Assembly (NCBI GenBank): GCA_013140575.1
Contig: JABFSN010000060.1
Coordinates: 1-54,967, forward strand
Source: Phycisphaerales bacterium
Lineage (GTDB): Bacteria > Planctomycetota > Phycisphaerae > UBA1845
Direction: 5' to 3'
DNA length: 54,967 nucleotides
The position numbers were made by a program, and so were the translations under genes. Shown here in pieces: positions 1 to 54,967 of the stretch. The notes under the pieces were generated by a model. That model had not been told where the DNA came from. It saw only the letters and a list, made by a program, of their open reading frames with translations, and did no database searches. The number at the start of each line of letters is the position of its first letter. Within the stretch, counting starts at the first letter, position 1.

Positions 1-9501: not shown

Positions 9502-9590
9502 CGTGCGCCCTCCGGGCGGGAAGAAATAGCGCACGCGATCCAGGGACTGAAGTCCCTGGCTAAGATCGTGCGCCCTCCCGGCGAAGATTC
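9502..9590. repeat. repeat family A: direct repeats cgtgcgccctccgggcg flanking perfect hairpin ccagggactgaagtccctgg
   Basis: Hairpin at 9540-9559. Direct repeats at 9502-9518 and 9567-9583. A second copy lies at 47966-48066. Confidence 0.6.
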
Positions 9591-9888
9591 GCGGGTCGTG
9601 TTCGCGGGCCATGATGAAATCGGTTTCCCTCCTCCTTGGTTCTATTTACAGCCTATCCCAGAAACCCCCTCACCCTACCCTCTCCCCCGGGTACGGGGGA
9701 GAGGGGAAAGAGGGGACGACGATTCTGGGATAGGCAGTTAGCGTGTTCTCCGTTTTCCGAGCGTCGATACCCCGCGGCCCGCCACTCGCGTGGCGGGTTC
9801 TGATCACGCCATCCGGCGTTTCGAAACGCAGCGTCTGAAGGCGAACAGGAATTCCCGGGTGAAGATCGCGTGGGCACCGAACGCGCCG

Positions 9889-11781
9889 TTACCCGGTCGG
9901 TTGTCGCAGGTGGCGCTCGAAAAACTCCGCGAGTCGGGCGTAGAAGACGATGCGGTTGTTCTCTTTCTGGAAGCCGTGTCCTTCGTCGTCGAAAACGACG
10001 AATTCCGGAGTCCGGCCGCGGGCCTGTAACGCGTCGCGGAGTTGTTCGGCCTCGTGCAATGGAACGCGCGGATCGTTCTTGCCGTGGGCGATGAACAGCG
10101 GCGTTTCGATGCGGTCCACCAGATAGATGGGTGAAATGGAGCGTAGAAACTCGGCGTCGTCGAGCGGGCCGTATTCGGCTTCGCGCAACTTGCGGCGGTA
10201 GGATTTGGTGCGTTCCAGGAACGTCTCGAAATTGACAATACCGACGTAGTTACAGGCCGCCCCGTACATTTCGGGCGCCTGGGTGATGACGGCCATGGTC
10301 ATGAAACCGCCGTAACTGCCGCCATACGCCGCGACCATCTTGGGTGCGGAAAAATGTTGGTCGATCAGCCACCGGGCGGCCGCGACGCCGTCGCGGACGC
10401 TGTCCATGCGGTTCTTGTAATTGTCCATTTCCAGCCAGGGCGTGCCGTAGCCGCTGCTGCCGCGCACGTTGGGGGCCAGCACTCCAAATCCACGGGACAC
10501 GAAATACTGCAGGTACTCGCTGAAACGTGGGCGGTATTGCCCCTCGGGTCCGCCGTGATAACTGATGATGAACGGGATGGGCGTGCCCGGTTGATAGTCG
10601 GCGGGGACATACAGGAATGCCGGAATCTGCAGCCCGTCGAACGACGGATAATGGACCAGCTCGGGCAATCGGAATTTGGCCACGTCAATTCCCTGGGTAT
10701 CGCCGTCGGACAATAACCGCGGTTCGGCCGATTCCGACCCCAGCGCCCAGCGGTAGGTCGCGCCGGGCGTTCGGGCGTTGGTCATGGCGAAGACGATGTC
10801 GTTTCCCTGGAAATCGACGCCGCCGACCACGCCGTCCGGAATGACCGGTCCGGGCATGGGCTCGAATCCCGGCACGCGGTACAGCAGCAACCGGCCGTAG
10901 CCGTCGATGTTGAAGGTGACGGCCATCACGTCGCGGGCTTCGTTCATGACCGCCGCGTCGACTTCATGCTCGGCCATGCCCGGCAAGAGCGGACGGACGT
11001 AGCCGGTCTGGGGCTCAATCTCCTGCAACGTCAGGCGGTCGCCCTGATAATCGCTGACCACGTAAAAACGTGCGTCGTCGGGCGCATAACCGACGCCCTC
11101 GAAAGCCCACGACTCCTCCAGCGAAGTGATGGGCCGGGCGTTGGCGGCGCCGAGGGAAACTTCCCACAAATAGCCCTCCGCGGCCGAAACGGAACGGGCG
11201 ATCACCAGCTTGTCACCCGGGAGGTTGAAATCGACCGGGCTCCAGTAACCCGGCTTGTTCCATATTTCCCGCGACGTGCGGGTTTGCATGTCGTAGACAT
11301 AGACGTAGAAATCTTCTTTCGACGTGGTGTTGGCGCGGTAGGCGAACGCGGTGGATTGCCGATTCCAGACCACGGAACCGAACACGGTCTCGCGATCGAC
11401 CAAGGCGCCGGTCAGGTTGTCGGTCGATGTCTCCAGCAGGTGAATGTTGAACTGCTCGTCACCGCCGTAGCCGGCCGTCACGGCAATCCATCGGCCGTCG
11501 GGGGACAGGGTGTATTCGTTGACGCCGTCGGCGAACGTGGTCAGCGTCTTGACGCGGGTGCGTCCCGCGGGACGGCGAAACAACTGATAGACGCCGTCGT
11601 GACGATCGATGTAGTAGTAGTCGCCGTTGGGGGCCAACCGGCCCGAAATCGGGGCACGGATGCGGATGTACTGATCGATCGTGGCCTCGCTGGGATCAAT
11701 TGTCCGCCAGCTTGAACATCCGGAACCTGCTGCCAACACCACCATGGCCATCGATCCCACGCCCGCCCTTTTCACCACCAT
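9889..11781 (-). CDS. S9 family prolyl oligopeptidase / dipeptidyl aminopeptidase with N-terminal beta-propeller
   Basis: GGSYGG serine nucleophile motif, an ISYHGGPEG...VLAPNVRGSSGYG alpha/beta hydrolase core, and an N-terminal TolB-like propeller. The internal start MVVKRAGVG at 11781 has a GAGGAG RBS and is followed by a signal/lipoprotein-like sequence. Confidence 0.85.
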   Translation of the reverse strand: MVVKRAGVGSMAMVVLAAGSGCSSWRTIDPSEATIDQYIRIRAPISGRLAPNGDYYYIDRHDGVYQLFRRPAGRTRVKTLTTFADGVNEYTLSPDGRWIAVTAGYGGDEQFNIHLLETSTDNLTGALVDRETVFGSVVWNRQSTAFAYRANTTSKEDFYVYVYDMQTRTSREIWNKPGYWSPVDFNLPGDKLVIARSVSAAEGYLWEVSLGAANARPITSLEESWAFEGVGYAPDDARFYVVSDYQGDRLTLQEIEPQTGYVRPLLPGMAEHEVDAAVMNEARDVMAVTFNIDGYGRLLLYRVPGFEPMPGPVIPDGVVGGVDFQGNDIVFAMTNARTPGATYRWALGSESAEPRLLSDGDTQGIDVAKFRLPELVHYPSFDGLQIPAFLYVPADYQPGTPIPFIISYHGGPEGQYRPRFSEYLQYFVSRGFGVLAPNVRGSSGYGTPWLEMDNYKNRMDSVRDGVAAARWLIDQHFSAPKMVAAYGGSYGGFMTMAVITQAPEMYGAACNYVGIVNFETFLERTKSYRRKLREAEYGPLDDAEFLRSISPIYLVDRIETPLFIAHGKNDPRVPLHEAEQLRDALQARGRTPEFVVFDDEGHGFQKENNRIVFYARLAEFFERHLRQPTG

Positions 11782-11980
11782 GCGCTGATCTCCTCGCGTC
11801 GCCGCCGGCGCCGGGGCCGAGTTGGCGACAGGTGACCAGAATAGGGTGGGAACCGGCATCCGCAAGTGCAACGGGCATCCGACAACAGATTACAAATCGA
11901 ATGCGATGTGCGTCGCGATGGGTTGCGTGCCACGGGCAGGCATGAAACCAGTAGTCCAACGCACCCTGTTTTTCAGGTGA

Positions 11981-12092
11981 CACGGGCAAGCGTACTCGCT
12001 TGCCCGTGTTTTCAGTTCTGGGCGCCGTCGCTTCGAATCATCACGCACGTCCGCGGCACACGGACAACGGAGTACCGTTGTCCGTGCCACCC
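11981..12092. repeat. REP-like family B copy (two hairpins)
   Basis: cacgggcaagcg-tact-cgcttgcccgtg has perfect 12-bp arms. ggcacacggacaacggagtaccgttgtccgtgccaccc follows. Confidence 0.6.
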
Positions 12093-12115
12093 CAAAAAAA
12101 GGGTTCGTCGAACTT

Positions 12116-13345
12116 CTAAACGAACAGGCGGACGAGAACGAGGCTGAAGACGGCCAGCAGTACGGTTACGATGAACCCGGTCAGAACGGCGCGACCGCCG
12201 ACGCGTCCCAGCAGGCGGATGTTCACTTCCAGTCCGATCGCGGCCATTGCCAGGGTCAACAGGACCTTACCGGATTCCTTGAACAAACCGGCCATCGAAA
12301 AGGAGAACGACCTGGCGGCGTCGCGCCACGGTTCACCGATGTCGAACTGAATGGACGGCAGCAGCCCCAGCGTGTTCAGCAATGCCAACGCCACGAATCC
12401 CCACACGAAACCGGGTACCAGCCGTGCGTAGTGAATGATGACCCGCGAGCCCGACGCTCCGTCGGCAACGTGCCGCCGGGCGTACATCATGGCGAGCACC
12501 ACCATCATGGGCGCCAGGAGCGTGACGCGCACCAGCTTGACCGCGGTCGCGATGGCGCCGGCGTCGGAATCGGCGCCGCGGGCGAAACCGGCGGCCGCAA
12601 CTTGGGGGACGGCGTGGATGGTCGTGCCGCACCACACGCCGTATTGCCCGTCGTTGAGCGCCAGGACCGTGCCGATCAGCGGCCACACCAGCACCACCAA
12701 CATGCCGAACAGATTGACCGTGCCCATGGACAGCACCAGGTCGTCGTCTTCCGCGTCGATCAGCGGAGCGACGGCCACGATGGCGCTGTTCCCGCAGATG
12801 CCGGTTCCGGCGCCGATCAACAGGGCCGTTCTGGGTTCCAGTCCCAGCGCCCGGCCGCAGTAATACGCGCCAACCATGCTGACGACGATGCCCCCCACGG
12901 TGATGAACAAGGCGGGCAATCCAATGGAACGAAACAGCGTCAGATTCAACCCGGCGCCCATCAGAATGATGGCGACGGGGATGCCCTTGCGGACGATTCG
13001 CCTGCAGCCGGCCCCGGTGGTCGCGGGTACCGGCAGCAGGTTTCGTACGGCCGCACCGGCGACAATGGCGATGATGGCGGCGCCCACGTCGGGCAGCATG
13101 ATATGGCCGATGATGTAGGCGGCGGCCGCGGTGGTCATCGCGAGGACGTACCCGGGCCAGACGGTTTCGCGCGGTTTGGGGGCTTCCGTCGGGCGAATGG
13201 TCTCGACGATCGCCGGGTACATGCCTTCCATGGCCCCGAGCGAAAGATAGGCATCGTCGCTCAATACATCGAACGATCCGGGGTGGTGACGGGTCGGGTA
13301 TGCGCCGGTCGCGAAGGGCGCGGCTTGATCCGCGGTGTGGGCCAC
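12116..13345 (-). CDS. YeiH/UPF0324 family membrane transporter (putative sulfate/sulfite exporter family)
   Basis: 409 aa polytopic membrane protein whose C-terminal LLTLAMAAIGLEVNIRLLGRVGG region is typical of the YeiH family. No gap to the upstream CDO gene. Confidence 0.6.
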   Translation of the reverse strand: MAHTADQAAPFATGAYPTRHHPGSFDVLSDDAYLSLGAMEGMYPAIVETIRPTEAPKPRETVWPGYVLAMTTAAAAYIIGHIMLPDVGAAIIAIVAGAAVRNLLPVPATTGAGCRRIVRKGIPVAIILMGAGLNLTLFRSIGLPALFITVGGIVVSMVGAYYCGRALGLEPRTALLIGAGTGICGNSAIVAVAPLIDAEDDDLVLSMGTVNLFGMLVVLVWPLIGTVLALNDGQYGVWCGTTIHAVPQVAAAGFARGADSDAGAIATAVKLVRVTLLAPMMVVLAMMYARRHVADGASGSRVIIHYARLVPGFVWGFVALALLNTLGLLPSIQFDIGEPWRDAARSFSFSMAGLFKESGKVLLTLAMAAIGLEVNIRLLGRVGGRAVLTGFIVTVLLAVFSLVLVRLFV

Positions 13346-13897
13346 CTAGATGCCGCTCCCGTGCTCGTGCCCCAGGATGATGGGTCGGAATTCGCCGATG
13401 TGCCGGTCCAGAAGCGAGTAGGTGTCCATCCGCAGCAGCGGCGGCGAATAGATGTGCAGGGTGATCAGGTCGTTTCCGGGCGCCTCGAGATTCGACACCT
13501 GATGAATGTCGCCATCCTGCGTCGCGGCCACGTGGCCTGCGGGAAGTTCGTGCGAATAGATGGCCTTAATCAACCCGCTGGGGCTGGTATCGAACACGGT
13601 TTCGGTGGCAATGCCGCGCATCACGCGCAGCCCGCAGGTGGATTGCGCGTGGTTGTGGATCGGGCTGCGCTGCCCGCTGCGCCAGCAGATCACCAGCACG
13701 TGGTAATGCGGTCCCTTGCGAACCAGATTACGCAGGTACTGTTCGGGGTGGAACCGGACGAATTCGGCCACGTTGGCCACGTCGATGTCGAGCGATTCCA
13801 GCCGGGTTTGCAGTTCATCGATCGGCGCTCGTTCGGTGAGGCCGTCGAGGTATTCGAAAAGCGGATCGAGAATGGGAACGGAATGTGCGACGACCAT
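13346..13897 (-). CDS. cysteine dioxygenase type I-like cupin
   Basis: 183 aa. Cupin motif SPIHNH...H with the conserved CDO-like layout WRSGQRSPIHNHAQSTCGLRVMRG. Abuts the yeiH-like gene, so an operon is likely. Confidence 0.6.
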   Translation of the reverse strand: MVVAHSVPILDPLFEYLDGLTERAPIDELQTRLESLDIDVANVAEFVRFHPEQYLRNLVRKGPHYHVLVICWRSGQRSPIHNHAQSTCGLRVMRGIATETVFDTSPSGLIKAIYSHELPAGHVAATQDGDIHQVSNLEAPGNDLITLHIYSPPLLRMDTYSLLDRHIGEFRPIILGHEHGSGI

Positions 13898-14305
13898 GGG
13901 AATTCAAGCCCGAAACCGCCCCTGCCGACTCGATCGCCCCTGATCGGGTCGTTGAACTGGATAACCGGGCCGTCCGATCACCACAACTAGCGTTGCGTCG
14001 GGTATCGGTAAAGTCAAGCGGCTCGGGAATCCCGTCGGCACACGGCGCTCGTTTGGGACGGCATCATGGTGTCACGGGCGACGCGATTACGCGCGACTGG
14101 CACGGGAATTGCACGCAAAAAAAGTGAATTGCCCGGCGCTGGCCGATATTTCAACCGGGGCAGATGGGTCGTTCCGAAGGGAGCGCCAGGCGGGCGATCC
14201 CGGACAATGGCTGGACAATCGTGGTGACGCGGGGATGATGGCGGCGGATCGCGACGCACGGATGCACGACGGGGCTTTTCGGTCTTGCGGTCCGCGGGCG
14301 GTTGA

Positions 14306-14833
14306 TTGGGTAATGACGTGACCGGTTCCAATTCAAATTGCCGCGCTCCGTGCCGGTGGGCGATTCGATTCGCATGGGGGCTGTTACTCGCCGCCCACTT
14401 GTACTGGCTGGTCAGTTCGCTCGCGTCGCCGACGGCAACGCTGTCGAATCAGATGCTCCTGGCGATCACCTGTGCGTTTTTCGTTCTGAAGGTCGCCGAC
14501 GTGGCCGCGCTGCGCTTCCGTTGCACCCGACGGTCCTTGGTCGCGGCAGTTCTTGTGGTGGCGTTGCTGCACGTCGGCGTGATCGATCGAATGGGTGATG
14601 GAACGTCCGACCTGCCGCCGTGGATTCTGCCGGCCATCGTCGGGACGCTGACCTGCACGCAGTTGAGCGTCATCGGACTCGTTCGGCGGTCGGTCATTCG
14701 TCTGGCCCTCGCGTTCGGTCTGCCGCGACCGAATTGGACGCGGCATTATTGGCAGTTGCTGTCCGGCGTGCTCGTGCGCCGTCTTCAATCGGCATTCGGC
14801 CCCTTGCGGATTCCCCGCGCTCCTCCAGCCTGA
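14306..14833 (+). CDS. hypothetical membrane protein
   Basis: 175-aa ORF with about 4 hydrophobic helices. No recognisable domain, and the start is uncertain. Confidence 0.25.
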   Translation: MGNDVTGSNSNCRAPCRWAIRFAWGLLLAAHLYWLVSSLASPTATLSNQMLLAITCAFFVLKVADVAALRFRCTRRSLVAAVLVVALLHVGVIDRMGDGTSDLPPWILPAIVGTLTCTQLSVIGLVRRSVIRLALAFGLPRPNWTRHYWQLLSGVLVRRLQSAFGPLRIPRAPPA

Positions 14834-14997
14834 ACCCCTACAACTGTCTGAACGCACATACTGATTTCCCTAAACGTGGATGATCTTGCGCGGCTTCTGC
14901 CCGCGCGGAATTGAGACGTCACGGGCAGCCCGATGCGGTCGGTGATTGAACGAAAACAGGCGCGCTTCGCGCGCCCCCCTGGAAATGGAACAATTCG

Positions 14998-16434
14998 ATG
15001 TTGGTGCGGAATGGCTGGTGTGCAACGGTCGCCATCGTGCTCGCGGCGAGCGCACGAGCCGCGCCGCCGGTGGTGGGCGATGCGGCTGAATTCACATTGA
15101 TCACCGGCGTGGACGCAGGGATTTCCGTCGGCACGATGCGTAACGTCGTGCCCGTGCCCGGGCCGGGATTCGCGGGACCGGTTTTCGACGGCGATCGGTT
15201 GGCCGGCACGTCGGACGCCGGCGGGGCGATCGTGTTTGAAGGGGACGGCGAACCGTTGTTCGCGCCCAACGCGTTCGGCGCGCTTAGTTTCACATTTCGT
15301 CGCGGGACGATTCCGATTCCCGGCGGCAGCACGGTTCCGATCTTGGGAATAGACTACCTCGGCGGACCGTTGTTGGACCTCGACGGCAACCTGAACAACG
15401 GCTCGCGCAGCCTGGTGCCGGTGTTCGGACAGACGCCGGTAGTCATTCTCGGCACGTCCAGCCACGTCGATTTCTCGTTCGATTGGGTCGCGGGCGCCGT
15501 CGAATTGGCGCGGGTGGACATGACCAGCACCAATCCGGGCGGGCCGGACATACAGGCCGAAATCGCCACCACGGTCAACGTTCTGGCGGGCACATCCAAC
15601 AATGGCACGCCGGGCGATCCGATCAATCCGTCGTTCGACACGCGGCTGGGCGCGCTGACGGCGTTCCCCGGCGCTTCCGGGCAATTGCACGGCGTCTACC
15701 GGATCGACGAGCTCGGCTACGAAATCTGGCAGGATTCAATCGACCCGTTCAGCAGCACACCCTTGCAATTGGGTACGATTCAATTCCTGGGCACGTTTCG
15801 CGGTTGGCTGGTCACGCGGCCGCGCTACGGCGGGCAGTTCCCGACGCTGTCCGGCGAGGGGTTGGGCGGACCGTTGTGGCCCGCGGTCAACGCGGACGAC
15901 GTGGGTGCTGTCATCGTGACCGCCAACGGCCTGCAGGGCGGATCGACGCTCATCACCGACGGAAGTTCGCGCGATCGGTTTTCGGTCTGCCAACCGGCGC
16001 CGGGACCGTGCAACGGCGGGATGCCGCTGACCGATTTCGGCGGCGATCTGGGCGCGTATCTCGATGCCGTTGTCGTGCCGCTCCTGTCCGCCGACCAGCA
16101 CAGTTTCGTCTATCTCGAATCGGCCGGCGTCGGCGTCAACAACAGCAACGACCCGGTGTTTGGGGACACGAACGCCGCGGACGTGGTCATCATCGCCGCG
16201 TCGCTGTGCGGATCCCCGCTCAACGGCGGCAGCGGCGATTTCGACGCGAACGGCGTCATCGGCTCGCCCGACTTCGCGAGCCTGCATCAATGCGTCGGAA
16301 CGGAAGTCGCCGATTTCGACGGAATGTGCGCCCCGGGTGATCTGAATAACGACGGCGCGGTTGATCTGATCGACTTCGGCCGCTTTCAAACGGTCTTCGG
16401 TTTGTCGGTCACCTCGCCGGCGTGCGAACTATAG
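14998..16434 (+). CDS. secreted hypothetical protein with C-terminal dockerin-like repeats
   Basis: Signal peptide MLVRNGWCATVAIVLAASARA. C-terminal GDFDANGVIGSPDFASL and GDLNNDGAVDLIDFGRFQ dockerin/EF-hand-like repeats. Confidence 0.5.
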   Translation: MLVRNGWCATVAIVLAASARAAPPVVGDAAEFTLITGVDAGISVGTMRNVVPVPGPGFAGPVFDGDRLAGTSDAGGAIVFEGDGEPLFAPNAFGALSFTFRRGTIPIPGGSTVPILGIDYLGGPLLDLDGNLNNGSRSLVPVFGQTPVVILGTSSHVDFSFDWVAGAVELARVDMTSTNPGGPDIQAEIATTVNVLAGTSNNGTPGDPINPSFDTRLGALTAFPGASGQLHGVYRIDELGYEIWQDSIDPFSSTPLQLGTIQFLGTFRGWLVTRPRYGGQFPTLSGEGLGGPLWPAVNADDVGAVIVTANGLQGGSTLITDGSSRDRFSVCQPAPGPCNGGMPLTDFGGDLGAYLDAVVVPLLSADQHSFVYLESAGVGVNNSNDPVFGDTNAADVVIIAASLCGSPLNGGSGDFDANGVIGSPDFASLHQCVGTEVADFDGMCAPGDLNNDGAVDLIDFGRFQTVFGLSVTSPACEL

Positions 16435-16446
16435 GAGACGCGATCA

Positions 16447-17231
16447 TGTTCCGCGTGCAGAATCGGGCCGTGTTACGTTGGACGGGGCGCCGCACTGCGT
16501 TCACGCTCGTCGAGGTACTCGTCGTCATCAGCATCATCGCGCTGTTGCTGGCCATCCTGCTGCCGTCGCTGCGCTCGGCGCGCGATCAGGCCAAACGCAT
16601 CGTCTGCGGCGCCAACGTTCGGGCGATCGGACAGGGCGTCTGGAACTACTGGACGGAACGGAACGGACGCGTCCCATACATCATCTCACCGATGACCAAC
16701 GGCGGGGCGCTGTCCGCGACCGGACCCGCCATCGGATTCGGCGACCCGGCCGTCGATCCCGCGTCGCTTGATCCGTTCGATCGCGAGCGCTGGCCGACGT
16801 CGTTGCCCAACGTGCTGATGCCGTCCTACATGAACGGCGATCCGCGCGTGTTCGTCTGTCCGGCCGCGGTCATGGGCTGGCCGCGCGGCGGACCGTATCG
16901 CTACACCTACCGTCCGGCGGCCGCGAACCAGCCGAACGGCGCCGTCGCCCCGGAAAATTCCTATCTGCGCGACAATTTCGGCATGCTCGACGGGCGCATG
17001 TTCAAGACGTTGGGAAACCGACTGACCGGCAACGTCGTCCGCGATTCGCAGTTAATGGCGTTTCACCGCTCGACATTCCTTCGGGACATGGTCAAGCGCA
17101 CGCCGATCACGTTGGAAGGCCCGCACCGAAAAGGGATCAACGTGCTCGATCGCCGTCTAAACGTCCAATACCGCAGCCATGCGGAAGTCGTCGAGGACCT
17201 GAACGCGTTCGGCACGGGGGCGCAATTCTGA
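16447..17231 (+). CDS. prepilin-type N-terminal cleavage/methylation domain protein (Planctomycete DUF1559-like pseudopilin)
   Basis: RTAFTLVEVLVVISIIALLLAILLPSL class-III signal N-terminus. AGGAG RBS before the ATG at 16447. Confidence 0.75.
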
Positions 17232-17244
17232 CGGACACACCCCG

Positions 17245-17502
17245 TCACGCGCCTCCCTCGGCCGATTCGATCAGTTCCCGCAACCGCCGCTCGCTGACCC
17301 GGTGGCGGAACACTTCCCGCCCGTTCAAATGGATCACGGGAATGTCGTTGCAGTACATCGCGTACCAGCGCCGGTTTCCGGGGTCGGTGATGTCGATTTT
17401 CTCGACGTCAAACGGCAAGCGGCCGCGCAACCGTTCCACGACGAACCACGCCGATTCGCACAACGGGCAGCAGTCCTTCGTGAAAAACGTGACCTTGTTC
17501 AT
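17245..17502 (-). CDS. glutaredoxin-like thioredoxin-fold protein (DUF836-like)
   Basis: 85 aa, MNKVTFFTKDCCPLCE..., with a CPxC-type redox motif. Its start overlaps the stop of the upstream ADH gene (ATGA). Confidence 0.6.
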   Translation of the reverse strand: MNKVTFFTKDCCPLCESAWFVVERLRGRLPFDVEKIDITDPGNRRWYAMYCNDIPVIHLNGREVFRHRVSERRLRELIESAEGGA

Positions 17503-18635
17503 CGAGCCGGGTCGATCAACGCCTTGATGACCTTGCCGTCCGCGACGGCCGCCAACGCGTCGTTGGCCTGCCCCAACCCGTACCGCGTCAGTTTCAGCGT
17601 CGACCAGGGCGCTCCGCGGACCGGATCGGTGATGATCCGCGCTCCGCGCTCGAAATGCGAAAAATCCGAACCCCAGCAACCACGCACGTCCAGGTGCTTT
17701 TTGTTCAGGTCCACGTGCGGATTGAACGCCGTCTCGCCGTGGTCGGTATACTGTCCGACGACCACCACCCGGCCGTTGTCCCGCGTGAAACGCATCGCCT
17801 CGACCACGGCCGACGGCGCCCCGGTGGCCTCGATGGTCACGTCCGCCCCCCGACCGCCGGTGCGTTCGCGGACCCACGCGATGCGGTCCGCCGCCGCCGC
17901 CGATTGGAAATTCAGCACGTCGCTCGCCCCCATCGCCCGGGCCGTCGCCAACCGATCGTCCGGCGCGCCGATGCACAACACCCGCAGCGCCCCGGCCATC
18001 GCCGCCAGAATCAGCGCGGACAGCCCGACCGGACCGCTGCCCAATATCAGCACGGTGTCACCCAGCGACACCTGCCCGCGCTCCACCGCGTGCAGCGCGG
18101 TCGGCAACCCGCAACCGCCGGCCATGAACGTCTCGGCGTTCGCGTCGCCCAGCGCGATGCACCGCGTCCCCGGCTTGATGTACAGTTTCCGCGCCCACCC
18201 CCCGGTCAACCCGTCGGCCAGTCCATACGTGATCCCGTACACCTTCCGATGCGGGCAGCGTGTCGTCGCCTTCGCGACCAGGCAGTAGTAACACGCATGA
18301 CACGTCCGGTGTACGTCCAGAAACGTCACCCGCTCGCCTTCGCGGAACGCCCGACCGTCGATGTCGATCAACCGGCCGCGGATTTTTTCCAATCGCCCGA
18401 CGGTCACGTGCCCGGGAATGAACGGATACGGCGTATCGACCAGCCGTCCCTGATGCAGATAGACGTCCGTGCCGCACACTTCGCTCAATTCGACGGCCAG
18501 CAATCCGGAATCCGGCTCCAGCGCCGGTTCGGGCAGCTCCCGAAGCTCGACCGGCGCGTTCGGTCGTGGAATGACGGCGGCCAGTACGTGTGCCACGGAA
18601 TTCGCCTTCAACTCGATCCAGCGCGGGGCATTCAA
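17499..18635 (-). CDS. zinc-dependent alcohol dehydrogenase (MDR superfamily)
   Basis: GHVTVGRL, structural-zinc CHACYYC...C motif, and GSGPVGLSALILA Rossmann motif. The start is uncertain: TTG at 18635 is proposed, and the region upstream is repeat DNA. Confidence 0.8.
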   Translation of the reverse strand: MNAPRWIELKANSVAHVLAAVIPRPNAPVELRELPEPALEPDSGLLAVELSEVCGTDVYLHQGRLVDTPYPFIPGHVTVGRLEKIRGRLIDIDGRAFREGERVTFLDVHRTCHACYYCLVAKATTRCPHRKVYGITYGLADGLTGGWARKLYIKPGTRCIALGDANAETFMAGGCGLPTALHAVERGQVSLGDTVLILGSGPVGLSALILAAMAGALRVLCIGAPDDRLATARAMGASDVLNFQSAAAADRIAWVRERTGGRGADVTIEATGAPSAVVEAMRFTRDNGRVVVVGQYTDHGETAFNPHVDLNKKHLDVRGCWGSDFSHFERGARIITDPVRGAPWSTLKLTRYGLGQANDALAAVADGKVIKALIDPAR

Positions 18636-18732
18636 TATCGCGAGCGCCGTGCGCGCTGTGCGTCCCGCCGCAGTACGTGCTTGGCGTCCCGCGGTGTCTG
18701 TGTAGCGTTCCTTGGGGACGCCGTGAAAGTAG

Positions 18733-18832
18733 CCCAGCACTTCAGTGCTGGGATCACCCCTCGTGCTCGATTCCGCTAGTCCCGAAGGGACGGCTGAAGC
18801 GCCATGCGGGATTCCAGCCGTCCCTTCGGGAC
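18733..18832. repeat. pair of strong hairpins (cccagcacttcagtgctggg; gtcccgaagggacggctg..cagccgtcccttcgggac)
   Basis: Perfect 8-bp and 18-bp inverted arms in the ADH-upstream / TPR-downstream intergenic region. Confidence 0.5.
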
Positions 18833-18862
18833 TCGGCGCCATCGGGGCGCCGGCTTACCTCG

Positions 18863-18907
18863 TGTTGAAACACGGGGCTACATTCATGTCTGCCCGTGGC
18901 AGGCAAC
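18863..18907. repeat. repeat family E (gaaacRcggggctacattc...ggcaggcaac); second copy at 107-151
   Basis: 107-151 is gtgaaacgcggggctacattcgggcctgcatgcggcaggcaactc. 18863-18907 is gttgaaacacggggctacattcatgtctgcccgtggcaggcaacc. Both lie 3' of minus-strand genes. Confidence 0.5.
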
Positions 18908-19055
18908 CCGCGCCCACGCCCATCACAGACCAAGCGCAAGCTCGCGGACCCGCAACACGCGCCGCGGACACGGGTGGGGGCACTATAATCAATCCGTTGG
19001 CTTTCGACGATAGTCGGGCGACGGAAACGTCTGAATCCATTCGACGATTCGGAGA

Positions 19056-20321
19056 TCACCCCGACGGTGGCGAATCGGATTCCGAACCGTTGCCGATCCG
19101 GGCGCGTGCCCATTCGGATTTCGGGTCGATCTGCAACGCCGATTCGTACCACTTCCCGGCCGCCGCATCGCCCCGACCGGATTGGATGTCGCCCAGCAAA
19201 CACATGGCCTCAACCTGACGCGGATGTCGCGCCAGTAGTGCGTTCAACACCTCGACGGCGCGGGCCGCATCGCCCCGCCGCCAATCCACGTACGCCTGAA
19301 CCAGCGTCCAGTCCGGCCGCATGGGCGCGACCCCACTCCCGCTGCGCGCAGCGGCCAACGCGCCCGGATAATCGCCGCGTCGCAGCCGGATTTCGCACAG
19401 CAGGCGCCAACCGTCCGCGTCATCCGCAATCCGGTCCAGATGGGCGCGCAACTTCGATTCGGCCGTCGGCAGATCGCCGGCCCGCATGACACAGGTCACG
19501 TAGCCGTTCACCGCGGACGAGCTGACCACCTGTTCGGTGATCTCCGCCGCGTTGCTGGATTGAACGATTGGTTCCAACACCCGCGCCGCGTCGGCGTGTC
19601 GGCCCGACCGCATCAACGCCCGGCCGTACTGTTCGCGATGCCACGGCGTCGTGTCGATCAGGTCCCCGACGGCGGCGAAATCATTTGCCGCCTGTTCGTT
19701 TCGCCCCAGCAGAACAGCCAAATGCGCCCGCTGCAACAAAAGCTTCGGATTCAGATCCAGCGCCAGGATTCGCTCGTCGAGCAGCGCCCACGCATCATCG
19801 ACCCGGTCCGCGGCCACCAGCGATTCCACCACCGCCACGATGTAATCCGCGTTGTTGCCGTCACGTTCCATCGCGAGTTGATATTGCCCGAGCGCGTCGT
19901 CGTCCCGCCCGCCGCGCTGGGCGATCATCCCCCGCACGTAGGCCAGCGCCGCCGACTGGTCACCCAGCGTTTCGGCCTTGTCGCACGCCGCGGCCGCGGC
20001 CGCGATCTCGCCCTTCTCCAGCAGGCAGCTGGCCAACGAACGGTAATACAACGGCTCGTCCGGCGCGAGCGTTACGGCTTCGCGTAACGCCGACTCCGCC
20101 TCGTCGACCTGCCAGCGTTGCACTGCCTGCTGGGCGATGCGGAACTTGGCCTGTCCCCGGAATCGGTTCAGGTTCTTTTCCGCCTCGTCACGCTGCCTGT
20201 GATGCGGCGGCGTCTGGCATCCCACCACCAACATCCACGCCAGCGACACGGCAACGGCCGCCCGCGCGCCCATCGGGCGGGCCTTCCGACCAGCGGCGCG
20301 GATTTCACGTGATGTCATCAT
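19056..20321 (-). CDS. TPR-repeat lipoprotein
   Basis: 421 aa with a signal peptide and LVVGC lipobox, and multiple tetratricopeptide-like repeats. Lies immediately downstream of the secretin gene with a 4-nt overlap. Confidence 0.7.
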   Translation of the reverse strand: MMTSREIRAAGRKARPMGARAAVAVSLAWMLVVGCQTPPHHRQRDEAEKNLNRFRGQAKFRIAQQAVQRWQVDEAESALREAVTLAPDEPLYYRSLASCLLEKGEIAAAAAACDKAETLGDQSAALAYVRGMIAQRGGRDDDALGQYQLAMERDGNNADYIVAVVESLVAADRVDDAWALLDERILALDLNPKLLLQRAHLAVLLGRNEQAANDFAAVGDLIDTTPWHREQYGRALMRSGRHADAARVLEPIVQSSNAAEITEQVVSSSAVNGYVTCVMRAGDLPTAESKLRAHLDRIADDADGWRLLCEIRLRRGDYPGALAAARSGSGVAPMRPDWTLVQAYVDWRRGDAARAVEVLNALLARHPRQVEAMCLLGDIQSGRGDAAAGKWYESALQIDPKSEWARARIGNGSESDSPPSG

Positions 20322-22123
20322 GGTGTCCGTTCCTCGGAATCTTGGTCTCCGTTCGGCGCCTCGGGCGCCGCCGCCGGCGTTGGCTCGACCGGTTGCCCGC
20401 GTTGGAACAGGTCGCCTTCCATTCCCTGCTCGCGCCGAATCAAATCGTAGATGAACGTGCGGCTGATCGATCCTTCATGCTCCCAACCGCGCGACCCCTC
20501 GATTCTGTCCTTCAAACCGATCGCCGGAACCATGCGCGGGTTGTTGTGCAGCGCCATTTGCACGTTCCACGCGGCCTTGTCCATCACGCCGTCGTTGTAC
20601 AGCGACAACGCCTTGCGATAGTAGTCGTTGGCCAATCGTTCCCGCCCGTGCCACATCATGCCGCTGCGCATCCCCACGCGTACGCGTTCGATCTCCCGGA
20701 AATGTTCCGCGCTCGCCTGTGCGTAATGCTCCTCGTCCTTGATCACGTGAACGGTCAGCAGAATGATGACCTCCTCCCGGTCCAGCTCGTCACTCCGCGA
20801 TCGGAACAGATTCCCCAGCACGGGAATGTCGCCTGCGAACGGAACTTGTTCCCGGTTTTCGGCCGTCACTTCGCGGAACAACCCCCCGATCAGAATGGTG
20901 TGCCCGTCCTTCACGATGATGTTGGTGGTCACTTCCGTGGTCTGCTCGAACGGCAACTGCGCCGCCGTCAGCCCGCCGACGCTGTCTTCCGGTTTCAACT
21001 GCATCCGCACGTACCCGTCCGTCCCGATCAGCGGCCGGAAACTCAATTGCGTGCCCGTTTCCAGGAATTCCACCTTCTGCACGGCCTGCGTTTCGGTCAC
21101 CGTCGTGGTCAGATACCCGTCGCGCCGCCCGACGATGATGTTGCCCTGTTGCTTGTTCAGCGCCAGCACTTTCGGATTGGCCATCACCGTGGTGTCCGAC
21201 ACGCTTTCCAGCGCCTTGATGAACAGCGCCACGTGGTCCTTGATGACGCCGAACGTCAGTCCGCCGTCCGCGATGTTGTCGATGAAATCCGTCGACGCGT
21301 TGGCGTTGAACAACTCGAACCGTTCGTTCGGCAAGTTCCCGAAAACCAGGTTCTGGACCCCGGCCGACGACGAATTCAGCAATTCCAGATCGACCCCGGC
21401 CAGCAGACTGAAATCCACGCCCAGCGCGTTGTCGTCCGTCAGCCGCGCCCGCAGGATCGTCGCCTCGATCAGCACCTGTTGCGGCCGAACGTCGATCTGC
21501 CCGATGACGTCGGCGATCCGATCCAGGTTCTCCGGATAGTCGTACACCACGATAAAATCATGCGTCGCCAACCCGTCAACCGCCGCGTCGTCGGCCGCCG
21601 CCGCCGCCCCGCCCGTCCCGTCCACCCCCGGCAGCGTCGTCCGCCCTTCCTTGCTCAACATCGGCGCCAGCACCGGCGCCACGTCGCCCGCCGTCAGATA
21701 GTTCAGCGTGAAGACCCGAACCGCGATCGGGTTTTGCTGAATTTTCAGCGAAGCCATCTCCTCGTTGGTGTACACGAAAATGAATTCGCCGCGCGTGACG
21801 TGTCCGCAGTTGTTCGCCGTCAGCACCGCGGTCAACGCCTCGTCGAATGTGGCGTTGTACAGATCGGCCGTCACCGTCCCCTTCACGCCGGGCGAGGCCA
21901 CGATGTTGCGGGAACTCTTGACGCTCAACAGGCGCAGAACCGTACCCAACGGCATGTCCGTGACGTGCAGTTCCACGCCGTCAGTGTCCGCGACCTCGAC
22001 GGTATCCCCATTCAGACGGTCAAGTACGCTTGCCGGCTGGCCGTGGACATAAGCGGGCTGGATCATCCACACAACGGCCCAAACCAGTGCCGGGCCGCGA
22101 ATTGACGGTCGATCGATGCGCAT
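20318..22123 (-). CDS. secretin (GspD/PilQ family, type II/IV secretion outer-membrane channel)
   Basis: 601 aa. The C-terminal secretin domain VMANPKVLALNKQQGNIIVG...IPVLGNLFRSRSDELDREEVIILLTVHVI is classical, with N-terminal N-domains. Confidence 0.85.
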   Translation of the reverse strand: MRIDRPSIRGPALVWAVVWMIQPAYVHGQPASVLDRLNGDTVEVADTDGVELHVTDMPLGTVLRLLSVKSSRNIVASPGVKGTVTADLYNATFDEALTAVLTANNCGHVTRGEFIFVYTNEEMASLKIQQNPIAVRVFTLNYLTAGDVAPVLAPMLSKEGRTTLPGVDGTGGAAAAADDAAVDGLATHDFIVVYDYPENLDRIADVIGQIDVRPQQVLIEATILRARLTDDNALGVDFSLLAGVDLELLNSSSAGVQNLVFGNLPNERFELFNANASTDFIDNIADGGLTFGVIKDHVALFIKALESVSDTTVMANPKVLALNKQQGNIIVGRRDGYLTTTVTETQAVQKVEFLETGTQLSFRPLIGTDGYVRMQLKPEDSVGGLTAAQLPFEQTTEVTTNIIVKDGHTILIGGLFREVTAENREQVPFAGDIPVLGNLFRSRSDELDREEVIILLTVHVIKDEEHYAQASAEHFREIERVRVGMRSGMMWHGRERLANDYYRKALSLYNDGVMDKAAWNVQMALHNNPRMVPAIGLKDRIEGSRGWEHEGSISRTFIYDLIRREQGMEGDLFQRGQPVEPTPAAAPEAPNGDQDSEERTP

Positions 22124-22192
22124 GACACAACGCTTTCGGCGCCGCCGTGACGCCGGCGCGGAATCGGCGCGAACCGATTACGGGCCGCCGGC

Positions 22193-22462
22193 CTACTGGG
22201 GCGCTGACTTGTTATCGGTACCCTCTATGCGGACCTTGAAAGTGTGACCCTTGGCGAATTCCCGCACATCGGCCAGCAATTGATTGGTTTTGCGGACCTC
22301 GTCCAGGATCTGCTGCCGCTGCAATCCGCTGTCGGGGATTTGGGCCTGCGCCGCCGGCAACGACGGGGTCGGAAGCCAGACCTTCCACACCGTTGCCGCG
22401 ATGAAAACCGCCACCGCAATTCGGCCGGTCGATAATTTCGTAGCTTGGTGTGTGCATTGCAT
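22193..22462 (-). CDS. small membrane-anchored hypothetical protein
   Basis: About 89 aa counted from the ATG at 22462, which has an AAGGAGG RBS. One TM helix. Sits between the pseudopilin and secretin genes. Confidence 0.35.
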   Translation of the reverse strand: MQCTHQATKLSTGRIAVAVFIAATVWKVWLPTPSLPAAQAQIPDSGLQRQQILDEVRKTNQLLADVREFAKGHTFKVRIEGTDNKSAPQ

Positions 22463-22501
22463 GGGAGCCTCCTTGCTCAATTCAGTTGAAAACCGGCGGT
22501 A

Positions 22502-22921
22502 TTATAGGGCTCGGCGCTCCTCCGCGTCGTTCGGCTTGAAAACGCCGGTTGCCGGATCATACACCCAATCGGTCGTTCCAACTGGCGCGGAAGGCAAGCC
22601 CACGCGATTGCCTCGCGTAAATGGGTTGGCGGGCATGTGCCGCAAGTAGACCTCCATGTCCGATGGCGGCCCCACCGTCGGTTCCGCGCCGTCGAGCGAC
22701 TCAAGCGCTTCCAGCGATGGGTACGAGGCGCCGTGATCTGCCCAATAGCGGTCGATCGCCGACCGCACCGTTTTTAGGGAGGCAATCAGGGCCTTCTGCT
22801 GGATTTCCGGACGCTTCACGTCGTAGTCCGGAATGGCAACCGCTGCGATTAGCCCGGCGATAAAAAACAGGGCGATGACTTCGACGAGGGCACTGGCTCT
22901 TCGTTCCATGACACCCGGCAT
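22502..22921 (-). CDS. GspG-like pseudopilin (prepilin-type N-terminal domain)
   Basis: Internal start MPGVMERRASALVEVIALFFIAGLIAAVAIP. A Glu at +5 of the hydrophobic segment is followed by a GspG-like globular domain (YPSLEALESL ... WVYDPATGVF). Confidence 0.55.
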   Translation of the reverse strand: MPGVMERRASALVEVIALFFIAGLIAAVAIPDYDVKRPEIQQKALIASLKTVRSAIDRYWADHGASYPSLEALESLDGAEPTVGPPSDMEVYLRHMPANPFTRGNRVGLPSAPVGTTDWVYDPATGVFKPNDAEERRAL

Positions 22922-23012
22922 ATCGGATGCGACGCGGCGGCGCTTGAGGGGCCACCGTCCGACTTCCCGCGGTGGCGCGTGGCGCCGCCGGCGCGACGCT
23001 CTTAGCGGACCT

Positions 23013-24419
23013 TCATCCGTTCCGCGGCGCGCAGGACGCCATCGGCCGGACCTCTCCATACATCGCGGCGGCGCCTACGCAGATGAATGCCACGCCCAAC
23101 AGCCCCGCGCAAGCCCACGGCGGGCAATTCTCCGATCCGACAATCGCGTACGCCAGCGCGGCGCCGGTCCAGATGCGGAGCGAAGCGGACAGTAGGCCAA
23201 CGATCCCCGACATCCGGACGCCGAATGGCGAGGTCGATTCCGCGATGGACCGTGCGGCCACCTCCGCGGCAACGAACGCAGCCACGCAAGGCAGGATGAG
23301 TGACGACCAGATTGACGAAACGCGTGGCGCGATTCGCTGACGCTCCAACAGGGTCATGAACACGATGTTGACCGCACCGGCCAGCACGCACGCGAATGAA
23401 AACGCGATAGGCCCGCGCCGGTTCGATCGAACGGCTGCAGCACCCCCGCCGGCCGCGGCCGCGGTGACGAGGATCAACAGCGGCGTGATGTCGAATGTGT
23501 CCACGGCGCCCGTTGATCGGCCGCGGTGCCAAATCCACCAGGTCAGGACCACCGCACCGGCCAGGTGAAATGTCGCACGGACGGACGCCGGTGGCATCGC
23601 GTCCGGTCCCGCGTAGTCGAGTTTGTTCGGCCGAACGCCCGGTTCCCGCGTGCGTCGCGGCGGCCGATCGGCGTCGCGCGCCCCGTTAATCGCCGTCGCC
23701 AACAACGGAACGGATGCGAACAGGAACATTATCGCGGGTGGAATGCCGGCTGCACCCACTGCGTCGGACAGTCCGATCCCGGTCCCCGTGCCCAGTAGAA
23801 CCCACGCGAGGGACGCCGGACTCCATCGACCGCCGCGTTCTCCGTGGTGCAGCACACACGTAACCGCGCAACCGATCGCGCCCAGCGGCGGGCCGCACGC
23901 AACCAGACCCGTCGCGAACTCCAGCGCCCATCGCAGCCCGTTGGTCCAGAAAAACCGGGTTGACGCTGCGTGATGAAACTCCACGGCCAGATTCAACGGA
24001 ACGGCAGCGCCGGCGACGATCAGCCCGGACACCAGAACGACCGCGGCGGACACGGTTCGCAAAAGTGATTCGTCACGTCCGATGGGCATATCGGCGCCAG
24101 GGCGCGTCCACGGCGACACCGACCGCCCGATCCGCCGGGCGATCAACATCGCCGACCATCGCGGCACGCCCATCCCGACCGAAACGGAAAGCATCGCCGC
24201 GGCGACGACCGCGATCGTGCCGTCCGGAATCGCGGTCACGTCGCTGATCCGTCCAACCAACACCCGCCCCGTCCAACCAAGGGCCGCACCGACGGTCAGC
24301 GCGGCGACCACCGGGCTGCGTGGCGCCGGGATTCGCTCGACGCCCGATTCACGCGAGTGCGACGGCCGCCCTCGGGTCGGTCGCGGATTTGAATGCTGCC
24401 GGTTCGTCCGTCCCATCAC
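23013..24419 (-). CDS. polytopic membrane protein, function unknown
   Basis: 468 aa with at least 10 predicted TM helices. Same strand as birA and the pseudopilin; birA's stop overlaps its start. Confidence 0.5.
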   Translation of the reverse strand: MMGRTNRQHSNPRPTRGRPSHSRESGVERIPAPRSPVVAALTVGAALGWTGRVLVGRISDVTAIPDGTIAVVAAAMLSVSVGMGVPRWSAMLIARRIGRSVSPWTRPGADMPIGRDESLLRTVSAAVVLVSGLIVAGAAVPLNLAVEFHHAASTRFFWTNGLRWALEFATGLVACGPPLGAIGCAVTCVLHHGERGGRWSPASLAWVLLGTGTGIGLSDAVGAAGIPPAIMFLFASVPLLATAINGARDADRPPRRTREPGVRPNKLDYAGPDAMPPASVRATFHLAGAVVLTWWIWHRGRSTGAVDTFDITPLLILVTAAAAGGGAAAVRSNRRGPIAFSFACVLAGAVNIVFMTLLERQRIAPRVSSIWSSLILPCVAAFVAAEVAARSIAESTSPFGVRMSGIVGLLSASLRIWTGAALAYAIVGSENCPPWACAGLLGVAFICVGAAAMYGEVRPMASCAPRNG

Positions 24420-25252
24420 TCGCCTTGCGGGGGCGGGTTCGATTCCCGCCGCGCCATCACCGAAGTCGATGCGGCTGGAAACACCCTCCGCCCGCCGTCG
24501 TCAAGCTGCACCAGCAACCCCGCCGCGGGGTCGATGTCGAGGACGTGTCCTGTATAGTCCACCCCGTCGCTACGCAATCGAACCGCACCCCCCAGCGGGG
24601 CCGCGCAACGCAGATACGCGCCCCGTACCTGATCCGCCGACCAGCGCCGCGGCTCGCTCAACCAGCGATCCAAGCCGGACAACAACGCACCCGCGACGGC
24701 CTCGCGATCCACCGCCGCCCGCGACTCGACATACAGTGATGTGGCGCGCGACCGTAGTTCCGGTGGGAAATGCCCGGCGTGTTGCAGACAGTTGATCCCG
24801 ATGCCCATGGCGTACGCCCGCCGCCGGTCGGTTCGCGTTCTCGATTCCACCAGAATCCCGGCCACCTTGCGTTCGGCGATGAACACGTCGTTCGGCCAGA
24901 CCAGCGTGGCGCAAATCCCCGTGGAATGCAGGATGGCCTCCACCGTGGCGATTCCACCGATGAGGGCCAGCGCATCGATCGCCGGCAACGGCTGGGCATC
25001 CGAATCAACCAGCAGCACCGAACACACCACGCCGCCGCCGCGCGGCGAAATCCACGATCGGCCGAATCGACCGCGACCGGCCGTCTGCTGCTCGGCGAAG
25101 GCCACGCGACCGTCGGCGTCCGGGTCATTCAGGTGTTCGAACACCACATCGTTGGTGCTGGTGGTGATGTCCAGCACGTCGACGCGGCGGGCCAACCGGG
25201 CGAATCTCCGTCCGCCGACGACACGGTCAATCTGTAGCAGACCGGCCGACAT
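24416..25252 (-). CDS. birA: biotin--[acetyl-CoA-carboxylase] ligase
   Basis: AEQQTAGRGRFGRSWISP and TLVWPNDVFIAERKVAGILVE match the BPL catalytic-domain signature. Confidence 0.85.
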   Translation of the reverse strand: MSAGLLQIDRVVGGRRFARLARRVDVLDITTSTNDVVFEHLNDPDADGRVAFAEQQTAGRGRFGRSWISPRGGGVVCSVLLVDSDAQPLPAIDALALIGGIATVEAILHSTGICATLVWPNDVFIAERKVAGILVESRTRTDRRRAYAMGIGINCLQHAGHFPPELRSRATSLYVESRAAVDREAVAGALLSGLDRWLSEPRRWSADQVRGAYLRCAAPLGGAVRLRSDGVDYTGHVLDIDPAAGLLVQLDDGGRRVFPAASTSVMARRESNPPPQGE

Positions 25253-25256
25253 CGGA

Positions 25257-26825
25257 CTATTTCACCCTCCGCGGCGCGATCCATTCCCACGGGACGTCGC
25301 GCACCGGCCGGTCCCGCAAGGCCCAGACCAGCAGAATCGGCCTGGTCGGGTCTCGATCGTCACCGTCAATGCCGGCGGGGGCGTAGTAGGTGTCAAGCAA
25401 TGGCATCAGGAACTCGAAACCCGGTTCCACGAACAACATCATCCGCGGCCGGCTGTTTTCCAGTTCATTTAGGAGAACCTCGCGCCGCGATTCGAACCCG
25501 ACCGCGCCCCGTTCCAATGCCCCGATCATGGTGTACCGCGACGCACAGCGTCGGTTCGCGTAGTAGTAGATGCCCGCGTCCTTGCCCCAGATGAACACCG
25601 TGTCATTGGGTTCCGTCAACTCGGCCACCCGCCGTCCCTGGGCCCGCGCCCATTGGTCGCGGTAATCGTACCGCCCCGCGGCGAATTGCGCCACGTCCAC
25701 ACCCAGATAATAGCGATACTGAAACGCCGCCAGCGCGACCAGCCAACCCAATCCGACGACCCACGCCGCGGGTCGCGCCAGCGGAGCCCCTATCCACAAG
25801 AGCCCGCAACCCACCACCATCGGTGCGATCATCAAGTAGTAGTAATGCGGCCAGAATCGTCCGGGCATCACGACCGCGAAGAAGCACGCCAGCAGGTAGC
25901 ACACCCATGCACATTCAATTCCTGCCGGGGTTTTCCGCACCGACTTCGCCAACACCACGAAAACCGCGATCGTGGCCAACCACAACGGCAAGGCGGATGC
26001 GAACACCGGAAAAATTGGATCGAAGAATTCGCCGATCCGTAGGTGCCCTCGCGTATCCGCACCGGCATATCCCACGTTGAACCGAAACACCGCGTCGACG
26101 AACGCTTCCCACCGACCGGTCGCGGCGAAATAACCGCCGATCCCCATCCAAAACAACGCCGGTCCGGCGGCCAGGTACAACACGATGCGAATTGCATATC
26201 GCGCCGAACGGTCCGGCAAGCGCCGGTTGTATAGCGACCAGATCAGCAGCGCGACCCAAATCGGCGCGACCACCGTCTTGAGCGTCGACGCGACACCCAA
26301 TAACATCCCCGCAATCAGCAATCGCCTGTTCGTTGCCATCGGCCCGCCGGTCAACACGGCCAACGCCCCCAGCGTCAGCGTGTTCATGTAGATTTCGCGG
26401 TTGCACCCGTCGCCGGCCGTCCCCGGGTCGGACGAAACTATTGCGAATGCAATCGCCGCGAACACCCCGGCCGCGTCGCCCACCCGCCGCGACACGAGCT
26501 GGAATACAAGCCCCATCGACGCCAGCGAGAACCCCGTCGCCAGCCATCGAAACACCGCTTCCCCGTCGCCGAACAGCGCAATCACTCCCGCGAACAGAAC
26601 AAACACCCCCGGCGGCTGATGGTCCCACACGTCCACGTACAACCGATCCCCGGCCAGCAACCGCCCGCCGATGTACGCGTAATTGCACTCGTCGGTTTCC
26701 AATGGCGCCGGAAAGGCGTGCAGCCGAAACACAACCAGCACCCCGGCCGCGATGATAAGGCCAATCCAAATCGGCCACCGCGTGCCACGTGATCGAGTTG
26801 GCGTCACGTCAGTTTGCGAGTTCAT
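25257..26825 (-). CDS. GT-C fold membrane glycosyltransferase (family 39/83-like, PMT/ArnT-like)
   Basis: 522 aa with about 12 TM helices. An N-terminal DE..Y..GGRLLAGDRLYVDVWDHQPPG loop-1 motif is typical of the ArnT/PMT_2 family. Confidence 0.6.
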   Translation of the reverse strand: MNSQTDVTPTRSRGTRWPIWIGLIIAAGVLVVFRLHAFPAPLETDECNYAYIGGRLLAGDRLYVDVWDHQPPGVFVLFAGVIALFGDGEAVFRWLATGFSLASMGLVFQLVSRRVGDAAGVFAAIAFAIVSSDPGTAGDGCNREIYMNTLTLGALAVLTGGPMATNRRLLIAGMLLGVASTLKTVVAPIWVALLIWSLYNRRLPDRSARYAIRIVLYLAAGPALFWMGIGGYFAATGRWEAFVDAVFRFNVGYAGADTRGHLRIGEFFDPIFPVFASALPLWLATIAVFVVLAKSVRKTPAGIECAWVCYLLACFFAVVMPGRFWPHYYYLMIAPMVVGCGLLWIGAPLARPAAWVVGLGWLVALAAFQYRYYLGVDVAQFAAGRYDYRDQWARAQGRRVAELTEPNDTVFIWGKDAGIYYYANRRCASRYTMIGALERGAVGFESRREVLLNELENSRPRMMLFVEPGFEFLMPLLDTYYAPAGIDGDDRDPTRPILLVWALRDRPVRDVPWEWIAPRRVK

Positions 26826-26879
26826 TCGACTTGCGCCCGATCCACGATCCGATTCAAGCCGATGGCTCGGCGGAAAACC

Positions 26880-26912
26880 GCGTCTTTCCGAGCCGCGACC
26901 GTAAGGGAGCGG
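26880..26912. repeat. left arm of 33-bp perfect inverted repeat flanking the T5orf172 operon
   Basis: gcgtctttccgagccgcgaccgtaagggagcgg is the exact reverse complement of 29238-29270. Confidence 0.7.
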
Positions 26913-26951
26913 TCTGACGCAAAGGCACGGTGGCGGCTTCGCCGCGCCGGT

Positions 26952-28430
26952 TCAATCCTCGGCAATCGCATCCTCTTCCGGTTCATCAAGTTCGTCGTAA
27001 ATCCGCTCCACGTATTCGGCGTCCTCGTCCGAGATTTGCATGGTGTCGCGGTACTGCAACGCCTCCGCGTCGGCCGTGTATTGCACCTCGCCGTGATTGG
27101 CCTCTACGATCGCGCGGATGGATTCGATGTCCGCTCTGAAGAACTCCTTGCGGGGGTTGACCTTGTTCATGCGCAGTTTGTGTAACGCTCGATGCAGCGC
27201 GTTTTCCAGCGACGGCGCATCGTCGCAGGAAATCATCATGTGCACGTCGTAGGGAAATGGAACGGCCGCGCCCGACAGTTCTCTCACCCGTTCCTCCGGT
27301 TCAAGCCGCCGGCTCATTCCGATTTTGAATACGCCGTCGCCGAAGGAGCCGATGTTGGAAATCACATAGACGTGGCCCGACTTGGTGAGCTGCGCCTGCG
27401 AAATCGCCCGCTCGTGTCTGCCCTCGGCCTCCGTGAGCCGCCCCCTCAACCGTTCGACCTCCGCGCTGTGCTCGTCCTTCGCTTCGCGAAGGGCCTTTTC
27501 CAAGGCCGCCCGAATCGCGACCCGCTCGCGATCGAGCCGCTCCAACTCGCGTTTGATCTCGTCCTCCCGCTTCATCTCTTCGCGAATCTGGGCTTTGATT
27601 CGAGCCTGCTCCTCTCGCTCGAATGCCGCCCGCACGGCGCGCTCGAACTCCGCTTTCAGGTTGGCCAACATTCTCGCTTCATCGGCCTCGCCGATGCCAA
27701 AACCGATTTCGCGGCACCATTCGATGGTCTTGATCAGGCGTTGTTTGCTGCTCGCGAAATTGTTCGGCGTTATGGACGAATCGATCCACTTGACGGTATC
27801 GTTCAAGTATCGATCGGCCAATTCTGAACTTCTTGCACCAATCCTGTGTTGCTCTTCCTCACGAATGTCATGGTCCAACTGCAGCTTTCGCAGGTTTACA
27901 TCGACGTTTTGAAGATCGCGTTTCAGGATGATGTTCTCCTGATGGAGCTCATCATACGATACGACTCGCCGGGCAAACTCCGCCTTTGCCAGACTTAACG
28001 CATCCTCCCGCAACGCGAATTCCGTCGATCGTCTTTCCAGATTCGCGTTTACCTCGTGAGAATGATTCTCGACCTCCTGTGCTCGCCTTCCGATCGCCGT
28101 ATCTCGCGCTTCAACTTGCTTTTCGAACTCGCGCACTCGCACGTCAAACTCACGCTTGCGTATGTCAAGCTGGTCGGCCTCCCGCTCCATTTGTTGAAAG
28201 GAGCCGACGGCCTTCAGAAACTGCGCCTGCGTTGCGTTGAAGCGTTCCCAGTCTTCGTCCTGTTTCCGTTTGCGAGCTTCGGATCGCTCTAGATTCTCTT
28301 GAATCTCCATCGCCTTGAGACCCAACTCCCGTAATCGTTGTCGGCGACCGGCACGGGAACCTTCAAGAACGGTGAAGGCAAGAAATGCACCGCCGACGAA
28401 TCCGGCGAGCGCAAATAAAAGTTCAGTCAT
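26952..28430 (-). CDS. membrane-anchored coiled-coil protein with C-terminal T5orf172/MUG113 (GIY-YIG-like) domain (DUF4041-type architecture)
   Basis: N-terminal TM (LLFALAGFVGGAFLAFTVL) and about 330 aa of Glu/Arg-rich coiled coil. Then GHVYVISNIGSFGDGVFKIGMSRR...VPFPYDVHMMISCDDAPSLENALHRALHKLRMN...REFF, matching T5orf172. Acidic C-terminal tail. Confidence 0.65.
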   Translation of the reverse strand: MTELLFALAGFVGGAFLAFTVLEGSRAGRRQRLRELGLKAMEIQENLERSEARKRKQDEDWERFNATQAQFLKAVGSFQQMEREADQLDIRKREFDVRVREFEKQVEARDTAIGRRAQEVENHSHEVNANLERRSTEFALREDALSLAKAEFARRVVSYDELHQENIILKRDLQNVDVNLRKLQLDHDIREEEQHRIGARSSELADRYLNDTVKWIDSSITPNNFASSKQRLIKTIEWCREIGFGIGEADEARMLANLKAEFERAVRAAFEREEQARIKAQIREEMKREDEIKRELERLDRERVAIRAALEKALREAKDEHSAEVERLRGRLTEAEGRHERAISQAQLTKSGHVYVISNIGSFGDGVFKIGMSRRLEPEERVRELSGAAVPFPYDVHMMISCDDAPSLENALHRALHKLRMNKVNPRKEFFRADIESIRAIVEANHGEVQYTADAEALQYRDTMQISDEDAEYVERIYDELDEPEEDAIAED

Positions 28431-29113
28431 TGTTTGTCTCCGCCGGTCGAAGGGGAGTTACCTGTAATGATTGTGTGCCAAGTCGTTCGGCCGCATTCGG
28501 AACAGTGGATTTGTTCAAGGAACATTGCCTTCGGCGCCTCTGCTATTGCGCCGCAGGCAAAGCACTTTGCGGAAACGACCTGGCCCAGTCTCGTCGCTAT
28601 CAAAACCCGATACGATGCCCCGTCCCTTTCCCGGAAAACCAGACCCATGTGTTCCCACGATTCGGCGATCGACCGCCACCGGGCTTGGTCGCCGCCAAGT
28701 TGTTGGCGAAGCTCATCCTGTCGGACGTGCGGATGCTGTTCGAGGTGATGCCACATGCGGTGTGCGTCCCACATGAACGCCCGCGCCTGCGCAAGACGAT
28801 CCGCAAGATCGTCGGACGCGAACTTGTCGATGCGGCGGTATTCGGCGAAGAGCGCCTCCATTTTGTTCAATGTCTCGAAGTCGAACAGCAAGGGGGCGAC
28901 ATTGAGAACCATGTCGATGGCCTCGACGCTCTTGAATTCCCGCTCTTCCCAGCGGCGCTCGTACTGCATCATTCCGTCGATGTACGGCCACGAATCGACG
29001 GCTCGGCGAAGGGCCTCACGGTACAATCCCTGCCTCAGCGCGCTTTGCGCGTCAGACATGAGCTTGTGGTACGCGTCGCGATGGGCCTCCAATTCCGCCT
29101 TCTTCATGGCCAT
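28427..29113 (-). CDS. hypothetical protein with predicted winged-helix and C-terminal zinc ribbon
   Basis: 228 aa, helical N-terminus, a wHTH-like segment and CFACG...CSECG (two CxxC pairs). Its stop overlaps the start of the T5orf172 gene by 4 nt, so it is the first gene of the operon. Confidence 0.5.
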   Translation of the reverse strand: MAMKKAELEAHRDAYHKLMSDAQSALRQGLYREALRRAVDSWPYIDGMMQYERRWEEREFKSVEAIDMVLNVAPLLFDFETLNKMEALFAEYRRIDKFASDDLADRLAQARAFMWDAHRMWHHLEQHPHVRQDELRQQLGGDQARWRSIAESWEHMGLVFRERDGASYRVLIATRLGQVVSAKCFACGAIAEAPKAMFLEQIHCSECGRTTWHTIITGNSPSTGGDKQ

Positions 29114-29237
29114 GGCGTCACTCCGCGCTGCATGACAATTCGATGGGTGGTGCGATGTTACGCAATCGGAGAGACTTTAGCCCGGCGCTCGATGGCAGGC
29201 AACGCCGCAATGCGTACTGCGGGAGTGGTCGGCGTGC

Positions 29238-29270
29238 CCGCTCCCTTACGGTCGCGGCTCGGAAAGACGC
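29238..29270. repeat. right arm of 33-bp perfect inverted repeat; followed by tandem cggctcggaaag x2
   Basis: ccgctcccttacggtcgcggctcggaaagacgc is the exact reverse complement of 26880-26912. Confidence 0.7.
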
Positions 29271-29304
29271 GGCTCGGAAAGCTGGGAATAGCCCCGAACC
29301 GGCG

Positions 29305-29362
29305 GGCTCATTGCTACGGTCGCGGAATCGCCGGCGGGTCGTCGTGGCGGCCGGTGGAGCGA
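29305..29362 (-). pseudogene. remnant of the 3' end of a DUF1559 gene (duplicate of the 30092-30138 sequence)
   Basis: 29324-29357 is 34/35 identical to 30102-30135, the last codons plus stop of the intact DUF1559 gene. On the minus strand it reads ...RHDDPPAIPRP*, against ...RNDDPPAIPGT* in the intact gene. Confidence 0.5.
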
Positions 29363-29376
29363 GATCATCGGGCGAT

Positions 29377-29763
29377 TCAATAGGGCACTTCCAAGGTGAT
29401 CGACTCAAATCGTGAAAAATGCTTCTTGTCGAGCGATACGACGGTGGCTCCGATCCGTGCGGCGGTCGCGGCAATGAGGCAATCGAGCCAACCGACGCCG
29501 GTCGAAAGGCGCAATCGTCGTAGCGACTCAAGCGACGTGGTCATATCGTCCGGCGTTGGACGGTGAACGTGAAACGTCGCTACCAAACGATCGATCGCCG
29601 CGAGTTCGCGGGTGTCTCTCGCGCCTGAAATCAGCTCGGCCACAACCGCGGAATGGGTCGTCAGGCGAGTGGCGCGGTATCGGGAATGAAGGTACAGTTG
29701 CGCGAGGTTCCTCCCTCGTAGAAAGTCGACGAGTATGGAGGTGTCGATCAACAATTCACTCAT
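29377..29763 (-). CDS. vapC: PIN-domain toxin VapC
   Basis: 128 aa. LLIDTSILVDFLRG N-terminal acidic motif, and PIN-fold acidic residues distributed through the length. Confidence 0.8.
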   Translation of the reverse strand: MSELLIDTSILVDFLRGRNLAQLYLHSRYRATRLTTHSAVVAELISGARDTRELAAIDRLVATFHVHRPTPDDMTTSLESLRRLRLSTGVGWLDCLIAATAARIGATVVSLDKKHFSRFESITLEVPY

Positions 29764-29980
29764 TCATTCCCTCATGTTCGATGGTTGCACGAAGCCGGCG
29801 GGAAGTTTCAACGGAATCGGTCATGTCCGTTCGGTCCCGCCAAATGCCGAAAGCGGGATGCGTTTGAAAGGGACTCCCGTCTTCCTCAATGAGCGAGACC
29901 TCGACGACCGCGCCATCTGGCAACGTCGCCCCTTTGTTCATCACGACGACCCCGTTCTGAACGACGCCTCGATAAGTCAT
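29756..29980 (-). CDS. vapB: VapB-like antitoxin (small PIN-associated antitoxin family)
   Basis: 74 aa, YRGVVQNGVVVMNKGATLPDGAVVEV. Overlaps the vapC start by 8 nt. Confidence 0.6.
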   Translation of the reverse strand: MTYRGVVQNGVVVMNKGATLPDGAVVEVSLIEEDGSPFQTHPAFGIWRDRTDMTDSVETSRRLRATIEHEGMNE

Positions 29981-30091
29981 AGAGATCGCCTCCCTTGACG
30001 CGCATTATATCACACAGCCACCCGTCGAGGCCACCGCATTGCGAATATGTCCGCCCCGAAAGGCCGCGAAACAGCCGCAGCAAGCAGCGGA

Positions 30092-31000
30092 TTACGTCCC
30101 CGGAATCGCCGGCGGGTCGTCGTTGCGGCCGGTGGGGGTGAACCAGCGGTTGGTGGGCGGGTCTTCGACGGGTTCCAGATCGACGTAGGCGCCGCTGGGC
30201 AGAATGCGGTAGCCGAACTGTTGCGGCGTGCGGGCTTCGGCGTGTCCGTCGCAGAAGATGGCGTTGGCCTTGCCTTCGTGACGTGGATCGACCGACGTGC
30301 GCGGCGAGCCCACGTCGCCCGAGCCGCGGTCGGAGACGGCCGTCAGACGCGGCGGGTCCAGCGTCCAGCCGTGATTGCCGGCTTCGGCGAAGTCGGTGCC
30401 GTTATTGTGGTAGGGCTTGCGCTGGTCGAGCGGCTTGCCTGCCGCCGTGCCCAGGCAGTCGGTGCCCATCACCATGCCGGAGACGTTGACGATTCGCGAG
30501 CGGATTACGGGGAAGTTATGAAACTGCCCGGCCGTCTTGCGGGCGTTGCCGAGGAAATGGTGGTTGTAGCCGAAGGCGTGGTTCCGTTCGTCGATCCATT
30601 GCGACGCGGTGGGGCACTGGTAGACGACGGAATCGTAATCCTGCCGGTCGTCGGTGATGCTGGGCTTGTCGAACGCGAAGATTCCCACCTGCCGGCCCAT
30701 GGTCGCCACCCAGCGCGGGCGATATTTCAGGCCGTTGCCGATCTCGTACCAGTTGAGCGGATTGGTCTTGCCGCCGGGTTCGTTGCCGTACCGCCCGGGC
30801 AGGCAGACGTCCTTGTTTTCGTCGGCGTACATGTGCCAGCCGTGGGACAATTCACGCAGATGGGACATGCACACCAGCCGTTTGCCCTGCTTCCGCGCGC
30901 CGGACAGCGATGGCAAAATGATGCTCAACAAAAGCCCGAGGATGGAAATGACCACGAGCAGTTCGATCAGCGTAAACGCCCGGCGGCTTCGTGCATTCAT
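30092..31000 (-). CDS. DUF1559 (H-X9-DG) prepilin-type N-terminal cleavage/methylation domain protein
   Basis: Start MNARSRRAFTLIELLVVISILGLLLSIILPSL. C-terminal HEGKANAIFCDGH gives the H-X9-DG motif. Confidence 0.85.
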   Translation of the reverse strand: MNARSRRAFTLIELLVVISILGLLLSIILPSLSGARKQGKRLVCMSHLRELSHGWHMYADENKDVCLPGRYGNEPGGKTNPLNWYEIGNGLKYRPRWVATMGRQVGIFAFDKPSITDDRQDYDSVVYQCPTASQWIDERNHAFGYNHHFLGNARKTAGQFHNFPVIRSRIVNVSGMVMGTDCLGTAAGKPLDQRKPYHNNGTDFAEAGNHGWTLDPPRLTAVSDRGSGDVGSPRTSVDPRHEGKANAIFCDGHAEARTPQQFGYRILPSGAYVDLEPVEDPPTNRWFTPTGRNDDPPAIPGT

Positions 31001-31127
31001 ATCGCTCGCCTCCTGTCGCCATGAATCATTGGTACGCCCAAGTCGCGTGTGTTGATCAGAACCCGCACCGCGAGTGGCGGGACGACCACGACAGTCGTCC
31101 GCATTCCCACTCGTCGAAGGCCGGTAC

Positions 31128-31160
31128 TGAATCGGCCCCGGACTTCCGTCCGGGGTTCTG
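31128..31160. repeat. repeat family C (tcggccccggacttScgtccggggttctg)
   Basis: Hairpin ccccggac-ttcc-gtccgggg. Other copies at 35587-35620 (+) and 9433-9458 (reverse orientation). Confidence 0.55.
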
Positions 31161-31233
31161 ATGCCCCGGTACGCAAACGTACGCATCCGAGTGATGCCGA
31201 CGCATTGCAACCGTCACCCTCATTCCGGCACCG

Positions 31234-32397
31234 TCACGCCACCTTCGCGCAGACTTTCTTCGCCGCGTCGGTCAAGTCGTCGGCGGGGATCAACTGCGGA
31301 ATCCGTGCTTCCTTCAACATCGGACGGGCCCGGTCTACATTCGTGCCTTCCAATCGCACGACGACCGGAACTTTGAAACCCACCTCGCGGGCGGCCGCGA
31401 TGAGCGCTTCGGCGATTACGTCGCACTTGGCGATGCCGCCGAAAATGTTCACCAGAATGCCGCGGACGTTTGCGTCCGATAGAATGATGCGGAAGGCCTC
31501 GATGGCCCCGTCGCGGGTGACCGATCCGCCTACGTCGAGAAAATTCGCCGGTTGGCCGCCGTGGAGCTTGATGATGTCCATCGTCGCCATCGCCAGACCG
31601 GCGCCGTTGACCACACACCCGATGTTTCCGTCGAGGGCGATGTAGGACAGGTTGGCGGCCTTGGCCCGCAGTTCGTTTGCGTTTTCTTCCGCCGGATCGA
31701 ACATCTCCTTCAGACGAGGCTGGCGGAAAAGGGCATTGTCGTCGAAGTTCATTTTGGCATCGATGGCTACGATCTTCCCGTCCTTCGTTCGTACGAGCGG
31801 GTTGATCTCGGCCAGCGCGCAATCGTATTTGTAGAACACGTCCACCAGGCCTTGCAGGACGCGCTTCACGCCCGCGACCTGCTGCTTGTCGGTCAGGCCC
31901 AGCGCCCGGATCAACCGGGCGGTATGGAAACCCATCAAGCCCAGGTGCGGATCGAGCCATTGCTTGACGATGGCGTCGGGATTGCGGGCCGCGACCTCCT
32001 CGATCTCGACGCCGCCTTCGCGCGACACCATCACCACCGGGCAGCGCTTGGCGCGATCCACGACGACGGCCGTGTAGTATTCCGCGTCGATGTCGACGGC
32101 GGCCGCGACGAGCAGTTTCTTGACCGCGATGCCATCGGGACCGGTCTGCGCCGAGACCATGCGATTCTTGAACATGAAATCGGCCGCGGTGCGGACCTCG
32201 TCCGGGCCGCGGCACAGCTTGACGAAACCAGCCTTGCCGCGTCCGCCGGCGAAAACCTGGGCCTTGACCACGACCGTGCCGCCGATTTTGCGGTAGGCGT
32301 CGAGCGCCTCGCTGGAATTCTCGACGACTTCCGACGGCGGCACGGTTACGCCGGCGTCGGCCAACAACTGTCGGGCTTGGTATTCGTGGATTTTCAT
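31234..32397 (-). CDS. sucC: succinyl-CoA synthetase (ADP-forming) beta subunit
   Basis: MKIHEYQARQLLADAGVTVP ATP-grasp N-terminus. Full-length, about 388 aa. Confidence 0.9.
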   Translation of the reverse strand: MKIHEYQARQLLADAGVTVPPSEVVENSSEALDAYRKIGGTVVVKAQVFAGGRGKAGFVKLCRGPDEVRTAADFMFKNRMVSAQTGPDGIAVKKLLVAAAVDIDAEYYTAVVVDRAKRCPVVMVSREGGVEIEEVAARNPDAIVKQWLDPHLGLMGFHTARLIRALGLTDKQQVAGVKRVLQGLVDVFYKYDCALAEINPLVRTKDGKIVAIDAKMNFDDNALFRQPRLKEMFDPAEENANELRAKAANLSYIALDGNIGCVVNGAGLAMATMDIIKLHGGQPANFLDVGGSVTRDGAIEAFRIILSDANVRGILVNIFGGIAKCDVIAEALIAAAREVGFKVPVVVRLEGTNVDRARPMLKEARIPQLIPADDLTDAAKKVCAKVA

Positions 32398-32479
32398 ATC
32401 GACTCCTGTTCCTGATTTCGGCGGCGGCATCGGATTCTGCCCGACGGGCAGTCAATTCGCAAATCTGTTCCGCGCGGGT

Positions 32480-32507
32480 GTGACAGTTAGGTACAAGCAG
32501 GTATGAT
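32480..32507 (+). promoter_or_regulatory. candidate sigma70-like promoter (gtgaca - 16 nt - tatgat)
   Basis: -35 gtgaca at 32480-32485, a 16-nt spacer, and -10 tatgat at 32502-32507, pointing toward the + strand gene at 32586. An imperfect palindrome ctgcccgacgggcag lies at 32438-32452. Confidence 0.3.
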
Positions 32508-32585
32508 CGTGCGTTCCCGCGAAACCGGGGTCACCCGGCTGCCGGCGATCAGCGGTCCCGCGCCGAAGCGGGATTTGAGGTTGAA

Positions 32586-33053
32586 ATGAGCGGAATCCAA
32601 CGCACGGGTCTGGAGCCGGACGTCCTGTCGCTGATCGTATGTGACCAAATCATCACAGATCGCATCACCGGCAAGCAATCGCTGATCGGCATGTTCAGCC
32701 GCATTCACGCGACGCGGTTTCCGGCCACGCAGCCGCAGTTGTGCGTGCATGTGTCGTTGACCGACGGCCGGGGGAGTACGCCGCTGACGCTGAAAATCGT
32801 GGATTCGGAGGAATCGCGGGACCCCATCGTTCAGGGACAGGGAGTTGTCGAATTTGGTAATCCCCGGGCGGTGGCCAATCTGGCGTTACAGTTTTTCGGA
32901 CTGGTTTTCCCATCCCCCGGAGAATACCGGGTTCAACTGTTCGCCAGCGGCACGTTGTTGCGCGAGGCCCGGCTGGAACTGCTGCCGGCCAAACGAATGA
33001 AGGCTCCGCCGGCGCCGCCGAGCGAACCGCCCGCCGAATCGCCGCCTGGTTGA
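32586..33053 (+). CDS. hypothetical protein
   Basis: 155-aa ORF with a Pro/Ala-rich C-terminal tail and no recognised domain. Divergent from sucC. Confidence 0.4.
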   Translation: MSGIQRTGLEPDVLSLIVCDQIITDRITGKQSLIGMFSRIHATRFPATQPQLCVHVSLTDGRGSTPLTLKIVDSEESRDPIVQGQGVVEFGNPRAVANLALQFFGLVFPSPGEYRVQLFASGTLLREARLELLPAKRMKAPPAPPSEPPAESPPG

Positions 33054-33218
33054 CCGCGCCCCGCGGACGATTACGATGCCCGTCGAAACTACTACGTTTG
33101 TAGGAGTCCGGCCGGAACCGCGTTGCCGATGGCCGCGCCGGAAGTAGGATCACGACGCCCGTGCGTACACAGGCGGAGCGCTGTTGCGATGTCCCGGGGC
33201 AAATCGAAGGAGTCCGTC

Positions 33219-33668
33219 ATGGCCGCCGATACAGGTGGAGATTTTCCGACCATCATCGGTCCGGATGCGAATTTCAAGGGCGAGTTGCGGTTCGAGAAGG
33301 CGGTGAAGCATCTCGGGCGATTCGAGGGGACCATTGAAAGCAAGGGTCGGCTGTTGGTGGCGGAAGGGGCGTCGCTATCCGGCGACGTCAAGGCCGAGAC
33401 CATCGACGTGCAGGGAGAAGTGAAGGGCAATCTGCACGCGACGGGCAAGGTGTGCCTGACCTCGACGGCCAAGTTGGAGGGCGATCTGCACACGGCGCGT
33501 CTGGAAGTGAACGAGGGCGCGGTGTTTGTGGGGCGATGCGTGGTGGGCGCGAACGGGGCGCGGCCGACGCAGGAATCGAAACCCGCGGCAGAAACGAAAC
33601 CGGCGGTCGATACGCGACCGCAGGCGGATCAAGGCCGGGATCGAGCGGCCGTCGGCGGAAAGCGCTAG
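33219..33668 (+). CDS. bactofilin (polymer-forming cytoskeletal protein)
   Basis: Start at MAADTGG with a GAAGGAG RBS. Repetitive beta-helical G-rich pattern (GELRFEKAVKHLGRFEGTIESKGRLLVAEGASLSGDVKAETIDVQGEVKGNL...) with a Pro/Ala-rich tail. Confidence 0.75.
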   Translation: MAADTGGDFPTIIGPDANFKGELRFEKAVKHLGRFEGTIESKGRLLVAEGASLSGDVKAETIDVQGEVKGNLHATGKVCLTSTAKLEGDLHTARLEVNEGAVFVGRCVVGANGARPTQESKPAAETKPAVDTRPQADQGRDRAAVGGKR

Positions 33669-33680
33669 CCGGCCTCCAAC

Positions 33681-34109
33681 ATGCTGAAGCGTCAGGCTTC
33701 GACGAGCGACGGCGGGCGGACCGTGCATTGCACGCATTGCGGGCGGGCGCAGGAGGTTGCGCGTCGGGCGATGTCGGTGTTTTGCGTGCACTGCACGCAG
33801 CGGTTGATCATCGAGGATTACACGATCACGAGTTACCATGCGACGCGGATGTTCGCGACGTGCGGGGACATCGTCGTGGAAAAAAGCGGGTTCGTGTCCG
33901 CGCCGATTCGCGTTCGGCAATTGACCGTGCGGGGCCGCGTGCAGGGAAACGTGGAAGCGCGGGGATGCGTGCGCATCGACCGGACGGGTCAGTTTCGCGG
34001 CGACATCGTGGCCCCGCGTTTGGTTGTGGCGGACGGGGCGCAGCTGAATGGATACTTGCGTATTGCCCCGTCGTCCGCCGGCGATAGGATGGAGGAACGA
34101 GCTCCATGA
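33681..34109 (+). CDS. bactofilin paralog with N-terminal zinc-ribbon
   Basis: N-terminal CTHCG...CVHCT (two CxxC pairs) followed by a bactofilin-like repeat region (GDIVVEKSGFVSAPIRVRQLTVRGRVQGNVEARGCVRIDRTGQFRGDIVAPRLVVADGAQLNGYLRI). Confidence 0.6.
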   Translation: MLKRQASTSDGGRTVHCTHCGRAQEVARRAMSVFCVHCTQRLIIEDYTITSYHATRMFATCGDIVVEKSGFVSAPIRVRQLTVRGRVQGNVEARGCVRIDRTGQFRGDIVAPRLVVADGAQLNGYLRIAPSSAGDRMEERAP

Positions 34110-34147
34110 CGCTGTTGTAACGGCGGGCGAATCCGACAAACCGAAAG

Positions 34148-34223
34148 CACGGGCAAGCGAGTACGCTTGCCGGTGCCACCCGAGCGACGCACGGGCATGC
34201 GGGTACGGCGGCCCGTGCCACCC
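34148..34223. repeat. REP-like family B copy
   Basis: cacgggcaagcgagtacgcttgccggtgccaccc, then gcacgggcatgcgggtacggcggcccgtgccaccc. A partial copy also occurs at 171-193. Confidence 0.55.
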
Positions 34224-34277
34224 GCACGTTTCAGGACGTCGCAACGCTCGCTTGATTTTCGAAGGGCCGATCCACGC

Positions 34278-35027
34278 GTGAACAAGCCACCACTTCACCC
34301 GCTGCGCCTGTCGGTCTTTTTTCCCTGTCACAACGAGGAGGCCAACGTCGAACGGACGACGGCGGCCGCGTTGAAGGCGTGCCGGCGGCTGGCGGACGAG
34401 TTCGAGGTGATCATCGTCAACGACGGAAGTAAGGACCGCACGGCCGAATTGGCGGATGGGTTGGCCGCGCGGCATCCCGAGGTGCGGGTGGTGCATCATC
34501 CCCGCAATTTGGGGTACGGGTCGGCGTTGCAGTCGGGTTATCGGGCGGCGCGGAAGGATTGGGTGTTTTACACCGACGGCGATGGGCAGTTCGATTTCGA
34601 GGAGATCGAACGGATGCTGCCGTTGCTGCAGTCGCACGATATTGCCAGCGGCTACCGGTTGAACCGGCAGGATAACTGGCAGCGGCGGCTGAACGGGTGG
34701 CTGTGGACGCATCTGACCAATGTCGTGTTGGGGTTCACGGTGAAGGACGTGGATTGTGCGTTTAAGTTGTTTCCCCGTCAGCTCTTCGATCAGATCGAGA
34801 TGCACTCGACGGGGGCGCTGATCGACGCGGAAGTCCTGGCCCGGGCCACGCGCCTGGGGTATCGCATCGGGCAGACCGGGGTGCACCATTATCCGCGGCA
34901 GGTCGGCGAACAAAGCGGAGGCAACCTGCGGGTGGTGGCCCGGGCGTTTGTGGAACTGTTCCGGTTGCGACGGCGGATCCGGCAAACTTCGCCGCCGAGG
35001 GCGATCGGCAGCGCGGTTGAATCTTGA
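34278..35027 (+). CDS. family 2 glycosyltransferase (Dpm1/GtrB-like)
   Basis: LSVFFPCHNEEANVERT, IIVNDGSKDRT and YTDGDGQFD match GT2 DXD/ED-type motifs. GTG start at 34278, just past a REP element. Confidence 0.7.
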   Translation: MNKPPLHPLRLSVFFPCHNEEANVERTTAAALKACRRLADEFEVIIVNDGSKDRTAELADGLAARHPEVRVVHHPRNLGYGSALQSGYRAARKDWVFYTDGDGQFDFEEIERMLPLLQSHDIASGYRLNRQDNWQRRLNGWLWTHLTNVVLGFTVKDVDCAFKLFPRQLFDQIEMHSTGALIDAEVLARATRLGYRIGQTGVHHYPRQVGEQSGGNLRVVARAFVELFRLRRRIRQTSPPRAIGSAVES

Positions 35028-35109
35028 CACGGCGGGGTCGCCCAGTAGGATTCGGTCGCGGGATTGAAGCGCGGGTTGTGGTTCATCGTTCCATAGGGAG
35101 GTCACGTCA

Positions 35110-35484
35110 ATGCGCGGGATGGCACTTGGTCTGCTGGTGATGGGTGGTCTTTTGACGTTGGGCTGCAACAAGCCCGAAACGTCGGTGGCGCCGAAGCAGG
35201 GGGCGGATGTCAGTTACGGGGCGATGCAGCCGGACATGTATTCGACGACGCCGGCCGAATCGACGCCCACGTCGTACGATACGGCTACCGATCCAGGATA
35301 CGATTCGGGGCCGGTTTCGGGATCGGGACGTACGCATGTCGTGGCGAAGGGCGACACGCTGTTCAAGCTGGCGAGGCAATACTACAACGACCAGTCGAAA
35401 TGGCGCGACATCTACAACGCCAACCGGTCGATTATGAGCGACCCCAACCGGCTGAAGGTGGGGCAGGAGTTGGTGCTGCCGTAG
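35110..35484 (+). CDS. LysM-domain lipoprotein
   Basis: Signal plus lipobox (LTLGC). C-terminal LysM: HVVAKGDTLFKLARQYYNDQSKWRDIYNANRSIMSDPNRLKVGQELVLP. Confidence 0.8.
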   Translation: MRGMALGLLVMGGLLTLGCNKPETSVAPKQGADVSYGAMQPDMYSTTPAESTPTSYDTATDPGYDSGPVSGSGRTHVVAKGDTLFKLARQYYNDQSKWRDIYNANRSIMSDPNRLKVGQELVLP

Positions 35485-35712
35485 GCCGTCCCGAGCGGGC
35501 CCGGCGATAGCTACTTGATTGCATCACCGAAGTGGCGGCGCGCGTCGGGCTTTCGGTGCCGATCCACGGCACTTCCGGATCGGTGGTAATTCGGCCCCGG
35601 ACTTGCGTCCGGGGTTCTGGATCGTTCGCAGGCCTGCGCATGGCTTGTTCGAGAACGATGCGCGTCGTCGAGGCAAACCACCCTACGGAACCCCCGTCGT
35701 GCGGTCGAGGCC

Positions 35713-37797
35713 GTGGCAACGTTTGATCTGAATACGCCGGTTCAATTCGTGCGCGGCGTCGGACCGATCCGCGCGGGTGAGCTGGCGGCGCTGGGCATTG
35801 AGACGGTCGGCGATCTGATCGAGTACGTCCCCTTCCGTTACGAGACATTTCCGAGGTCGGTGCCGATCGGGCAGCTGACGGCCGACGGCAACGAGACGGT
35901 GATCGGTGCGGTTCATTCGTTGAGACGAAGCGGGCCGCCGGGGGCTCAGCGGGTGACGGCCACCGTCGTCGACGGCACGGGCCGTTGCCGGGTGCAATGG
36001 TTTCATTCGCCGTACGTAGCCGACCAGATACAGCAGGGGGATTGCATTCGCGTCAGCGGACGGGTGACGCAATACCGCGACCTGGCCCAGTTCGTCAATC
36101 CGCGGTTCGACATTCTCGACGATGCGAAGGATCCGTTCGGTCGCGACGAGGACCGTTTCGAGGCAGTCTACCCGGCCACCGCGTCCATGCCGGCGAAGGC
36201 GATCGGCCGGATGGTGGCGGGCGTGCTGCACCAGGTCATTGACCGCGTGGTGGAGACCTTGCCGGAGTCGATTCGGCGGGGGCGGGGTCTTGCGCTCCGG
36301 CGAACGGCCATTCTGCGCATTCACCGTCCGGTCCGAATCGAAGACGCGGAAACCGCGCGCCGCCGTCTGGCGTACGATGAATTGTTGCTGACGCAATTGG
36401 CCATTCGAATGGTCCGCCGTCGGCGGGACGTGGACCAGTCGGCCGCGGCGATCAAGGTAGACGATCGCGTGGACGCGCGCATCCGCCGGCGGTTGCCGTT
36501 TGCGTTGACGCCCGGACAGGAAGGAGCCGTCCGGCAGATTGTCGCGGACCTTCGTGACACTCGCCCGATGCATCGGCTGCTGCAGGCGGATGTCGGCGCC
36601 GGCAAGACGGCCGTTGCGGTTTATGCGGCGTTGGCCGCGATTGCCGCGCGTCAGCAAGTCGCCTTCCTGGCGCCGACGGAAGTGCTCGCGCAACAACATC
36701 ATCGCAAGGTGTCGCAGTATTTGACGGACAGCCGCGTGCGGATCGGGTTGTTGGTGGGCGGGCTGGCTACGCGGCCGCGAGCCGCGTTGCTGAACGCCGT
36801 GGGCGCGGGCGAAATCGACCTGCTGGTGGGCACCCACGCAATGATTGAGAAGGACGTGTCGTTTCGGTCGTTGGGGCTGCTGATCATTGACGAGCAGCAC
36901 AAATTCGGCGTGGCGCAGCGGGCGATCGCCCGCGCGAAAGGCGGCTCGCCGCACACGCTGGTCATGACGGCGACGCCCATTCCGCGAACGCTGGCCATGA
37001 CATTTTTCGGCGATCTGGACATCACCACCATTTCCGATTCGCCGCCGGGGCGGCAACCCATTCGAACGCACGTCGTACGGTCGGCCGACGCGGACGGGAT
37101 GTGGAACGCGATCGGTCAACGCACGCAATCGGGCGAACAGGCGTTCGTGGTGTGCCCGTTGGTCGAGGAATCGGACGAGTTGGACGCGAAGGCCGTGACC
37201 GTGGAATGCGAGCGCCTGCGCGGCGGTCCGTTGCGCGGCGTCGGGATGGACTTGTTGCACGGACGGATGACGGCGGAACAAAAAGAAAACGTGATGCGGC
37301 GGTTCCGCGACGGCGAGGTCCACGTGCTGGTCAGCACCACGGTGATCGAGGTCGGCGTTGACGTCCCGGGCGCGACGATGATGGTCATCGAGGACGCCGA
37401 TCGGTTCGGGTTGAGCCAACTGCACCAGTTGCGGGGCCGAGTCGGTCGAGGCCGGCGGGCGTCCGACTGCTGGTTACTGACGGATGCATGGCACGATGCG
37501 GCAAGGGCAAGGCTTCAGGTGCTGGTAGAATCGACGGATGGATTCCGTATCGCCGAAGCCGACCTCGCGTTACGCGGGCCAGGCGATTTGCTCGGCAAAC
37601 GGCAGCATGGCATGCCTGATTTTCGGGCGGCAAACCTCGGGACGGATCTGGATCTCGTCGCGGCCGCCAACGCCGATGGCGGGACGATTCTCGAACGTGA
37701 CCCACTGCTGCGGTTGCCCGAATTCCGAGCGTTGGGCGATGCGATCAGACGGCGTTTCCGTGGTTCCGGCTTCCTCATTGATTCGGCCCCCGCGTAG
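35713..37797 (+). CDS. recG: ATP-dependent DNA helicase RecG
   Basis: Wedge-domain N-terminus, Walker A ADVGAGKTAVA, DEQHKFGV (DExH box) and full helicase motifs. 694 aa. Confidence 0.9.
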   Translation: MATFDLNTPVQFVRGVGPIRAGELAALGIETVGDLIEYVPFRYETFPRSVPIGQLTADGNETVIGAVHSLRRSGPPGAQRVTATVVDGTGRCRVQWFHSPYVADQIQQGDCIRVSGRVTQYRDLAQFVNPRFDILDDAKDPFGRDEDRFEAVYPATASMPAKAIGRMVAGVLHQVIDRVVETLPESIRRGRGLALRRTAILRIHRPVRIEDAETARRRLAYDELLLTQLAIRMVRRRRDVDQSAAAIKVDDRVDARIRRRLPFALTPGQEGAVRQIVADLRDTRPMHRLLQADVGAGKTAVAVYAALAAIAARQQVAFLAPTEVLAQQHHRKVSQYLTDSRVRIGLLVGGLATRPRAALLNAVGAGEIDLLVGTHAMIEKDVSFRSLGLLIIDEQHKFGVAQRAIARAKGGSPHTLVMTATPIPRTLAMTFFGDLDITTISDSPPGRQPIRTHVVRSADADGMWNAIGQRTQSGEQAFVVCPLVEESDELDAKAVTVECERLRGGPLRGVGMDLLHGRMTAEQKENVMRRFRDGEVHVLVSTTVIEVGVDVPGATMMVIEDADRFGLSQLHQLRGRVGRGRRASDCWLLTDAWHDAARARLQVLVESTDGFRIAEADLALRGPGDLLGKRQHGMPDFRAANLGTDLDLVAAANADGGTILERDPLLRLPEFRALGDAIRRRFRGSGFLIDSAPA

Positions 37798-38000
37798 CGT
37801 CGCTACTACTGCAGTTCACTTTCGCGCCATAACTTCATGCTGCACAACCAGTTATCTGCGGTGCAGGAGTTGCGTTTCCTGTCCGGCTGATTCAGTCCGA
37901 TGGAGATTGCGCCTTGTCCGATATCCCCAAAACCGTGCGACGGCTGAATGGGTGAAGCGATCGTCGGCGCGGATCGGCGGCAGTTTCGAGCGAGGTAACG

Positions 38001-39257
38001 ATGCTCGGATTGGTAGGCGAGAACTGGTGGACGCCGGCTTGTGACCGCGCGGAAGTTCCGTATCAGAAACTCCCCGCCGCGACCCAGGGAAACCCGTATT
38101 CGGCGAGCGTGGCCGATCGCGCCCGGGTGGGACCGCAATGGTTTCAGTCCATCCGGCGCCATGGGATCGAGTCGATTCTCGACAATGGGGGCGCTGGAAT
38201 GGCGTTCGTCCCTGTTTCGCCCGGTGAGCAGCAAATGCATCTGCTGCACGAGGCGGCCGGCGTGCGTCTGGCGTCACATTTGATCGATCCGGTCGTTACG
38301 GTATTCCAGTCGATGCCCTGGCCGGCGGTCTGGCAAGCCCTTCAGTCGCGATCGTGGTTCAAGTTCATCTGGGACAAGCCGCAGGCGCGGGAGTTGGCCG
38401 AATTCGGTGTCCCCAACGTGCACTATCTGCCCATGGCCGCGCTGGATCGCGACTACGACACGTCGCCGGTGGACTCGGCCTCGCTTAGCTGTGCCGTCTC
38501 GTTCGTCGGCGGCCAGAACTCGACCTATTTCGACCCGGGCCGTGTGACGCCGACCGCGGCATTGCTTCCCGCGATCATAGCGTCGGCCGTGCGCACCGGG
38601 ATGCCGGAGTCGTCCTTTTTCGACACATACTTTCATCTTTACCAGCTCGCGCCATTGCCGACCGGCCACGAGGACCCGCAGACCACCGCTGGGCGCGTCG
38701 CGGAGTACTTTCAGCACCGATTGTTCTATAACGCCTCGCAGTGCATTCAACAACGCGATCGATACGTGGTCTTCCTGAAGCGCCGAATGGCGGATGCGTT
38801 TACACTGATCGGCGACCGCTGGACAACGGCCTACGGTCTGGACGCGCGTCCGCCATTGCCGACGACGGAACAATACCTCGAACACATCCGGCACACGGCT
38901 GTCAATCTCAATTTCGTCAACGGCAATTCGGACAGCGGACTGAACATGCGGCATTTTGAGATCACGGCGGCCGGGGGATTCATGCTCTGCAATCACATGC
39001 CGGAAATTGACGAGCATTTCGAAGTCGGTCGGGAATGCGACACGTTTCGCACGGAGCAGGAGTTGCTTCAGAAACTTGAATTCTACCTGGATCGTCCACA
39101 GCGCCGCGCGGAAATCGCCCGCGCGGGCCAGCAACGGACGCTTGACCATCATCTGTACAGTCACCGACTGGATGCGATTCACAGACACCTGCGAACGGTG
39201 ACGGTGTGCCGGCCGGTGACCGATCCCGCCCCCCAGCGGGCGATGGTGGCACAGTGA
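38001..39257 (+). CDS. CgeB-like glycosyltransferase family protein (DUF3880/Glyco_trans_1_2-like)
   Basis: C-terminal NLNFVNGNSDSGLNMRHFEITAAGGFMLCNH...FRTEQELLQKLEFYLDRPQRRAEIARAGQQR is typical of CgeB-type proteins. Confidence 0.55.
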   Translation: MLGLVGENWWTPACDRAEVPYQKLPAATQGNPYSASVADRARVGPQWFQSIRRHGIESILDNGGAGMAFVPVSPGEQQMHLLHEAAGVRLASHLIDPVVTVFQSMPWPAVWQALQSRSWFKFIWDKPQARELAEFGVPNVHYLPMAALDRDYDTSPVDSASLSCAVSFVGGQNSTYFDPGRVTPTAALLPAIIASAVRTGMPESSFFDTYFHLYQLAPLPTGHEDPQTTAGRVAEYFQHRLFYNASQCIQQRDRYVVFLKRRMADAFTLIGDRWTTAYGLDARPPLPTTEQYLEHIRHTAVNLNFVNGNSDSGLNMRHFEITAAGGFMLCNHMPEIDEHFEVGRECDTFRTEQELLQKLEFYLDRPQRRAEIARAGQQRTLDHHLYSHRLDAIHRHLRTVTVCRPVTDPAPQRAMVAQ

Positions 39258-39264
39258 CAGCAAA

Positions 39265-40092
39265 ATGCACTCGTCTGCGGATCGACTGTGCTTTGCGACA
39301 AGTTGCAAATACCGCGATCCGCACTTGAAAAGGTCTGTTGAGTTGCGGGAGGCGGAATACCACAAACTGGCCGATTACGAGACGTGGTACTGGTGGTACC
39401 GGGCGGAGCGCCTGATTATTCGTGACACGATTGACGCGCTCGCGATGCCGGCGCCGGCGCGAGTGCTGGATGTGGGGTGTGGCACCGGCCGCAATCTTGT
39501 CGCAGTGTGCGACGGAAGCACGCTTCAGGGTTTTGCGCTGGACCGGGCTGACACCGCCGTTGCCATGTGGCCGGACCCGATTCGACAACGCGGCTGCTGT
39601 GGCGAGGCCAATGCGCTGCCCTACGCCGACGGGAGCTTCGACCTGGCTCTTTGCATTGATGTGCTTCAATGCGCCGGAGTGACACCCGAGCGTGCCGTTC
39701 GGGAAATAGCCCGCGTGTTGCGTCCTGACGGCAGTCTGGTGGTGCTGGCGCCGGCTTATCAATGGATGCTGTCAAGGCACGACGACGCCGTGCACGGCGT
39801 GCGCCGATTCACCGCCCGGCAATTAAAGCAGCTCGCCCGCGACGCGGGACTGCACGTTAATCGTGCGTGCTATCAGTTTCCGACTTTCTTTCCGGTGATC
39901 GCGGCGGTGCGGCTTTGGCGAAAGCGGGGTCGGAACAAGAGGGACACCGTTCCGACGTCCGACTTGTTCCATGTGCCGGCGCCGGTCAATGCGATGCTGT
40001 TTGCCATGTGGCGCATGGAACGATGGGCCGTGCGGCGATTTGGCGCGCCCTTCGGATCGACCGTATTGCTTCTCGCGAGGAAGGTGCGTTGA
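39265..40092 (+). CDS. class I SAM-dependent methyltransferase
   Basis: VLDVGCGTGRNL motif I, and ADGSFDLALCIDVLQ. Its stop overlaps the next start (TGATG). Confidence 0.7.
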   Translation: MHSSADRLCFATSCKYRDPHLKRSVELREAEYHKLADYETWYWWYRAERLIIRDTIDALAMPAPARVLDVGCGTGRNLVAVCDGSTLQGFALDRADTAVAMWPDPIRQRGCCGEANALPYADGSFDLALCIDVLQCAGVTPERAVREIARVLRPDGSLVVLAPAYQWMLSRHDDAVHGVRRFTARQLKQLARDAGLHVNRACYQFPTFFPVIAAVRLWRKRGRNKRDTVPTSDLFHVPAPVNAMLFAMWRMERWAVRRFGAPFGSTVLLLARKVR

Positions 40093-40772
40093 TGAGTCTA
40101 TCTTCTTCGTGGCAGTTTGTCGGAGGCGTCGGGGGTCCGCTGTACCGCATTTACGACGCGCTGCGTCTTCGAGTCAGCCGCCGGTTGTCGGACTATTTGA
40201 TTCAGCAAACTATTGCCAAGTCACGCAACGGATCCGGAGTCCGACAGGTGCGGGCGCTGGAGGCCGGATCGGGCCCGGGTTCGTCGTCGTCGCTGCTCGC
40301 GGCGCGGGGCGATCGCGTGTATGCGGTGTGCCTGGACATAGATCATGGGGCATTGATCGAGGCCCGTCGCCGTGATGCGACGCTGCCGGTCGTCGTGGGA
40401 GACGTGCTGCACATGCCCTTCGCGGACGGTGTGTTCGGTCTTGTGTTTAATAGCAGTACGGTGGAACATCTGGACGAACCACGCAAGGCGGTGGTTGAGA
40501 TGCGGCGCGTCTGCGCCGGCACAGGCCATGTCTTCATCGGCGTTCCGTATGCCTACGGGCCATTGGTGTTTCAACCCTGGATTCGTCGGTCCAGGCTGGG
40601 CGTGTGGCTGGGGCCGGTGTTTAGCCGCGGTCGGCTGGATGCCCTGCTGCAAGACGCTGGTCTTGTGCCGATTCATCATATTCGCTACTTCGCCCGCTTT
40701 TTCATCGGTGCCCTTGCGGCTGTGCGCGGCGAGGGCCTCGGATTGTCCGTTACGCGCGGAGCCGGCTCGTGA
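40092..40772 (+). CDS. class I SAM-dependent methyltransferase (second paralog)
   Basis: ALEAGSGPGSSSS motif I-like, and FADGVFGLVFNSSTVEHL (Methyltransf_11-like). Internal ATG at 40092. Confidence 0.7.
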   Translation: MSLSSSWQFVGGVGGPLYRIYDALRLRVSRRLSDYLIQQTIAKSRNGSGVRQVRALEAGSGPGSSSSLLAARGDRVYAVCLDIDHGALIEARRRDATLPVVVGDVLHMPFADGVFGLVFNSSTVEHLDEPRKAVVEMRRVCAGTGHVFIGVPYAYGPLVFQPWIRRSRLGVWLGPVFSRGRLDALLQDAGLVPIHHIRYFARFFIGALAAVRGEGLGLSVTRGAGS

Positions 40773-42766
40773 CGATACCCGTGTTGGTGACGCTCGGCTT
40801 TCTGCCCGTTTATCTGTGGCTGCGCGCGCCGTATTGTCGCTTGCCACTCCATTGCGACACCGGCTTTTATGTTTCCAACCACACGATCAGCACGCGGCGG
40901 TTGCGATTCAGCAAGGGCTGGAATGCGAAGTTCGCGGGTTGCAGCAAGGCTGTGCCGGAGCTGTTTTACAGTCTCGTGTATTTGCTCGCGGAGGCGTCCG
41001 CGGGAATGCCACACGGCGCGCATCGGTATAAGACAGTGTCGCGGCTGAGTGCGTCCTTGTTCAACTACGTAACTGCCGTCGTAGTGGGGGCGCTCGCCTG
41101 GCAACTTGGCGGATCGCCAACGTATTATTGCGCCGGGCTTGTCGTCTATTGTCTGATTTCGAGTGAGCCGCAGTACGGCGTGTATTATGAATGCGGAGAA
41201 TGGTTCGGACTGCTGGGGAATGTTGTATCGATGCTTTTGCTCTCCGTCGGAATGGCCGGCGGCGGCGTGGTGTGGATCGGCGCCGCGGCGTTTGTCTGGA
41301 TGGCGGACGCGTTTTTCGTTAAATTGAGCTCGGGAGTCGGATTCGTCGTTCTGTTTGGCGGCATCATCGTCGCGCAACCGGGTGCCTGGATGGCGGTGGC
41401 GATTGGTTTCACCGCTGGGGCAGTTTTGTTTCATATCTGGATTCTCGCTAATGGCCGGAATCCATGGTCGCTGCTGAGGCCGCTGGCACGGCACGAAACC
41501 GCATACGGTCAGCGAGCTCAGTGGCGAATCGTGTCGAATCGATTGGCCGAAAAGGGCGTGTGTTTATGGCGAACGGTCCGGGCGCAGCCGATATTTCCGA
41601 CGATGGCCGCGGCCGCGTGCGTGGTGGCGCCACCCCCGCCAATCGTATGGTGTTACGCGGCGGCCGTTTTGCTCGCCTATTTCGTTCAAGCGGCGGATTG
41701 TTGGTACTACCAAATACCGCTGCTTCCGGTTCTTGCGCTTCTGGCGACCGGAATGGTCGCGACTGGGTCTGATGGTCTGCTGGTGCTGGCGTGCGGTGGG
41801 GCCTTGTGGCTCGCCTACAACGGAACTCGCGGGCGTCAGTCCGATTCGCGTCAAATGGCGCGATGGGCGTGGGCGGGCCATCGACCCGAATCCGAGATGA
41901 GTCGCGGCTTCGAACTGGAGCGAGCCGCCGAGGTCTTGCGACCGATGGTTCGTGGTCGCTCTCTGCTGGTCTATGGACCGTTGAACCAGGCTTATGTCCT
42001 GTTGTCGGCGAGCTACGATACGGCGATCATCACGCCGGAATCCTATCTGGACGAAATGGCCCCCGGCTGGCAACGAGAGCTCAACGCGCAACTTCTCCAG
42101 ACGCCGCCCCAATTCGTCCTTGACACCGGGCGATGTTTCGATGCCGCCGCGCTGCGCGGAAACATGGGACTGGACTACCGTCTTCAGCACGTTGTCGCGG
42201 ATACTCGGTTTTTCGAGTTGGTGGGGATGAATGCGCCGGCGGCGGACGCGCTCGATATACGGTCGTACCGGCCGCAGTCGGAACACGCCCTGGCGAATGA
42301 ATACCTGTTGGCGGGCGACGCGCTGACACGCGATGGCGCGGCGCGCGGCGCCGGAGATACGCCCGCCGGAATGGCCGACGTGGCGGCGGTTTCGCTCGGG
42401 CGGTTGCTCGACGCACTGGCGGACGCCGGCTATTCGCGGCTGGGCGTTTATGGCGCGGGACGGTATACGGCGCGGCACCTCGATGTTTATCGGCGGTCTC
42501 GTGCTCCGGTGGTCGTTGTTCTCGACGATCGCCCGGGCGATGACGCGACGTGCAGGTTTGATTGGCCGGTCCGGCGCCTGGAAACGACCGGGGCATACGA
42601 TGTCGACGCGATTGTGTTGTCCACGGATCGGTTCGCGGGCGTCATGCGCGCACGCGTTCGCGCTGCGTTGGGAAGAGCATTCCCTGTGTTCGCCGCGGGG
42701 GATCGACCGCCGCACCCCACCATCATGCATCCGACTGGTCCGCGGCCGAGCGTCGCGACGGTGTGA
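40769..42766 (+). CDS. large polytopic membrane protein with C-terminal Rossmann-like domain (putative GT-C-type glycan-processing enzyme)
   Basis: 665 aa. At least 10 TM helices in the N-terminal 400 aa. The C-terminal GVYGAGRYTARHLDVY...VVVLDD segment looks like a nucleotide-binding fold. Overlaps the preceding gene by 4 nt. Confidence 0.5.
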   Translation: MTIPVLVTLGFLPVYLWLRAPYCRLPLHCDTGFYVSNHTISTRRLRFSKGWNAKFAGCSKAVPELFYSLVYLLAEASAGMPHGAHRYKTVSRLSASLFNYVTAVVVGALAWQLGGSPTYYCAGLVVYCLISSEPQYGVYYECGEWFGLLGNVVSMLLLSVGMAGGGVVWIGAAAFVWMADAFFVKLSSGVGFVVLFGGIIVAQPGAWMAVAIGFTAGAVLFHIWILANGRNPWSLLRPLARHETAYGQRAQWRIVSNRLAEKGVCLWRTVRAQPIFPTMAAAACVVAPPPPIVWCYAAAVLLAYFVQAADCWYYQIPLLPVLALLATGMVATGSDGLLVLACGGALWLAYNGTRGRQSDSRQMARWAWAGHRPESEMSRGFELERAAEVLRPMVRGRSLLVYGPLNQAYVLLSASYDTAIITPESYLDEMAPGWQRELNAQLLQTPPQFVLDTGRCFDAAALRGNMGLDYRLQHVVADTRFFELVGMNAPAADALDIRSYRPQSEHALANEYLLAGDALTRDGAARGAGDTPAGMADVAAVSLGRLLDALADAGYSRLGVYGAGRYTARHLDVYRRSRAPVVVVLDDRPGDDATCRFDWPVRRLETTGAYDVDAIVLSTDRFAGVMRARVRAALGRAFPVFAAGDRPPHPTIMHPTGPRPSVATV

Positions 42767-42804
42767 TGGCGTCACCGGCGCGCCGTAAACGCCCCATCAA
42801 ACTC

Positions 42805-42820
42805 CCCATCAATTGATGGG
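42805..42820. promoter_or_regulatory. perfect 16-bp palindrome cccatcaattgatggg upstream of pilT
   Basis: cccatcaa / ttgatggg are exact reverse complements. An additional direct half-site ccccatcaa occurs at 42792-42800. Confidence 0.35.
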
Positions 42821-42937
42821 TTCGCGAGGTTCGTCGCCCGCGACCTGTCAATTGGTCGGCGAATCCCGGTCGTCCCTCCTTGAATGGAAATGGACCGGCC
42901 CTAGAATGAGAGGTTCGCGGTCGGTGGCCGACCCGGG

Positions 42938-44248
42938 TTGCCAACGGTTTCGTCGCAAACGAACATCCCAAGCCGAGGAATCGTGGAACGCGGGACGCGA
43001 GCGATTTCACGACGGCATGGGATTCGTTGTGTCCGCGGACACGGCGACCGCGGCCAGTTGAACCAAAACGAACGGGGAAGGTTATCCGAATTGTCATCCA
43101 TTGAACCCACCGCGGACAGTCTGGAATCGGGCGACGGCGACTCGTCGCCGGGCGGCCGGCCGCGGATCGCGCGGTATTTCGAGGCCATGATCCGCGCCGG
43201 CGGTTCGGACCTGCATTTCAAGGCCGACGCTCCGCCTCGGGTTCGCCATCGCGGCGGACTGAAGGTGCTGACGCACAAGGCGTTGTCCAATGAGAAGATC
43301 GAGCGCATGGTCTTCGAGATCATGAGCGACGTCCACAAGGAGTGGTTCGCGAAGAAGGGATCGTCCGATTTCTCGTATCAACTTGACGCCGACAATCGAT
43401 TCCGCATCAACATCTTCCGGCAGCGCGGGGCCACGTCGATGGCGGCGAGGCACATCCCCAAGGAGATCAAGAACTACAACGAGCTGCACCTGCCGCCGCA
43501 AATGGAGACGATCGCCCAGAAACACCAGGGATTGATTCTGGTGGCGGGAATCACCGGAAGCGGGAAGAGCACGACCATCGCGGCCATGATCGACCAGATC
43601 AACCGCACGCGGACGGCGCACATCATCACGCTGGAAGATCCGATCGAGTTCATGTACGAGGACAAGAAGTCGTTCATCAACCAGCGGGAGATCGGGCAGG
43701 ACGTAAACGATTTTCACGATGCGTTGAAATACCTGATGCGTGAAGACCCGGACGTGGTGCTGATCGGCGAGTTGCGCGACCCGGAGACGTTTGAGGCGGC
43801 GCTCCGGGCGGCGGAATCGGGCCACTTGGTATTCGGCACGGTGCATGCGTCCAACGCGGCCGGCACGATCACGCGCGTGCTGGAGTTGTTCCCGGAGCAC
43901 AGCCGGGATCTGATTCGCACGTCGTTGGAGTTCAATCTGCAGGCGATCGTGTGCTTGAAGCTGTTGAAGGGCATTCGCCCGGATATCCCCCGCATACCGG
44001 CGGTTGAGGTTATGATCGCCAACGCCACGGTGCGGAAGCTGATCCGCGAGAAGCGGGAAAACGAGATTTTAGGTGTGATTCGAAACTCGTACCACGAAGG
44101 CATGCAGGATTTCACGGAATCGCTGCGCGTGCTGGTGGAGAAGGAGTTCATCGCGACGCAAACCGCGTACGAGGTTGCCCCTAATCCGGAAGAGCTTAAG
44201 ATGCGGTTGAAGGGGATTTCCGTTTCGGCCGGGGGCATCATCGGTTGA
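42938..44248 (+). CDS. pilT: type IV pilus retraction ATPase PilT/PilU family
   Basis: GSDLHF...GITGSGKSTT Walker A, DPIEF, GELRD, and the TVHASNAAGTITR His-box. Start uncertain: ATG at 42938, or TTG at 43091 with a GGAAGG RBS. Confidence 0.85.
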   Translation: MPTVSSQTNIPSRGIVERGTRAISRRHGIRCVRGHGDRGQLNQNERGRLSELSSIEPTADSLESGDGDSSPGGRPRIARYFEAMIRAGGSDLHFKADAPPRVRHRGGLKVLTHKALSNEKIERMVFEIMSDVHKEWFAKKGSSDFSYQLDADNRFRINIFRQRGATSMAARHIPKEIKNYNELHLPPQMETIAQKHQGLILVAGITGSGKSTTIAAMIDQINRTRTAHIITLEDPIEFMYEDKKSFINQREIGQDVNDFHDALKYLMREDPDVVLIGELRDPETFEAALRAAESGHLVFGTVHASNAAGTITRVLELFPEHSRDLIRTSLEFNLQAIVCLKLLKGIRPDIPRIPAVEVMIANATVRKLIREKRENEILGVIRNSYHEGMQDFTESLRVLVEKEFIATQTAYEVAPNPEELKMRLKGISVSAGGIIG

Positions 44249-44351
44249 TGCGTCACGGCGACCGTCGCGGGGCGTTGTGGGCGCGAACCCGTTCCGCCGC
44301 TGCAAAAAGCGGTGAACGATCGAAGGGCGTGCGCGGCCTGGCGCCGCGAAG

Positions 44352-46031
44352 ATGCATTCCATGCTGAATTTCATGCTTGCTGAACTCCCCGAACCGGGAA
44401 GCTACGTCAGCCTGGTAAAGGTCGGGGTGGTCCTCGCGATATTCGTCGGGTGGGCGTTCGGATGCCAATGGGTGGATCGCGACGCGGAATTGGTCAAAAC
44501 CCGCCGCGAGCGGTGGAACATCATTGTCTATGGTGCGGGGATTCTGGGTCTGATCATCTTGATCCTACCGCCGTGGCGTGGTCCGGCCTTTTTTTTCGGA
44601 CTGGCCATTTGGGTTCTGGCGGCGGGCGGCGGGCAACTGGTTTACGTGGTCCATCGAAACGGTCGCGTCCTCCCGGGTCATCGCGTCCTGACGGTGGGGC
44701 ATTTGAAGCGTGTGATTGCGCGGGATCCAGCGGCCGGAGCGAGCAAACTGGAACGCGGCCAACGGATTCACCTGGCGAATCACGAGGGCAAGGTCGCGGC
44801 ACGCCCGGTCGACCGCGACGAGGCGGCGCAATTCGACGCGGCGCAGGATTTTCTGTTTGACCTGTTGTGGCGGCGGGCGTCGGACGCCGAGATTCTGGTG
44901 GGTAAGGACCAGGCGCGGGTGATCTATCGCATCGACGGGGTGACGGCCGAACAGTCGGCGGCGTTGAGCGTCGCGGATGCGCCGGCGGTGTTGCAACAGT
45001 TGAAGAAACTTGCGGGACTGAATCCCGAGGAAATCCGCCGCCCGCAGGAAGGCGGCCTGTCGGCGTCGTTGCTGAGCGAGGTGGGGGCCAAGGGCAAGAT
45101 CACGGTGGTGACATCGGGATCGACGACGGGGGAGCGCGTGCGGCTGACGGTTCATCAGCCGGCCAGCCGGAAGCGGTTGCACGAACTGGGGATGGCGACG
45201 TCCCGTCTTGAGCAGGTCCGCGAAGCGATCCGGGCGCACACCGGGTTGATGGTCGTCAGCGGCATCCGCGCGGGCGGGGTGACGACGACGTTGTACGGGG
45301 TATTGCGCGAGCACGACGCATTCATTCAGAACATCCATGCGCTCGAAAAGCGGGTCTTGCACGATCTCGACAACATCACGCAGGCGAAATTCGATCCCGG
45401 TGAGGATCAGGTCAGCTACGCCCGCCAATTGCAAAGCGTGTTGCGCCGCGAACCGGACATCGTGGGCGTGGGCGAGTGTGACGATCGGGAGACGGCCCAG
45501 ATCGCGCTGCGCGCGGCCGGCGACAACCGCAAGATCTACCTCGGCATGGACGCCAAAAGCTCCATGGACGCGCTGGCCCGCCTGATCGCGCTGGCGGAGG
45601 ATCCCAAGCTGGTGGCCAAGGGGTTGCTCGCGGTGGTGAACCAGCGCCTGGTGCGGGTGCTGTGCACGTCGTGCCGGCAAACGTTCAAGCCCAATGAAGC
45701 GCTGCTGCGGAAGGCCAACATTCCGCCGGACAAGGTGGAACATTTCTATCGCCCGCCGACCGAACCGGTTTTGGACCGCAAGGGCCGGGAGATCATCTGC
45801 CAGACCTGTCAGGGGAGCGGATACGTCGGCCGGGTCGGGATTTTTGAGGTATTTCTGGTGGACGATGCAATACGGCAACTGATCACGGCGGGTGCGGAGA
45901 TCAAGCAGATCAAGTCGCAGGCGCGGAAAAACCGGATGTATAATCTGGAAGAAGAGGGGCTGTTGAAAGTGATCGACGGCACGACCAGTCTCGACGAGGT
46001 CATTCGCGTGTTGCGTGACGAGAAGAAATAG
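44352..46031 (+). CDS. membrane-anchored GspE/PilB-like secretion ATPase paralog with degenerate P-loop and His-box (predicted pseudo-ATPase)
   Basis: Three N-terminal TM helices. Aligns colinearly with GspE across VGECDDRETAQIA (Walker B region), the tetracysteine CTSC...CQTC motif and GYVGRVGIFEV. However, Walker A reads GIRAGGVTTT with no Lys, and the His-box reads GDNRKIYLGMDAK with no His. Confidence 0.8.
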   Translation: MHSMLNFMLAELPEPGSYVSLVKVGVVLAIFVGWAFGCQWVDRDAELVKTRRERWNIIVYGAGILGLIILILPPWRGPAFFFGLAIWVLAAGGGQLVYVVHRNGRVLPGHRVLTVGHLKRVIARDPAAGASKLERGQRIHLANHEGKVAARPVDRDEAAQFDAAQDFLFDLLWRRASDAEILVGKDQARVIYRIDGVTAEQSAALSVADAPAVLQQLKKLAGLNPEEIRRPQEGGLSASLLSEVGAKGKITVVTSGSTTGERVRLTVHQPASRKRLHELGMATSRLEQVREAIRAHTGLMVVSGIRAGGVTTTLYGVLREHDAFIQNIHALEKRVLHDLDNITQAKFDPGEDQVSYARQLQSVLRREPDIVGVGECDDRETAQIALRAAGDNRKIYLGMDAKSSMDALARLIALAEDPKLVAKGLLAVVNQRLVRVLCTSCRQTFKPNEALLRKANIPPDKVEHFYRPPTEPVLDRKGREIICQTCQGSGYVGRVGIFEVFLVDDAIRQLITAGAEIKQIKSQARKNRMYNLEEEGLLKVIDGTTSLDEVIRVLRDEKK

Positions 46032-46045
46032 CGAGGGGCACGAAC

Positions 46046-47764
46046 ATGGACTGGCTTTCCTTGTTGTTGTTGGCCGCCATGGGGGCGATGGCCTACTTGC
46101 AGACGATCCACGGCATGGTCAGCGCGGTGATCAACTGCGTGCTGGTGCTGATCTGCGTGCCGACGGCGGTGGCGACGTTTGAATGGGTGGCCTACTCATG
46201 GTTGAGCGAGCCGCTGGGGGATTTGGCGCCGCCGGTGGCACTGATGGCCACGTTCCTCTTGCCGTTCATTGTCCTTCGCGTGGCGTTGGACGCGCTCATT
46301 ACACGGTCCAATTTGCTGCCCGTGGTCCTGGACCGGTCGGTCGCGGCGGTCGCCGGTTTTTTGGGGGCGTATTTGTCGATCGGGCTGCTGGCCATGGCCA
46401 TCCAGATGGTGCCGTTCGGTGGCTCGTTTCTGGGGACGGCGCGGTTCGATCGGGAGAAGGGCGAGGAGACCGATCTGTGGCTGGGGCCGGATCGGTTCGC
46501 GGCCGGTTTCGCGGGCATGATGACGCGAGGTGTCTTCAGCGGCGATCGCAGGTGGGAAGACATCCACCCGGACCTGATCACGGAGATTCGCTGGTCGACC
46601 GCGGTCGATCGCCATGTGCGTACGGTGGCCCCACCGGGCACGGTGCGGCTGGTTAAGGTGGAATTGCCGCGCTACATTTTCGACAAGACGCCGGCGTCGG
46701 GACGCGGAACCAACCTGGTGCCGGCGTCGTACAATCCGGTGAGCGCGCCGGTCGGTCGGCAGTGGTTCTTGATCCGCGTGGCCGTGGGCGAGGAGTCGCG
46801 CGACGCCGACGAACGCCATCGGTTCACCCGGCGGCAGGCGTGGCTGGCGGGCTACCCGAGGGACGGCGCGAGCCTGGCGCGATATCTACCCGTCGCGATC
46901 ACGGACAGTGATGACACCACGCGGCATTGCCGAATCAACGACCGTGATCTGTACCGTCCCGGTGACAACGATGAAATCGACTTCGTGTTCGAGGTCGAAG
47001 ATGAGTTTCGGCCGTTGTTTTTGTCGTACAAGAGCGGCGCGCGGGTGGACCTCGCCAAGGTTGATCTGAAGCCGGAACAGGCGCCGGCGGTGGCGTCCAC
47101 GTCCCCGGTTGCGCCGGCGCCGCCGGCGCCGCCATCGACCCCCGCGCCGGCTGGATCGCCCCCGCCTGCGGACCGGGGTTCCGGGGATCGAGTGTCGGGG
47201 GCACGCGGTCTGGAGGGGCGGTTCAACGATACGCTGCCGCGCATGACCGATTTCCAGAGCCTCGATCTGGAACAGACGGGCGACGCGATTTCCAACGGGC
47301 ACATCTGGGGCGACAGCGCCAAGCAGGGTGGATCGTCAAGCGGGACGACCGTCGCGCGCTTCGTGGTGCCCGCGGACAAACGCATGTTTCAATTGGAGGT
47401 TACGGTGTTGCGTGCGAGCAGCACGCTGGGTCACGCGCTCAGTTTCGCCGTCACCACGCTGCGGAACTATCAATTGCAGGACGCGGAAGGCCGCAGTTAT
47501 TCCGTGGTGGGGCAAATCGCCACGGCCGACGTGGATGGGACCGAGGTGATCGAGGTCGAGTACTACCCGTCGACGGTGGAGATCGCCAACCGGGGCGGGA
47601 TGCGCGCATTCCAGCGGATCAAGGACCGCCACCTCGACGGACCGAATTACCACCTGGTCTATGTGTTCCTGGTTGAACCGGGCAGCACCATCACCGAGTT
47701 CCGCACCGGACAGGGACGGCATCCCACCGACCTGCGGCATTTGAACCTGGTCGCCCCGCGTTAG
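46046..47764 (+). CDS. membrane protein with CvpA-like N-terminal TM domain and large uncharacterised C-terminal domain
   Basis: 572 aa. About 4 TM helices in the first 120 aa, a Pro/Ala-rich linker (PVAPAPPAPPSTPAPAGSPPP), and a beta-rich C-terminus. Starts 15 nt after the preceding gene. Confidence 0.5.
   Translation: MDWLSLLLLAAMGAMAYLQTIHGMVSAVINCVLVLICVPTAVATFEWVAYSWLSEPLGDLAPPVALMATFLLPFIVLRVALDALITRSNLLPVVLDRSVAAVAGFLGAYLSIGLLAMAIQMVPFGGSFLGTARFDREKGEETDLWLGPDRFAAGFAGMMTRGVFSGDRRWEDIHPDLITEIRWSTAVDRHVRTVAPPGTVRLVKVELPRYIFDKTPASGRGTNLVPASYNPVSAPVGRQWFLIRVAVGEESRDADERHRFTRRQAWLAGYPRDGASLARYLPVAITDSDDTTRHCRINDRDLYRPGDNDEIDFVFEVEDEFRPLFLSYKSGARVDLAKVDLKPEQAPAVASTSPVAPAPPAPPSTPAPAGSPPPADRGSGDRVSGARGLEGRFNDTLPRMTDFQSLDLEQTGDAISNGHIWGDSAKQGGSSSGTTVARFVVPADKRMFQLEVTVLRASSTLGHALSFAVTTLRNYQLQDAEGRSYSVVGQIATADVDGTEVIEVEYYPSTVEIANRGGMRAFQRIKDRHLDGPNYHLVYVFLVEPGSTITEFRTGQGRHPTDLRHLNLVAPR

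Positions 47765-54967: not shown

Follow-up and report, generated by a model that had tools for sequence, protein, structure and literature searches.

A predicted SNIPE-type nuclease gene and a conserved winged-helix/zinc-ribbon partner gene between two REP-like repeat copies in a Phycisphaerales bacterium

The window (the whole 54,967-nt stretch of Phycisphaerales contig JABFSN010000060.1 that was analysed) carries a compact operon of two minus-strand genes, which encode a predicted GIY-YIG nuclease and, upstream of it, a smaller partner protein (Table 1). As the sequence-only reading of this DNA had described, the genes overlap by 4 nt (partner stop and nuclease start share the ATGA at 28427–28430) and are bracketed exactly by a perfect inverted repeat; the repeat is 35 nt long, not 33 bp as first given. 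The segment between the arms (26913–29237; 2325 nt) holds both genes, and the left arm lies 39 nt beyond the stop codon of the nuclease gene and 52 nt from the start of the next gene (26825). GC content is 0.58 between the arms (0.53–0.56 in the cassette core), compared with 0.65 and 0.63 in the flanks, and a Pfam scan of the neighbourhood identified the surrounding genes as housekeeping; the cassette is therefore compositionally foreign and was probably acquired horizontally. No recombinase or transposase was found among the neighbouring genes (Pfam scan of part of the window). Promoter scanning detected no sigma-70-like promoter, including in the spacer upstream of the partner gene, and the only terminator-like site returned by the terminator scan lies within a coding region. 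Rfam gave no match at E ≤ 1 across positions 26000–30500, and the arms thus belong to no known RNA family.

Table 1. Features of the cassette, its encoded proteins and the flanking repeat.
Feature	Position	Strand	Details
Operon of two genes	28427..29113 + 26952..28430, between the inverted-repeat arms	-	
SNIPE / PD-lambda-1 homologue (nuclease gene)	26952..28430	-	492 aa
Predicted TM helix, nuclease	residues 4-22 (nt 28365-28421)	-	LLFALAGFVGGAFLAFTVL, Kyte-Doolittle mean 2.31
Long helical / DUF4041-like region, nuclease	after TM to ~residue 349	-	~330 aa; AlphaFold2 model, PD-Lambda-1 alignment
Predicted T5orf172/GIY-YIG nuclease domain	residues 352-443 (nt 27102-27377)	-	Pfam
Acidic C-terminal tail, nuclease	residues 456-492		
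Partner gene	28427..29113	-	228 aa, conserved
Helical N-terminal domain, partner	residues 5-126 (nt 28736-29101)	-	AlphaFold2
Winged helix, partner	~residues 127-175 (nt 28589-28735)	-	AlphaFold2
Cys4 zinc ribbon, partner	residues 179-216 (nt 28466-28579)	-	C184, C187, C204, C207
Spacer, right arm to partner start codon	29114..29237	-	124 nt, presumed promoter / 5' UTR
Left arm	26878..26912	+	core GAGCCGCGACCGTAAGGGAGCGG at 26890-26912 + 12-nt outer extension CCGCGTCTTTCC
Right arm	29238..29272	-	REP-like unit reversed; core at 29238-29260
Partial tandem duplication	29253..29281	.	CGCGGCTCGGAAAG twice, period 15, outer end of right arm

Profile searches place the product of the downstream gene in the SNIPE (PD-lambda-1) family of anti-phage proteins (Vassallo et al. 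2022, PMC9519451; Saxton et al. 2026, PMC13190303). Two PADLOC PD-Lambda-1 models matched it, PDLC03976 at E = 1.5e-76 (residues 38–473 of 492 against model positions 38–479 of 491) and PDLC03977 at E = 4.3e-71, and these models also matched all nine partner-linked nuclease homologues tested. Further matches were obtained to phrog_1847 (E = 1.8e-83) and, in Pfam, to T5orf172 (E = 8.2e-16) and MUG113 (E = 7e-16). DUF4041, which had been expected alongside T5orf172, gave no Pfam match at E ≤ 1; the PD-Lambda-1 model nevertheless aligns across the DUF4041-like region, in which residues 159–349 are strongly conserved and residues 180–270 are modelled as helical (pLDDT 85–96). The AlphaFold2 model is helical at residues 2–349 and continues into an alpha/beta domain; in the nuclease domain pLDDT was 40–60, too low for a fold search. 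Residues Y355, K369, G371, R374, R375, E409, N422 and E429 are invariant; among them, Y355, G371, R374/R375, E409 and N422 are unchanged across 40 sequences and follow the canonical GIY-YIG order, with E409 being, from model coordinates, the putative equivalent of the catalytic E414 in Escherichia coli SNIPE. The predicted TM segment keeps its position in nine nuclease homologues, and the acidic C-terminal tail is conserved among nucleases of the partner-linked clade. Pfam, PADLOC and TM prediction bear out the architecture of TM helix, coiled coil and T5orf172 domain originally proposed, and by sequence the nuclease is a full-length homologue of the validated anti-phage family PD-lambda-1/SNIPE. 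In the earlier description of the module as of "unknown and possibly anti-phage function", "unknown" no longer applies to the nuclease, given that the SNIPE mechanism has now been characterized (2026; PMC13190303).

The upstream protein had been read as a winged-helix/zinc-ribbon protein without a family that could be named, and family searches and AlphaFold2 agree. Pfam, NCBIfam and PADLOC returned no family match, and the AlphaFold2 model (pLDDT 92) shows a helical domain followed by a winged helix and then a Cys4 zinc ribbon. The partner belongs to a real though unnamed family, with 482 clusters at 50% identity—nearly all of about 220 aa—and a conserved DGMMQYE motif in the N-terminal domain (D46, M48 and Q50 invariant). 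The top structural matches of the winged helix were bacterial DNA-binding repressors, and the helical domain and winged helix together gave weak PCI-like matches (the PCI fold is a protein scaffold). Searches of the PDB and a viral structure library yielded matches to the winged helix only and no full-length structural analogue, and a profile search against PDB sequences gave only chance-level zinc-ribbon matches (E > 0.1). No homologues were found in phages, plasmids or viral contigs. With a pI of 6.4, the partner is slightly acidic; this would be unusual in a repressor and counts against a role as regulator. No conserved palindromic operator was detected upstream of the partner gene in nine loci; this absence and that of a sigma-70-like promoter were also counted against such a role.

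The partner gene was located directly upstream of a SNIPE homologue, on the same strand, at 9/9 loci reached through partner homologues and at 3/3 reached through nuclease homologues. At these 12 other, independent loci the two genes overlap by up to 4 nt or are separated by up to about 13 nt, the genes flanking the pair differ at every one of them, and the partner and the nuclease show similar divergence. An IS630-like element sits between the two genes at locus L202. On this conserved gene order, the predicted partner forms an integral second component, inherited together with the nuclease, of this SNIPE clade, which is found mainly in Planctomycetota. We also considered the partner as an unrelated housekeeping regulator, a reading rejected because the linkage is strict across 12 differing contexts. 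SNIPE has been described as a single-protein system, with neither an upstream partner nor a zinc-ribbon protein mentioned (PMC13190303), and the pairing is therefore a new, previously undescribed variant; our literature search found no paper connecting T5orf172/SNIPE with a zinc-ribbon partner.

The E. coli SNIPE nuclease resides in the membrane, cleaves phage DNA in the course of injection and protects against siphoviruses (PMC13190303). By analogy with that activity, and given the homology and architecture seen here, the nuclease most likely acts like its E. coli counterpart. It would be a single-pass inner-membrane protein with the helical/DUF4041-like region and the C-terminal GIY-YIG nuclease in the cytoplasm, and would cut phage DNA during injection with the membrane anchor holding it away from the host chromosome. 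The partner would be a cytoplasmic, translationally coupled second component, probably with a regulatory function. SNIPE immunity tells self from non-self by the location of DNA, cutting at the phage injection site; the E. coli work leaves open how SNIPE is auto-inhibited and how its specificity is set, for which the partner-coupled clade provides a natural handle. SNIPE-type defence would also extend to Planctomycetota, where few phage–host systems are known.

A regulatory role is the most likely one for the partner. Tentatively, we prefer a protein that binds DNA and autoregulates the operon to one that acts on the nuclease at the protein level as gate or adaptor. Winged-helix regulators are common as the first gene of defence operons, and this, together with the repressor-like winged helix, argues against a function at the protein level. 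Such a function—as an antitoxin-like guard on new or mislocalized nuclease, or as an adaptor that recognizes phage components, rather than as a transcription factor—is a possibility that we regard as somewhat less likely, although several observations point to it: the translational coupling and strict adjacency of the two genes, the similar divergence of their products, the strong conservation of the N-terminal domain with its DGMMQYE motif, the weakly scaffold-like (PCI-like) arrangement of helical domain and winged helix, the non-basic character of the partner and the conserved acidic tail shared by the nucleases of the clade. It would also be consistent with the toxicity of E. coli SNIPE that lacks its TM helix and with the auto-inhibition of membrane-bound SNIPE by an unknown mechanism (PMC13190303).

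The exact 23-mer core of the arms occurs in at least 120 genome stretches from species-representative genomes and in 33 viral contigs, and the genome matches listed include Acidobacteriota, Planctomycetota, Chloroflexota and Gammaproteobacteria (counted as four phyla). We counted 264 repeat units at up to 3 mismatches in the fetched loci, with conservation between copies limited to about 27 nt. The unit is usually found as short-loop hairpins in intergenic DNA without cargo—42 of 74 close adjacent pairs have the "+ then −" hairpin topology also seen for the window pair, with loops of mostly 8–32 nt—and single copies in either orientation occur in intergenic DNA as well. Inverted copies elsewhere flank housekeeping genes such as nuoD/nuoE (locus L052) or that of the CCA-adding enzyme, distant pairs being seen at L052 and L012, and at L002 a REP hairpin lies beside the cassette, not around it. 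The core is thus widespread, mostly without cargo, which largely undoes the association that the sequence-only reading had drawn between repeat and genes; none of 185,579 species genomes, a collection that does not include the source genome, contained the exact 35-mer.

Only two copies of the unit occur in the window, and none of the 61 other same-genome inverted pairs in the survey is as similar: the perfect match of the window pair extends 12 nt outward beyond the core, compared with 0–7 nt in 43 hairpin pairs and 0–6 nt in 18 distant pairs of other genomes. A perfect pair of 35 nt exceeds ordinary hairpin doublets, which counts against simple insertion of the cassette in such a doublet. Just outside both arms (26863–26876 and 29271–29281) lies an imperfect direct repeat, GGCTCGG(CG)GAAA, itself a piece of the REP unit; partial duplications like that at the right arm ("GAGCCGCGAC-N5-7-GAGCCGCGACC...") recur at REP-unit copies in other genomes. 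No inverted 12-mer was present in the 500-nt flanks of eight other partner–SNIPE loci. Given this absence, sequence comparison identifies the inverted repeat as two copies of a common REP-like unit that are not part of the cassette or of the defence mechanism. That the repeat might be a regulatory element conserved with the operon was likewise rejected, because the other loci lack it. Neither the repeat sequence nor its spurious peptide translations were found printed in a relevant context in the literature.

We interpret the segment 26913–29237 as a horizontally acquired SNIPE-type cassette with its partner, with REP copies as its arms, and assign this explanation as a whole a probability of roughly 0.6, its activity being carried over by analogy and its REP step less certain. 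For that step, we give just under an even chance to the cassette having been inserted into, or recombined through, an existing REP doublet. Before the cassette arrived, the doublet would have separated the DUF1559-type gene from the PMT_2 glycosyltransferase gene, and the cassette would now fill the loop of the REP hairpin (normally 8–32 nt); such an entry by insertion or recombination is the most economical history because the cassette occupies this loop position. Given that the arms are unusually alike (12 nt past the core) and the cassette is compositionally foreign, the repeat probably marks the boundaries of one insertion event. No empty site was found among relatives of at most about 50% identity, the closest available for the flanking gene: in 69 metagenome loci with relatives of the glycosyltransferase, full-length matches were at most about 50% identical and only the birA-side synteny was kept. 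The locus provides a concrete example of a defence cassette within a REP doublet.

Coincidence, in which two independent REP insertions flank a resident cassette and the 35 identical nt stem from a REP consensus particular to this genome, is unlikely. The unit is certainly abundant and intergenic in many genomes, as single copies in either orientation, ordinary genes lie between distant inverted pairs at other loci (L052, L012) and REP-type elements tend to accumulate beside acquired DNA; however, the sole two copies in 55 kb flank one operon in hairpin topology (a rough chance of a few per cent), and none of the 18 same-genome distant pairs approaches the 12 nt shared here past the core. The sequence-only reading had proposed a possibly mobile or invertible module bounded by the repeat, MITE-like or cassette-like. 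In this view the arms would be terminal repeats of a non-autonomous element, which might also be a REPIN whose cargo a RAYT-type transposase moves. We consider this very unlikely, despite the exact bracketing of the operon by arms that are perfect over 35 nt and unusually similar, the lower GC content of the interior, the direct repeat outside both arms and the standing of REPINs as non-autonomous mobile elements (PMC3116915, PMC3337134). An inverted repeat is missing from the flanks of the eight other independent cassette loci, a second copy of the composite (arms plus two genes) was absent from every collection searched, the neighbourhood has no transposase or recombinase, the repeat unit occurs elsewhere without cargo or around housekeeping genes, and the outer direct repeat is a REP-internal piece of a kind that recurs at other REP copies. 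Mobility or invertibility of the cassette is unsupported, and the idea is not carried forward as stated, because the inverted repeat is ordinary repeat DNA.

A bolder combination, to which we assign a low probability, would make the partner the obligate second subunit that gates the nuclease of a two-component SNIPE variant and would have the cassette enter by recombination through the REP doublet, with the repeat as portable homology. In that role the partner would either guard the nuclease in antitoxin-like fashion or sense injected DNA, supplying the self-protection that E. coli SNIPE manages by itself, and the repeat unit, near-identical across phyla, could serve to move defence genes between distant bacteria.

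In comparison with known systems, the arms lack the element-specific terminal repeats with recurring cargo of MITEs and other inverted-repeat-bounded elements. Like REP sequences and REPINs (Bertels & Rainey 2011, PMC3116915; PMC3337134), the unit is short, GC-rich, extragenic, multicopy and typically present as an inverted doublet with a short spacer; in the window, by contrast, 2325 nt and two genes separate the units. REPIN–RAYT systems are for the most part passed on vertically within lineages, according to one study (10.1101/2022.05.22.493013), whereas the exact 23-mer occurs in at least four phyla. The nuclease shares a C-terminal T5orf172 domain with the PADLOC candidate PDC-S57 (E = 8.5e-21, residues 350–470) and other T5orf172 defence proteins, but the PDC-S57 match covers the nuclease domain only and the remainder follows the PD-Lambda-1 model. 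The partner has no sequence similarity to archaeal TFE-alpha, eukaryotic TFIIE-alpha or ArsR/MarR/Fur-type repressors (PDB profile E > 0.1) and, unlike winged-helix/zinc-ribbon proteins such as TFE-alpha, has an extra 125-residue helical N-terminal domain, for which neither the PDB nor the viral structure library held a full-length counterpart. With E. coli SNIPE, the nuclease shares a full-length HMM match, a predicted N-terminal single-pass TM helix, a central helical, putatively DNA-binding region and a predicted GIY-YIG/T5orf172 nuclease at the C-terminus in which a catalytic-type Glu is conserved, as well as its setting as a small stand-alone insert among unrelated genes. It differs in that the N-terminal periplasmic segment is nearly missing (residue 4 is already the first of the TM helix), no Pfam DUF4041 match was obtained and the host lineage is Planctomycetota, and in that, here and at 12 other loci, the nuclease gene is coupled to an upstream gene for a 220–230-aa winged-helix/zinc-ribbon protein.

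Two 35-nt arms, 2325 nt apart, form a perfect inverted repeat around exactly two ORFs of the minus strand, 28427..29113 (228 aa, the partner) and 26952..28430 (492 aa, the nuclease). The partner stop codon and nuclease start codon overlap as ATGA. The sequence-only reading had described a 33-bp perfect repeat bracketing exactly a two-gene operon with overlapping genes; all of this holds except the length, the repeat being two nucleotides longer. These two are the only arm copies in the 54,967-nt window at ≤3 mismatches (zero in 100 shuffles of the window), and no species genome of the collection searched matches the exact 35-mer. The two arms are arranged like those of a hairpin whose loop is taken up by the cassette, and their perfect match runs 12 nt beyond a 23-nt core; in pairs from other genomes, this outward extension is 0–7 nt (43 hairpin pairs) or 0–6 nt (18 distant pairs). 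A Logan contig of 2382 nt ends inside both arms, which is uninformative on inversion because a 31-mer assembly graph gives the same for any 35-nt inverted repeat. Palindromic repeats of several other, unrelated families, such as CACGGGCAAGCG...CTTGCCCGTG and CCCGGACGCAAGTCCGGGGCC, lie between genes elsewhere in the window.

The core of each arm, GAGCCGCGACCGTRAGGGAGCGG, is a REP-like unit with exact copies in at least 120 species-representative genome stretches and 33 viral contigs (L205–L237). Among the matches listed, hosts include Bryobacterales, Solibacter, many Planctomycetota, Chloroflexota and Gammaproteobacteria (including the isolate Legionella shakespearei), spanning at least four phyla (Acidobacteriota, Planctomycetota, Chloroflexota and Gammaproteobacteria). 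Copies share a conserved length of only ~27 nt and lie in intergenic DNA beside unrelated genes. The '+ then −' hairpin arrangement accounts for 42 of the 74 adjacent close pairs, mostly with 8–32-nt loops, the same pattern of mostly short-loop inverted pairs as in REP/REPIN elements (PMC3116915, PMC3337134). Distant inverted pairs flank nuoD/nuoE (locus L052) or enclose a CCA-adding enzyme and pyridoxamine oxidase (L012) or a transposase and MqsA-type antitoxin (L115). Rfam has no entry for the repeat, and its sequence appears in no relevant paper of the literature searched. Its cross-phylum identity suggests horizontal spread of the unit, and is odd given that REPIN–RAYT systems are described as lineage-specific and mostly vertically inherited (10.1101/2022.05.22.493013). 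In AT-rich gammaproteobacteria, the unit stands out as a GC-rich hairpin with unrelated housekeeping genes on either side. On their outer side, copies frequently carry a partial tandem duplication (GAGCCGCGAC - 5 to 7 nt - GAGCCGCGACCGT...), perhaps a trace of the mechanism by which the unit is copied.

Given this wide occurrence, the REP hairpin that adjoins rather than surrounds the nearest cassette relative (L002) and the lack of an inverted repeat in the flanks of eight other cassette loci, the repeat is, judged by its distribution, generic and not the terminal repeat of the cassette. It is essentially the ordinary REP unit with no cargo association that the sequence-only reading had named as evidence against its possibly mobile or invertible module, and a composite of arms and cassette that is truly mobile or invertible is improbable. 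Neighbouring genes encode a secretin, BirA, a PMT_2 glycosyltransferase, SucC and RecG, and the neighbourhood contains no recombinase or transposase. Cassette composition is foreign (GC 0.58 between the arms versus 0.63–0.65 outside). In the simplest history, the cassette would have entered a REP doublet that already stood between the glycosyltransferase gene and a DUF1559-type gene, either by insertion into the doublet spacer or by recombination through shared REP arms; that the arms were instead independent REP insertions seems rather unlikely. A search for an empty site returned no genome closely related to the source. The inverted repeat is ordinary repeat DNA that probably marks an insertion site. 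Beside it, a 43-nt direct repeat (91% identical) flanks vapBC, and its second copy forms the 3′ end of a DUF1559/H-X9-DG gene (stop codon at 30092). vapBC seems to have been inserted in a separate, second event in which this 3′ end was duplicated, making 26.9–30.1 kb a small islet of nested acquisitions.

Coordinates of features in the window and in loci from other genomes (L numbers).
Feature	Position	Detail
Left arm of inverted repeat	26878-26912	core 26890-26912; 39 nt past nuclease stop codon
Right arm of inverted repeat	29238-29272	core 29238-29260; 124 nt upstream of partner start codon
Acidic tail of window nuclease	26952-27065	residues 456-492; 16 D/E in 37 residues
43-nt direct repeat	29315-29357 and 30093-30135	window
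vapC	29377-29763	window
vapB	29756-29980	window
Exact GAGCCGCGACCGTRAGGGAGCGG copies, genome stretches	L009-L128	e.g. L032 3524-3546 (Legionella shakespearei), L051 2517-2576, L075 6326-6348
REP copies with partial tandem duplication	29253-29281 (window, right arm)	also e.g. L013, L025, L047, L083, L100
Other palindromic repeats	1592-1760, 9426-9467, 11973-12078, 18866-18927, 31053-31162, 34139-34224, 35580-35619	window
IS630-like element splitting the pair	L202 1511-5146	2.29-Mb contig
Lactamase_B gene	L002 8031-8891	4-nt overlap with SNIPE stop codon
REP hairpin after Lactamase_B gene	L002 8901-8981	
Defence or toxin–antitoxin neighbours of pair	L201 9006-10519; L203 79-681 and 5475-6082; L008 657-1219	

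By homology, the nuclease is a new member of SNIPE (PD-Lambda-1; PMC13190303), an established defence family whose mechanism is now understood; this dates the earlier description of its function as unknown. Two PADLOC PD-Lambda-1 models match nearly end to end (residues 38–473; E 1.5e-76 and 4.3e-71), PHROG 1847 matches at E 1.8e-83, and Pfam places T5orf172 (E 8.2e-16) and MUG113 (E 7e-16) at residues 352–443. The predicted T5orf172 match therefore survives at HMM level, and the proposed architecture is right in its clear transmembrane segment (residues 4–22), helical region and T5orf172 domain, although the Pfam DUF4041 model gave no match at E ≤ 1. AlphaFold2 models residues 2–349 as helical and 355–452 as an alpha/beta domain at low confidence. 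Eight residues are invariant across 40 homologues (Y355, K369, G371, R374, R375, E409, N422 and E429); the order Y...G...R...E...N would be that of GIY-YIG nucleases, with E409 the likely equivalent of E414 in E. coli SNIPE, whose function needs each of the TM helix, DUF4041 domain and GIY-YIG domain (PMC13190303). Partner-linked homologues also share a conserved, very acidic C-terminal tail (EALEYRQSLxISDEDxEFIExVYDxLDEE; alignment A3).

The partner, for which the sequence-only reading could name no family, has no meaningful match in Pfam, NCBIfam, PADLOC or PHROGs, and no match in phage records, plasmid records or viral contigs. It has at least 179 close relatives (about 226 aa, 48–60% identity), and an exhaustive profile search gave 482 clusters at 50% identity (270 with E ≤ 1e-30), nearly all close to 220 aa in length. 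Across 42 aligned members, the motif D46-G-M-M-Q-Y-E is conserved (D46, M48 and Q50 invariant), W153, T174, C184, C187 and K195 are also invariant, and conservation of C204 and C207 is at least 90%. The family is real, conserved and so far undescribed.

Partner and nuclease form a conserved, strictly linked two-gene module. At all nine loci reached through partner homologues (L002, L003/4, L005-7, L008 and L198-L201), a T5orf172 gene lies directly downstream on the same strand and its product matches PD-Lambda-1; conversely, the partner is upstream at 3/3 loci reached through nuclease homologues (L202-L204). Flanking genes differ at every locus and are mostly housekeeping, and source-named hits are mostly Planctomycetota (Phycisphaerae, Pirellulales and Tepidisphaeraceae). 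At L202, an IS630-like element (HTH_32 and DDE_3 genes) splits the two genes, and this copy is probably inactivated given its shorter annotated SNIPE product (381 aa). At L002, the end of the SNIPE gene is shared with a gene for a metallo-beta-lactamase-fold protein (Lactamase_B; faint match to Anti-Pycsar Apyc1), which, in that genome only, may belong to the operon as its third gene. Several loci carry other defence or toxin–antitoxin genes within a few kb (AbiEi/AbiEii, MazE-like, ParDE), which fits a defence-islet context like that of vapBC in the window.

The analysis establishes the homology and architecture of the nuclease, the strict linkage of the partner and its fold, with a winged helix and a zinc ribbon, the REP-like identity of the arms and the foreign composition of the cassette. 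By analogy with E. coli SNIPE, the nuclease would cut incoming phage DNA at the membrane, and the partner would regulate it. For the partner, autoregulation by DNA binding is the favoured role (probability about 0.45), because its winged helix is most like those of bacterial repressors and its gene is first in the operon. Against this, a conserved operator was not found, the partner is not a basic protein and conservation of its N-terminal domain is strong; a somewhat less favoured role, that of a gate or adaptor acting on the nuclease at the protein level, would also agree with the toxicity seen when SNIPE is mislocalised and with its auto-inhibition, for which there is as yet no explanation (PMC13190303). 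The SNIPE paper, in which the words 'zinc' and 'upstream' are absent, presents SNIPE as a one-protein system and names no partner (PMC13190303), whereas here the partner lies upstream at every locus examined, and this obligatory partner is the new part of the finding.

Follow-up and report, generated by a model that had tools for sequence, protein, structure and literature searches.

The ways in which lone chromosomal toxin–antitoxin (TA) pairs spread in the absence of plasmids, phages, and transposons are poorly documented. The locus analyzed here raises the question in concrete form: in a 54,967-nt stretch of DNA from a Phycisphaerales bacterium (the window), a vapBC pair lies between two copies of the end of a single protein-coding gene, one copy functional and the other orphaned. 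The arrangement had been described in an earlier note made from the DNA letters alone, and we asked how it came about and whether it resembles any known mode of gene movement.

The direct repeat is formed by positions 29315–29357 and 30093–30135. Its copies are identical at 39 of 43 nt, or 39 of 44 when the final base of the stop codon is added, and they share exact runs of 22 and 11 nt; four of the five mismatches in the 44 nt lie within the final three codons and the stop. The gene-proximal right copy (30093–30135, minus strand) comprises the functional last 13 codons and part of the stop codon of the prepilin/H-X9-DG gene (...TGRNDDPPAIPGT*), and on the minus strand ...TGRNDDPPAIPGT-TAA is the genuine end of the ORF at 30092–31000, as the earlier note had proposed. 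In the distal left copy (29315–29357, minus strand), ...TGRHDDPPAIPRP is followed by TAG, the two stop codons being in the same register, and no ORF lies upstream, which agrees with its earlier description as an orphan. The repeat is thus present where it had been reported and is longer than reported, but the count of 34 identities in 35 has to be revised to 33 of 34 for the 34-mers at those coordinates. Searched with up to three mismatches, the 34-mer matched two sites in the 54,967 nt of the window and none in 100 dinucleotide shuffles of it. An independent Logan contig (L001, from SRR11487824) runs through the cassette and the two repeat copies, and its sequence matches that of the window at 100%. 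Because this separate contig matches across both copies and the longest exact stretches that the copies share (22 and 11 nt) fall below k = 31, an assembly artefact is unlikely, and it was ruled out as an explanation.

The host gene (30092–31000, minus strand) encodes a protein of 302 aa, accession NOT00132.1, with a prepilin-type N-terminal methylation motif (PF07963, E = 4.3e-7) and an H-X9-DG region that passes the TIGR04294 model at 20.1 bits versus a cut-off of 19. Its earlier designation as a DUF1559 gene holds in part: the prepilin and H-X9-DG features are present and the homologues bear the NCBI name DUF1559, several of them carrying PF07596, but the protein itself misses the Pfam DUF1559 model (PF07596), scoring 15 bits against a gathering cut-off of 23.3. 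Because this score lies below the Pfam threshold, the accurate label is “DUF1559-like.” The gene belongs to a well-conserved Phycisphaerae orthologue family, whose tail, GRxDDPPxxP, is a conserved coding motif at the protein level. Such a conserved tail had been named in advance as a sign that the repeat might have no relation to vapBC; the protein motif does exist, but it leaves unexplained a DNA match of 39 in 43 nt situated 778 nt away. Among 5.8 billion proteins, the host protein has a single match above 71%, its 94% identical counterpart (P0001) on the comparator contig L002 described below, and its protein cluster has two members. A scan of genome contigs for further relatives gave a best match of 71%. 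A protein bearing the orphan tail, the hypothetical “ancestral allele,” was absent from 15 billion sequences, and the clade-specific DNA pattern had no matches in metagenome contigs.

The inserted segment (29358–30092, minus strand) measures 735 nt and consists of a leader, vapB, vapC, and 19 nt past the vapC stop. Both genes and the upstream region that the earlier note had placed between the repeats were found there, the upstream region being the cassette’s own leader of 111 nt (29981–30091, minus strand). Read by eye, the leader contains an extended −10-like TGATATAAT (minus strand, 30004–30012) and an AAGGGAGG ribosome-binding site directly ahead of the vapB ATG; a scan of 29100–30300 for promoters of the two-hexamer consensus and for terminators found none. 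The vapC gene (29377–29763, minus strand) encodes a PIN-domain toxin of 128 aa (PF01850, E = 1.6e-15), whose acidic residues D7, E43, and D94 do not vary in the homologue alignment and which matches the NCBIfam VapC model below its cut-off (52.7 vs. 80 bits). The candidate antitoxin, vapB-like (29756–29980, minus strand), is 74 aa long and overlaps vapC by 8 nt. It had no match in Pfam, NCBIfam, PADLOC, or PDB sequences and falls in no recognized DNA-binding antitoxin family. However, small ORFs upstream of three homologous PIN cassettes encode proteins 42–58% identical to it, with a conserved PAFGxWxDR motif. A homologous antitoxin–toxin pair is found in three other contexts (42–58% and 44–57% identity). 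Because the 74-aa ORF co-occurs with the toxin in these three other contigs, we accept the two genes, from context, as an antitoxin–toxin pair, with toxicity and neutralization predicted.

In composition the cassette differs from its surroundings: its GC3 is 0.65–0.66, versus 0.80–0.81 for the host gene and sucC, and GC content drops across about 27.7–30.0 kb of the window. The cassette has no terminal inverted repeats. The nearest VapC relatives are 57%, 50%, and 44–46% identical, two of them adjoining tsaD, and no VapC above 57% identity was found among the 5.8 billion proteins. Direct repeats were not found flanking the homologous vapBC cassettes (L019, L021, and L022), nor did the window’s remaining TA pairs (HicB-like, near 2761–3123; MNT/HepT, 51342–52089) have long direct repeats at their flanks. 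In a vector search, the insert had no counterpart among plasmids, phages, or viral contigs.

The genes around the cassette all lie on the minus strand, in the order sucC (31234–32430), host gene, leader, vapB-like, vapC, 19-nt spacer, and orphan copy. Beyond the orphan copy follow about 48 nt, a REP-like element, a 228-aa gene, a 492-aa T5orf172 gene, an inverted REP partner, and a PMT_2 glycosyltransferase gene. The REP-like element (29238–29281, minus strand), which lies downstream of the orphan copy, is made up of a full 35-nt arm (29238–29272) and a partial tandem 14-mer (29268–29281). The 492-aa protein is a strong match to the PD-Lambda-1 defense protein (E = 1.5e-76), and a perfect 35-nt inverted REP pair, 2,325 nt apart, brackets the PD-Lambda-1 operon in the window. 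As a feature in its own right, this flanking element proved more striking than the 43-nt repeat: exact copies of its 28-nt core number at least 120 among unrelated metagenome contigs from soil, peat, and sediment, and those listed are mostly inverted doublets 9–52 nt apart. A search of the literature for the REP sequence found nothing.

The one close relative found in the collections served as comparator, through a 3,152-nt contig (L002, from SRR22387929) that starts with sucC and extends 71 nt past the stop of the host gene. Because its sucC is 99% identical to that of the window at the amino acid level and 88% at the nucleotide level, and its host gene 94% and 89%, we regard it as the orthologous locus of a sister species. 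The gene end in L002 leads, after about 40 nt, into CTTTCCGAGCCGCGACC, where the contig stops; in the window, the CTTTCCGAGCCGCGACC element is found just past the orphan copy and not past the functional copy. The 71 downstream nucleotides of L002 have no similarity to the vapB leader, and the contig carries one copy of the repeat, identical at 36 of 44 and 35 of 44 nt to the two window copies; alignment with a related locus, which the earlier note had recommended as a check, thus returned an empty site. The simplest reading is that gene end followed by REP was the ancestral order and that the window keeps this order in its orphan copy and REP, although the marker that the two share, a REP-like element, is dispersed and not unique, and the stop-to-REP spacers of L002 and the window do not align.

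The comparator also bears on the origin of the functional gene end. The two window copies share three states that are absent from L002, and this, together with their mutual identity of 39 in 44, would favor duplication of the resident target over acquisition of a foreign tail, small as the counts are. Sliding identity between the window and L002 is 93–99% over nucleotides 631–900 of the host gene, with no drop in the 3′ third, which is as similar to L002 as the remainder; an imported gene end, making the host gene a mosaic, was ruled out on this ground. At 13 more distant orthologous loci, taken from GTDB genomes, we found no vapBC, second tail, or tandem paralog (0 of 13). Because synteny downstream of the host gene is not conserved at these distant loci, they cannot be used as empty sites.

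The spacer between sucC and the host gene, in L002, is filled by a HEC-01 defense pair, and no direct repeats border that insertion. No PD-Lambda-1 homologue above 68% identity was found elsewhere, and the L002 organism accordingly has none recorded. Because the window has vapBC and PD-Lambda-1 and its relative has HEC-01, the neighborhood of the host gene behaves as a small hotspot for defense and addiction modules.

Collectively, these data suggest that vapBC was probably inserted at the 3′ end of the host gene with duplication of 43 nt of the target, an event of the class termed insertion with long target duplication. On this reading, a horizontally acquired vapBC module with its own leader would have entered the chromosome 43 nt before the end of the host gene. 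The 43 nt of target would have been duplicated, with the right copy serving as an intact end, and the host gene would for that reason have retained a complete 3′ end. The displaced old end, with its stop and the downstream REP, would have come to lie beyond vapC as the orphan copy; the left copy would then be the gene end from before the insertion, which stayed in place. The likely route is that incoming linear DNA was attached at either side of a break with a wide stagger, after which the gap was filled, or, in a variant of this route, that two template switches 43 nt apart were followed by fill-in. Postsegregational killing by the TA pair, if it is active as predicted, would then have favored its retention. 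The insertion is supported by L002, because there the gene end leads into the REP found after the window’s orphan copy, and we infer from this order that the change was an insertion here rather than a loss in L002.

The earlier note had considered the rearrangement recent. Five of the 44 nt differ between the copies, which makes a very recent event doubtful. If the orphan is assumed to be neutral and the gene copy constrained, the divergence between the window and L002 (11% overall and about 21% at third positions) would roughly give the event an age of the same order as that of the L002 split, the error being very wide. It could equally be that the two copies, differing at 5 of 44 nt, were never identical, as would be the case if one gene end had been borne by the donor.

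A mechanism in which the cassette itself took part is also conceivable. The cassette or its PIN nuclease may help to make the staggered break, much as restriction-modification endonucleases are suspected of promoting their own insertion with long target duplication, which would make it a minimal self-inserting addiction cassette, or it may carry a gene-end mimic used by a host recombinase; we regard either as very improbable. If true, lone TA pairs could colonize the 3′ ends of genes without the vehicle of a mobile element.

Site-specific integration would account for several of the same features. According to this explanation the 778-nt unit would be an integrative cassette of minimal size, with an attP that imitates the gene’s 3′ end and a recombinase encoded elsewhere, or else the last trace of a larger, decayed island, and the repeats would be attL and attR. 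At 43 nt, with identical stretches of 22 nt and 11 nt, the repeat falls in the length range of att cores, a site at the 3′ end of a gene with the frame restored is typical of integrative elements, and the mismatches bunch at one end of the repeat as they would at the boundary of an att arm. Against this, testing 39 ORFs along the 55-kb contig, those of the unit and its neighbors among them, gave no Pfam match to an integrase, recombinase, or transposase, so that the search for an integrase or recombinase advised by the earlier note came back empty. Related cassettes were likewise missing from plasmids, phages, and viral contigs and, above 57% identity, from the 5.8 billion proteins, and the VapC relatives that were found have no flanking repeats. 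There is no room for a decayed island, because the noncoding DNA between the genes and the repeats amounts to only 111 nt and 19 nt. Moreover, the repeat copies are nearer to each other (39 of 44) than either is to the sister-species orthologue (36 of 44 and 35 of 44). We therefore think integration of this kind unlikely. The earlier note had pictured an insertion in the manner of attL/attR; its insertion and its duplication of the gene end are upheld by the L002 gene end that runs into the REP, but its att flavor is not, given the lack of an integrase in the 39 ORFs. The window contained no tRNA and no Rfam family, and the orphan/REP region downstream of vapC (29225–29376) folds no better than shuffled sequence when searched for a hairpin (z = +1.57); an RNA element or an attC-like structure was ruled out by the missing Rfam match and by a fold no better than that of the shuffles.

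Other explanations draw one of the repeat copies from a second gene. DNA from a close relative in which the gene was already joined to vapBC could have been captured, with one end anchored by homology within the gene and the other joined illegitimately at a point 43 nt short of the recipient’s stop; or a circle bearing the end of the gene could have integrated by a single Campbell-type crossover. In both forms the right copy would be donor-derived. Capture would produce exactly this geometry, and it would account for copies that differed from the start and for a donor stop kept in frame. Yet database searches revealed no other genome with a gene–vapBC arrangement, divergence from L002 does not rise toward the 3′ part of the gene (93–99% identity, nucleotides 631–900), and the right copy, which shares derived states with the left copy, does not look foreign. 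Taken jointly, the two forms of capture seem to us quite unlikely. It is most improbable that the left copy is the last trace of a tandem DUF1559-like gene that was for the most part deleted or overwritten, with the likeness between the copies owed to the conserved C-terminal motif, which was the alternative that the earlier note had offered. The GRxDDPPxxP tail is indeed conserved family-wide at the protein level, and DUF1559-type genes are often multicopy in Planctomycetota. However, the subfamily is single-copy at 14 of 14 other loci, with no tandem paralog or second tail, and the 0 of 13 distant loci that have either give that alternative no support. The next homologue in the databases is at most 71% identical, far too diverged for another paralog to be the source of the 39/43 DNA match. 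The homology also breaks off precisely at the border of the cassette, and the REP after the orphan is the REP that follows the single gene in L002. Neither L002 nor the 13 distant loci had a tandem copy or second tail, and apart from the L002 protein no homologue exceeded 71%; a tandem-paralog remnant was rejected on these grounds.

Insertion with long target duplication, the reading that we prefer, has been defined from restriction-modification (RM) systems. The class comprises short selfish gene units of less than 20 kb with direct repeats of more than 30 bp and no mobility genes (Furuta, Abe and Kobayashi 2010, NAR 38:2428, PMC2853133). A further criterion is that the repeat be absent from the rest of the genome; within the 55-kb window it has its two copies. 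RM systems of Haemophilus influenzae have 46-bp repeats with 43–45 of 46 identities that overlap the 3′ ends of genes, and in the RM cases the insert is low in GC and the repeat is single-copy at the empty site of a sister genome (PMC2853133). Long target duplication by RM systems is also attributed there to Nobusato et al. (2000, Gene 259:99; ref. 37 of PMC2853133). The window resembles these cases in having a repeat of more than 30 bp (43 nt, 39/43) right beside the insert, a single repeat copy at the empty site of L002 within the 71 nt of downstream sequence read, an intact vapB and vapC in 735 nt of DNA (an insert well under 20 kb, with no mobility genes), and an insert that is lower in GC. 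Because these operational features of the class are found here, and because a TA pair is likewise a module of postsegregational killing, we read the locus as an illegitimate insertion. It differs from the published cases in its cargo, which is a PIN toxin and its antitoxin and not an RM system, and for this reason we file it as working like the RM class with another cargo. It differs further in its host, a Phycisphaerales metagenome-assembled genome and not a naturally competent pathogen, and in its comparator, a sister species at about 89% nucleotide identity and not a conspecific strain. The joining chemistry of the class is not experimentally established, the RM cases included. No paper in the literature searched describes long target duplication for a classical TA module, an absence that is itself weak evidence.

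Other known settings of small gene units and TA pairs share less with the locus. Integrase-mediated islands at the 3′ ends of tRNA and protein genes also have repeats that bracket foreign DNA and a regenerated gene end, but the unit in the window measures 0.78 kb, none of the 39 ORFs tested on the 55-kb contig matches an integrase, and there are no sister elements that share the repeat. Integron TA cassettes are likewise small and promoter-proximal and carry a TA pair; in contrast, the window lacks an attC-like structured repeat and IntI, and its repeat is a piece of the host gene. Chromosomal TA “islets,” such as ccdO157 between folA and apaH of Escherichia coli, are lone TA pairs that lie between conserved housekeeping genes, present in some related genomes and absent from others, and have no mobility genes. 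Such islets are not known to come with a long duplication of the end of a flanking gene.

The locus thus offers a clean footprint: 43 bp of the target are duplicated, the host gene is whole, and a sister species has the site empty. What is new here is the type of cargo and the phylum; the kind of rearrangement was already known, and the kind of element is not new. It is a clean and fairly ordinary case of “addiction” genes settling in a chromosome with no mobility enzyme visible. As one example with one comparator, it leaves current understanding unchanged and is of help to annotators and to those who ask by what means lone TA pairs move. Within these bounds, it suggests that classical TA modules, too, use the route of long target duplication known from RM systems and that this route is at work in Planctomycetota.

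The host gene, a prepilin/H-X9-DG gene (30092–31000, minus strand), shares its contig with genes for a secretin and two T2SSE-type ATPases (20318–22177 and 42905–46031). It lies outside any pilus or type II secretion operon in the window, and its neighbors are not the same in any of the 13 more distant loci that carry an orthologue.

A perfect 35-nt inverted repeat (CCGCGTCTTTCCGAGCCGCGACCGTAAGGGAGCGG; arms at 26878–26912 on the plus strand and 29238–29272 on the minus strand, separated by 2,325 nt) encloses a two-gene operon with lower GC3. One gene encodes a 228-aa protein of unknown family, and the other a T5orf172/GIY-YIG protein of 492 aa with a match to the anti-phage protein PD-Lambda-1 (E = 1.5e-76). 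The arrangement looks like a defense operon seated within a REP doublet, as its “loop”. The repeat contains a 28-nt REP-like core, TTTCCGAGCCGCGACCGTAAGGGAGCGG (26885–26912 and 29238–29265), which recurs in metagenome loci (L023–L142): among the matches listed, there are more than 120 exact copies on JGI metagenome contigs from soil, peat, and sediment. Of the 63 close pairs among them, 58 form inverted doublets whose spacers measure 9–52 nt, and the flanking sequence shows no conservation. No Rfam family was found for the core, and no mention of its sequence was found in the literature searched. Exact identity of a REP-like core over so many unrelated contigs is out of the ordinary.

On its outer edge, the REP arm carries the 14-mer CGCGGCTCGGAAAG in tandem, with two exact copies 15 nt apart (29253–29281), and the equivalent place in L002, a short-read Logan contig with the orthologous locus of a sister species, carries a partial reduplication different from that of the window. 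Both L002 and L001, a Logan contig identical to the window, terminate within the REP element (about 29243), which is consistent with the inverted repeat, at 35 nt longer than k = 31, having broken the de Bruijn assemblies. The end of L002 inside the element also hints that its organism has at least two copies.

The window encodes other TA genes. An MNT-type nucleotidyltransferase (51342–51743) and a HepT RNase (51715–52089) form a second pair, which is followed by a hairpin with a perfect 18-bp stem (52130–52170) and is flanked by no long direct repeat in the window. Likewise, no long direct repeats were seen around the ORF at 2761–3123, whose product has a HicB-like antitoxin domain (E = 9e-6, marginally under the Pfam cut-off). 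The nearest relatives of the vapBC cassette (VapC 57% and 50% identical) adjoin tsaD in divergent orientation in different Phycisphaerae-type contigs (L019 1473–2076, L020 1438–2041, and L021 3421–3988); this position looks stable and probably vertically inherited, in contrast to that of the window copy.

The sister species has a HEC-01 defense pair (L002 357–2142) filling the spacer that separates sucC from the prepilin/H-X9-DG gene. One member is an AAA ATPase (E = 4e-127), the other a DUF4276 protein (E = 2.5e-48). The window lacks this pair, and no repeats were seen flanking it in L002. Together with vapBC and PD-Lambda-1 in the window, HEC-01 in L002 makes this locus a small defense/TA hotspot.
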